IMG/VR virus record: IMGVR_UViG_3300014818_000016
Span: 1-39,054 of that record
Direction: 5' to 3' (one strand)
DNA length: 39,054 nt
Source of the DNA: a virus
Lineage: Duplodnaviria; Caudoviricetes
Notes under the pieces: model-generated
The model's input: the letters and a program-made list of their open reading frames with translations, nothing else
Databases searched by the model: none
What the model was told of the DNA's origin: nothing
Shown: positions 1 through 39,054 of the stretch, one piece after another
How positions within the stretch are numbered: position 1 is the first letter of the stretch
Layout of the letters: each line of letters starts with the position of its first letter
Translations under genes and position numbers: made by a program

Positions 1-950
1 CGTTAGGTACAGGTGGCATGGGTCTAACTAACGACCAGATACAGCTAATAAGAGATAAAGTAGATCAGGATATTACTGAGTTCTATGTGCGTTCAGAGCA
101 AAATACTTGCTCAGTAACTATCACAGAGCCTAGTGCCTCTGCTGTTGTTAATGAGGGTGATTCAGTCACGTTCACAGCGATTGCAACTGATAGCTCTACG
201 GGTGATTTGTCAGCGGGCATTGAATGGAAAGATGGCGCAACGGTTTTACATACTGGTGCTACTTTCTCAACTTCAGTACTACCTACAGGTAGTCGATTAA
301 TTACGGCTAGTCGTGCGGGTAGCGATGGTCAAGTGTCTACAGCTGCACGAAGTGTTCAGGTTAATTCATTAGTTAATGAAGCTCCTGTTACTGTAAATAG
401 CTCGCGTAATATTGCATTCAATCAAGAGTTTGAACAAGTGCCATTAGCGGCGTTTGTTACAGATGATAATGATGCTATTGATTGGTCAACGCTTGTAATT
501 ACGCAGCAACCAGTAAATGCGGCTGTAAGTGCGGTGCAAGATGATGTAACCGTAACTACAGTGAATGTGAATTACTCAGGTACGAATTACTCAGGGCCAG
601 ATAGCTTTAAATATACAGTGAAAGATTCGTCAGGCTTAACGTCTAATGAAGCAACTGTAAGTTTAACAGTTTTACCATTGACACCCGCGTCAGGTGCAAT
701 CGCGAGTAACGTTATCACTCGCGGTTCATCGTTTGATGTCGTAATGAGTAACTACGTTGCAGGACCGTCTATTGAATACGTCGAGGTGTGGGTGAAAGAT
801 GTCGCCGGTGACGGCACTGAATACCCTTGTGTCGTTACTGTCAATACTGACGGCCTTATTAGCGCCGATACCCCTACAGGCGCAGTGCTTGCAATGGCGT
901 TAAGTGGTGCCGATGTATTAATTAAACCTATAACGACACTCGGCTCGTAA
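1..950 (+). CDS. C-terminal part of Ig-like/PKD-like domain virion protein (gene likely starts at 38778 across the genome junction)
   Basis: Frame is open from position 3. VTITEP..V.EG.SVTFTA.A.D...GDLS..I.W and NEAPV...Y.G.DSFKYTVKD..G..SNEATV motifs are typical of bacterial Ig-like domains. Lies in the tail operon. Confidence 0.7.
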   Translation, partial: LGTGGMGLTNDQIQLIRDKVDQDITEFYVRSEQNTCSVTITEPSASAVVNEGDSVTFTAIATDSSTGDLSAGIEWKDGATVLHTGATFSTSVLPTGSRLITASRAGSDGQVSTAARSVQVNSLVNEAPVTVNSSRNIAFNQEFEQVPLAAFVTDDNDAIDWSTLVITQQPVNAAVSAVQDDVTVTTVNVNYSGTNYSGPDSFKYTVKDSSGLTSNEATVSLTVLPLTPASGAIASNVITRGSSFDVVMSNYVAGPSIEYVEVWVKDVAGDGTEYPCVVTVNTDGLISADTPTGAVLAMALSGADVLIKPITTLGS

Positions 951-968
951 GTAGAGAGTGCAATAATG

Positions 969-988
969 ACGCGCCTTAATTGGCGTGT
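969..988 (+). other. Intergenic hairpin (possible terminator or processing site)
   Basis: acgcgcc-ttaatt-ggcgtgt between two genes; no clear U-tract. Confidence 0.35.
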
Positions 989-1020
989 TAAAATTAATAA
1001 TATTATAGCGGCGGATTGAT

Positions 1021-1488
1021 ATGGCAACTATTGACGCTACTGAATTAGGCGCATTCGCTAAGCAGTACGCAGAACTTAGGGGGCAGGATTTAGAAAAGAC
1101 CTCAAGAGGGTTCTTTATCCAAGTAAGCACGAATATAATTTTAGATACTCCGGTTGGTGACCCGTCATTCTGGAGGTCAAAGCCGCCTGCTGGTTATGTG
1201 GGTGGTAGATTAAGAAATAATTGGTTTGCATCTACGATGTCACCAAGTACAAAAACGACCAATGCTAGAGGCGCTAAAGGCTCAGCAGCTATCAAGCGAG
1301 TGAATGAATCGGCTAGAAGTCATAAAATTGGCTCTGATATGTATCTAACAAATAACCTTCCTTATGTCAGGCGGGTAGAATTCGAAGGCTGGTCGCGACA
1401 AGCGGTCGGCGGAATGGTAAGAATAAATTTAGCCAAGGCAGAGAAAGCCTTGAAAGAAGCAGTAAATAACTTAAATAAAGGAGCCTAA
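1021..1488 (+). CDS. HK97 gp10-like tail completion protein
   Basis: TPV...GGRLRNNW and YLTNNLPYVRRVEF.GWS.QA..GMVR motifs; directly upstream of tail tube gene. Confidence 0.8.
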   Translation: MATIDATELGAFAKQYAELRGQDLEKTSRGFFIQVSTNIILDTPVGDPSFWRSKPPAGYVGGRLRNNWFASTMSPSTKTTNARGAKGSAAIKRVNESARSHKIGSDMYLTNNLPYVRRVEFEGWSRQAVGGMVRINLAKAEKALKEAVNNLNKGA

Positions 1489-1489
1489 A

Positions 1490-1930
1490 ATGGCTAATAG
1501 CTCAACTGGTACAACTTTAGCGGCTTCTGCTGCTGCTCCAGCAACACACGACCAAGCAGGCTTTGCTGCTTTATCATGGACTCCTGTTGGAAATGTCGGT
1601 GATTTTGGCGAACCAGGCGGAACAACTGAAGTCCTCGAATTTGTGCCAGTAGAAACAGGCATCAAAGAAAAGTTCTTAGGCGTTCAGGATAATGGCGGTT
1701 ATGATTTCGTTATTGCTCGCGACTCTGCTGAAGCCGGTCAAACGCTTTTAACTGATGCTTATGACAATCGAACGCAGGTTTCTCTTCAGGTAACACTGCC
1801 TGATGGCGATATTCAATACACAACCTGCTTTATTGCATCGCGTCCTATTAATATTGGTAGTGCTTCAAATGTTCTGACTATCTCGGTTAATGCCGTAATC
1901 TCAGGCGCTATTGTTGAGGTGATTGTATAA
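1490..1930 (+). CDS. Major tail tube protein
   Basis: AAPAT.DQAGFAALSWT.VG.V...GE.G, K..G..D.G and GQ.LL..A motifs; RBS aaggag. Confidence 0.85.
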   Translation: MANSSTGTTLAASAAAPATHDQAGFAALSWTPVGNVGDFGEPGGTTEVLEFVPVETGIKEKFLGVQDNGGYDFVIARDSAEAGQTLLTDAYDNRTQVSLQVTLPDGDIQYTTCFIASRPINIGSASNVLTISVNAVISGAIVEVIV

Positions 1931-2310
1931 TGCTTGATCTTTCAGGATTCGACTTTAAGAGGTTCGCTGAAGCTGGCATAGAATTGCAGCTTCTCAACCC
2001 TGTTGACGGCAAGCCTTTAGATGCTTTTATTAGCATCAAGGGCGAGGACTCAAACGAGTGGCGCGAGGCATTGTTAACTAATGCTAAAGCGGCTAATCCT
2101 GAGGTAGATCAAAGCGCAGATGATCAGCAGAGAAAGATGGCTTTCTCTCTGGCATCTATCACCACTGGATGGCGTGGCATTTCTGAAAAAGAAGAGGCTA
2201 TCGAATACAGCAAGGACGCTGCAATGGCTTTGTATTTCCAATATGATTGGATTGCTAATCAGGTTTATGTAGCGCTAAAGGATAGAGAGCGTTTTTTAGT
2301 CAACGCCTAG
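1930..2310 (+). CDS. Tail assembly chaperone (gpG-like)
   Basis: Between tube and tape measure genes; ends in a slippery heptamer. Confidence 0.8.
   Translation: MLDLSGFDFKRFAEAGIELQLLNPVDGKPLDAFISIKGEDSNEWREALLTNAKAANPEVDQSADDQQRKMAFSLASITTGWRGISEKEEAIEYSKDAAMALYFQYDWIANQVYVALKDRERFLVNA
2292..2298 (+). promoter_or_regulatory. -1 ribosomal frameshift site T TTT TTA (G to GT)
   Basis: Heptamer in correct phase. The -1 frame is open (SQRLEALELYASHLGWLHSTPEK...) and runs into the 2418..2729 ORF. Confidence 0.85.
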
Positions 2311-2729
2311 AAGCACTTGAACTGTACGCCAGTCATTTAGGCTGGCTGCACTCAACGCCTGAGAAATCCACGCAAAACAGGCTTACTTCTATTGGGGCGG
2401 ATAGCCAGTTAAATAACATGCCAAAGTGTGACAGTGTAATTCTCAGGCATTGGAATGAGTGTGGCTGCGCAATGGTAGGGAATAGCGGGGTTTCTCCCTT
2501 GACGTTTACTGAGATTGAAAGCTACAAGTCAGCAACAGGATTAAATCTAACCTCATTCGCTGCCAGTGCAATAAAGTTAATGTCTGACGCTTACTGTGTG
2601 TGGGTAGTTAAGGGCCGCGCTGTGGCTTGTGTTGCTCCATACTTTGAAGACACAAGAACTCAAGAGCAGAAGAATAAAGAAGTAGCTAACAAAATTAGAG
2701 CTATGGCTAAAAATAGGCGCAAACCATGA
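2298..2729 (+). CDS. Tail assembly chaperone T segment (expressed as GT fusion)
   Basis: Open -1 frame from the slippery site; PLTFTEIESY motif. Confidence 0.75.
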   Translation, partial: SQRLEALELYASHLGWLHSTPEKSTQNRLTSIGADSQLNNMPKCDSVILRHWNECGCAMVGNSGVSPLTFTEIESYKSATGLNLTSFAASAIKLMSDAYCVWVVKGRAVACVAPYFEDTRTQEQKNKEVANKIRAMAKNRRKP

Positions 2730-4132
2730 CTGTAGATGTTCACTCGCTCACTCTCAAATATAAAGATGGTGGCCTGCAAAAAGGCATAACTGATTTAGAT
2801 AAGTATGCCATGGCTGGCGTGCAGGCTGGGAAGTCCACTTCGGTATTTACCGATAAAGTCGGCTTAATGAATACAACCATTAAGCAAACCGGAACTGTTA
2901 TCCTACCAAAGGCACAAGGAAGCCTTCGTAAATTTACAGGCAGCTTAAAGCCAGCTAAGAACGCAGCACAATTAGTGGCGTTTCAGGTTCAAGATTTAGC
3001 TGTTCAATTATCCATGGGAACAAGTGCGCTAATTGCCTTCGGGCAGCAAGCGCCGCAACTTGCCTCGGCCTTTGGCCCTGGCGGCGCTGTAGTTGGTGCC
3101 ATTGTTGGTGTTGGCTTTGCTATTGCTGGCCCTCTGATTGCCGCCTTCTCTAGTGGTGAAGATGCCGCTAATGATTTTCAATCATCAATTGACGGTGTTA
3201 GGGATAGCTTAAAATCTACCCGGTTAGAAGTTAATCAAGGCGCTGTTAATCTTCTCAAGAAGCAAATAAGAGAATCGACTGAGGCAATAAACGAACTCAA
3301 CGAATCAACTGAAAAAACAAGAAAGGCCCGCCTAAGACTCAACGTTAAGAACAGAAAGATAGCAGAAAACAACGCTGAAATAGAAAAGATTGAAAAGATA
3401 AGGATAAGGAATGCCGAAGTATTGGCAGAGCTTTATGAGCAGCAAAACAAAATACAGGAAGAAGGCATTGAACGACTAGGCGGCAAGGCTTCCAAGTCGC
3501 TAGATCCAGAAGGCGACAGGTTGCGTCATTTATTTGAACTCAACAAAATGGATGTTGCCGATAAGAAGCGAACTGAGGCAGAGAAAACCAGAATAACAAC
3601 CGCAGCAGTTCGGCATCGTGAAGCTGTTGAGCGCTCAACCATATCGGCAGCAACATCGACAATGGCCAACCTCGTTGAGATTGCCAAAGCTGGCGGTGAA
3701 GAGTCATTTCAAACCTATAAACGATTAGCCCAAACTCAAGCGGCTATGTCTGCTGCACTGGGTATTATGTCGGTTATCGCTGACCCGCTAATACCAACGG
3801 CATTAAAACCAATTGCGATTGGTGCTACTGCTGGTCTGGCGGCTGTTCAAATTGCACAGATTGACGCGCAGCAATACACAGCAAGAGAGAACGGCGGGCA
3901 AGTCATGGCAGGCTCTAAAGTGCTTGTTGGTGAGCGAGGGCCGGAAGTGTTAGAAATTGGCGCACAAGGTGGCTTTATTACTCCAAATAGCAGGCTTGGC
4001 GGCGGTGAGTCAGTAACAGTAGTTAATCAAATTGGTAATGGTGTTTCTGGTAATGTTAGGGCAGAGATATTATCTGTAATGCCTAGTATAATTACAGCGA
4101 CAACAAAAGCAGTTCGGAGCGGTAGACGATGA
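2726..4132 (+). CDS. Tape measure protein (468 aa)
   Basis: FQVQDLAVQL..GTS.L.AFGQQ.PQL lambda-type N-terminal motif, helical Ala/Glu/Lys-rich body, C-terminal GG.V.....LVGERGPE. Confidence 0.9.
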   Translation: MTVDVHSLTLKYKDGGLQKGITDLDKYAMAGVQAGKSTSVFTDKVGLMNTTIKQTGTVILPKAQGSLRKFTGSLKPAKNAAQLVAFQVQDLAVQLSMGTSALIAFGQQAPQLASAFGPGGAVVGAIVGVGFAIAGPLIAAFSSGEDAANDFQSSIDGVRDSLKSTRLEVNQGAVNLLKKQIRESTEAINELNESTEKTRKARLRLNVKNRKIAENNAEIEKIEKIRIRNAEVLAELYEQQNKIQEEGIERLGGKASKSLDPEGDRLRHLFELNKMDVADKKRTEAEKTRITTAAVRHREAVERSTISAATSTMANLVEIAKAGGEESFQTYKRLAQTQAAMSAALGIMSVIADPLIPTALKPIAIGATAGLAAVQIAQIDAQQYTARENGGQVMAGSKVLVGERGPEVLEIGAQGGFITPNSRLGGGESVTVVNQIGNGVSGNVRAEILSVMPSIITATTKAVRSGRR

Positions 4133-4716
4133 CAGTTGATATTGATATTAAGCCAGACGCAGCTAGTCTTGGTATAGCTCCAAATATTCAGACCTTTACT
4201 AGTTCGCTAAATGCCTTTCAGCAGTTCAGGGAATTGCCAGGCTCTCGCTGGTTTGGCTCGTTCACTTGGTCAAATCGTCAGGGTGTTGATGCCAAGGCGT
4301 TAAAAGGCATATTCTCATCACTAAATGGCCCAGTCGGTACGTTTACAATAGCGCCGCCAGACAGCGAAAGCCTAGGCACATTTTTAGGTGCTGGAAAAGT
4401 TAACGGAGCCTCGCAAACTGGCAATCAATTAGTTACTAATGGCTGGGATATTAATCAACCGCTATTAGGCTCTATTGGTGATTACATTGAAATAAACAAC
4501 GAGCTTAAAATCTTAACGGCCAATGCTTCTAGTGATGGCTCAGGCAATTCAACGCTAACCTTTGCCCCTGCTATTCGTAAGAGTCCTGCCGACTTATCTG
4601 ACGTGATTACTACCAACCCTAAGCTAACGGCTCGAATAGTTGGTGAGTCGCCAGTATGGGCATTATCAGCGCCTATTATTCACGCCATATCAATTGAATG
4701 TAGTGAGGTTGTTTAA
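4129..4716 (+). CDS. Distal tail protein (Dit-like)
   Basis: Follows tape measure; VNGASQTG..L.T.GW and GDYI.IN.ELK motifs. Confidence 0.7.
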   Translation: MTVDIDIKPDAASLGIAPNIQTFTSSLNAFQQFRELPGSRWFGSFTWSNRQGVDAKALKGIFSSLNGPVGTFTIAPPDSESLGTFLGAGKVNGASQTGNQLVTNGWDINQPLLGSIGDYIEINNELKILTANASSDGSGNSTLTFAPAIRKSPADLSDVITTNPKLTARIVGESPVWALSAPIIHAISIECSEVV

Positions 4717-5283
4717 ATGTCTCGCGTTATTGATGATGAAACGGTGCTGGCAATGCAGGCTGATGTTGTTAGGCCGATAGTCTTGGTGAAGATTGCCACG
4801 CCTTCGCTTGATATATTAATGACCAGCGGAATGCAGGATATTGACTTTGGCGGAGACACTTACACCTATGGAACTCTTGGCAATATCAGCACAATACCAG
4901 AAACGGACGATTTAAAGGATTCATCTATATCACTAACCTTTAGCGCTGTTGATCCTGCTACTATTGCGGCCGTATCTGCTGCTGACTTTGTTAATAGTCC
5001 AGTTCAGGTTAGAGTTATGTTCTTCGACGAAAATTGGGTTTCAGTCGGCGATGGTTTATCGTTCTTTGAGGGTAGTGCAAGCTCTCAAAACATAGCTTTA
5101 GGTAAGCAAGCTGAAATTACGGTATCATGTAAGTCTAAAATTTCAACACTTAGCCGCCCTCGGTCTGAAAGATACAGTGATCAAGACCAACAAGCTAAAT
5201 ACCCGGGCGACCTGGGTATGCAATACGCATCAACAGTTTCAAGCCAAGATATTATTTGGCCCGCTTCGGAGTGGTTTGGTTAA
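4717..5283 (+). CDS. Minor tail tip/hub protein (DUF2163-like)
   Basis: C-terminal RYSDQDQQ..YPGD.G..Y......I.W motif; synteny. Confidence 0.7.
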   Translation: MSRVIDDETVLAMQADVVRPIVLVKIATPSLDILMTSGMQDIDFGGDTYTYGTLGNISTIPETDDLKDSSISLTFSAVDPATIAAVSAADFVNSPVQVRVMFFDENWVSVGDGLSFFEGSASSQNIALGKQAEITVSCKSKISTLSRPRSERYSDQDQQAKYPGDLGMQYASTVSSQDIIWPASEWFG

Positions 5284-8200
5284 TGGGTTTATGGAATGAT
5301 ATAAAGAAAGGCGCAACAGATATTGCGGATAGTGTTACAGATTCTGCTGATTCTATTGTTGATAGCGCTGGTGATTTTGGGCGAGCGGTAGGTAGGGGGG
5401 ATATTTCTGGTGCTGCCAATGACTTGCTATCTATTGTTGGCGAAGGTTTTAATCTAATAACCTTCGGCGGGCTTAATTTAGTTTATGACGCGCTCAAAAG
5501 CTGGGTTCTTCCCGATATACCGCCAGTAGATTATGAAGACCGCAAGGTTAATATCAATGATGCTGGCGCAGCACGAAAGCTAGTTTACGGAACTGTAAGA
5601 ACTGGCGGCGTTACTCGGTACGCTGAATCATCAGGCACTAATGACGACACTTTGCACCTAATTGTTATATTTGCTGCTCACTCTTGCAGCGCAATATCGG
5701 AGATTTACTTTGGCGACAAACTGGCCTTTGTTGGCACTACTGCGCAGGGTGACTTTGTAGGCAAAGCAACAGCTATATTTGAAACGGGCAAGCAAACAAC
5801 CGCTAACGCCGCAATCGTTGCCAGCACTCCAGATGGATGGACTAATAATCATAAGCTATTAGGCCAAACATACGCCTATTTTAAGCTTACTTATGACACT
5901 AAGGTGTTCGGCTCAGCCCCTAGAATATCAGCAACCGTTGTCGGCAAAGATGACATCTATGACCCTCGCACGCTAACCAGCGGATACACTGATAATCACG
6001 CCCTTATCGTTAGAGATTACATTACTAATGAATACGGCTTTAGCTCCAGTAATGTTTTAGAGCAATCGTTTATCGATGGTGCAAATATAAGTGATGAGCT
6101 TGTACCTAGTGGCTCAGGACTGACAGAAAAGAGATACACTGCTAACGGTGTCATATCTATAATAAACGCACCAGAAGGCCCACTAGAGAACCTCTTACAA
6201 GCTGGTGCGGCTTCTATTCAATACGTGCAAGGGACTTTTATCTATGTGCCGGGCAAGTTTGAGGCACCCAGCAACCCATCCATTAACTCGGATTTCAACT
6301 TTAGTGAGTCTGATTTAATCGGGGGCATTTCAATGTCACCCACTGGTGATGTTGAGGGTAGGGTTAACGCGGCCCGTGGTACTTATATTGATCCAAGTCA
6401 AAATTATGAAATTGTTGATTTCGTTCAACTGCTTATCCAAGACTACGAAACACAAGATAAAGAAATACTCTTTGCTGATACTAAGTTTCAATTCGTTAAC
6501 TCTGGAACAACCGCCCGCCGACTATCCAAGATAATGTTAGAGCGTTCGCGCTTCGGCGTTTCTGTGTCTGCCAAGTTTAAATTTAAGATGCTTGAATTTA
6601 GTGTAGGCGATAGAATTACACTGTCAGTAGATTTGCTTGGCTGGGTCGATAAAGTATTCAGGATTGAGTCGATGGAAATTGCGCTTGATGGTATTGATTG
6701 CGCACTTCAAGAGGATGGCGAATTAGTTTGGGATTGGAACGAGGGTGATGCCTTAGTAGTTACGCCTCCGCCAGCCGTTAACCTGCCAAACCCCTCTTTT
6801 GTTGCTAAGCCTCAAAACATCATGGCTAGTGAATCGCTATACTTTGCTAACGATAAAAAGACAATTAGAAGCCGCTTGCTAATAAGTTGGGATGGCGCCA
6901 TTGCTGTTCAGCGCTGGGAATTACAAGGCTCTTACCAAGGCAGTGAATTTTCAACACTATCTGACTACCTAACAGCCCCTAGCTTTAGGTTTGATGATGC
7001 TCAAGTTGGCGAATGGGTGTTTCGTGTTCGCGCTAGAAACGCACTAGGTGTGACAAGTGGATTTACTGACCTCTCTTTTACCTCGCTAGGTAAGACCGCA
7101 CCACCTGACGACGTATCTGGCTTCGTGGGGCTAATTAGACCTTATAGTATTGAATTATCATGGCTTCCTGTTTCTGATATTGACCTAGATAGCTACGAGT
7201 TAAGAATTGGTACTGATTGGGAAACTGGCGAATTATTGCAGCGATTAACAGCTTTGCGCTGGTCATGGGAAACCCGACCAACTGGAGTTGAACGCGTATT
7301 TATAAAGGCAATTGATACCACTGGCAATTACTCAGAAAATGCCATCATTGCAGAAATAACAATACTACCACCAAAAGCTGTTACGCCTCTAACCGCTTCG
7401 GTTATTGATAATAACGTGCTATTGCGCTGGATTGATGCAACGAATAGTTTTGCTATTGATGGTTATGAAATTCGCCGTGGTGACTCCTTGGATACGGCAA
7501 CGGTTATCGGCACGGTAAAAAGTACATTTACTACAGTGTTTGAAACTGAGTCGGCAACTTATCGCTATTGGGTTGCTGGTGTTGATGTGCAGGGCAATAT
7601 CGGCGAATATTCGTCAATCGTTGCTAACGTGGATCAGCCGCCCGATTTCAATCTACTATCTAACCAGTTATTAAATCTAAGTCTCGGAACTACGGTTAAT
7701 CTGGTTAATGAGATAATACCTGGCATCACTTGCGATGATGAGGATATAACTTGTGACAGTATCGAGGTTACTTGCGACTCAGACGATCAATTGGCATTAA
7801 TTGGCCCAGCAAATACCACGGAAACATGGGACGAGCACTTCAGGGCAATTCCTGAGTTTGTCCAGCCGCTTACGTGCGATGACGAAACGGTAACTTGCGA
7901 TAGTGAAATAATAACGTGTGATAATGATTACCAGTCGATTGAAGAGCTGACAGAGAATTATCCTTATTACTTACAACCAACACCATCAAGCGCAAGTCAT
8001 GAGCAGGTTATAGATTTTGGCGGCGAGTTTAGTTTGAGCCGCATCCAAATAACGCCAGATGTTGAAACTATTGCGGGTAATGCGACCATTCAATATACGC
8101 TGTCTTATTCTCAGGATGGAATCATCTATATTGATGAAATAGCGACTGAGGTTGTTGGTATTGACTTCAGATACGTCAAGGTTCGCGCAGACATTACAAG

Positions 8201-8501
8201 CGCAAGCGGCCTTGATATAATCCGCATAAATAGTATTCGATTACGTCTTGATGTTAAACTAAGAACAGACCAAGGCTCAGGAAGCGCCTTAGCTGGTGAC
8301 GTTGGCGGAACACAGGTTCTATTCGGTGTTGATTTCGTTGACGTTCAAAGCATCCAAGTCACTGCTAAAGGAACTGTAGCAATGTATGCAATTTATGACT
8401 TTGTTGATATTCCAAACCCGACAGAGTTTTTCGTTTATTTATTTGATTCGGCTGGTGCTCGTTTATCGAGCGACTTTAGCTGGACAGCAAGGGGCGTTTA
8501 A
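5283..8501 (+). CDS. Tail tip/central fibre protein (gpJ-like, FN3 repeats)
   Basis: R.LVYG.VR.GG and G...YDPR motifs, FN3-like repeats (GKTAPP.DV.GF). ATG 5283 overlaps the upstream stop (TAATG) and is preferred over the TTG at 5256. Confidence 0.88.
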   Translation: MGLWNDIKKGATDIADSVTDSADSIVDSAGDFGRAVGRGDISGAANDLLSIVGEGFNLITFGGLNLVYDALKSWVLPDIPPVDYEDRKVNINDAGAARKLVYGTVRTGGVTRYAESSGTNDDTLHLIVIFAAHSCSAISEIYFGDKLAFVGTTAQGDFVGKATAIFETGKQTTANAAIVASTPDGWTNNHKLLGQTYAYFKLTYDTKVFGSAPRISATVVGKDDIYDPRTLTSGYTDNHALIVRDYITNEYGFSSSNVLEQSFIDGANISDELVPSGSGLTEKRYTANGVISIINAPEGPLENLLQAGAASIQYVQGTFIYVPGKFEAPSNPSINSDFNFSESDLIGGISMSPTGDVEGRVNAARGTYIDPSQNYEIVDFVQLLIQDYETQDKEILFADTKFQFVNSGTTARRLSKIMLERSRFGVSVSAKFKFKMLEFSVGDRITLSVDLLGWVDKVFRIESMEIALDGIDCALQEDGELVWDWNEGDALVVTPPPAVNLPNPSFVAKPQNIMASESLYFANDKKTIRSRLLISWDGAIAVQRWELQGSYQGSEFSTLSDYLTAPSFRFDDAQVGEWVFRVRARNALGVTSGFTDLSFTSLGKTAPPDDVSGFVGLIRPYSIELSWLPVSDIDLDSYELRIGTDWETGELLQRLTALRWSWETRPTGVERVFIKAIDTTGNYSENAIIAEITILPPKAVTPLTASVIDNNVLLRWIDATNSFAIDGYEIRRGDSLDTATVIGTVKSTFTTVFETESATYRYWVAGVDVQGNIGEYSSIVANVDQPPDFNLLSNQLLNLSLGTTVNLVNEIIPGITCDDEDITCDSIEVTCDSDDQLALIGPANTTETWDEHFRAIPEFVQPLTCDDETVTCDSEIITCDNDYQSIEELTENYPYYLQPTPSSASHEQVIDFGGEFSLSRIQITPDVETIAGNATIQYTLSYSQDGIIYIDEIATEVVGIDFRYVKVRADITSASGLDIIRINSIRLRLDVKLRTDQGSGSALAGDVGGTQVLFGVDFVDVQSIQVTAKGTVAMYAIYDFVDIPNPTEFFVYLFDSAGARLSSDFSWTARGV

Positions 8502-9257
8502 ATGGCTGCTGATTTTGATAAGCCAACGGTAAGTAATACTCATGTAAATGTATTGTCTCAGTTGCGAGATAACCAAAACTCGCTAGCCCGTATGTTTAGC
8601 GATGGCGGCGAGGCTAACATACCTCTGCGCTCAGTTAGATTCCTAAATAACATCATGTATTTATGGAATGGCTCTATCTGGGAAGTTGCACCCATTGCCA
8701 TTAGTGGCGGCGGCACTGGTGCAGAAACAGCGGCAGAGGCTAGAGCTAATCTAGGCACTGATGTAGCAACTAACGTCACGGCTGGCGTGTTTGATGCAGC
8801 TAGAATCCCAACAATAAGTATTGCAGATAAAACTAGTGGCACTCTTGACGGTGATCGTGTTGACCAAGCAACGACAAGCGAACGTGGAACGATTCAGCTT
8901 AATAATACCTTAACCAGCACTAGTACAACGCAAGCGCTAACGGCTGCACAAGGTAAGGTTTTGGCGGATAGGCCTTACATATCTCAGTCAGGCAACAACT
9001 CGGCAGGATACTGGAGAATATGGTCTGATGGGTTTATTGAGCAGTGGAAAAACCTAATTACGCCTTCGGGCAGCAATGTCACATGGCTTCTACCCATTCA
9101 ATTCACTGACGCTTCGTCATTAATTGTAAGTACGAATAGAGTTGGGGTATCTCTTGCTAGATCGTGGACTATAAGCAGCTTAACTACATCTAGCGTGTCA
9201 TTCCTAAAAGAAGGTACCTCGTCAGAAAATAGCCATGTAATGGTTTCTGGGTATTAA
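8502..9257 (+). CDS. Tail fibre protein
   Basis: GGTGA.TAA.AR.NLG, ATT..RG..QL...L.STS...ALTAAQGK.L and GYWRIWSDGFIEQW fibre motifs. Confidence 0.8.
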   Translation: MAADFDKPTVSNTHVNVLSQLRDNQNSLARMFSDGGEANIPLRSVRFLNNIMYLWNGSIWEVAPIAISGGGTGAETAAEARANLGTDVATNVTAGVFDAARIPTISIADKTSGTLDGDRVDQATTSERGTIQLNNTLTSTSTTQALTAAQGKVLADRPYISQSGNNSAGYWRIWSDGFIEQWKNLITPSGSNVTWLLPIQFTDASSLIVSTNRVGVSLARSWTISSLTTSSVSFLKEGTSSENSHVMVSGY

Positions 9258-9291
9258 TTATTAAAAGAACTAAGCAGATAAGGGCTAAATC

Positions 9292-9789
9292 ATGACAATA
9301 GAACAAATAGGAATAGGCGCGGCACCTGGGGACAATACTGGTGACGGCCTAAGAACAGCGATGACAAAGGTTAATAATAACTTTTCCAATACTTCTCACG
9401 CTGCTAGTAAATTAACCGGCACGGCTCCAGAAAACGTACCCCTAAACTCAAACCTTGGCGACTCATCAACTAGAAATGTCGGCCTAAGCGCTGGCGATGT
9501 TCTTTCACCGGAAGGCGCAGGCCTTGATGGTGGAGAAACTAACTGGACTAGTGGTAATATGCAGCCGGAATTAACATCAGGGTTAGGTGTTCGGGTTAAG
9601 CTGAAGAATATCAGTGGTATTACAATATTCAATAATCAAGATGTTGCTGGCTCGTTACTTGCTCATTTTTTTATTAGTGGATCAGGACTGATGGTTGAGT
9701 CACTATCAACCCCAATAGGCACATGGAGAAATGTCAGCGATGCTAGTGTTAGTGACGGTAACGGCGCTGATTTTACGAGGATTTCATAG
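9292..9789 (+). CDS. Short auxiliary fibre protein with T4 gp9/gp10-like N-terminal motif
   Basis: IGIG..PGDNTGDGLRTAMTKVNNNF; C-terminal GTWR motif. Confidence 0.65.
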   Translation: MTIEQIGIGAAPGDNTGDGLRTAMTKVNNNFSNTSHAASKLTGTAPENVPLNSNLGDSSTRNVGLSAGDVLSPEGAGLDGGETNWTSGNMQPELTSGLGVRVKLKNISGITIFNNQDVAGSLLAHFFISGSGLMVESLSTPIGTWRNVSDASVSDGNGADFTRIS

Positions 9790-10226
9790 TGAAAGATTTT
9801 AGATACAATGCTATAGGTACAGTTGATTGTGATATTGATCATCCTGCATACGGCTGGATTCCTACGACACTAAGCGAAAAAGAGTCTCAAAAATTAATTG
9901 ATTCAGGCGTTGAAATAGCACCATACATTGAGCCAATCAAAACACTTGATCAATTGCAGCAAGAAGCGGTTGCGGCTATGGCATCAATTGTGGTTGCTGA
10001 ATGCAGAAGCGGAACTGGTAAGCTGTATTTTAGTGATTTGAATTCAGCTCAACGACACTCTAATGAACTAATCCAGACAGATGCAGAAATTAGAGCGCGT
10101 GCACTTCAGTTGCTTCAATGGGATATTGCTATCGATGCTTATGCGTTAGATGTTGTATTTAGCATTGAGCAGGGCGGCGAAGTGCCAACTCTTGAATCGT
10201 TTATTGCTGGATTGCCTAAGATATGA
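9789..10226 (+). CDS. Tail fibre assembly chaperone-like protein
   Basis: GTVDC.I.HP.YGWIP.T motif; follows fibre gene. Confidence 0.6.
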   Translation: MKDFRYNAIGTVDCDIDHPAYGWIPTTLSEKESQKLIDSGVEIAPYIEPIKTLDQLQQEAVAAMASIVVAECRSGTGKLYFSDLNSAQRHSNELIQTDAEIRARALQLLQWDIAIDAYALDVVFSIEQGGEVPTLESFIAGLPKI

Positions 10227-10591
10227 TTAAGATAATAAGGACTATATGGGCGGCCTCATGGCTGCTCGTAGGCGTGCTCTTAGCTGCAAGTGGAATGTCT
10301 GCATTCATGTTGTTTGTAGCCTTCCCCACTGGCGCTGTATTGGCTGTAAGTGGCTCTGAGTACTGGCATCATATCTGGATAGGCTTCGATAAGTTCGCTA
10401 ATGCTGTTTTAGGTGGTAGCCATCGAGAAACCATATCGAGCAGATTGGGTAAATCTACTCTATACGGATTCCCGCCAGTGTTCGGACATATTTGGATTGA
10501 TCGCTTAATTAGTTGGTGGTTACATCAGCTTGATAATAACCATGTTGCAAAGTCTATTAATTGGACTGTTGGATCAGCTCGGAAAGCTTAA
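10223..10591 (+). CDS. Conserved phage membrane protein
   Basis: Hydrophobic N-terminus; D...N..LGG...ETISSR.GK and D.NH...SI motifs. Confidence 0.6.
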   Translation: MIKIIRTIWAASWLLVGVLLAASGMSAFMLFVAFPTGAVLAVSGSEYWHHIWIGFDKFANAVLGGSHRETISSRLGKSTLYGFPPVFGHIWIDRLISWWLHQLDNNHVAKSINWTVGSARKA

Positions 10592-11147
10592 CTTTATATG
10601 TGGCCGCTATTTCCTTTAAATCCTCAATGGAGTATTTCTTGGGATTGTGCGGCCCCTCTATCCAGTCTACATTTTTAGCTCCAATCTTCTTGACTAACCC
10701 TATTCGGTAATCAATGGCATTGCCTGACTTATGGATATTGCAGTGCACGCATTGAATATGCACGTTCAACTCCTCAAACCTTAACTCAGGACATGCGCCA
10801 ACACTTCGATAGTGGCCAGCATGAATGCCAGAGCCGCCTATGTGGTCTGAGTAATTAGGCATTCGACCGCAACTAATGCACAAACTTCCTTTATCCCGCT
10901 CTCGAATGAACGCATTAAAAGCAATCTGAGCAGTCTTTGCGCATGCGCCTCGATTTTCAGCTTTGACTTTCTTTTTCAAGTCGGTGTTGCGCTTCTTGAT
11001 GGCCTTAGCTTCTTTGGCTTCTCGCTTAGATTTTTCATAATCAGCCAAGCACTTAAAGCTAGCAAATCTATTCTCACTAAGTCGGTCTTTACACTCTTTG
11101 ATGGGCGGCAACTCAACCAAGCAGCCGCATTTACACTTACGAGGCAT
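10557..11147 (-). CDS. ninG: NinG/Rap-like recombination endonuclease
   Basis: AQ.AFN.FIR.RD, CISCG, HAGHYRS.GA.PELRF.E.N.H.QC..CN..KSGN. Start set at ATG 11147. Confidence 0.9.
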   Translation of the reverse strand: MPRKCKCGCLVELPPIKECKDRLSENRFASFKCLADYEKSKREAKEAKAIKKRNTDLKKKVKAENRGACAKTAQIAFNAFIRERDKGSLCISCGRMPNYSDHIGGSGIHAGHYRSVGACPELRFEELNVHIQCVHCNIHKSGNAIDYRIGLVKKIGAKNVDWIEGPHNPKKYSIEDLKEIAATYKVKLSELIQQSN

Positions 11148-11349
11148 TTGATTTTCCAAGTATCGCTGCCATCGCCTCTGGGAACTTATCGGAAGCAGTA
11201 TTGAAGTCATTATAAGCCTTGTTTAGTTTGTCTTGCCTTTGGGCAAACGACCCATCCCCACCACTCCACAAAGCTTTCTCGCATCGCCTAACAATCTTTC
11301 TGGCGTTGCTTCTTTCTCTAATTACACTTAGGGCTTCTTTTCTATTCAT
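11137..11349 (-). CDS. Hypothetical protein
   Basis: 70-aa ORF tightly packed in the operon with RBS ggag. Confidence 0.6.
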   Translation of the reverse strand: MNRKEALSVIRERSNARKIVRRCEKALWSGGDGSFAQRQDKLNKAYNDFNTASDKFPEAMAAILGKSNAS

Positions 11350-11522
11350 ACTCTACTCCCCTTAAACTCCATTCGCTTAGCCGCACTCTCGGCATTGCCT
11401 CTGCCCGTTATTATATCGCCACCTGGCACTGCAAATCGTTCTGGTCTATGTAAGTCACCTTCTTTACCGCTCAGCCCGATAAATACCAGGGTTGTACTAC
11501 CTACTGTTACGTTAGTGCTCAT
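11346..11522 (-). CDS. Small protein, possibly DUF1317-like (58 aa; not in ORF track)
   Basis: MSTNVTVGSTTLVF...AVPGGDII....AESAAKRM; overlaps both neighbours by 4 nt. Confidence 0.55.
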   Translation of the reverse strand: MSTNVTVGSTTLVFIGLSGKEGDLHRPERFAVPGGDIITGRGNAESAAKRMEFKGSRV

Positions 11523-11743
11523 GATTTAGCATCCAATAAATTACCTAATATATTTTCTAGCAGCTTATCGCTTCGGTAGTGCGGGTTTGCGTCCAAAGCA
11601 TCAGCGGCATCCCTTAAGCACTGAGCAGCTCCACCAATTGTGCGCTTATGCTGAAATTCACCAATGGCCTTTGCATTTATTCGCACTTCGTAGTCGTCAA
11701 ATTCTTGCGTATCGTCTTTTGTTACGTTTACTATTGCTAACAT
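11519..11743 (-). CDS. Hypothetical protein
   Basis: 74-aa ORF with RBS aagga. Confidence 0.65.
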   Translation of the reverse strand: MLAIVNVTKDDTQEFDDYEVRINAKAIGEFQHKRTIGGAAQCLRDAADALDANPHYRSDKLLENILGNLLDAKS

Positions 11744-11759
11744 GATTAATAATCCTTTC

Positions 11760-12428
11760 TTACAGCTTTATTTCAAATAATTTATTAGCAAAGTACGCGC
11801 AGCCTTTGATTGTCATTCTTGTCTGCGTATATGCGTGCTCACTCTCAGATATGCCTGTATGGGTAACAAATAGACCCATATCGATATATTTCTGAGCTGC
11901 TCGACCGTTTAGGCACAAGTACCCATTACCTCTCAGCCACTCACCAAACTTAATCGGTCGCTGATTTATCTTCTTGGCCGCGTCACGGGTTGAGAATGTA
12001 TGAGTGCTATTTACTACAGTGTCGTGAAATTCAACTTTAGGCGCTGCAATGGCTAACTGTTCGGCCTGCTCTTCTGCAACCTGAGCAAGTCGACCAGCTT
12101 CGATTAATGCTGCTGCGTAGGTTTGGGGTATCTGCGCAGTGTCGAGAGCTTTAATCTTCTCAATAACCTTACGCCTAACCGATTTGGATTCTCGCATACC
12201 GACTAACATGCACTGCTCATTAGTAAGCCAATAGAAAGTTGTTTCCGTTTTGTTCGGATTTTGCACTACGAAGCTTTCGTAGTAGTCACCCTCAAGCTCA
12301 TCAGCTACACGATTATGAAAATCATTCATTCTAGGTAGTGATTCGCTGAATTCTTTTCTTGCACCGCAAACCATATAGAAAAGGTCTTCGCTGCTTATTT
12401 TGTTAGTATTGGATTGAATAATATTCAT
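11760..12428 (-). CDS. ant: Phage antirepressor (Rha-like N-terminus, KilAC C-terminus)
   Basis: QC.LVGMRESK.VRR, IPQTYAAAL, AAPKVEF.D and TQTRMT.KG motifs. Confidence 0.85.
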   Translation of the reverse strand: MNIIQSNTNKISSEDLFYMVCGARKEFSESLPRMNDFHNRVADELEGDYYESFVVQNPNKTETTFYWLTNEQCMLVGMRESKSVRRKVIEKIKALDTAQIPQTYAAALIEAGRLAQVAEEQAEQLAIAAPKVEFHDTVVNSTHTFSTRDAAKKINQRPIKFGEWLRGNGYLCLNGRAAQKYIDMGLFVTHTGISESEHAYTQTRMTIKGCAYFANKLFEIKL

Positions 12429-12453
12429 ATCGCAATTCTCCAGTTAAGAATTA

Positions 12454-12528
12454 TCAGTAAGATTTGAAGTGGAAGCTGGTTACTGAGGCCAGTTTTCACC
12501 CGCTAAGGCTATCCACTCGCTTACTATA
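12454..12528 (-). ncRNA. Structured leader RNA upstream of ant (C4-antisense-like), with -10 TATAGT
   Basis: Outer stem AGUGGA/UCCACU encloses two hairpins (loops UUAGCG and CCUCAGUAA); UUACUGA downstream is complementary to the second loop. Confidence 0.6.
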
Positions 12529-12599
12529 CACACTCCGACAGATTAATCTATTCACTAATTCGCTCGTTGGTTTCATGGTAAGTGAGCGTTTTTGTGTCA

Positions 12600-13040
12600 T
12601 TAGAAAAACGACATCAACCTAGTTAAGGTCTGCTCATCACTAGACCTGAATATATTGCTCATAGCCGCCTGTATTAGCGCGTTATAGCATTGTTCGAACT
12701 CTTCTTGATCCATGCTAGTAAATGACAGTGATTTAGCCTCCAGGATAAAATCAACTTTATTTATATTCCATACCTGGTCAAAGTAACCAGCATTAACAGT
12801 TAACTGTTTTCTGAATGAGTCGAATTGCACCGACTCATGCTGGCATTCATTACCACCAGCCCAATGCTCAAAGCAAAACTGAAAGAAAGCGAATACTTTT
12901 CCATGAAATGCTTGATTCCTTGGCAGCTTAATATCAACAGGAAATTGACAGCCAGTCTTGAATTTAAGCATCTTCTCGGCTGTATAGTCATCGGCAGGCA
13001 TTAGCAATCCGCCTGCCTGCTTTATGAATTCGAGTTTCAC
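12600..13040 (-). CDS. DUF1367-family (NinB-like) protein
   Basis: K...G.L.P, RN..FH.K.FA.F.F.FE.W and AKSLSF.SMD.EEF...Y motifs. Confidence 0.8.
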   Translation of the reverse strand: MKLEFIKQAGGLLMPADDYTAEKMLKFKTGCQFPVDIKLPRNQAFHGKVFAFFQFCFEHWAGGNECQHESVQFDSFRKQLTVNAGYFDQVWNINKVDFILEAKSLSFTSMDQEEFEQCYNALIQAAMSNIFRSSDEQTLTRLMSFF

Positions 13041-13519
13041 GACTGTTCCAGCTCTATGGCTCGCTCAATCGACTGGATAGCCTCCTTCATATCCTGAATC
13101 GTATCCTTAACACCTCGTTGGCCTGGTGCAAGCATCTTCTTTAGTGCGTGCTGCATTGCTGGATTAGTCACGCCGAACGCCAGTAAAACATCGTAAACAT
13201 CAACAAATACACCGCTCTTAATCTCTCGATGATATTTTGATTTATTACGCTCTAGCTCCTCATAATGCTCACCGTCATTTCCATTCTGCCCAATGATATT
13301 TATACGGCTATCTGGCTTAATCTCTGGGCGCATTTCGATTAGTTCGAATTCTCCAATGGTAGTCATTCCACGCTGGAATTTAGTACTACCATTACTCATC
13401 TTAAAAAATCCGACCTCAGCATAGCGCTTTGCATTCGCCCAGTATCTAAAGCACTGCATGCCAATAATCCTATCAGCCCACTCTGGCGCACTATCCCAGT
13501 CTATATTTGATTCACTCAT
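13037..13519 (-). CDS. Conserved phage protein (DUF3310-like C-terminus)
   Basis: DVYDVL.AF.VTNPA.QHA.KK.L..G.RG.KD..QD..EA motif; N-terminal IDW..APEWA. Confidence 0.65.
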   Translation of the reverse strand: MSESNIDWDSAPEWADRIIGMQCFRYWANAKRYAEVGFFKMSNGSTKFQRGMTTIGEFELIEMRPEIKPDSRINIIGQNGNDGEHYEELERNKSKYHREIKSGVFVDVYDVLLAFGVTNPAMQHALKKMLAPGQRGVKDTIQDMKEAIQSIERAIELEQS

Positions 13520-13522
13520 TTT

Positions 13523-13864
13523 CTATTCCTTATCTGTTTCGGCTAGGGCTTTGTGTGCTTCGTACACGTATGAGGTCTTGACCTCTGACCAACCTCCTAC
13601 TGATGTTGAATTATCAACAATATCCTGTAAGGCCGCCCTTAGTGCCTTGTTCTGCTCTACTAGTGCGTCGTATGCGTTGATGGCATGAGCGGCAGCTTCG
13701 GCCATTTCGTTTGCTTCTTCAAGAGAGTTTTCACCTCTAAAATCAGCTAAGAAAAAATCATTATCGGCAAGCTCGGTGCACTGAATGCCCGTTAGGTCTT
13801 TGCTAGATGCGCACTCCATTGGCAAGTGAAACACATCACTCATCTTAATATCACTCATCATCAC
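13523..13864 (-). CDS. Hypothetical phage protein
   Basis: MKMSDVF.LP...AAHAIN.YD.L pattern; operon packing. Confidence 0.65.
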   Translation of the reverse strand: MMMSDIKMSDVFHLPMECASSKDLTGIQCTELADNDFFLADFRGENSLEEANEMAEAAAHAINAYDALVEQNKALRAALQDIVDNSTSVGGWSEVKTSYVYEAHKALAETDKE

Positions 13865-14114
13865 TCACCTTATCTAGTTCAGCTAGTAGGGCTTTGGCAT
13901 ACGAAACAGCAGTTGAAGCCACTGTTTTGGAGTCATGCGCCCAAGTCCCGTCTTCATCTTGAGCAGTGACCAAGCCCTGCATAGCCAAGCCTGCGAAGTG
14001 CTCCAGCTTTGTTAGGCCATTACTAACATGGAATCGCCCACCACCTTCCATTAATTCGTCTACATGAGTATCTATTACTGCTGTCGGCATAGCTGGCATA
14101 TCTGCATTATTCAT
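13851..14114 (-). CDS. Conserved phage protein
   Basis: N.DMPAMP...GLTK.EHFAGLAMQGL...AV..A.ALL.EL motif. Confidence 0.7.
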   Translation of the reverse strand: MNNADMPAMPTAVIDTHVDELMEGGGRFHVSNGLTKLEHFAGLAMQGLVTAQDEDGTWAHDSKTVASTAVSYAKALLAELDKVSDDE

Positions 14115-14232
14115 GGCTTAGTCCTTTCTTAATCAATTCGCGAACTGCTAACGAGAAATTACCTTCAAAATGCAAATCCGCATAAGCCTGAATCTCACTA
14201 GTAAGTGATTTAAAATCTATAACCTTCTTCAT
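14107..14232 (-). CDS. 41-aa ribbon-helix-helix-like regulator (not in ORF track)
   Basis: MKKVIDFKSLTSEIQAYADLHFEGNFSLAVRELIKKGLSHE; RBS aaggag; own promoter. Confidence 0.65.
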   Translation of the reverse strand: MKKVIDFKSLTSEIQAYADLHFEGNFSLAVRELIKKGLSHE

Positions 14233-14260
14233 GGTCGCTCCTTTTGTTTAAGATATGCTG

Positions 14261-14292
14261 AGTATATACGCAACATATCAGCTTGCAACATA
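14261..14292 (-). promoter_or_regulatory. Sigma70-like promoter overlapped by a direct repeat (candidate operator)
   Basis: TTGCAA-16-TATACT on minus strand; GCAACATA at 14270 and 14285. Confidence 0.55.
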
Positions 14293-14310
14293 AACTTGAG
14301 TTATTTTAGT

Positions 14311-15600
14311 TTAGCCTTGAAAATCGTATTGCTGCTTAATGTCTTTGACTCGGAAATATTGCATTTCCCCTAGCGTTCTAATGGTTCCTGTTTCGCCATC
14401 GCGCGACTTGCCTATGATTAGCTCTAGAACTCCTTTGTCTGGCGTATCTTCGTCATAGTACTCTTCACGGTGGCATAGAATAATGCCGTCAGAATCAGCC
14501 TCCATCCCTCCAGAACCCTTGATGTCTTTAACAATAGGTCTGCGCTCTGCTGCTGGTCGCTTTAGGTAGTCACGGTTTAACTGAACAAGCGCTATGACTG
14601 GAATATTCATTTCCTTGGCAAAGCCTTTTAGAGCCTTAGTGATCAATGCCAGCTCTTGAACTTCCATTCCACGGTTGTAATTCATCAACTGAACATAATC
14701 AACAATCAAGCAGCCTCTGCTTTCATCTCGATATACCTCCTGCTGATTAAACCAGGCTCTAGCTCTTAGAATGATATCCTGCACACCTACGCTAGAATCT
14801 TCATCGATCATTACGTTGTGATTCATAATCGCACTTACGCCAGTGGCTAACTCTGCTGTGAAATTACCCATTTCCTGATCTGGTCGCTTAAACATCTTGC
14901 CTGGTACTGATCCAGCGCTTTGTATCATTCGCTTGGCGACTTCTGTTGCTTTCATTTCTATGGATGAGAAGAAGGTAGGCACCTTGGTTTTAGCTTGCGA
15001 CTCGATAAACTTTTGAGCAACTGTAGTCTTGCCCATACCACTTTGGCCGCCCAACAAATACAGCTTCCCGCCTTCGAAAGGCATTTTTTCGTTAAGCTCA
15101 TCTATTCCAGAATCGTAAACCATGCCTTTTCCATTAGCTCTTTCGTCTACATCATCAAGTAAATGCTTAACTGCTGCGCCTAGCGTGAATTGCGTTTTAC
15201 GTCCGTGTGAGCGATTTAGGTCTGAAAGCCTAGCGCTAGCATCACCTACAATGTCTTTAAGCTCAGAGCCTTGGTTTATCGCCTCATGTATGTCATTTGC
15301 AAGCTGTATTAGTTTAACTTTGTTAGATTCTTGCTTTAGTAGCTTTGCATAGGCTGGAGCGTTATCAGGACTTACGCAGTCAAAGCTAATTTCTGATAGT
15401 TGGTTTACCTCAATTCCTGTTTTGTCAGAAATAGTGAAAACATCAGCCTCAGCTCCAAGTTTCTTTACGGCTTGGAATACTGTCTTTGCTGGCGGAGTTA
15501 AAAAATCATCATCGGATAAAATACCTTGAACCTTGGTTATTAATTCAGGTGAGTCGAGTAATGCCCCAATAACTTGGCGTTCTGCTTCGTTGGTAATCAT
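14311..15600 (-). CDS. dnaB: DnaB-like replicative helicase
   Basis: Walker A GQSGMGKT, FSIEM, IVDYVQLM, ALVQLNR, K.R.GE.G. Confidence 0.95.
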   Translation of the reverse strand: MITNEAERQVIGALLDSPELITKVQGILSDDDFLTPPAKTVFQAVKKLGAEADVFTISDKTGIEVNQLSEISFDCVSPDNAPAYAKLLKQESNKVKLIQLANDIHEAINQGSELKDIVGDASARLSDLNRSHGRKTQFTLGAAVKHLLDDVDERANGKGMVYDSGIDELNEKMPFEGGKLYLLGGQSGMGKTTVAQKFIESQAKTKVPTFFSSIEMKATEVAKRMIQSAGSVPGKMFKRPDQEMGNFTAELATGVSAIMNHNVMIDEDSSVGVQDIILRARAWFNQQEVYRDESRGCLIVDYVQLMNYNRGMEVQELALITKALKGFAKEMNIPVIALVQLNRDYLKRPAAERRPIVKDIKGSGGMEADSDGIILCHREEYYDEDTPDKGVLELIIGKSRDGETGTIRTLGEMQYFRVKDIKQQYDFQG

Positions 15601-15971
15601 AGTGAATCTCTTAAATCTTTTAGAATCTTGTGAGCTTGTTCGCGCTGCTCATCGGTTGCTGGCGGCTTATTTTCGCAGACTAACAGCTTGTGCTCTGGTC
15701 TAGTATTGGTTTTCTCAGGCTTGCACCATTTTAAGAATTCGCCAGTACTCGGCATAAACGGGCTATCATTTCGCCTAACCTCAGCCAAGCCTTTTAAGAC
15801 TTGATCAGGTGTGGTTATTCCGTTTTCCATGAAGGTAAGGGCTAAAGCCTCTTTGTACGCGTTCACATCATCGTTTGTTTTGAATCCTCCACGCCAAGAC
15901 GGTTTCGCCCCGCACAAAGATTTAAAAACATGGTTAATCAGTGCTGCTGCTTCTGGTGAAATATTATTCAT
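15597..15971 (-). CDS. Lambda P-like replication protein
   Basis: F.ENGIT...QV..GL...R....PF.PS.GEF..WC motif; between initiator and helicase. Confidence 0.8.
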   Translation of the reverse strand: MNNISPEAAALINHVFKSLCGAKPSWRGGFKTNDDVNAYKEALALTFMENGITTPDQVLKGLAEVRRNDSPFMPSTGEFLKWCKPEKTNTRPEHKLLVCENKPPATDEQREQAHKILKDLRDSL

Positions 15972-16638
15972 GACCTAAAGCCTTTTGTTGATTAGGAAGA
16001 TATGCTGGCTGCATGTTATTTGCCCAGCTTGTGTCGTCTTGCTGGATTGGTTGCGGTGCAGGCTGAGAGTAATTATTCTTTAGCCAGTTTGATACCGCTG
16101 ATTTCCAAACTTTCATTTGGTTGCGGCCAACTTTCCAGCCATTAGATTCATAGTGATTAAAAAACCTTTCTGCTTGATCCTGATTACTTCCTTTTGATTC
16201 AAAGTGAGAAATCAATTCTTGTGGTGTCGGCTTTATAAATCTCTTACTGCCACCATCACTCTTACTATCACTCTTACTATCACTCTTACTATCACTCTTA
16301 CTATCACTCTTACTATCACTATCGGCTTTTTTGGCTTTGTTTGGGTTATTAATTAACCCAGTGGGTTCTTTTGGGTTAGGCTGGCTTTTAGGCCTACCAC
16401 CCTTGGAGCCGTTGTTTTTATTACGAATTACTGCATCTTGGTACTTTTTTTCATCTCTGGCAAACTGGTTTTTGAATGATGAAAAAGCCACTCTTACAAG
16501 TGGTGAAAGTGCCAACTCCTCACTTTTATGGTGAGCCTTAATTGCCTTGAATAACTGCCCAGCTTCTTCATCTGATAGTTCATTTAATATTTCCAAACTG
16601 TCAAAATGAAGCAAAAATGACGTTCTTTGTTTTGCCAT
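15964..16638 (-). CDS. Replication initiator (O-like, DUF6291-type N-terminus)
   Basis: SF.L.......L.DEEAGQLFKAI, NG.KGGRP and F..HY.SNGWKVG.N.MK.W motifs; internal repeats. Confidence 0.85.
   Translation of the reverse strand: MAKQRTSFLLHFDSLEILNELSDEEAGQLFKAIKAHHKSEELALSPLVRVAFSSFKNQFARDEKKYQDAVIRNKNNGSKGGRPKSQPNPKEPTGLINNPNKAKKADSDSKSDSKSDSKSDSKSDSKSDGGSKRFIKPTPQELISHFESKGSNQDQAERFFNHYESNGWKVGRNQMKVWKSAVSNWLKNNYSQPAPQPIQQDDTSWANNMQPAYLPNQQKALGHE
16255..16320. repeat. 12-bp tandem repeat ATCACTCTTACT x5.5 (encodes DSKS); candidate iterons/origin
   Basis: Perfect copies at 16255, 16267, 16279, 16291, 16303 plus a half copy. Confidence 0.9.
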
Positions 16639-16692
16639 GTTATAATAACCTTGTTAATTATTGCGTTAGTCCTGTTAGCCGCAGGACTGATT

Positions 16693-16875
16693 CTAAAAAA
16701 CTCGCTTCATGTGCTCTTCAAAGCATCGCTTTTGATCTTTTTCAATATTAATTCTATCAATATGAGTTTGTAGGACTTTGTTGATTAGGTTGTTTAGGCT
16801 TCGATTATCATTCTTCGCTTCAACCTTTAGGCTTTCGATTAGACTCGGGTCGAGTCGCATTGTTGTGGCTTGCAT
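16693..16875 (-). CDS. Arc-like ribbon-helix-helix DNA-binding protein
   Basis: TTMRLDPSL...LK.EA....RSLN..I...L. Confidence 0.8.
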   Translation of the reverse strand: MQATTMRLDPSLIESLKVEAKNDNRSLNNLINKVLQTHIDRINIEKDQKRCFEEHMKRVF

Positions 16876-16954
16876 TGCTTTAACTCCTAATTAGCTAGGC
16901 TTAGATAATACTACATTACAACCAATGTGCAACCACTTTATCAAATTACAGACC

Positions 16955-16978
16955 AAAAAAAGCCTCAATGAAGAGGCT
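16955..16978 (-). terminator. Rho-independent terminator
   Basis: AGCCTC-ttcatt-GAGGCT followed by a T-run on the minus strand. Confidence 0.8.
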
Positions 16979-17014
16979 AGGGTGTGGGTTAGTTCCAAAA
17001 CGGAACCAACCAAA

Positions 17015-17212
17015 TTAATAAACTCTAAAAGCTTCCTGCTGCTCCTTACTCATCGCCTGCCATTTAGCCAGCGCTGCATAGTCTCGCATTGGTCTAAATT
17101 GCTGGGGCTTAGGCTCTAAGTCTTTACGGCGCAAGAATAGCGGGCCACAGTATCGGTGCCATTCAAAATAGATATGCTTGAATTGATAGGCTGCGTTTAT
17201 TGATATATGCAT
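17015..17212 (-). CDS. Hypothetical protein
   Basis: 65 aa, FEWH.YCGP.FLR; coupled to upstream gene. Confidence 0.6.
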   Translation of the reverse strand: MHISINAAYQFKHIYFEWHRYCGPLFLRRKDLEPKPQQFRPMRDYAALAKWQAMSKEQQEAFRVY

Positions 17213-17559
17213 TACCCCTCCTTAATACGGTTTGCGTGGTTAATATTTATAGCCTCGGTTAAATCAATAAGCCACTCCTCAAAATGCCCGCCAGCTAAAA
17301 TACTATCCCATTCTGCAACCTCACCATTTTGATGAAGGCCAGCCACGCCAGTTGAGTTGTCAATTAAATCAATAACCGAATTAAGTGCGCTTTCATACTT
17401 AGCAAGATTAGCCCGCAGCTCATCGTTCTGTTTTTGCAACGCCTCATAATCAGCAATAACCGTGTCAATGGCCTTGCCTAGTTCAGTAGGGTTTAGCATT
17501 TCGATATCAGTACCTCTGCGCCATTTGTTGTGATGCTTTAGGGTTTCAATTGGGTTCAT
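17212..17559 (-). CDS. Hypothetical protein
   Basis: L..HN.WRRG...P.ELG.AID and S.GV.GLH.NG.VA.W phage motifs. Confidence 0.65.
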   Translation of the reverse strand: MNPIETLKHHNKWRRGTDIEMLNPTELGKAIDTVIADYEALQKQNDELRANLAKYESALNSVIDLIDNSTGVAGLHQNGEVAEWDSILAGGHFEEWLIDLTEAININHANRIKEG

Positions 17560-18537
17560 TTATAAATCCTTTTTACTTTGGAGTGAGTTGAATATGTGGG
17601 CGATTACATCGACCGTCCATCCATTCCCGAGCATCTTATAGCGCTGAGTGTTGCTTACGTGGTTGGTGTAGTTGTCATTAACGCACTGGAGTCTTTCACA
17701 CTCGACAGGTGTAAGTTTTCTGTATCCAAGCTCGTCAATAATTTTAGGCATGTGAGAGGTAGTTACCGTATACGTCTTTTGGGCATCTTTAAAAACAAGG
17801 CGGCCAAGCTCAGAAATCCCAGACTTTCGACAATCACCCTTGTGCGGGCGAACTCCATCGCTATTTATTGTAATGTCAACGCATCTTGGGTTTATGCTCG
17901 CAAGCTCAAAAATTAACTGTCGGCGGTGCTTCTCAAAGTAAGATTTTAAGTTGCCACCTTTGAAATAATTAGCGTCAATACAGAATGACTTATCTCTATC
18001 AGTAATACCTTCGTCAATAATATCAGCAAGCATTATATTTTTGTCTGCCGGTGCCATAAACTCCCAGTTAGCCCAGTAGTAGCGCTGGCGATTTTGGGCG
18101 CTAACCAATGCAGAGTTAATAAATACAGGCTCAACACCTAACAGGTTAGAGATAACGTCTAAATATTCCTTTTTCATCTTCACATTTTCGAGCATGAATT
18201 TAACGTTAGGATTAACCGCCTTAATATGGCTTAAGATGTTAAGGTACTCAAAAAATAAAGCGCTGCGAGGATCATTAAACGCAAGCTGCTTGCCCGCAAA
18301 ACTAAACCCCTGGCAAGGTGAGCCGCCAATTAATAAATCAATACTAGACCAGTCAATATCCCACTCGCGCCACTTTGTTACATCACCCAGCTGCACTGTA
18401 TCGGGCCAGTTAGCCTGAGTTACTGTTATAGCGTACTTATCCAGCTCGCTAGCGTAGTAGTTCTCTACGTTAAACCCTGCGCGTTCTGCTGCTATTCTGC
18501 CGCATGACATGCCGTCAAATAGTGATAATATATTCAT
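17560..18537 (-). CDS. DNA (cytosine-5) methyltransferase
   Basis: Motif I LSLFDGMSCG, catalytic GGSPCQGFS, ENV, Q.R.R.YW, R.LTP.ECERLQ, YK.LGNGW. Confidence 0.95.
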   Translation of the reverse strand: MNILSLFDGMSCGRIAAERAGFNVENYYASELDKYAITVTQANWPDTVQLGDVTKWREWDIDWSSIDLLIGGSPCQGFSFAGKQLAFNDPRSALFFEYLNILSHIKAVNPNVKFMLENVKMKKEYLDVISNLLGVEPVFINSALVSAQNRQRYYWANWEFMAPADKNIMLADIIDEGITDRDKSFCIDANYFKGGNLKSYFEKHRRQLIFELASINPRCVDITINSDGVRPHKGDCRKSGISELGRLVFKDAQKTYTVTTSHMPKIIDELGYRKLTPVECERLQCVNDNYTNHVSNTQRYKMLGNGWTVDVIAHIFNSLQSKKDL

Positions 18538-18743
18538 TCCCCTTTCCCCTCTAGTGAGTTGTTAAGCTTGGCTTGGTAATGCTCTGAAAGTCCGTCAATG
18601 CGATTTCTAAGCTCTTTCAGTTCTTTGCTGAATGATTCTTCAAGGTCGGTGCCTCGAACGTCTACGACCCATTGTGAGGTCTGGCGTAAACCAGCCTCGC
18701 GTTTGCGGTCGTTCATTTGTGCTGTGCTTGATTTATTTGTCAT
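18534..18743 (-). CDS. Hypothetical protein
   Basis: 69 aa, R.REAGLR....WV; operon overlap. Confidence 0.55.
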   Translation of the reverse strand: MTNKSSTAQMNDRKREAGLRQTSQWVVDVRGTDLEESFSKELKELRNRIDGLSEHYQAKLNNSLEGKGE

Positions 18744-19044
18744 CTTGAAGACTCTCCAGGTAAGACAGTGCGCACTCTATAGCTATTTGGCGCTCACATT
18801 CTTCAATCGCAATCTTAAGGTTTTTAATTTTAAGGTAATTGCTTTCATGCAATTCATCTTCTGACTTCTTGGCAATTTTGCGAAGAGCTGAAAACTCAGC
18901 TTCATTCAATGCGTTTTCCTGGCTGTCGAAACAGGTTGCGTAGTCTTCGCTAAAAGACGCGTCAGTTATTGCGCGGTAAGAAGATTGGATCTCTTCAATT
19001 TTTGCAGTGAAAGCAACAAGGTGTGTAGCGTTTAATGAAATCAT
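18733..19044 (-). CDS. Hypothetical protein
   Basis: 103 aa, first gene after a promoter. Confidence 0.6.
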   Translation of the reverse strand: MISLNATHLVAFTAKIEEIQSSYRAITDASFSEDYATCFDSQENALNEAEFSALRKIAKKSEDELHESNYLKIKNLKIAIEECERQIAIECALSYLESLQDDK

Positions 19045-19095
19045 AATATTTACTCTTAGCAGTTGCTTCGGGTTAATCCCTTAGCTGATGAATTC

Positions 19096-19123
19096 AGTAT
19101 ATACATTATTTAAACGGTGTAAA
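19096..19123 (-). promoter_or_regulatory. Sigma70-like promoter
   Basis: TTTACA-16-TATACT with AT-rich upstream region. Confidence 0.55.
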
Positions 19124-19183
19124 TGGTTTATGAGTAATTAAATAGAAATAAAAAGAATTAATTTAGATGGGCTATAATTGATT

Positions 19184-19280
19184 CGCTCACTTACCAGTGG
19201 TGGGAAGAGGTGGCTTTTATCGCAGGGCCTATAGTGCGACCTTTGCCCGACAATGCCCGCTCTAGAGTTGAGCGGGCGAC
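19184..19280 (+). ncRNA. Candidate small structured RNA 1
   Basis: TATAAT at 19173-19178, then a GC-rich island of three hairpins ending in gcccgctc/gagcgggc. Confidence 0.45.
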
Positions 19281-19290
19281 TTAATAAGAA

Positions 19291-19386
19291 TTGATTATTT
19301 AACAATTCATATGTATTATTGTGTTTCTGATGCGTCTAATCTTAATGGTTAGGCAGGCCCCTTTTATCTAAAGGGGTTTATTTTTT
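19291..19386 (+). ncRNA. Promoter plus candidate ~60-nt small RNA 2 with terminator
   Basis: TTGATT-17-TATTAT; hairpin gtctaatc/ggttaggc; terminator gcccctt/aaggggt then T-rich tail. Confidence 0.5.
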
Positions 19387-19498
19387 ACTTAATTTTAGAT
19401 TTACCTTTCTTTCCTAGCAATTTAAATACAGTCATAACTCCAGCGCCAAGCCATAGAGATACGAATAGAATCAGCATGAATATTAATGGTGTGCTCAT
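19385..19498 (-). CDS. 37-aa single-TM peptide with basic tail (not in ORF track)
   Basis: MSTPLIFMLILFVSLWLGAGVMTVFKLLGKKGKSKIK; ATGA overlap with upstream gene. Confidence 0.6.
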   Translation of the reverse strand: MSTPLIFMLILFVSLWLGAGVMTVFKLLGKKGKSKIK

Positions 19499-19962
19499 TT
19501 GTTAGCCCTCTTAGCTGCTTTGTATTGATCTATTAATTTATACGCGGCTATGTAGTCTCTATCTTTGAAGAACTCGTTTAATTTCTCATGAGAAATACAC
19601 TCTCTTTCTCTAACATCAAATTTTTTGGCTGGGTTGCCTTGTCGGTCGTAATACTTAATGCCCGTCATAATTCGCTTCTTGGATCGTCCGTGAAAGTTGA
19701 TTATCTTATTGCAATCACCTTTGTATCTAAGAAATAAGCGCTCAGCAGGCTTTAGGCCAATGCCTACTAGGTTTAAAAACTCTGCATCATTCATAGGCTT
19801 GCCTTCTTTGCTAAGCCATTCACGGGTGCGCTTAGACGAGTTACGAAAGTTGCAATCTTCATCAATGCCACCTTTTTCTAAGTTATCCAGGCACATAGCC
19901 GCTATTGAATTCTGGCCGCTTAGTCGATTGGCGTGATGTATTGCTAGATTGTTTAGGCTCAT
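19495..19962 (-). CDS. Hypothetical protein
   Basis: 155 aa; translationally coupled. Confidence 0.65.
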   Translation of the reverse strand: MSLNNLAIHHANRLSGQNSIAAMCLDNLEKGGIDEDCNFRNSSKRTREWLSKEGKPMNDAEFLNLVGIGLKPAERLFLRYKGDCNKIINFHGRSKKRIMTGIKYYDRQGNPAKKFDVRERECISHEKLNEFFKDRDYIAAYKLIDQYKAAKRANK

Positions 19963-20297
19963 TATTTTTCCCTCATTGGGTATGCGTCAAAGCCATTTTT
20001 CCTGGCATTGTGGATTGTGAATTTTATAGCGGCTCTAGTGGTATTGAAGTACTCACCAATAATTGAATGCTTCAATCCGCAATTTGCCATTTCGAACATT
20101 AATATAATATCTTCAGCGTAATACTTTTGTATTTTTTTACCGGTGTTCGTTGGTGCCTTGGTACCTGCATAACTCATCATTGTAATTATTGAGGACATAC
20201 TCCTATCAACTACCAATTTAGCCTGCTCTAAGCCTCCTTCAGAATAAGCAGCTGAGCAAAGTTTTATTTCTTTACTAGTCCAGCCCTTGCCAGCCAT
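19962..20297 (-). CDS. Hypothetical protein, possible HTH
   Basis: W...EI and GL....I.E.FNTT..AI patterns. Confidence 0.55.
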   Translation of the reverse strand: MAGKGWTSKEIKLCSAAYSEGGLEQAKLVVDRSMSSIITMMSYAGTKAPTNTGKKIQKYYAEDIILMFEMANCGLKHSIIGEYFNTTRAAIKFTIHNARKNGFDAYPMREK

Positions 20298-20515
20298 TAT
20301 TCGCCCTCTTTTAGTAGCTCATCTATTTTTTCTTCAAGCTCAAGCGCTTCATGCTCGCTAGGTATTCCGTCAACAAAAATTTGTCCGCCATTCTGAAATT
20401 CATAATCGCGCCACCCTTCATTGCTGAAAAGCTCCTTAATAGCATCTATCGTCTTTTCGCTCATCTTGGTTCCAGTCGTGCAGATGTAGAACTCCTCTAC
20501 TTGATATACGCTCAT
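20297..20515 (-). CDS. Hypothetical acidic protein
   Basis: 72 aa; operon packing. Confidence 0.6.
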   Translation of the reverse strand: MSVYQVEEFYICTTGTKMSEKTIDAIKELFSNEGWRDYEFQNGGQIFVDGIPSEHEALELEEKIDELLKEGE

Positions 20516-20785
20516 TTACTTAACCCCTTTCTTTAATGTCTTTAACACCTTGATTGAAACAGTAAGCCCACAGCCTTTATAGCCAAGCCCTCGACCTAAT
20601 CGCTCGATAGTCTTTATTGTCATGCCGCCTGACTCAGAAGCCTTTGTTAACGTGCTTCGACTCTTAAAGCCGCAGTGCTCAGATAGCTGGTATAGGTTTT
20701 CGAATTTACTATCTTCTAAGATAGAAGCGAGGCCATGCGCTACATCTGCCTCTAGCATTGATACGTCAAACTCATTAGTGCTCAT
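20516..20785 (-). CDS. Cro-like HTH regulator
   Basis: LYQLSEHCGFKSRSTLTK...T..TIERL...LG; ATG 20785 with RBS taagga; first gene of leftward operon. Confidence 0.65.
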   Translation of the reverse strand: MSTNEFDVSMLEADVAHGLASILEDSKFENLYQLSEHCGFKSRSTLTKASESGGMTIKTIERLGRGLGYKGCGLTVSIKVLKTLKKGVK

Positions 20786-20812
20786 TTGGTAATCCTTATT
20801 AAGTAGAGCTAC

Positions 20813-20882
20813 ATAGTAATTAAATAAATATTCAATATCAAGTAAAATAATGCTTGCCAATGAATAAAGATTTATCTAAGAT
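20813..20882. promoter_or_regulatory. Back-to-back divergent sigma70 promoters
   Basis: Leftward TTGATA-17-TACTAT (20841-20813); rightward TTGCCA-17-TAAGAT (20854-20882). Confidence 0.75.
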
Positions 20883-20912
20883 GAGTTCAGAAATTAACGA
20901 AAGGAGAAAACA

Positions 20913-21863
20913 ATGTCGGATTTAGTTGTAGTAGAAAATTTAGAGCTGGTTCCATTCTTCACTAAGGGCGATCAGGTTGAATCAATACTTGATCGCTTAA
21001 CGGAAGAGGCTAACTCTTATGTAGCTGGCGACCTGTCAGTAAAGAAGAACCGTGATGCTGTTAAGGCAATGGTAACTAAGTTTACCAAGTCTAAAACCTA
21101 TCTTGAGGGCAAGGGTAAAGAATTGGCGGCTGAATACAAAGCAATTCCGAAAGCTATTGATGCAAACCGAAAGCTTGTTAAGGATACAATTACCGAATTG
21201 CAAGAGATTGTTCGCAAGCCATTGACCGACTGGGAAGATGAACAGAAAGCAATTGAAGCAGCTAAGCAGGCAGAAATTGAAGCGGCTGAATTAGCTAGGC
21301 AGAAAGATATTGATCACGAAATGGCCTTGCTATTAGATGACAAGTTCAATCAAGAGGTTAAGGCAGAGTCAGAACGCATCGAGCAAGAGCGCATCGCTTA
21401 CGAGGCTGAGCTAGCGGCCAGCGCAGCAGCAGAAGCTACTCGACTGGCAGAAGCTAAAGCCGAAGAAGAAAAGCAGCGCGTAGAGGCTGAAAAGGCCGAA
21501 GCTATCCGCAAAGAGCAGCGAGCTATTCTTGAAAAAGAACAGGCAGAGCAGCGCGAAAAGCAATTAAAAATTGATGCTGAAAACGCAGAAAAGCAGCGTG
21601 TGATTGATGCTGAGAATGCAGAGAAAAAGCGCCTCGCTGACATAGAAACCGCTAAGCAGCAGCAGATTGCACAGCAATATGCAGAAGAAGCTCGACTGGC
21701 AGCAGAGCAGAAAGCTCGTGATGAGGATAAAGAAAATCAGCGCGCAGTTAATCAGGCGGTTGTGTCGGCATTGCTCACAACTGGGCTGCATGAGGATCAA
21801 GCAAAGGTTGTCGTTACTGCGATAATCAAAGGTCAGATTCCTAATGTTAAATTAACTTACTAA
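20913..21863 (+). CDS. Coiled-coil phage protein of the recombination arm
   Basis: K.SKT.L...GK.L....K..PK.IDA.RK...VRKPLT.WE, E/A/K/R-rich coil, C-terminal G.IPNV.L.Y. Confidence 0.75.
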   Translation: MSDLVVVENLELVPFFTKGDQVESILDRLTEEANSYVAGDLSVKKNRDAVKAMVTKFTKSKTYLEGKGKELAAEYKAIPKAIDANRKLVKDTITELQEIVRKPLTDWEDEQKAIEAAKQAEIEAAELARQKDIDHEMALLLDDKFNQEVKAESERIEQERIAYEAELAASAAAEATRLAEAKAEEEKQRVEAEKAEAIRKEQRAILEKEQAEQREKQLKIDAENAEKQRVIDAENAEKKRLADIETAKQQQIAQQYAEEARLAAEQKARDEDKENQRAVNQAVVSALLTTGLHEDQAKVVVTAIIKGQIPNVKLTY

Positions 21864-21874
21864 GGGAAAGAAAA

Positions 21875-22162
21875 ATGAATAGCGAAATTTACAGTATTGA
21901 TGAGTTGGTAATGGCCAGAACCAAAGAAGAGTACACGAAAGAAATTAAAGATCGCTTACTTGCTGGTGATATTGTTCAGCTTCAGGATGGTCGAGATATT
22001 TGTATTAATAGCTGCATTGATGACATTGACCAGTGCGAACGAAGAAAGGCCATGGCTAATCTTGAATATACACCTTCGCTATCTAAGTTTATCGAGCTTA
22101 GAAATGACAAGGTTGAGCAGTTCGCAGCAATGGCGGCCAATACCGTTAAGCTGGAATTCTGA
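21875..22162 (+). CDS. Hypothetical protein
   Basis: 95 aa; operon packing. Confidence 0.6.
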   Translation: MNSEIYSIDELVMARTKEEYTKEIKDRLLAGDIVQLQDGRDICINSCIDDIDQCERRKAMANLEYTPSLSKFIELRNDKVEQFAAMAANTVKLEF

Positions 22163-22491
22163 TGGCTATTCCAGCTTATGCCAAGGCAAGAATTGCATAC
22201 CTATGGTCTAGGTATGGCTCAATACCTAGAGAAGTTTACTTTGACTCTAGAAAGGAGAGCGCACCCCCTCGCTACGAAGATAGCCTTGAGGCTAAGGTGC
22301 TTATTAGTGAGGTAGTTAGTATTAATGACTCCTACTTATGCAAACCAAAGTCAAAGCCAGTAAATATTTGTGGTGAGATAACAAGAAGCAAAAAAGAAGT
22401 TATTGAAAGTGCGATTAAGCAGTCAGAAGAAGCCTCTGCTAGACTGGCTAGTTGGTTGGCGGATAAAAAAGAGAAGGAAGATCGGGTATGA
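22162..22491 (+). CDS. Hypothetical protein
   Basis: 109 aa; coupled on both sides. Confidence 0.6.
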   Translation: MAIPAYAKARIAYLWSRYGSIPREVYFDSRKESAPPRYEDSLEAKVLISEVVSINDSYLCKPKSKPVNICGEITRSKKEVIESAIKQSEEASARLASWLADKKEKEDRV

Positions 22492-23015
22492 AGAAGTCGG
22501 ATTCAATAATGGAGTTAGCAAAGGCGTTATGCAAAGCTCAGTCAGAAATGGGTGGCGCTGCTAAAGATGCTGCAAACCCGTTCTTTAAGTCAAAATACGC
22601 TGACTTATCTTCAGTGATTCGAGTGATTAAAGAGCCATTTGCTAACAACGGATTGTCATTTGTTCAATTCCCTTTGTGTGATGGTCAGTCGGCAGGTGTT
22701 GAAACTATATTGATGCACGAATCGGGTGAGTGGCTGCAATCAGAATATTTGATGCCTCTTGTTAAGAAAGACCCTCAAGGCTCAGGCAGCGCGATAACCT
22801 ACGCTAAACGGTACGCACTTCAAGCAATGTGCGGAATACCATCAGAAGACGATGACGGCAATCTAGCAAGTGTAAGCAAGCCACAGCAGGCAGGCTTCGC
22901 TATTGATGAAACTGCACAAGGTTGGATTAACGCAGTTAAGCAAGACAACTCAGTGCTGGATCAAATCACAGACCCAGCATACAAAGCATTTATTAAAACC
23001 AATGCGGGCATATAG
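22488..23015 (+). CDS. erf: ERF-family ssDNA annealing protein
   Basis: K...NPFFKSKYADL, L.H.SGEW and PQ..GSAITYA.RY.L....GI..EDDDG motifs. Confidence 0.92.
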   Translation: MKKSDSIMELAKALCKAQSEMGGAAKDAANPFFKSKYADLSSVIRVIKEPFANNGLSFVQFPLCDGQSAGVETILMHESGEWLQSEYLMPLVKKDPQGSGSAITYAKRYALQAMCGIPSEDDDGNLASVSKPQQAGFAIDETAQGWINAVKQDNSVLDQITDPAYKAFIKTNAGI

Positions 23016-23039
23016 CTCGCACAACCAAGAGAGAAGAAT

Positions 23040-23498
23040 ATGAGTCATTCAATTACTTGTAAGTTAAATAACGATGCCCGCAGCCATCAAGGACAGGCAG
23101 GAACCACATTTTTTGTGAGCTTAGGCGAAAAGAATTACAACTTTAAGACCAAGCAAAACGAATACACCAATTATGAAGCGGCATTGTTTGCTAAAGATGC
23201 TCAGATTGGTTTTTATCAATCAGCCCTGATTGCTGGTGCGATTGTTGAGGTTTCTGGCACTGGAATCTTGATGGAGATTGACCCGACTGGTCAGTATAAG
23301 CCTAAGCTGGTTATTCAGGATGCTAAATTGGGATTTGTTCATAGTGATAATCAAGGCGCACCGCAACAGCAAGGCCAGCAACAACCTATGCAGCAGGCAC
23401 CACAACAGCAGCAAGGTGGTTTTCAGCAGCAATATCAACAGCAGGGCCAGCAACAGCAGCAGGCACCTCAAGGAAATTTCAACCAGCCCCAGCGATAG
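23040..23498 (+). CDS. ssb: Single-stranded DNA-binding protein (short form; -1 frameshifted long form would end at 23587)
   Basis: Follows erf; OB-fold-like N-terminus (K..EYTNY.A.LFAK...G..VEV.G), Q-rich linker; DDDIPF lies in the -1 frame. Confidence 0.85.
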   Translation: MSHSITCKLNNDARSHQGQAGTTFFVSLGEKNYNFKTKQNEYTNYEAALFAKDAQIGFYQSALIAGAIVEVSGTGILMEIDPTGQYKPKLVIQDAKLGFVHSDNQGAPQQQGQQQPMQQAPQQQQGGFQQQYQQQGQQQQQAPQGNFNQPQR

Positions 23499-23513
23499 GG
23501 GCTCAAACATCGC
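23474..23513 (+). promoter_or_regulatory. -1 frameshift signal: A AAT TTC plus H-type pseudoknot
   Basis: Heptamer 23474-23480 in phase; stem 1 agcccc/ggggct (23485-23503); loop gcgat pairs with atcgc (23509-23513). Confidence 0.8.
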
Positions 23514-23592
23514 ATAGTAATGGTTTTGATTCGTTCGATGATGATATTCCATTTAGTAACTACCAGCTAAGAGGATACTGGATTTAGAATAA

Positions 23593-23631
23593 ACCGCCTA
23601 AGTTTGCAGTTTTGGATTTAGGCGGTATAAT
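23593..23631 (+). promoter_or_regulatory. Sigma70 promoter embedded in an inverted repeat
   Basis: TTGCAG-16-TATAAT; accgcctaa/ttaggcggt inverted repeat. Confidence 0.7.
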
Positions 23632-23637
23632 TAGTAC

Positions 23638-23777
23638 ATGGTGTTTAGCGGCATCAATAGAATGATTAAGTGCAGAGTGAAGGGTTTTTAATATAAAACA
23701 GGTTCAGTTGGGTTTAAATGCTCTGCTAAATCGCCCTCGCTAAGCTGCGGTCTGTTTTATATTAAGAGCCTTTTTTT
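23638..23777 (+). ncRNA. Attenuator-like leader RNA (c4-a1b1-like architecture)
   Basis: 5' hairpin with UUAGCG loop, then long stem agggtttttaatataaaacagg/tctgttttatattaagagcctt plus T-run; loop holds ctctgc and cgctaa, complementary to upstream gcagag and ttagcg. Confidence 0.65.
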
Positions 23778-23807
23778 ATGCCTCGAATATAAATAAACCA
23801 TTCTTTG

Positions 23808-24147
23808 ACCACTAACACCTACTCAGATTATCGAGTATAGGTAGTGGTGTCTCGTATTGCATCCATCATCAAAAAGATAGTTTCACAACAAAGCTCAAGC
23901 GTTATCAACGAAAGCGGATAATGCAAAGTTAGCCAGAAGCGTTAAAAATGGTTAGCGGATTAGAAGGATGATCATATTGACCTAATCTTACCGTGGTCAG
24001 TATTAAGCAGAGTTTTATTTGCCATTGGCTAGAAATAGTCTGATAGGTTCCAGCAAGAATTAAAACTGTACTCTGATAAGTTTGATGTGATGCCAAGTAA
24101 GTTAAGAATTAAACACTAGGAATAGCTCTGTATAGGCAAGAGATTCC
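23808..24147 (+). ncRNA. Candidate large structured non-coding RNA
   Basis: No ORF of 60 aa or more; at least seven helices, long-range closing stem, GAAA tetraloops, G-U pairs consistent with plus strand. Confidence 0.6.
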
Positions 24148-24186
24148 TTCTAATGATAACTATGTAAAAAATTAAGTGAGAATAAT

Positions 24187-24408
24187 ATGAGTGATAAATT
24201 AACAGCATCAGAAGCGCTATTTGGATTTATGGGATGGCTTACATCTCGTAAAGAAGTTACGCCAGAATTCAGCAGTAAGCACGATGCGTCAGAGGCTGCA
24301 AATCTAGTTGCTGAGTTTTGCGAAAAGAATGATTTAGATGATCCTCGCTCCGGCTGGGAAAATAACTTAACTCATCCAGATGGCACATGCTCAGGCCCCG
24401 CCACTTAA
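24187..24408 (+). CDS. Conserved phage hypothetical protein
   Basis: LTASEA.FGF.GWLT.R....LV.EFC..N.L..PR.GW. Confidence 0.7.
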   Translation: MSDKLTASEALFGFMGWLTSRKEVTPEFSSKHDASEAANLVAEFCEKNDLDDPRSGWENNLTHPDGTCSGPAT

Positions 24409-24449
24409 CCACCCAAAGCGGCTATACACATAGCCGCACTATAGAGAGA

Positions 24450-24635
24450 ATGATTATGAGTATGTCAAAAATAGAAAAGAACATCTTGATCGTATTTGCA
24501 GCAGTATTTGTTTTATTTATTGGCAGCTGTAGATATACGGTGGTTTCAATAAATGAGGCTGGAGGTCTAAAGCAGTTAATTATTGATGCTGGTAAGGATA
24601 TTAAAGAAATAAGTAAGGCCATAGACGAAGAGTAA
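24450..24635 (+). CDS. Small membrane protein or possible lipoprotein
   Basis: TM segment ending IGSC; start uncertain. Confidence 0.55.
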   Translation: MIMSMSKIEKNILIVFAAVFVLFIGSCRYTVVSINEAGGLKQLIIDAGKDIKEISKAIDEE

Positions 24636-24674
24636 CTAACTAACAGCGCTCTACGGGGCGTAAGGTAAAAGATT

Positions 24675-24866
24675 ATGAAGGTTAATTATTTTTGTTTTTT
24701 GATGATTGGTTTAATTGTCGGAATGCAATTCACTGAGTGGCTGGCTGATACTGGGCTAGAAAATAACACAATCGAAGGCTACCACTGCACACCAATAACA
24801 AAACACACAGGCATCGAGTCTGCAAAGGCTCAAGTAGTTAAATATCAAACAATGGTCAGGGGGTAG
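24675..24866 (+). CDS. Small membrane-anchored protein
   Basis: N-terminal hydrophobic segment. Confidence 0.55.
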   Translation: MKVNYFCFLMIGLIVGMQFTEWLADTGLENNTIEGYHCTPITKHTGIESAKAQVVKYQTMVRG

Positions 24867-24867
24867 T

Positions 24868-25047
24868 ATGAAAGATCAGTATCAAAAGCGAATAAATGAA
24901 TACACAAAAAAGGCTCAAACTCTGGAATTGCAAGCAGAGCAAGAAATGAGATCTGGCTCAGGTGCTAGAGCATTGGAACTATGCAGAATGGCGGATATGG
25001 AAAAGATAAACGCTAAAAACTATAAGATAAGAATGGAGTCATTATGA
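24868..25047 (+). CDS. 59-aa hypothetical protein (not in ORF track)
   Basis: MKDQYQKRINEY...RMESL; fills the gap; ATGA overlap with endolysin. Confidence 0.55.
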   Translation: MKDQYQKRINEYTKKAQTLELQAEQEMRSGSGARALELCRMADMEKINAKNYKIRMESL

Positions 25048-25493
25048 ATATCGGAAAGATGCTAGAAGTAGAAGAAGGATTCAGAAGTAAGCCTTATGTT
25101 TGCTCGGAAGGCTATCCGACTATTGGCATAGGCTGGAAGATTGGCCGTCATAATCAATCGCTTAATGATTTTGAGAGTATGACAATGTGTCAGGCAGCGG
25201 CTTACGCTCAGTGTGATTTTATGGTCGCGGGTATTACAGCTCAGCTATCTAATCGATTATCATTTTTCTATGACCTGAATGAAGCCCGTCAATGTGTACT
25301 GATTAGTATGGCCTATCAAATGGGTATCAATGGATTAATGAAGTTTAAGAATATGATTGATGCCATTGAAGAAGGTTGTTGGACTGATGCAGCTCACGAG
25401 GGTTTGGATTCTCGATGGGCTAAGCAAACGCCAGAACGAGCAGAGAGACAAATGAAAACCTTATTGCATGGAACCTGGAGCGAGTATGAGTAA
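25044..25493 (+). CDS. Endolysin, T4-type lysozyme (GH24)
   Basis: EEGFR..PY.CSEGYPTIGIG, M.YQMG..GL.KFK.M and DSRWAKQTP.RA.R motifs. Confidence 0.93.
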   Translation: MNIGKMLEVEEGFRSKPYVCSEGYPTIGIGWKIGRHNQSLNDFESMTMCQAAAYAQCDFMVAGITAQLSNRLSFFYDLNEARQCVLISMAYQMGINGLMKFKNMIDAIEEGCWTDAAHEGLDSRWAKQTPERAERQMKTLLHGTWSEYE

Positions 25494-25680
25494 GCTAGAT
25501 GTTAAAAGTAATGTAGAATGCATTAAGTTTGATGGTTCTAATTTTAAAGAATGCGAGATGTTTATAGGAGGAGAAAATATAGACAACACGCTTAAATACC
25601 CTAACGTAATTACGGAAGAAGGAGCTAAGCGCGTCAATGTTGGTGATTATATATTTAAGGAGGTCGATAAAGATGAATAA
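25486..25680 (+). CDS. Hypothetical protein
   Basis: VE.I.FDG.N...T.EG....VGDYI.K motif. Confidence 0.6.
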   Translation: MSKLDVKSNVECIKFDGSNFKECEMFIGGENIDNTLKYPNVITEEGAKRVNVGDYIFKEVDKDE

Positions 25681-25886
25681 AGTAACTATTTGCTCACCAG
25701 AGTGGGACGTTTGATATGGTTTTATTGACTGGGTGTTTATCTATTATTTTTGGATTCTTATCCATATCGCTTATGCATATAGTGATTCTTGCCGCAATAC
25801 AGAAGAGGAATAATTGCTTATATTTTAAAAAAATGCCTCTAGTGTTTGGCTATCCTAGCAATTATATTCACATAGGCTGTAAGTAA
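25673..25886 (+). pseudogene. Possibly frameshifted small membrane-protein gene
   Basis: ATG with aaggagg RBS stops at 25712; hydrophobic ORF continues in the +1 frame (25716-25886). Confidence 0.35.
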
Positions 25887-26098
25887 TGGATAGTTTTGGC
25901 GAAACAATAAAGCGTCAAAGAAAGTTTCTTTCATTAACGCTACAGCAGGCTGCGGATATTATAGGAACAACAAAACCGCACCTTCATGATATGGAGTCGG
26001 GGAAAAGCAGTAATCCGACAGCAAAAATAATTAATGGAATTAGATGGGCATATTCGCTTGATGGTGACTTTATTCTTGACTTGATTTCAAACTCTTAA
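25886..26098 (+). CDS. XRE-family HTH protein
   Basis: FG..IK..R....LTLQQ.A..IG.TK..L...E.GK..NP. Confidence 0.85.
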   Translation: MDSFGETIKRQRKFLSLTLQQAADIIGTTKPHLHDMESGKSSNPTAKIINGIRWAYSLDGDFILDLISNS

Positions 26099-26178
26099 TA
26101 ACTGGGAAGATATATAACATAGCTTAATTTGCACCTATAGCCCTTCATGTTAATATATGCAAAACATGAGGGGTATTT

Positions 26179-26541
26179 ATGCTTGGTATAATCAAAAGCA
26201 TTTTTAGTGGTGGCGCTGTTAAGTCTGTAGAAAATATCGCTAAAGAGTGGATAGAGACAGATATAGAGCAGGCGGAAGCTAAAGCGTTAATGATCAAGAC
26301 TTTAGACCCTAATGGATTAATGCGTAGAGATATGGGTAAAAGGGTTACTGATTTATATACCTTGTATTTAATTACTACGCTGTTATTAATTGGGCTTGAG
26401 TCGCTTGGCTTTGGTGGTAATGAAATAGCAGCTGCAACCGTAAAAATAACCGACCTATTCACACCAATTACAACGCTGTTCGGGGCAATACTTACAGCTA
26501 GCTTTGGTGTTAATGGTGTAAATTCATATAAAGGGAAATAA
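26179..26541 (+). CDS. Holin-like membrane protein (3TM/GTA type)
   Basis: ET..E.AEAKA.M...LDPNG.MRR, two TM segments, ...FG C-terminus. Confidence 0.65.
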   Translation: MLGIIKSIFSGGAVKSVENIAKEWIETDIEQAEAKALMIKTLDPNGLMRRDMGKRVTDLYTLYLITTLLLIGLESLGFGGNEIAAATVKITDLFTPITTLFGAILTASFGVNGVNSYKGK

Positions 26542-26542
26542 C

Positions 26543-26668
26543 ATGGCCACGACAAAGAAAGTAAACAAAAAGCTTGCCGGTGCTGGTGCGTTTTACGGAG
26601 CTACAACGAAAACAAAGAAGTTAAAATCGACCGTATATAAGCCAAAGAAGAAAACTAGGAGCGCGTAA
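26543..26668 (+). CDS. 41-aa Lys-rich peptide (not in ORF track)
   Basis: MATTKKVNKKLAGAGAFYGATTKTKKLKSTVYKPKKKTRSA; TAATG coupling to next gene. Confidence 0.55.
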   Translation: MATTKKVNKKLAGAGAFYGATTKTKKLKSTVYKPKKKTRSA

Positions 26669-27144
26669 TGATTGATTCGCTGGCATTTATGCTGCCTATA
26701 TTGATATTGGTAGCGGCTGTTATTAAGCGCTCTGAAATGGCTTTATGGCTTGCTTTGATTACAGGCTTTGCAGCTATTATCGGTATGAGTGGCGCTCCGA
26801 TTGATAGTATTATTATATTCTTTGCTGGTGCTAATCTTATTCTGATGCTGGCAGGGTTTGCTAGTTGGAGAGTTAATAAGAATACACTACCTTTGCTTAT
26901 TGGGTTGCTTGCATCAATTAACGTGATAATGAACTTTACAAACTTAATTGCTTTGTTAAATACAGGATCGCTTCTCAATAGTGTTGGCATGGTTACTGGG
27001 TTTATTGGCTATACTCAGTTAATACTCGTTTGTATCATGGACGACAGCAAAGGTGTGCTAAATGAGTTGTTTAATGATGGTAGGAATTTGCTTTACCGCT
27101 CTATGCACATGGGTAGCAATAATAAAAACGGCGGGCATCATTAA
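26668..27144 (+). CDS. Polytopic membrane protein
   Basis: Four to five hydrophobic segments. Confidence 0.65.
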   Translation: MIDSLAFMLPILILVAAVIKRSEMALWLALITGFAAIIGMSGAPIDSIIIFFAGANLILMLAGFASWRVNKNTLPLLIGLLASINVIMNFTNLIALLNTGSLLNSVGMVTGFIGYTQLILVCIMDDSKGVLNELFNDGRNLLYRSMHMGSNNKNGGHH

Positions 27145-27356
27145 TGAATTCATTAAATACAGGTCACAACGGAACAAACTTCCTTCTTTACGTGATGACG
27201 ATGCTGGGGACATTCCTGACTGAGAACTGGTATCTAGTTATTATGGTCGTGTTCGGCTTGGTTCATGTTTATGTAGCATGGCAGCGTAATGTAAGAGAGC
27301 GCGAGCTTCATGATATTAAACTTGCAGCGGCAAAAGATGACTTGGTGGGCGGTTAA
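27144..27356 (+). CDS. Small holin-like membrane protein
   Basis: Two hydrophobic segments then charged tail RNVRERELH. Confidence 0.55.
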   Translation: MNSLNTGHNGTNFLLYVMTMLGTFLTENWYLVIMVVFGLVHVYVAWQRNVRERELHDIKLAAAKDDLVGG

Positions 27357-27614
27357 ATGAAATACATATTACTACTACTAATCAGCTTTAGCGCACTTGC
27401 TGACGACAATCACGAAGCAGAGCTTAAAGCAGCACTGGACCAGAATGACAAGTTGCTTTCTGAGCTAACCAAAGCTAATGACTTAACCGTTAATTATAAG
27501 CAGTACTTAGAGAACATTACTGATATGTGTCTAGGTGGTAATAACTTTGTCTCGCTCGGTAGTGATGGCTCAATATATCGATTTAGTTGCGATTTGGTAG
27601 AGGTGGTAAAGTGA
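27357..27614 (+). CDS. Secreted/periplasmic small protein
   Basis: Signal peptide MKYILLLLISFSALA, coiled coil, two Cys. Confidence 0.6.
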   Translation: MKYILLLLISFSALADDNHEAELKAALDQNDKLLSELTKANDLTVNYKQYLENITDMCLGGNNFVSLGSDGSIYRFSCDLVEVVK

Positions 27615-27687
27615 GTAGGCTAAAGGTCAGTCTGTTATTCTTTGGATTATTAAGCCTGTTGTTTTGGCTAGGTGTATTTATTGGATC

Positions 27688-27710
27688 AGCCCTTTAGTTA
27701 GGGCTTTTTT
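27688..27710 (+). terminator. Rho-independent terminator
   Basis: agccct-ttagtt-agggct followed by T-run. Confidence 0.8.
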
Positions 27711-27788
27711 ACGATTAGGGTAAATGTGTTAGAATATAGGAAATAAATGGTCAATGCTGGCAGGGCTAGCATATAGAACGGGGTTCGA

Positions 27789-28232
27789 ATGACTAAGCTC
27801 ACAGGCAAGCAAGATGCTTTTGTTAAGGAGTATATCCTTAATGGAGGGAACGCTACTCAGGCGGCGATTAAGGCGGGTTACAGTGAAAAATCAGCAGTAA
27901 AGACCGCTAGCGAAAACATGACAAAACCAGATATTCAGGAAGCGATAGCAAAGCACCGCGAATCACTGGAAAAAGAACACATCTGGAATAAGGAAAAGAA
28001 GCTTGAGTTATTGCAAAAAATAGCATCTGGCGGCATTCGTGATGTAGTAGATAAAGACGGAAACATGAAGATGGAAAATCCATCGGCTAGTGTTGCGGCA
28101 ATCAAAGAGCATAATCTAATGCAGGGTGATAATGCTCCAGTAGTTGAAGATGAAAAAGGTCAGTCTTTGAATATTACCTTTGATGTAAGAAACCCAGTGG
28201 GCGAAGTCAAAACAACTAATGCTCAGTCTTAG
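27789..28232 (+). CDS. terS: Terminase small subunit
   Basis: LT.KQ..FV.EY....NATQAAIKAGYS.K.A...ASEN..KP.I. Confidence 0.93.
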   Translation: MTKLTGKQDAFVKEYILNGGNATQAAIKAGYSEKSAVKTASENMTKPDIQEAIAKHRESLEKEHIWNKEKKLELLQKIASGGIRDVVDKDGNMKMENPSASVAAIKEHNLMQGDNAPVVEDEKGQSLNITFDVRNPVGEVKTTNAQS

Positions 28233-29478
28233 CAATCCTCAATCAATCTTCCTTAATGGCTTAAATACAAAGTATCGTGGCTATGTGGGTGGGTTTGGTT
28301 CTGGCAAAACATTTGTTGGATGCTTGGACTTACTGTTGTTCGCTGGTAAGCACCCAGGAACTAGAATGGGGTATTTTGGCCCAACGTATCCAGCCATTAG
28401 GGACATCTTCTTTCCTACATTTGAAGAAGCTGCTGCAATGCTTGGCTTTACTTGCGACATCAAAGAATCAAACAAAGAGGTGCATATTTATCGTGATGGC
28501 AAATACTACGGGACTGTTATTTGCCGATCAATGGATAATCCTGCCTCTATTGTCGGGTTTAAAATATCTAGGGCGTTAGTTGATGAGATTGATGTGCTCA
28601 AGGCAAAGAAAGCTGATGAGGCATGGAATAAGATTGTAGCCCGCCTGCGACTTGTTATACCTGGAGTGGAAAACTCTATCGGCGTAACTACAACGCCAGA
28701 AGGGTTTAAATTTGTTTATAATAAATTCGCCAATAATCCTACCAAGTCATATTCAATGGTTCAGGCTTCAACGTATGAGAATGAAGAGTTCTTGCCGCCT
28801 GATTACATAGCAACATTGCTAGAAACGTATCCCGATCAGCTTATAACTGCGTACCTTAAAGGGGACTTTGTAAACCTTACGTCTGGAACAATTTACCGAT
28901 CCTATGACCGTATTAAGCATAGAAGCTCAGAAACACTACAGGAAGGTGAGCCAGTATTCATAGGAATGGATTTCAATATTGATAAGATGGCTGCTACTGT
29001 TTACGTGCTGAGAGATAAGGCTTTTCATGCAGTAGGTCAGATTAAAGATGGTTACAACACACCAACCGTTGCTGATATGATAAAGCTTAGGTACAAGGAT
29101 AAAGGCCATAAGGTTATTATCTATCCTGATAGCTCAGGCAAGAACAGAACTCGCATGGGTGGTGCAAGCGAATCCGACATATCAATACTAAAGTCAGCGC
29201 CTTATAACTTTCAGTGCAGATTTAAGCCAACCAATCCAGCGGTAAAGGATAGAATAAACGCGACCAATGCGGCGTTTGAGAGTGGAAGGTTGTTTGTTAA
29301 TGATGAGTTATGTCCAGATGTTGCAGCTTGCTATGAGCAACAAACCTATGCTGAGAATGGCGAACCTGACAAGAGCGCGGGTAACGATCATCAAAATGAT
29401 GCTTCAACATACCCGATAGCTTACGAGCTACCAATACATAAGCCAGCTTCTAAAATAGATATAAGATTTGGCGCATAA
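28219..29478 (+). CDS. terL: Terminase large subunit
   Basis: Walker A GGFGSGKT, Walker B LVDE, TTTPEG, GMDFN, DH..DA. Confidence 0.95.
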   Translation: MLSLSNPQSIFLNGLNTKYRGYVGGFGSGKTFVGCLDLLLFAGKHPGTRMGYFGPTYPAIRDIFFPTFEEAAAMLGFTCDIKESNKEVHIYRDGKYYGTVICRSMDNPASIVGFKISRALVDEIDVLKAKKADEAWNKIVARLRLVIPGVENSIGVTTTPEGFKFVYNKFANNPTKSYSMVQASTYENEEFLPPDYIATLLETYPDQLITAYLKGDFVNLTSGTIYRSYDRIKHRSSETLQEGEPVFIGMDFNIDKMAATVYVLRDKAFHAVGQIKDGYNTPTVADMIKLRYKDKGHKVIIYPDSSGKNRTRMGGASESDISILKSAPYNFQCRFKPTNPAVKDRINATNAAFESGRLFVNDELCPDVAACYEQQTYAENGEPDKSAGNDHQNDASTYPIAYELPIHKPASKIDIRFGA

Positions 29479-29530
29479 CATAAATAAAACCAATGTGCTA
29501 ACATAACGAAAACATAAATGGGCTAGATGA

Positions 29531-30910
29531 ATGGCTAACGTAAAATACACAAATACAGAATATGTAGCTAAGGCTGATAACTGGGCCAAAACTCGGCTAG
29601 CCTGTAGCGCAAACGGAATTAAAGATGCTGGCACCTTATATTTGCCAATGGCGCTGGATAAAGACCAAGATAAATACACTGCATATAAGAAGCGCGCATT
29701 ATTCCTTGGTGTAACTGGTCGCACTCGGTCTGCATTAGTTGGGGCCGCCTTTCGTGTTGAGCCTACATTTGTTGAAGACTTGCCAAGCCAGTTGGATTTT
29801 ATCACCAGTGATTTTGACGGGTCAGGCGTATCAATTGACCAAGTAGCTAAGCGAATGGTTAGCGAGATTCAAACAGTTGGCCGTAATGGTTTGATGGTTG
29901 ATTTTCCAACGGTGCCAGAAGGCGCAAGCCGTGAAGATGAGTTAAATCTAGGTGTTCATCCATTTGCAGCAAGCTATACGGCTGAATCGATTATTAACTG
30001 GGAAGAAACGAAAGTTAATGGCAAAACTCAGCTTTCAATGGTTGTGCTCAAAGAGGTGACTCAAGAGGCCAGAGAAGGTGAAGAGTTTGAAAAGGAAGCA
30101 GTAACACGCTATCGATCACTACAGCTTATTGGTGGTTTGTATGTTGTCCGCTTGTGGGATTCAGAAGGTGAGTTAATTGGCGAGCCTTCAGAGCCTAGAA
30201 TTAATGGCGTGCGACTTGATTACATTCCTTTCTATTTCACTGGCTCAGAAGACAATAAGGCTTCAGTTGATGAGATACCGCTAGAGCCGATAGCAGAGAT
30301 TAACATTGGTCACTATCGCAACTCTGCCGACTTCGAGAAGAATCTTTATATTCACTCGGGTGGCACAATGGTTGTTATGTCCTCTATGGACTCAGCAGAA
30401 TGGAAAGAAGTTAATCCTAACGGCGTTGTAGTGGGTGCTGATAGCGGCATTAAGTTAATGCAAGGCGATGATGCCAAGCTATTGCAATTGGAGCCTGCAA
30501 GCGCTGTTAACGAGGCAATGATTCGTAAAGAAGAGCAGATGATTTCTATCGGTGCTCGAATGATTACCTCGGGCAACATAAACGAGACAGCAGAGGCGGC
30601 TAGAATATCTGCCAGCTCTGAAACTTCAACACTTAGTACAATCGTTGGAAATATTGAAGAAACTTTGAATCGGGCACTGGCTGTAATGGCCGAGGCATTG
30701 AAGGTTGATGCTCCAGTGTATTCAATGAATCGTGATTTCTTTGACTCTAAGCTAACTGCTCAAGAGTTTATGGCAATCAATGTAATGTATGACGCTGGCC
30801 ACATTGCTAGATCAGACGTTAAGAATGTATTGCGTAAATCTGGAATTGTTGGTGCAGAGCGTACTGATAAAGACATTGATGATGAGAATTTGAGCGCTAG
30901 CCCTGTATGA
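29531..30910 (+). CDS. Portal protein (DUF4055 type)
   Basis: YLP, Y..Y..RA.F..VT.RT, Y.AE.IINW, N.GHYRNSAD motifs; follows terL. Confidence 0.9.
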   Translation: MANVKYTNTEYVAKADNWAKTRLACSANGIKDAGTLYLPMALDKDQDKYTAYKKRALFLGVTGRTRSALVGAAFRVEPTFVEDLPSQLDFITSDFDGSGVSIDQVAKRMVSEIQTVGRNGLMVDFPTVPEGASREDELNLGVHPFAASYTAESIINWEETKVNGKTQLSMVVLKEVTQEAREGEEFEKEAVTRYRSLQLIGGLYVVRLWDSEGELIGEPSEPRINGVRLDYIPFYFTGSEDNKASVDEIPLEPIAEINIGHYRNSADFEKNLYIHSGGTMVVMSSMDSAEWKEVNPNGVVVGADSGIKLMQGDDAKLLQLEPASAVNEAMIRKEEQMISIGARMITSGNINETAEAARISASSETSTLSTIVGNIEETLNRALAVMAEALKVDAPVYSMNRDFFDSKLTAQEFMAINVMYDAGHIARSDVKNVLRKSGIVGAERTDKDIDDENLSASPV

Positions 30911-31869
30911 GTACTACAGGCTATTTAATAGACGCAACCACTAGACACGCAATATTCGTTGAGAGATACGGCCACGGGCGATATAACGACCTAGAGCCAA
31001 TCTTGAATGATATGCGCGATAAGCTGGTGGCTAGGTTGTCTAGTGAGAACCTAACAGACTTTCAGTTCTTTCGCGCTCAGGCCTTATTAGCTGACATCGA
31101 TGACATAATGGCTCAGTCATTCCAGCAATTCGAACTAGATTTGAATGGCTATATTAGCGAGTTCTCAGAATACGAAGCAGGCTTTAACTCTCGAATGTTG
31201 CAAGGTGCTGTAAAGGTTGAGGTGGATATTCCAGCTATTGAGCAACTAAACGCAGCTATCAATAATACCGACATGGTATTAACTCAGCAGAGTGGCGCAG
31301 TTCAGCGGATGACGATTAATGAAGCTATTGATCAATTCAGCGTTAAGAAGTCCCAAGAGATTAGAGGCTTAATCAATCAAGGGCTTATCGCTGGTGAAAC
31401 TACTGATGAGATAACACGCAAGGTTTCACGCACTGTCAATAAGCGAACTAAGGCGCAGGCTAGGTCTTTGGTATCCACTACGATTAGCGCAACGTCTAAC
31501 CAAGCGCACAACCAAACTGCTAGGGCTAATAGTGATGTATTGCGAGGCGAGCAGATAATAGCGACCTTAGACAGCCATACAAGCGACATCTGCATTAGTG
31601 CTGATAAAACTATTTGGACAGTGGATGAAGGCCCATTTCCGCCGCTTCACTGGGCTTGCCGGAGCCTTAGAGTGATGTTAGTCGAGCAGAAATACGCTAT
31701 ACCAGGACTAGAGGGCACTAGAGCCAGTGAGTCTGGACAAGTATCATCTAATCTTAGTTATCGAGGTTGGCTAAAACTTCAGCCAAAAGAGGTGAGGGAA
31801 CGGGTCAACATAAAGAAAACCTACTCCCTTCAAGAGCTTGCGGCATTGGAGCCAGTTACTTTTCTTTAG
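30907..31869 (+). CDS. Minor head morphogenesis protein (SPP1 gp7/Mu gpF-like)
   Basis: ATLD..TS.IC...D....PPLH..CRS motif. Confidence 0.88.
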   Translation: MSTTGYLIDATTRHAIFVERYGHGRYNDLEPILNDMRDKLVARLSSENLTDFQFFRAQALLADIDDIMAQSFQQFELDLNGYISEFSEYEAGFNSRMLQGAVKVEVDIPAIEQLNAAINNTDMVLTQQSGAVQRMTINEAIDQFSVKKSQEIRGLINQGLIAGETTDEITRKVSRTVNKRTKAQARSLVSTTISATSNQAHNQTARANSDVLRGEQIIATLDSHTSDICISADKTIWTVDEGPFPPLHWACRSLRVMLVEQKYAIPGLEGTRASESGQVSSNLSYRGWLKLQPKEVRERVNIKKTYSLQELAALEPVTFL

Positions 31870-32065
31870 GGTGCTTTAGCTTTTCTATTATGTCGCGAGT
31901 TACTGGCACTGCACTACGAATTGATATAATAAGGAAATCATCCACGCCAAGGTCGTCCGCCTCCTTTAGATGAGCCTCAACATCAAATGAGTATCTTCTT
32001 AATGCTGTATTTATTACCGCAACCTCATCATCCGTAAAAGTAAAAGTAAAAGTAAAAGTGTTCAT
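31856..32065 (-). CDS. Hypothetical protein (reverse cassette)
   Basis: 69 aa; ATGA coupling; N-terminal FT repeat. Confidence 0.55.
   Translation of the reverse strand: MNTFTFTFTFTDDEVAVINTALRRYSFDVEAHLKEADDLGVDDFLIISIRSAVPVTRDIIEKLKHPKEK
32034..32059. repeat. GTAAAA x4 tandem repeat
   Basis: Read directly; encodes (FT)4 on the minus strand. Confidence 0.85.
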
Positions 32066-32280
32066 TTTGACTCCGCATAAGTACTATCGTTAACTTCTTT
32101 GTACGATCTTGGTTTGGTCTTAATGCCAACGCTCTTTAGCTTCTCGATCTTGCCGCCACAGGCCTTGAATTCGGCTATTTCGGCCTTAATCTCGGCTTCT
32201 TCCTTATGCTTAATTGTGTGATTGATTGGCGGTTTGGCATTCGTGCACATTCGGGTATTTCTGATTGCTTCTAAGTTCAC
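32062..32280 (-). CDS. Hypothetical protein (reverse cassette)
   Basis: I...IAEF.A.GGKI..L motif, reminiscent of SutA-like small proteins. Confidence 0.55.
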   Translation of the reverse strand: MNLEAIRNTRMCTNAKPPINHTIKHKEEAEIKAEIAEFKACGGKIEKLKSVGIKTKPRSYKEVNDSTYAESK

Positions 32281-32450
32281 TATTCATCACCTCTTAATAC
32301 AGCCAATAACTGGCCGTTTCGTTTAATTGCTACAATCAACCCTTTCTTATCATAAAGCAGCTCACCCTCTCGGATGGCATCTTTGCGAATGTGAAGGGTT
32401 GACTTTCTTTGGTTGTGTGCCTCAAGCCAAGGCGATGGGTCGATTGCCAC
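32280..32450 (-). CDS. 56-aa hypothetical protein (not in ORF track)
   Basis: GTG start; fills the gap between neighbouring minus-strand genes. Confidence 0.45.
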   Translation of the reverse strand: MAIDPSPWLEAHNQRKSTLHIRKDAIREGELLYDKKGLIVAIKRNGQLLAVLRGDE

Positions 32451-32452
32451 TA

Positions 32453-32638
32453 CTATTGGACAAATCTAAGAAAGCAAACCCACGCGAAGAATAGACCAGC
32501 AATAATTAGCGTGAAAATATCTTGTCCTAATGATGTTTTCTGAACTCTTGGATATTCGCCGCACACGTATATAGACCTAATAACTAAGCCAATTATTCCT
32601 AGCCAAAAAGCAACCTGTAAATAAGTATCAATACCCAT
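32453..32638 (-). CDS. Two-TM small membrane protein (reverse cassette)
   Basis: Two hydrophobic helices around YPR; RBS aggag. Confidence 0.65.
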   Translation of the reverse strand: MGIDTYLQVAFWLGIIGLVIRSIYVCGEYPRVQKTSLGQDIFTLIIAGLFFAWVCFLRFVQ

Positions 32639-32812
32639 AATCTATCTCCTAATTAATGTCAATTAACCATAATCCAGCCCAATCCATTAGGCTAATCACA
32701 ATCATGAATAGCTAAAATTCAGCAAATAAATGGCCACACTATTGACTTGGCCGCTTTTTGTGTATAATGAAATTCAACGGGGCTGGGCCTCACTAAAAGA
32801 ACTGGGTTCTGA

Positions 32813-33433
32813 ATGACTGATAAAACGTACACGCAAGAAGAAGTTGAGGCTTTAGTGGCTGAGAAATTAGCGGCTGAAACTGAAGGCTTGAAGAAAAAGA
32901 ATGAAGAATTGCTAACTGAAAAGAAGCAAGTATCTCAAAAGTTAACCGATTTTGAAGTGGCGCAGAAGCAGTCAGAAGATGACGGTTTAAAGCAGCGTGA
33001 AGAGTTCAAAGAACTGTATGAGCGTTCAGAAGCAACGAACAAAGAATTACGCGAAACTATCATTGCTAAAGATGAGAAAGAGCGCAAAGACGCTTTAACA
33101 CTGGCAACGGTTGAGTTGAGTGGTTCGCTTACCCGTGATACGACAAAGGCGGGGCTATTAGCAGAGCAGGCGGCAAAGTATGCAACCTATGTTGATGGCA
33201 AAGTAATTTACGAGATTGGCGGCGTTGAGGTTGACGCGACTGGACTGAAAGAACATTTAACTAGTGGCTTCGGCTTCTTAGTAGATGGTAGCGGTAATAC
33301 TGGAAGCGGGGCTTCTGGTAATCAAGGCGGCGGGGCTGTCACTAAGAAGTTTAACGAACACACAGCAGCAGAATTAAAGTCCATCAAGGACAATGATCCT
33401 GCTAAATATGAAGCACTACGACAAACACGATAA
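32813..33433 (+). CDS. Capsid scaffolding protein
   Basis: TYTQEEV...E..GLK.KN.ELL.EKK coiled coil, GSGA.G..GGG linker; upstream of capsid gene. Confidence 0.85.
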   Translation: MTDKTYTQEEVEALVAEKLAAETEGLKKKNEELLTEKKQVSQKLTDFEVAQKQSEDDGLKQREEFKELYERSEATNKELRETIIAKDEKERKDALTLATVELSGSLTRDTTKAGLLAEQAAKYATYVDGKVIYEIGGVEVDATGLKEHLTSGFGFLVDGSGNTGSGASGNQGGGAVTKKFNEHTAAELKSIKDNDPAKYEALRQTR

Positions 33434-33443
33434 GGAGCCCTAA

Positions 33444-34454
33444 ATGGCTACTACACAACTAGTTGACATCATTGATGTTACTATTTTCCAAGACTTACCC
33501 GCTGTCAATTCACCAGAAAAGACGGCTTTCTTTGAATCTGGCGCGGTTTTACGCTCACCTATGCTTGATGACTTAGCATTAGGCCCGGGTAAAAAGGCTG
33601 AACTTCCATACTGGAACGACATTGACGCTGCTATTGAAGCAAACCTATCTAGTGATGATCCAGCCGCTATTGCAGCAGCTCAGAAGATTACACAAGGCGA
33701 GCAGAGCACACGCAAAGCGATGCTAAACAAGGGGCTATCGGCCTCTGACTTAGCAAGTGAGCTAGCAATGGGCGAAAACGCCATGCAGCACATTCGCAAC
33801 CGTACCGACAAGTATTGGACTCGCCAATGGCAGCGCCGTTTAATTGCATCTTGTGACGGTGTGTTAGCGGATAACGTGGCGAACGATTCTGGTGACATGG
33901 TTCATGATGTTGCATCAGAAACTATTGCGGGCCAATCAGCGGCGACCAAGTGGTCACGCGGTAACTTCACCAGCGCAGCATTCACTCTAGGTGATGCGTT
34001 TAATAACACTGGTGCTATTGCTGTTCACTCTGCCGTATATAAGCAGATGGTAGACGCTGACGACATCGACTTTATTCCTGACTCTCAAGGTACAATGACA
34101 ATTCCAACCTTTATGGGTAAGCGCGTTGTTGTTGACGATGGCATGACGGTTACGGCTGGTGCGACTGACGGCTTCAAATATACCACTGTGTTATTTGGCG
34201 AAGGTGCATTTGGTTACGGCAAAGGTATGGCTGAATTCCCAGTTGAGCTACAGCGCGCTGAATCAGGCGGCAACGGTGGCGGTATTAGCACCTTATGGAC
34301 TCGCGAGACTTTCTTGCTGCATCCATTGGGCTTCCAGTCAACTGGCACTCCAACAGATGACTCTTTCAGCATTGCTGAATTGAAGCTTGCAACCTCCTGG
34401 GATCGTGTGATTTCAAGAAAGCTCATCCCTCTAGCATTTTTGATTTGCAACTAA
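33444..34454 (+). CDS. Major capsid protein
   Basis: T.L.DII, F..SG, LP.W.D, AVHS.VY..M, F.GKRV.VDD and HP.GF motifs. Confidence 0.92.
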   Translation: MATTQLVDIIDVTIFQDLPAVNSPEKTAFFESGAVLRSPMLDDLALGPGKKAELPYWNDIDAAIEANLSSDDPAAIAAAQKITQGEQSTRKAMLNKGLSASDLASELAMGENAMQHIRNRTDKYWTRQWQRRLIASCDGVLADNVANDSGDMVHDVASETIAGQSAATKWSRGNFTSAAFTLGDAFNNTGAIAVHSAVYKQMVDADDIDFIPDSQGTMTIPTFMGKRVVVDDGMTVTAGATDGFKYTTVLFGEGAFGYGKGMAEFPVELQRAESGGNGGGISTLWTRETFLLHPLGFQSTGTPTDDSFSIAELKLATSWDRVISRKLIPLAFLICN

Positions 34455-34492
34455 AGACTAATTAGATTTAGTTTTAGGATGATGTTACTATT

Positions 34493-34524
34493 ACCCCTTG
34501 AGATAATATCAATAGGGGTTTTTT
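34493..34524 (+). terminator. Hairpin/terminator overlapping the HNH ribosome-binding region
   Basis: acccct-ttga...tcaa-t-aggggt plus T-run ending right before ATG 34525. Confidence 0.65.
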
Positions 34525-35313
34525 ATGAAGTACGAAAAAGGAATGAGATGGAATAGCCTTACGCTTATGTCTGACTTATCAGGCGGAGACTGTTTTAAAT
34601 CCACTTATAAATCTGTATTTATGTGTGACTGTGGGCTTAATCACTTTGCAACATTGAATAACGTCACCAATAGCGTAGTTAAATTCTGCTCTGCTTGTAG
34701 TGCGGCCAAGAAGTCTAAAAATAAAAAGACGCATGGTAATTCCATGTCATTTAAGGATAGGAATCCGCGTGGCTATAACTGCTATACAAGATGGCAGGCA
34801 ATGAAGCGAAGATGCAACAATCCAAATGATAAGCGCTTTTCTGATTACGGTGGTCGAGGCATTAAGGTTTGTGATAGATGGTTAGAATCGTATGAGAATT
34901 TTCTTGCCGATATGGGCCTACCTCCTGAGATTAGTTATCAAATAGATAGAGTTGACAATAATCTTGGCTACAGTGCCGAAAACTGCAAATGGGTTACAAG
35001 AACGGAAAACGCCAGAAACAAACGCAATAATAGATTGATTGAAGTTGATGGTGAGATAAAAACTCTTTCCGAATGGGCGGAGTTGAACGGTATTGATCGC
35101 AAGACCATAACCAATAGGATTAAGGCTGGCATAAGCCCAAAGAAAGCAATGGATTCGAACGCTAATTTTTCCCAGTATATATACCAGACTCCTAATGGTG
35201 AGTTTGATAGTTTGAGTAAAGCGGCTAAGTCAGTTAAAATGTCAATAAGTGGAATTAATGGCAGGTTCATTAATCCTAAATACAAAGAATGGGTGAAGCA
35301 TGAAAGAACCTAA
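34525..35313 (+). CDS. Free-standing HNH homing endonuclease
   Basis: W..MK.RC.NP....YGGRGI.VC.RW...F..DMG...IDR.DN..GY...NC.W.T...N..N motif. Confidence 0.9.
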   Translation: MKYEKGMRWNSLTLMSDLSGGDCFKSTYKSVFMCDCGLNHFATLNNVTNSVVKFCSACSAAKKSKNKKTHGNSMSFKDRNPRGYNCYTRWQAMKRRCNNPNDKRFSDYGGRGIKVCDRWLESYENFLADMGLPPEISYQIDRVDNNLGYSAENCKWVTRTENARNKRNNRLIEVDGEIKTLSEWAELNGIDRKTITNRIKAGISPKKAMDSNANFSQYIYQTPNGEFDSLSKAAKSVKMSISGINGRFINPKYKEWVKHERT

Positions 35314-35497
35314 GCTAAATAATGACGGCCTAATACCAGGTCAAGAGGTTGATTTTGCAACCTTGATGAAAATCAACAACAAACATAAATCTGAGGCTGC
35401 AAAAAATGGCAATATCACTAAACAGCCCAAAGTACGCGGACGTAAACAGCCTAGCGTATCAGATGCACAAGAAGCAGCAGGATCGAAAGAAGCGTAG
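35300..35497 (+). CDS. Small head-associated protein
   Basis: LN.DGL.PGQ.VDF..L motif; position after capsid/HNH genes. Confidence 0.55.
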   Translation: MKEPKLNNDGLIPGQEVDFATLMKINNKHKSEAAKNGNITKQPKVRGRKQPSVSDAQEAAGSKEA

Positions 35498-36161
35498 AGC
35501 CTCGATACCTGAAGCCATCACCCGCTACTTCCGCAGAAACTTAGACACGACAGACTACGCCCGGTTCGCAGCGCCTATTACATTGGCTGGGGATTTCTCT
35601 GGTAGCATTGACTTTCTAACTACAAATACTGGTAATGTCGCCCTTTTTAGTGGCGATACATTCAGTGTTTCTAGTGTTGCCATGGACGTTAATTCAGGCA
35701 ACGTAAGGCTATTTTGCTACAATTCATCAGGCGTTCAGCAAGGCGTGGTGCAGTTTAGTGGTACATATAATGACGGAGTGCTACACACAGCCACATTTTC
35801 TTTTACTGGTACAGTAGCGAGTTTATCTGTAGATGGTGGCACACCTGTGACAGGCACTTGGTCCTCGTATGACATTACAAACATCAGCAACTTATACAGA
35901 AGGGCTAATAACTCAAGCATATTTGACGGCATCCTAGCCAACCTAAAAATCTGGGACAATGGAACACTGATCACAGATTGTCCAATAGATGAGCCATCAG
36001 GCGCAACCATAATCGATCACGCTAGCGGCAATAACGCGACTATTATTAATGGTCTTGATGCTGATAGGGGGCCATTCAAAGAAGAGCCTGCGCTATGGAA
36101 GGGCCAAAACCTAACCGTACCGCCTTGGGATTCAGTCGATCAGGAGCTATTAAAGGCATGA
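35406..36161 (+). CDS. LamG/ConA-like beta-sandwich protein
   Basis: DG..H.......L.VDG and F.G.LANL.I motifs; D.SGNNAT. Confidence 0.6.
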   Translation: MAISLNSPKYADVNSLAYQMHKKQQDRKKRRASIPEAITRYFRRNLDTTDYARFAAPITLAGDFSGSIDFLTTNTGNVALFSGDTFSVSSVAMDVNSGNVRLFCYNSSGVQQGVVQFSGTYNDGVLHTATFSFTGTVASLSVDGGTPVTGTWSSYDITNISNLYRRANNSSIFDGILANLKIWDNGTLITDCPIDEPSGATIIDHASGNNATIINGLDADRGPFKEEPALWKGQNLTVPPWDSVDQELLKA

Positions 36162-36382
36162 GCGATATAAAAACACACTCAATAGTGGCGGATGATTCAG
36201 TCGAAGGCCGAGACTGCTGCCAGCTGCGGCCTAATCACAAGGGCGTGACAGTAATATACAAAGGCGTTACTGGCTGGCTGATTAGATATGTGACGACTTG
36301 CGAGCATAAGCTGATGGAGCTATCGACTACTGAGGCTAGAGAGTGTTTAAAGCAGGATGCGCCAGAAGAAGAGGATTTATAG
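36158..36382 (+). CDS. Hypothetical protein
   Basis: ATGA overlap with upstream stop; 74 aa. Confidence 0.55.
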   Translation: MSDIKTHSIVADDSVEGRDCCQLRPNHKGVTVIYKGVTGWLIRYVTTCEHKLMELSTTEARECLKQDAPEEEDL

Positions 36383-37204
36383 ATGAGTGATGCGCCATAT
36401 AATATCCAGGACTTTGGCCCTAGCGACTTGATGTCTAGTGAAGTTATTGACGATCGAAGATTAAAGGTTGAGACTCAGGCAAAATCTACTGAGGATTTCA
36501 TTCTAAAGGTGTCTAAAGGGTTGATACCAGGGCACAGGGTTCAATACATCCATAGTTATGCTACTGATATCGGAACAACAGAAGAGTTTATATGGCCCTT
36601 GAATGGGCAGTATACTTTTAACGATACGCCTTCGACTTTATGGCTAACAAGTTCTGATTCTGGAGATGCTGGTTTAATTTTTATTCGTTGGATTGATGGT
36701 AATTATGAAGAGCAGCAGGGCGTATATCAATTAAACGGCCAGACTCCAGTTGCTATTGGTACAGGTCTTAGAGTTAACCAGTCATTTACTGCTGGCGTCA
36801 GCCAAACTCAAGGAGATATTTACGTGTCTAATGCGCTAACTCATTCTGCTGGAGTTCCAACTCAGTCAACCACTGTAATGATGTATGAGCAGAAAACACA
36901 AACACGATCCATGGCGCTTTTTACTGTGCCAAGAAATCACACTGCTTTCGGATTGAGTGGTTATTTCAGCTCGCCAAAAAACAGAGATAACGACTTCTTT
37001 TGGAATGTGCGAAACCCGCTAGGATTATTGCCGCCCATTAATACTAATGTTGTTAGTGTTTATCAGACGACTACTGAAGTTGACTTTAAATTCACCTCGA
37101 TACCTGAAGAGACTGATGCTTGGTTTACAGCCAAGACAGAAACCGGTACGGGTCGGGTCAGTATAAGAATACCCACGCTTATTGTTAATAATGACTTTTT
37201 GTAA
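36383..37204 (+). CDS. Conserved phage structural-region protein
   Basis: V..GL.PG..., E.IW...Y, SSD..D, LNGQT.V, R.N and FTVP motifs. Confidence 0.65.
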   Translation: MSDAPYNIQDFGPSDLMSSEVIDDRRLKVETQAKSTEDFILKVSKGLIPGHRVQYIHSYATDIGTTEEFIWPLNGQYTFNDTPSTLWLTSSDSGDAGLIFIRWIDGNYEEQQGVYQLNGQTPVAIGTGLRVNQSFTAGVSQTQGDIYVSNALTHSAGVPTQSTTVMMYEQKTQTRSMALFTVPRNHTAFGLSGYFSSPKNRDNDFFWNVRNPLGLLPPINTNVVSVYQTTTEVDFKFTSIPEETDAWFTAKTETGTGRVSIRIPTLIVNNDFL

Positions 37205-37264
37205 GTTTGTTATAGTTTTAATGAGTGTGGTATATTTACACTATGAATAACAGAGAGTTTTAAA

Positions 37265-37750
37265 ATGTCGATTGTAGTAGAAGATGGAACAGGGGCGAAT
37301 CCTTTAGCTAACAGCTATGTATCTGAGGCTGAGCTAACGGCTTATGCCAATGACAGAGGTATAACTCTTACGGGTTCTGCTGACCATCTTTTATTGTTGT
37401 CGATGGATACGCTAGAAACTCGCAGCTACCAAGGCTCCAAGACTTCAACCGCTCAGCCGCTTCAATGGCCACGCTCTGGCGTTGTTGTTGATGGTGAATC
37501 TATTGATGACGATGAAATACCTAGCGACCTTAAAAGCGCTCAAATAGTTACGGCGCTATCGATCGACTCTGGCGTAAATCCCATGGGAACTATTAGCCCA
37601 GCGATTAAGCGTGAAAAAGTAGATGTGATTGAGGTTGAGTATCAAGACGGCGCAAGCTCCAGGTCTTACGATCCAAAGATTAACGCATACCTTCAGCCTT
37701 TATTGGCGTTTAAGGGTGGTTTTTCTAACTTTGCAGTAACTCGCTTATGA
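37265..37750 (+). CDS. Head-tail adaptor (DnaT-like/gp15-type)
   Basis: VEDGTG...ANSYVS, G......Q.L.WPR, IP..LK.AQ and EKVDVIEVEY motifs. Confidence 0.85.
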   Translation: MSIVVEDGTGANPLANSYVSEAELTAYANDRGITLTGSADHLLLLSMDTLETRSYQGSKTSTAQPLQWPRSGVVVDGESIDDDEIPSDLKSAQIVTALSIDSGVNPMGTISPAIKREKVDVIEVEYQDGASSRSYDPKINAYLQPLLAFKGGFSNFAVTRL

Positions 37751-38100
37751 CTTTCTACAGTGACAAGGCAGCTCTAGCTAGTAAGCTTTTAGCTAAGTAT
37801 GGCCAAGATGTTATCTTTAGCTATGAAGCTGGTGCGACTTACGACCCTGTTTTAATGACTGAAACGGGCGGAGTGGCTAACAATGAAACAGCTAAGGCAT
37901 TCCCGACTAAGTTTGGCAAAATGGAAGTTAGCGACACGATATTGAGTTCTGATATTAAGCTGCTAACTGAGAAGCTGACAACTAAGCCGCTCCCTAATTG
38001 GACTTGTTCGATTAGTGGCACTGAATACAGGGTGATGAACTCTGACGCTATCGGCTTGGTTGGTGATGAAGTTATTTACTATGTGCAATTGAGAAAATAA
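37747..38100 (+). CDS. Head closure protein
   Basis: A..LL.KYGQ...YDP and C-terminal Y.VQLR motifs. Confidence 0.8.
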   Translation: MTFYSDKAALASKLLAKYGQDVIFSYEAGATYDPVLMTETGGVANNETAKAFPTKFGKMEVSDTILSSDIKLLTEKLTTKPLPNWTCSISGTEYRVMNSDAIGLVGDEVIYYVQLRK

Positions 38101-38597
38101 TGGCTATCGAAATAGAGCAGGCACTCAATCAAAAATTAAACGCTTACGCAACTGGCAAATCAATCCCTGTTGAGTGGGATTTTTACAATGACGGAACAGA
38201 GCCAAGCTTGACGGGCATTCATTTTCGACAGAATTTATTGCCTGCTGATGTGGTTATTATTGGAATGGAAAATACGGGCAGCAATGACCATACGGGCATA
38301 TATCAAATAATGGTTTGTGGCCAAGCTGGTAAGCCTAGCGGGTCATTGAAGACTGAAGTTGACTTGGTGCTTGCTGAATTCAGTAGAGGCCAGTTAGTAA
38401 CCTATGACGGCGTAACGGTTATTATAGAAGGCGTTAACCATGCTCAGCCACTCTATTCTGAGGCGTATGTAAAAATTCCTATTTCGGTGTCGTACAGGGC
38501 TATTATTAGTAATGCGCCGACAATAATTCCACCTAACGCCATTACATTTAACGGCGACTATTTAACATTCAACGGAGCGTATGTAACGCACAGCTAA
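38100..38597 (+). CDS. Tail terminator (DUF4128-like) with C-terminal extension
   Basis: LP.........GIYQI.V....G, F.RG and PISV.YRA motifs, then extra TFNG repeats. Confidence 0.8.
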   Translation: MAIEIEQALNQKLNAYATGKSIPVEWDFYNDGTEPSLTGIHFRQNLLPADVVIIGMENTGSNDHTGIYQIMVCGQAGKPSGSLKTEVDLVLAEFSRGQLVTYDGVTVIIEGVNHAQPLYSEAYVKIPISVSYRAIISNAPTIIPPNAITFNGDYLTFNGAYVTHS

Positions 38598-38598
38598 T

Positions 38599-38778
38599 AT
38601 GGCAGAGATAAAGCTAGAAGATTTAATGGTCAGAAATTCACTGGCCGGCGATGTTGTTTTAACAATCGGGTTAGGCGGTCAGCTTGCAATGGTTAATATT
38701 GCTGCTGTAGGTGATGTCGTAATTATCGAACCAGTATACGGCCCTACAATTACAATTTCTAATATCGAGGTGCTGTAA
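38599..38778 (+). CDS. 59-aa protein MAEIKLEDL... (not in ORF track)
   Basis: Starts 1 nt after terminator-gene stop; TAATG coupling to next gene. Confidence 0.6.
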   Translation: MAEIKLEDLMVRNSLAGDVVLTIGLGGQLAMVNIAAVGDVVIIEPVYGPTITISNIEVL

Positions 38779-39054
38779 TGCCTACATCTATTTATATTAT
38801 TGATACAAACCCAGCCGCCCAAGCGGATGCTAATACCTACGCAACTATGTCCGAAGTTCAGGACGTTATGTGGGCGGATTGGGATTACGGCATTGCGGGT
38901 GCTGGTCAGCTAAAGGTTAAATTGCGCTGTTCGTCTGGCATACCGTATAGCGGGCCAATGGAAATCGGGGCTATTGCCCCAACTGCTGGCAACTCTATTC
39001 TTGTTGAGCCTGAGATAGTAAATGGTTTTCCGTTTGAGCAAATTGATGATGATG
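38778..39054 (+). CDS. N-terminal part of Ig-like domain protein (continues at position 1)
   Basis: Open to the window end; junction G|CG keeps the frame with 3..950. Confidence 0.7.
   Translation, partial: MPTSIYIIDTNPAAQADANTYATMSEVQDVMWADWDYGIAGAGQLKVKLRCSSGIPYSGPMEIGAIAPTAGNSILVEPEIVNGFPFEQIDDD

Follow-up and report, generated by a model that had tools for sequence, protein, structure and literature searches.

The ssb gene of a phage that is long-tailed and marine, as judged by its genes, is predicted to be expressed through programmed -1 ribosomal frameshifting (probability about 0.88). [quoted passage not shown] The signal is real and conserved, and very probably functional; it represents a known mechanism acting on a new target, the SSB tail, carried by a portable cassette and accompanied by convergent alternatives. 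To our knowledge, the phage frameshifts described so far concern tail chaperones and virion proteins. No description of SSB frameshifting was found in the full-text literature, a collection with few subscription papers and no supplements. The term "ssb" is absent from the first 300,000 of the 449,034 characters of a 2016 review (PMC5009743) and, by term search, from PRFect (PMC10885494) and 10.1101/2025.10.02.679949.

The virus record, ~ 93% complete, comprises 39,054 bases, and this whole stretch is referred to as the window. Its genes include terminase, portal, major head, tail tube, tape measure, DnaB-like helicase and its loader, NinB, and NinG. The nearest host leads are contigs binned to Colwellia, and the window TerL reaches 71% with Oceanospirillum phage GJ44 and, with phages of Pseudoalteromonas, 63%. 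The ssb gene is placed after erf, and the tail assembly chaperone is a separate gene (1930-2310). The features of the ssb region are the following:

22488-23015, + strand: Erf-family ssDNA annealing protein, upstream neighbour of ssb (PF04404, E 2e-27)
23040-23498, + strand: ssb 0-frame ORF, short form of 152 aa ending in NFNQPQR-stop, without acidic tip (tblastn relatives annotated as OB-fold or SSB)
23040-23348, + strand: OB-fold head, 103 aa (AlphaFold2 and Foldseek)
23349-23473, + strand: Gln/Pro/Gly-rich linker (from sequence)
23474-23480, + strand: putative slippery heptamer A AAT TTC, in phase (GGA AAT TTC); G GGT TTT in loci L144 and L549
23481-23484, + strand: spacer AACC, 4 nt; an open closing A-U pair, the state in most relatives, would make it 5 nt
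23485-23503, + strand: predicted pseudoknot stem 1, AGCCCC (23485-23490) with GGGGCT (23498-23503), its two arms flanking the 5' strand of stem 2
23492-23513, + strand: predicted pseudoknot stem 2, GCGAT (23492-23496) with ATCGC (23509-23513), with compensatory changes among loci
23496-23498, + strand: 0-frame stop TAG, within the pseudoknot
23480-23587, + strand: predicted -1 extension, 35 aa, stop TAG at 23585-23587, long form 147 + 35 = 182 aa
23537-23554, + strand: DDDIPF acidic motif, -1 frame
23555-23584, + strand: SNYQLRGYWI, 10 residues past DDDIPF, conserved in L022 and L144

The window protein has no match in Pfam, PF00436 included, or in PHROG. Despite this, the gene is treated here as a probable SSB, with modest scores, because of its annotated relatives and structural matches. 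By tblastn, 152 cultured-phage records match it, many of them annotated as OB-fold or SSB, and the best Foldseek matches of the AlphaFold2 head model (pLDDT 74.7) are all SSB or PriB, at modest values (E 5e-4 to 1e-3, TM ~ 0.5). Heads that are 38-45% identical to that of the window match PHROG 44. In common with bacterial SSBs, the protein combines an OB-fold head, a low-complexity linker and an acidic Ile-Pro-Phe motif; the bacterial tip is constitutive and terminal, whereas the one studied here would be conditional and is followed by 10 residues.

The coordinates given in a preliminary description of this DNA all hold. The ORF 23040-23498 ends at 23498 in NFNQPQR with no acidic tip, the in-phase A AAT TTC, the spacer of 4-5 nt and the H-type pseudoknot are located as it described, and translation confirms a -1 frame running through DDDIPF to 23585-23587, for a total of 182 aa. 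As computed, an in-phase X XXY YYZ heptamer with a 3' structure within ~ 4-10 nt corresponds to the canonical organization of -1 frameshift sites. In the predicted pseudoknot, loop 1 is a single A, the junction A at 23497 is unpaired, and loop 3 is CAAAC. The stem 1 hairpin has a minimum free energy of -11 kcal/mol (z -2.1), while stem 2 of the window is the weakest variant, with 5 bp and -4.7 kcal/mol as a duplex versus -6.7 to -8.0. Of the window's 198 heptamers, counting both strands, a single one, that of ssb, has a predicted H-type pseudoknot behind it, and controls gave none at 3000 random positions and none in 2000 shuffles of the 45 nt downstream. In E. coli reporters, as described in the available portion of PMC4066793, U_UU.C is the second most efficient tetramer, heptamers of the form R_RR.U_UU.Y are shift-prone, and shift efficiencies extend from 0.018% to 54%.

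No further element of the signal was detected. The dnaX frameshift signal has an upstream Shine-Dalgarno sequence, and no such element is present at the window ssb, where inspection of the 6-17 nt upstream revealed no Shine-Dalgarno-like stimulator of the dnaX/IS911 type at that spacing. The 12 columns upstream of the heptamer vary among cassettes, and the cassette alignment contains no conserved element beyond the pseudoknot. No Rfam family matches the pseudoknot RNA, apart from two weak chance matches. Just past the -1 stop, a 13-pair hairpin (-18 kcal/mol, 23593-23631) overlaps a promoter-like TTTGCA-17-TATAAT; it does not score as an intrinsic terminator.

Across the six frames, the sole acidic-tip motif is the DDDIPF at 23537. 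When the last 17 codons of the -1 frame are compared with those of locus L022, six are identical, 10 are synonymous and one is an Arg/Lys exchange; by this comparison, with its 10 synonymous and one conservative change, the -1 tail is under coding selection. Three other routes to a tailed product were rejected: stop read-through, because the tail is in the -1 frame; an internal start, because that frame has no start codon (no ATG, GTG or TTG back to its previous stop); and transcriptional slippage, because there is no long homopolymer.

What was previously claimed of the DDDIPF tail stands in part. The motif is indeed encoded in the -1 frame, but a standard host-partner tip is improbable, as 10 residues follow it. 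In cassette loci the tip is terminal in 9/15, carries an extension of 9-10 residues in 5/15, and has one extra residue in L549. In E. coli SSB, a single glycine added past the terminal Phe impairs binding of chi and DnaG, according to the accessible part of PMC3632105. Given this one-glycine effect and the 10 conserved residues after DDDIPF, the long form of the window probably does not display the standard tip, and since the Phe is not terminal, the tail in this genome is likely to bind its partner in a non-standard way. In loci L210, L217, L249 and L260, an in-frame DDIPF is followed by extensions of 12-15 residues ending in His-Cys-Ile/Met. In view of the extension in the window and similar ones in such in-frame relatives, the acidic tail added by the switch here is of a phage-type variant.

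The cassette formed by heptamer, pseudoknot and tail was found in 14 further phage or metagenome loci, that is, in 15 with the window. In each of the 15, the 0 frame stops five codons past the heptamer, and the -1 frame encodes an acidic tip. The heptamer is A AAT TTC in 12 of the other loci and G GGT TTT at the identical place in L144 and L549, so its form is kept while its letters differ. A protein search of IMG/VR returned six loci: L006 with the cassette, four with an in-frame tip, and L002 with a different C-terminus. In L006, the head is 96% identical to that of the window and the linker is different, while the end is again NFNQPQR-stop, with the same heptamer and a -1 frame ending exactly in DDSIPF-stop. 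This locus was found by protein similarity alone, free of pattern bias, and its stem 2 has a compensatory C-G to A-U change. Pattern scans yielded five SSB contigs among 105 matches, L144 among 62 and L549 among 85, the remainder being unrelated, and in a metagenome pattern scan all 12 matches were the cassette. For several metagenome loci the project numbers are adjacent, and the samples may be non-independent.

Pairing was assessed in 12 distinct cassettes, a count that leaves out L180, L181 and L549; 98.5% of cells are paired, in comparison with 36-46% in slid registers. In stem 2, three cells at two positions changed on both sides, a count reached in 0/500 shuffles, although 12 related sequences can outdo shuffles without any structure. 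The five pairs of stem 1 are 100% paired in the 12 sequences, a value largely set by the search patterns. Since these patterns largely fixed stem 1 and four of the six stem 2 pairs, the evidence from covariation is limited to two stem 2 positions and L006. The pseudoknot of L549 is degenerate: it was missed by the scan for 4 + 4 bp, and the covariance model gave it an E value of 0.94. Altogether, the homologue comparison proposed in the preliminary description revealed conservation of the heptamer, the covarying stem 2 and the -1 frame tip in cassette loci, and the programmed -1 shift suggested there is supported by the conserved heptamer with in-frame stop, covarying stem 2, a tail under coding selection and contigs free of an indel.

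In cultured phages no cassette was found, as blastn and tblastn of the phage collection matched the DDIPF part only, and the genes at the SSB position of seven cultured relatives (L387-L390, L554-L556) all have the tip in frame. A GTDB pattern scan gave 0 cassette matches, and the covariance model, run with no positive control on 151 genomes of one order, detected no cassette. With the stem left free, scanning for A AAT TTY produced 52 loci and no new stem 1 variant, and the query P0056 yielded no further cassette locus.

A one-base assembly or sequencing error, for which an indel check had been suggested, is extremely improbable as a source of the frame offset. The check was performed on assembled Logan contigs, and the error reading profits from there being contigs only, with no raw reads, behind it. 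Deinococcus radiodurans ssb "frameshifts" reportedly proved to be sequencing errors, which also counts for this reading. Nevertheless, contigs of X1, X2 and X3 show 0 gaps: those of X1 and X2, both possibly the source of the window, span 22900-23900, and record 21 of X3, from a different study, corresponds to 23467-23554 with 0 differences. The same offset thus recurs in a contig of another study, as well as in the 14 other loci with different heads, and an error would not produce a covarying pseudoknot. In run X4, a close relative departs from the window immediately past the heptamer, with 89 letters in place of the 116 bases that follow 23482, and a further contig of X1 and X2 has only 23474-23514 in common with the window.

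Among distinct relatives of the window SSB, the tip is in frame in 69/80, and none of these 69 has a heptamer with a pseudoknot (a script counted 70 tipped relatives; L399 was moved to the tip-less ones by eye). The switch is thus an optional trait of this family, most homologues having an in-frame tip. That most relatives lack the switch counts against the frameshift reading, and that none of the 69 has a heptamer with a pseudoknot counts in its favour. The 11 relatives without an in-frame tip comprise three with the cassette, three (L194, L199, L403) with G GGA AAG-stop, two (L203, L204) with the tip in the +1 frame and three with another C-terminal domain; in 6/11, an in-phase heptamer precedes a tip encoded in the -1 frame. 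In L188, L212 and L399, heads of the window's SSB family are joined to other C-terminal domains that replace the tip, and the L212 end looks similar, on visual inspection, to the Erf C-terminus of the window.

The frequency of in-frame tips is in accordance with a reading in which no programmed shift occurs, the tail having been lost by a frameshift mutation, with the -1 frame as a remnant and the RNA structure serving mRNA stability or pausing at the stop. Tail-less proteins of the SSB fold also exist, PriB being among the fold matches. We consider this reading very unlikely: the -1 tail 3' of the stop shows a synonymous bias, the heptamer form survives the sequence swap in L144 and L549, and the -1 frame is open to an acidic tip in 15/15 loci.

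Database proteins point in the same direction as programmed frameshifting. The best 120 of 376 include 70 with an aromatic tip, 31 ending in Asn/Gly-Phe plus 3-6 residues, three ending in Gly-Lys and 16 others, some ends being possibly cut by contig ends. Thus, among these best 120, 31 of the 50 tip-less proteins end in Asn/Gly-Phe plus 3-6 residues, versus ~ 8% expected. Judging by protein ends only, such endings may be the footprint of heptamers of this kind.

Across loci, the cassette is identical to that of the window in 32-37 of 40 nt, while the heads to which it is attached are 96% identical, 38-45% identical, or not usefully alignable. Cassette-bearing L027, L178 and L185 are PF00436 SSBs, and for L182 and L549 there is no matching Pfam family. 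In the family to which the window SSB belongs, a single clade of cassette heads was rejected (p-AU 5e-43, for 29 rows chosen from 78, the bootstrap being not fully settled). The complete genome of L047 has no match to the window terminase or major head protein, and in the genome of L022 the head protein is 78% identical to that of the window. The unit of ~ 110 nt (heptamer, pseudoknot and tail) is likely a module swapped by recombination between SSB genes, and the Gln-rich linkers are the likely route of exchange. Within one family, repeated loss of the cassette from an ancestor may account for its distribution, but it leaves the unrelated cassette heads unexplained.

L182 (556-918), L549, L555 and L556 represent a small protein family with no Pfam match, occupying the SSB position after an exonuclease in Vibrio phages. 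Its members have Gln-rich linkers and Pro-Phe tips, and they likely constitute an unannotated family of ssDNA-binding proteins.

Other arrangements that could switch a tail were observed in addition to the cassette. In L194 (1713), L199 (525) and L403 (1641), G GGA AAG stands directly before the stop and DDDIPF-stop is in the -1 frame; G-rich stretches lie upstream, and the heads do not form one clade. A search for AAAG-stop upstream of DDIPF, covering 31/64 parts and 120 loci, found only L325, which is the same as L194. In L203 and L204, the 0 frame of ssb ends (~ 1660-1750) in CAA TAG followed by a long hairpin, while the +1 frame encodes CxxC...CxxC-GIPF-stop. The first CAA is followed 31 nt later by a second one, so that either a +1 shift or hopping of the ribosome may take place. 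L487 (751, + strand) and L506 (- strand, its heptamer lying 751 nt into the oriented sequence) encode Enc34-type SSBs (PF10991) with an in-phase G GGT TTT and a strong hairpin. Their -1 frame ends in DDIPF-stop, with two CxxC motifs in that of L487, and the 0 frame continues for 70 or 40 residues to another acidic end, resulting in two alternative tails. It is about an even chance that dosing of SSB interaction tails by recoding is a selected general strategy of phages, a portable dial placed on unrelated families, with several re-inventions, by which we mean G GGA AAG-stop (L194, L199, L403), G GGT TTT with a hairpin (L487, L506) and the +1 route (L203/L204).

At the window ssb, the pseudoknot would make the ribosome pause while AAU is occupied by tRNA-Asn and UUC by tRNA-Phe, and a fraction of ribosomes would slip back in tandem to AAA UUU. 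Shifted ribosomes would add Asn-Phe and then Gln-Pro-Ala-Pro, bypass the TAG and end after DDDIPF-SNYQLRGYWI, whereas unshifted ones would terminate five codons later. The strength of the signal would set the share of tailed subunits, and with it the density of protein-recruiting tails on SSB-coated DNA. We would guess that the long form is the minority product; there may also be a fixed ratio of long to short form and mixed oligomers.

Known systems share some of these properties. E. coli dnaX (tau/gamma), as far as the source excerpt describes it, is likewise a replication gene with two subunits that differ in a C-terminal interaction part, produced by a heptamer and a 3' structure. There, however, the shift truncates the product instead of adding a tail, the heptamer differs, and the structure is a hairpin and not a pseudoknot. 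Lambda gpG/gpGT is, like the window ssb, a phage gene with a shift near the 0-frame end and an extended product made at a set ratio (30:1, in the part of PMC5009743 considered), but the protein is unrelated and gains a second domain, in contrast to the 25-38-residue tail here. Genes of the chaperone G/GT class lie between the major tail and tape measure genes, unlike the window ssb, which follows erf. In the window itself, an in-phase T TTT TTA at 2292-2298 (+ strand; genes 1930-2310 and 2418-2729) is present in the tail assembly chaperone gene (PHROG 313). Its -1 frame is open for 143 codons, to 2729, making it a candidate for a lambda G/GT-type frameshift, and with this candidate besides ssb, the phage likely has two -1 sites. 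IS3-family elements, in the portion of PMC4066793 concerned with them, also couple a bacterial slippery motif with a pseudoknot stimulator 4-10 nt downstream; their shift yields a transposase fusion. In SPP1, frameshifting fixes the share of oligomer subunits with a C-terminal addition (gp17.1/gp17.1*, 3:1, in the consulted section of PMC6316719), although this is a +1 shift at CCC UAA in a tail tube protein, with no pseudoknot.

Setting the density of tails on the SSB coat has about even odds of being the purpose of the switch. Tail-less SSBs are said to bind DNA more tightly, and E. coli reportedly needs more than one tail per tetramer. Two other purposes, conflict with host defence and feedback control, were weighed, and the three are not mutually exclusive.

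Selection of the same frameshift for host conflict, instead of for adjusting replication and recombination in the phage, is rather unlikely. Few tails would evade SSB-sensing defences, or tail-less subunits would crowd out host SSB, and both the rapid swapping and the repeated invention of tail switches fit an arms race. Natural frameshift-truncated SSBs alter the Nhi sensitivity of staphylococcal phages (10.1101/776245, in part), yet in the portion describing this case it is the full tail that protects, which is the opposite direction. The phages involved, JBug18 and Pike, resemble the window in having the SSB C-terminus naturally out of frame, and differ in that the available text describes fixed indel truncations, not recoding, in unrelated phages. 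According to excerpts of two further reports, a DRT4 escaper had an altered acidic segment of an SSB tail (10.64898/2026.10.21.760695), whereas T7 SSB without its terminal Phe still activates DARNA (10.64898/2026.02.22.705581).

Regulation of the frameshift by the protein itself appears doubtful. SSBs bind single-stranded nucleic acid, so free SSB might bind or melt the pseudoknot region of its own mRNA and thereby alter, in the course of infection, the proportion of tailed subunits. A precedent that counts in favour is T4 gp32, which acts at a pseudoknot to repress translation of its own mRNA, as do the feedback RNAs proposed beside DUF2815 SSB genes in part of 10.64898/2026.10.21.760695. On the other hand, no conserved extra element exists outside the pseudoknot, and the presence of the cassette after heads that belong to unrelated families fits a signal that is self-contained and constitutive rather than SSB feedback. 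That SSB tunes the dial by acting on the pseudoknot is, accordingly, the boldest extension of the frameshift reading and a long shot.

The tail is the means by which SSB, a hub of DNA metabolism, recruits its partners, and it is also the trigger or shield for several anti-phage systems. If programmed frameshifting at ssb is true, many phage SSBs listed in databases as "tail-less" are annotated as half of the product. The cassette would provide a bacterial pseudoknot stimulator that is natural and compact and of which natural variants exist, and these natural alleles would make it possible to test the number of tails required by an SSB coat and the use to which they are put.

What the first reader, a model, noticed from the sequence alone, without database searches (positions are those of the whole stretch)
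23808..24147. Candidate novel ~350-nt multibranched non-coding RNA
Seen: 23588-24186 is the largest ORF-free gap in a densely coding genome and is almost fully pairable. Helices: accact..acctactc/gagta-taggt-agtggt (23808-23848); long-range closure gcatc+catcaaa (23859-23873) with tttgatg+gatgc (24081-24093); inside it gcgttatc/gataatgc (23899-23924, c-GAAA-g cap), gttagcca/tggttagc (23928-23956), atattgacc/ggtcagtat (23974-24003), and a long arm cagagt/actctg, gtttta/taaaac, ttgc/gcaa capped by ggcta-GAAA-tagtc (24008-24075); 3' hairpin ggaat..ctct/agag-attcc (24119-24147). ggattag (23957-23963) can pair with ctaatct (23982-23988) as a possible pseudoknot. Mismatches are G-U on the plus strand, which favours an RNA over a DNA cruciform. 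I do not recognise tRNA, tmRNA, RNase P or intron cores. Function unknown: ribozyme, protein sponge/anti-defence decoy and replication primer are all hypotheses.
Basis: partly seen in the sequence, partly recalled or inferred. Interest (0 to 1): 0.82.

Follow-up and report, generated by a model that had tools for sequence, protein, structure and literature searches.

The report
Pseudoknotted noncoding RNA of marine phages
This gene-free stretch of an uncultured marine phage holds a roughly 350-base sequence whose base-pairing, including a long-range knot, is kept by compensating changes in related phages and matches no Rfam family; it is very likely an RNA gene, predicted to act on its own during infection, likely as a protein-binding decoy or scaffold.

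Summary
23808-24160 (+) is a conserved, non-coding, structured element. Homologues: a near-identical core in another phage (L139), a diverged copy (L182, 65 substitutions over 23816-24113) and a distant copy (L167, E=3e-6 with a model built without it). Across window, L139 and L182, 17 of 114 pairs change on both sides and 98% of cells stay paired. Substitutions show no codon periodicity. Two corrections follow. The proposed pseudoknot breaks in L182; instead 23959-23968 pairs with 24145-24154, a covarying long-range pseudoknot kept in L167. Upstream lies a separately varying leader: a conserved sigma-70-like promoter, a 22-bp covarying hairpin and a U-run. The cassette follows three different ssb alleles, lies beside a methylase-like gene in L167 and is missing at this site in close relatives, so it behaves as optional cargo. 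There is no Rfam match. Helix order resembles the RNase P catalytic domain, but the bulged U and CR-V GG are missing and RNase P models do not score. Folding energy alone is unremarkable, covariation rests on few lineages, and expression is untested. Most likely a new family of trans-acting ornate phage RNA (decoy or scaffold, about 50%).

The parts
23040..23498 (+). Upstream gene: single-stranded DNA-binding (OB-fold) protein, ssb
   Evidence: tblastn hits (47-49% over residues 1-102) annotated SSB or OB-fold in Vibrio phages; no PHROG or Pfam hit
23593..23626 (+). Inverted repeat overlapping the promoter (possible ssb terminator or operator)
   Evidence: RNAalifold helix with several double changes across window, L139 and L182
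23603..23631 (+). Sigma-70-like promoter (TTTGCA-17-TATAAT); start predicted near 23638
   Evidence: 10 of 12 consensus match (4 sites found against 5.0 expected in shuffles, so not significant alone); TATAAT invariant in window, L139 and L182 while the flanks diverge
23639..23656 (+). Leader hairpin H1
   Evidence: 6 pairs, 2 with double changes, none broken
23681..23777 (+). Leader long hairpin H2 (about 22-bp stem, branched top) followed by a U7 run; terminator-like or RNase III-site-like (inferred)
   Evidence: z=-3.2 for 23636-23785; 21 pairs counted, 2 double changes, 5 one-sided, 98% paired; the terminator scan did not call it
23808..24160 (+). Core structured RNA (about 353 nt)
   Evidence: 23816-24113 differs at 2 of 298 positions in L139 and at 65 (plus 5 gaps) in L182; distant homologue L167
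23808..23848 (+). 5' hairpin P0
   Evidence: inner 8 pairs: 2 double and 2 one-sided changes; outer 6 pairs kept in all three sequences with one-sided changes
23846..24160 (+). End-closing stem (23846-23858 with 24152-24160; exact register uncertain)
   Evidence: GGTGTC pairs 6 of 6 in L182 and 5 of 6 in window and L139; an alternative 4-bp register is kept in window and L182, and L167 has a 5-bp closing stem; no double change
23859..24093 (+). Long-range closing helix (23859-23873 with 24081-24093)
   Evidence: nearly invariant among window, L139 and L182; replaced by a different 4+9-bp helix with a 3-nt bulge in L167
23899..23924 (+). Hairpin with invariant AACGAAAGCG cap
   Evidence: 2 double changes and 1 one-sided; a diverged 5' arm with the same spacing and cap appears as a loose end in run X12
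23928..23956 (+). Hairpin with conserved loop
   Evidence: 3 double changes in 8 pairs
23959..24154 (+). Long-range pseudoknot helix (23959-23968 with 24145-24154), crossing the closing helix
   Evidence: found by RNAalifold; 3 double changes, 1 one-sided, 1 broken in L182; 8 of 8 pairs in L167
23974..24003 (+). Hairpin; its loop CTTAC (23987-23991) may kiss GTAAG (24097-24101)
   Evidence: stem: 1 double and 1 one-sided change; 23980 A>G gives G-U in runs X12 and X14; the kissing pairs never vary, so they are untested
24008..24079 (+). Long arm with GAAA cap and the most conserved motif, CCRGCAAG-N3-TW-AAACTGT-NCN-CTGATAA (24050-24079)
   Evidence: cap stem has 2 double changes; basal stem has an A-U to C-G change in L167; the motif, built from the four sequences, matches all four exactly and none of the other non-homologous loci exactly
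24119..24147 (+). Variable 3' hairpin region (upper stem 24125-24137; lower stem competes with the pseudoknot)
   Evidence: two alleles among close relatives; upper 3 pairs kept

Best explanation
The element is a conserved, non-coding, base-paired cassette carried by some marine phages; it is very likely an RNA gene, predicted to be transcribed from the upstream sigma-70-like promoter, and its ~350-nt core likely folds into a compact pseudoknotted particle that would act in trans as a protein-binding decoy or RNA scaffold. Shown: the helices, their covariation, the absence of a coding signal, changing neighbours and patchy presence. Inferred: transcription starts near 23638. The leader's long hairpin and U-run would either stop part of the transcripts or be cut by an RNase III-type enzyme, releasing the core. 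The core's ends are tied together, and its two long-range helices cross. The bases kept between the most distant copies cluster around that crossing and form the working surface. Because no partner gene travels with it, the ligand would be a host protein or complex, or the RNA itself, as in the homo-oligomers of ROOL and GOLLD. The benefit would be conditional, as expected of counter-defence cargo.
For: Covariation: 17 of 114 pairs change on both sides and 98.2% of 341 cells are paired, against shuffle means of 5.6 and 93.9% (0 of 500 as high); slid controls give at most 1 double change. L167 scores 33.6 bits, E=3.4e-6 in 333 kb, with a model built without it, and keeps the closing helix, the pseudoknot helix and the arm stem with new sequence. 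Non-coding: substitutions against L182 fall 26/27/26 over the three codon positions, with four 1-nt indels and one 2-nt deletion inside 23816-24160. Neighbours differ: a 73-aa unknown in the window, MazG-like in L139, a 61-aa unknown in L182, and a methylase-like gene upstream with a ParB-like gene downstream in L167 (labels by eye). Optional: in L002 ssb is followed after 45 bp by the orthologue of ORF 24187, and the 96%-identical ssb of L146 has a 110-bp gap. Contigs from three studies other than the likely source carry the core with few changes and new flanks (X4, X8, X13, X14). No reverse transcriptase, Cas, IscB, TnpB or integrase family among 44 window proteins scanned. No antisense-like match in the genome beyond chance: 14 11-mers against 14.0 expected.
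Against: No direct evidence for a ligand, an oligomer or an anti-defence effect; this step rests on elimination and analogy. Only four distinct sequences were found, and L139's core is 99% identical, so core covariation is essentially one pairwise comparison plus L167. The structure was partly derived from these sequences, which inflates the controls. Folding energy is not exceptional. The middle hairpins (23899-23956) could not be aligned to L167. The conserved bases at the pseudoknot junction would equally fit a catalytic core. A run from an oyster metagenome holds the leader with the core cut off at 23914, so the element can decay.
Confidence: 0.5

Rival explanations
1. A ribozyme, most specifically a much-diverged RNA built like the RNase P catalytic domain without a specificity domain, that cuts or binds tRNA-like or other RNA.
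For: The order of elements matches bacterial RNase P as seen in L265 and the RF00010 consensus: closing stem, P2-like helix, hairpins, GGA then a helix pairing with the far 3' end, short A-rich joint, stem with a 3' internal loop, GAUA-type joint, return to P2, hairpin, AGA, pseudoknot strand. The few bases conserved with L167 sit at those joints. Diverged RNase P RNAs lacking P12-P14, P18 or the CCA-binding motif exist (PMC8172020, passages read). Loss of the bulged U lowers activity but does not abolish it (PMC3488217, passages read).
Against: The bulged U of P4 and the GG of CR-V are absent in all four copies, and the corresponding pairs vary freely. The L15-like loop reads UGU, not GGU. 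There is no S domain, and a 4-5-nt linker separates the P4-like and P5-like helices. RF00010, RF02357 and RF00373 give no match at E<=10 in 3 of 3 records, although they ring in distant control genomes. The match of joints is by eye and has no null model.
Confidence: 0.2
2. A cis-acting regulator of the long rightward lysis and morphogenesis transcript, like a late promoter with leader and terminator plus a put-type antiterminator RNA (families recalled, not tested).
For: In window, L139 and L182 the cassette lies between ssb and genes leading to lysis or terminase on the same strand. The promoter, hairpin and U-run are conserved.
Against: L146, with a 96%-identical ssb and shared downstream gene types, lacks promoter, leader and core at this site. 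L167 carries the core in the methylase region without this leader. The next gene differs in every case. No Q-type antiterminator family was found. The reading fits the leader better than the core.
Confidence: 0.12
3. A selfish or intron-derived mobile RNA (ORF-less group I or II intron, or retroelement RNA) inserted behind a terminator.
For: Patchy presence, two different genomic sites, a position behind a hairpin and U-run, and a truncated copy. The crossing helices also fit the P3/P7 order of group I introns in outline (recalled).
Against: It interrupts no gene. RF00028 gives no match at E<=10, and the full Rfam scan gives none. No reverse transcriptase family is in the genome. I saw no group II domain V or P7 guanosine site by eye.
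Confidence: 0.1
4. A structure that works as single-stranded DNA (origin or priming signal) next to ssb.
For: Adjacent to ssb in 3 of 4 copies.
Against: 12 pairs vary only by one-sided changes of the G-U type, and two GAAA caps are kept. A promoter is conserved upstream. L167 is not next to ssb. The phage has lambda-like O/P/DnaB replication genes elsewhere.
Confidence: 0.04
5. Chance structure or a decayed protein gene.
For: Folding z-scores are modest.
Against: Double changes in most variable helices, an independent distant homologue, and no codon periodicity.
Confidence: 0.04

Closest known systems
ROOL (RF03087) and GOLLD RNAs, large ornate RNAs of phages and prophages (PMC12286853, passages read)
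   Same: Phage-borne, large, multi-helix, pseudoknotted, with no associated protein gene and no known function. ROOL is reported as non-essential in one strain.
   Different: No Rfam score. The single-family ROOL search was blank, but its controls were blank too. This core is about 350 nt against 659 nt (ROOL env-120) and over 800 nt (many GOLLD). No tRNA gene is in this genome, whereas ROOL and GOLLD often lie near tRNA islands. Oligomer formation is untested.
Bacterial RNase P RNA, catalytic domain (RF00010; truncated RF02357; archaeal RF00373)
   Same: Order of closing stem, crossing P2-like and P4-like helices and short joints (GGA, AA, GAUA, AGA), judged by eye against L265.
   Different: No bulged U, no CR-V GG, UGU instead of GGU, no S domain, and no covariance-model score.
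Group I introns (RF00028)
   Same: Two crossing long-range helices with peripheral hairpins; similar size (recalled).
   Different: Interrupts no gene; no model score; no conserved guanosine-binding pair seen.
Lambdoid late-promoter leader with terminator, and RNase III processing stalks of phage transcripts (recalled)
   Same: The leader has a promoter, a ~140-nt transcript, a long stem and a U-run ahead of lysis and head genes.
   Different: Absent from close relatives at this site; no Q family found; the core behind it has no counterpart in those systems.

Membership tests
Any Rfam 15 family | Covariance-model score at or above the gathering threshold | tested here: not met
   No hit in the element at E<=1 over the window; only weak miRNA, snoRNA and lncRNA hits far below threshold for L182 and L167
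RNase P RNA | Score with RF00010, RF02357 or RF00373 | tested here: not met
   0 of 3 records at E<=10 for each model; controls rang in 11, 8 and 13 of 14 genomes. The first-look filter may drop very weak candidates.
RNase P RNA | P4 pseudoknot crossing P2, with ends closed by P1 | tested here: met
   Equivalent crossing helices: the P4-like one covaries; the end-closing stem is present, but its register is uncertain
RNase P RNA | CR-I with universally conserved bulged U in P4, and CR-V GG (PMC3488217, PMC4919922) | tested here: not met
   Compared with L265, all four copies lack the bulged U and the GG
RNase P RNA | L15 GGU pairing with tRNA RCCA (PMC4919922) | tested here: not met
   The equivalent position reads UGU in all four copies; some true RNase P RNAs also lack the motif (PMC8172020)
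RNase P RNA | S domain (CR-II and CR-III) | tested here: not met
   A plain hairpin (23974-24003) stands at that place
RNase P RNA | Cleaves pre-tRNA 5' leaders | not testable with these tools
   Needs an in-vitro assay
ROOL / GOLLD | Sequence and structure match to the family models | tested here: not met
   Full Rfam scans are blank; the single-family ROOL search is uninformative because its controls did not ring; GOLLD was not searched singly
ROOL / GOLLD | Near tRNA genes in phages or prophages | tested here: not met
   0 tRNA or tmRNA genes in the window; other records not scanned for tRNAs
ROOL / GOLLD | RNA-only homo-oligomeric cages | not testable with these tools
   Needs mass photometry or cryo-EM
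Group I intron | RF00028 score; interrupts a gene | tested here: not met
   0 of 3 records at E<=10; intergenic in all four copies
RT- or nuclease-associated ncRNA (retron, DRT, OMEGA) | Adjacent reverse transcriptase, IscB or TnpB gene | tested here: not met
   None among 44 window proteins scanned with PHROGs or 24 proteins scanned with Pfam; the record is estimated 93% complete
tRNA / tmRNA | ARAGORN call | tested here: not met

The most novel reading that the evidence does not exclude
The core is a phage-borne RNA built on the RNase P catalytic-domain plan, without the specificity domain and with a rewired active site (no bulged U; UGU in place of the CCA-binding GGU). It is either a new class of ribozyme with a non-tRNA substrate or an RNase P mimic that captures the host RnpA protein or tRNA ends during infection.
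Probability: 0.12. Interest if true: 0.92.

Novelty: new variant of a known kind. Interest (0 to 1): 0.66.

Why it matters
Large bacterial and phage RNAs with crossing long-range helices are few, and the known ones have turned out to be ribozymes or self-assembling cages. This is an uncatalogued family with natural variants at 99%, about 78% and barely alignable identity, and with natural deletion and truncation alleles. At about 350 nt it is small enough to synthesise, so fold, oligomer state and catalysis can be tested directly. If the RNase P-like layout reflects ancestry, it would show a catalytic-domain scaffold repurposed by viruses.

Tried and rejected
Expression: no RNA holder was listed among 20 runs, which says nothing either way. 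blastn of the element: no real match in cultured phages (window, L182, L167), plasmids or E. coli genomes. Viral pattern scans: searches (only 17 of 64 parts scanned) gave only chance hits or none; one search gave 39 loci, of which 1 was real and was again L182; one search gave 1 real of 3. Bacterial genome scans: 0 for an exact 23-mer and 26 chance hits. 31 ssb-related viral records by blastn: no real match (this missed L167, which shows blastn is too blunt here). Model R1 over 76 records found only L182 and L167, plus 2 weak hits that fell away. Model R2 over 80 records, including 8 cultured marine phages, gave one coding-region chance hit; over 3 bacterial genomes, none. A 30-letter motif with up to 3 mismatches in 401 genomes of one order gave 3 hits, none supported by the model. 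The CTTAC/GTAAG kissing pairs stay untested because they never vary, and L167 offers at best 4 pairs by eye. Contig depth values were not used. Literature searches listed no paper on this RNA. In Fremin et al. 2023 (PMC10690425; passages read) the candidates are 29-151 nt. Six motifs were not found in 3 of its 6 listed supplementary files; the other three, and three further files too large to open, were not searched, so a fragment of this RNA could be catalogued there. Earlier scan findings held no look-alike sequence.

Full report
Setting. The window is a whole 39-kb virus record, estimated 93% complete. Its genes are those of a lambda-like siphovirus: O/P/DnaB-type replication, NinB/NinG, Erf, lysozyme, terminase, portal, head and tail, with no integrase, reverse transcriptase or Cas-type family among 44 proteins scanned. 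The best terminase matches are phages of Oceanospirillum, Pseudoalteromonas and Vibrio, so a marine gammaproteobacterial host is inferred. The finding lies in the largest gap between credible genes, 688 bp between ssb and ORF 24187.

Checking the observation. The + strand folds better than shuffles (z -2.5, 3 of 100) and the - strand does not (z -0.7); 23636-24186 gives -3.2. This is not decisive: 3 of 56 tiled genome windows score below -2.5, the homologue L182 gives -1.4 and L167 gives -0.5. Rfam and ARAGORN give nothing.

Homologues. Contigs from marine runs of other studies hold the element with different flanks. One 37-kb contig covers 23604-24163 with 15 changes, and others cover 23816-24165. 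A metagenome scan gave L138 and L139, one phage with a different ssb. There the core 23816-24113 differs at 2 of 298 positions, while the upstream 208 bases differ at 70. A loose end in run X12 showed a diverged arm with the same spacing and the same AACGAAA cap. A pattern built on that found L182 (1 real of 3 hits), again directly behind a third kind of ssb, with promoter and leader. A profile search of the loci in hand then flagged L167. A covariance model of the 3' part built from window, L139 and L182 scored it at 33.6 bits, E 3.4e-6 in 333 kb, with the next hit at E 0.34 (E-values are rough). L167 lies behind a methylase-like gene and lacks the leader. That makes four distinct sequences; all wider searches found no more (see Tried and rejected).

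Structure. On the three-sequence alignment, 114 pairs in 16 helices give 98.2% paired cells, 17 pairs with changes on both sides and 12 with one-sided changes. The shuffle means are 93.9% and 5.6 (0 of 500 as high), and slid controls reach at most 1 double change. Thirteen double changes are in the core and four in the leader. The structure was partly drawn from these sequences, and the core signal is in effect window against L182, so this is strong pairwise support and not a statistical covariation test. L167 is the independent check. It has a 4+9-bp closing helix of new sequence, 8 of 8 pairs in the long-range helix and an A-U to C-G change in the arm stem. Its middle hairpins could not be aligned. 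The same strand pairs instead with 24145-24154, crossing the closing helix. Substitutions against L182 fall evenly over codon positions (26/27/26), and there are frame-breaking indels, so it is not a protein gene.

Anatomy and behaviour. The cassette has two separable parts. The leader (about 23593-23777) has a promoter whose TATAAT is invariant in three sequences, a small hairpin, a 22-bp covarying stem and a U-run; at least three alleles occur. The core is 23808-24160. The gene behind the core differs in all four copies. L002 has ssb directly followed by the orthologue of ORF 24187, and L146, with a 96%-identical ssb, has only 110 bp there. An oyster-metagenome run holds the leader with a core that stops at 23914. 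This is the pattern of optional cargo, not of a fixed control element.

Mechanism. The best reading (about 0.5) is a trans-acting RNA. It would be made from the leader promoter, released by termination read-through or cleavage at the long stem, folded into a closed pseudoknotted particle, and act by binding a host factor or itself. That it is a real structured RNA element I put near 0.9; expression and ligand are inferred. The bases shared with L167 cluster at the pseudoknot junction, which also fits a catalytic core (about 0.2). Cis-antitermination (0.12), a mobile intron-like RNA (0.10), a DNA structure (0.04) and chance (0.04) are weaker, for the reasons listed.

Comparison with known systems. 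In kind it resembles ROOL and GOLLD, phage-borne ornate RNAs of unknown function that form RNA-only cages (PMC12286853, passages read). It is smaller, has no tRNA neighbours and does not score with Rfam. The order of helices and joints follows the RNase P catalytic domain when set beside a real bacterial RNase P RNA. However, the bulged U and CR-V GG that define that family (PMC3488217 and PMC4919922, passages read) are missing, the L15-like loop reads UGU, there is no S domain, and three RNase P models give no match at E<=10. It is not a member; a derived relationship is not excluded (about 0.12). The group I model is blank as well.

Novelty. There is no Rfam family, no paper in six searches (listings only, apart from the five papers whose passages were read) and no look-alike among earlier scan findings. 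A fragment could sit in supplementary files of PMC10690425 that I could not read. The scan has noted other orphan pseudoknotted phage RNAs, so the broad kind recurs while this family appears new. Verdict: real, uncatalogued, function open; interest 0.66.

Noticed in passing
window 23474-23552 (end of ssb); L146 near 4498; L149 near 3882; L150 near 4480: The acidic C-terminal DDIPF tip typical of SSB lies beyond the TAG stop, in the -1 frame, behind A AAT TTC and a 6-bp G-C hairpin. L146 has the same layout, and L149 and L150 put the IPF tip in the +1 frame behind a similar hairpin, while most other alleles end in PF in frame. This may be a programmed frameshift giving SSB with and without its tip. 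In the window the -1 frame runs 10 residues past IPF.
   Followed up: partly
window 23636-23785: The leader may be a ~140-nt small RNA in its own right. It varies independently of the core, its branched top seems able to pair in two ways in all three alleles (by eye), and a short low-depth contig in run X18 leaves the window sequence right after it.
   Followed up: partly
window 24420-24464: A 45-bp intergenic hairpin and ribosome-binding segment is identical in L139 and shared with runs X3, X4 and X8 although the genes around it differ; a likely module-swapping junction.
   Followed up: no
window 12452-12519 (-): Weak Rfam match to int-alpA RNA (29 bits, gathering score 35.8, E 0.037) just upstream of the anti-repressor gene.
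   Followed up: no
window 30808-31160 and 708-1060: Coding windows with the lowest folding z-scores in the tiling, -4.3 and -3.5 (12 shuffles each).
   Followed up: no
L153 5113-5914: An 800-bp gap without long ORFs downstream of ssb in another marine phage, starting with a terminator-like hairpin; it does not match this RNA.
   Followed up: no
L162 4478-4519 and about 4770-4811: A ~42-bp hairpin-containing sequence is repeated directly in two successive intergenic gaps behind ssb.
   Followed up: no
window 34525-35313: Free-standing HNH endonuclease gene between the major head gene and the neck genes.
   Followed up: no
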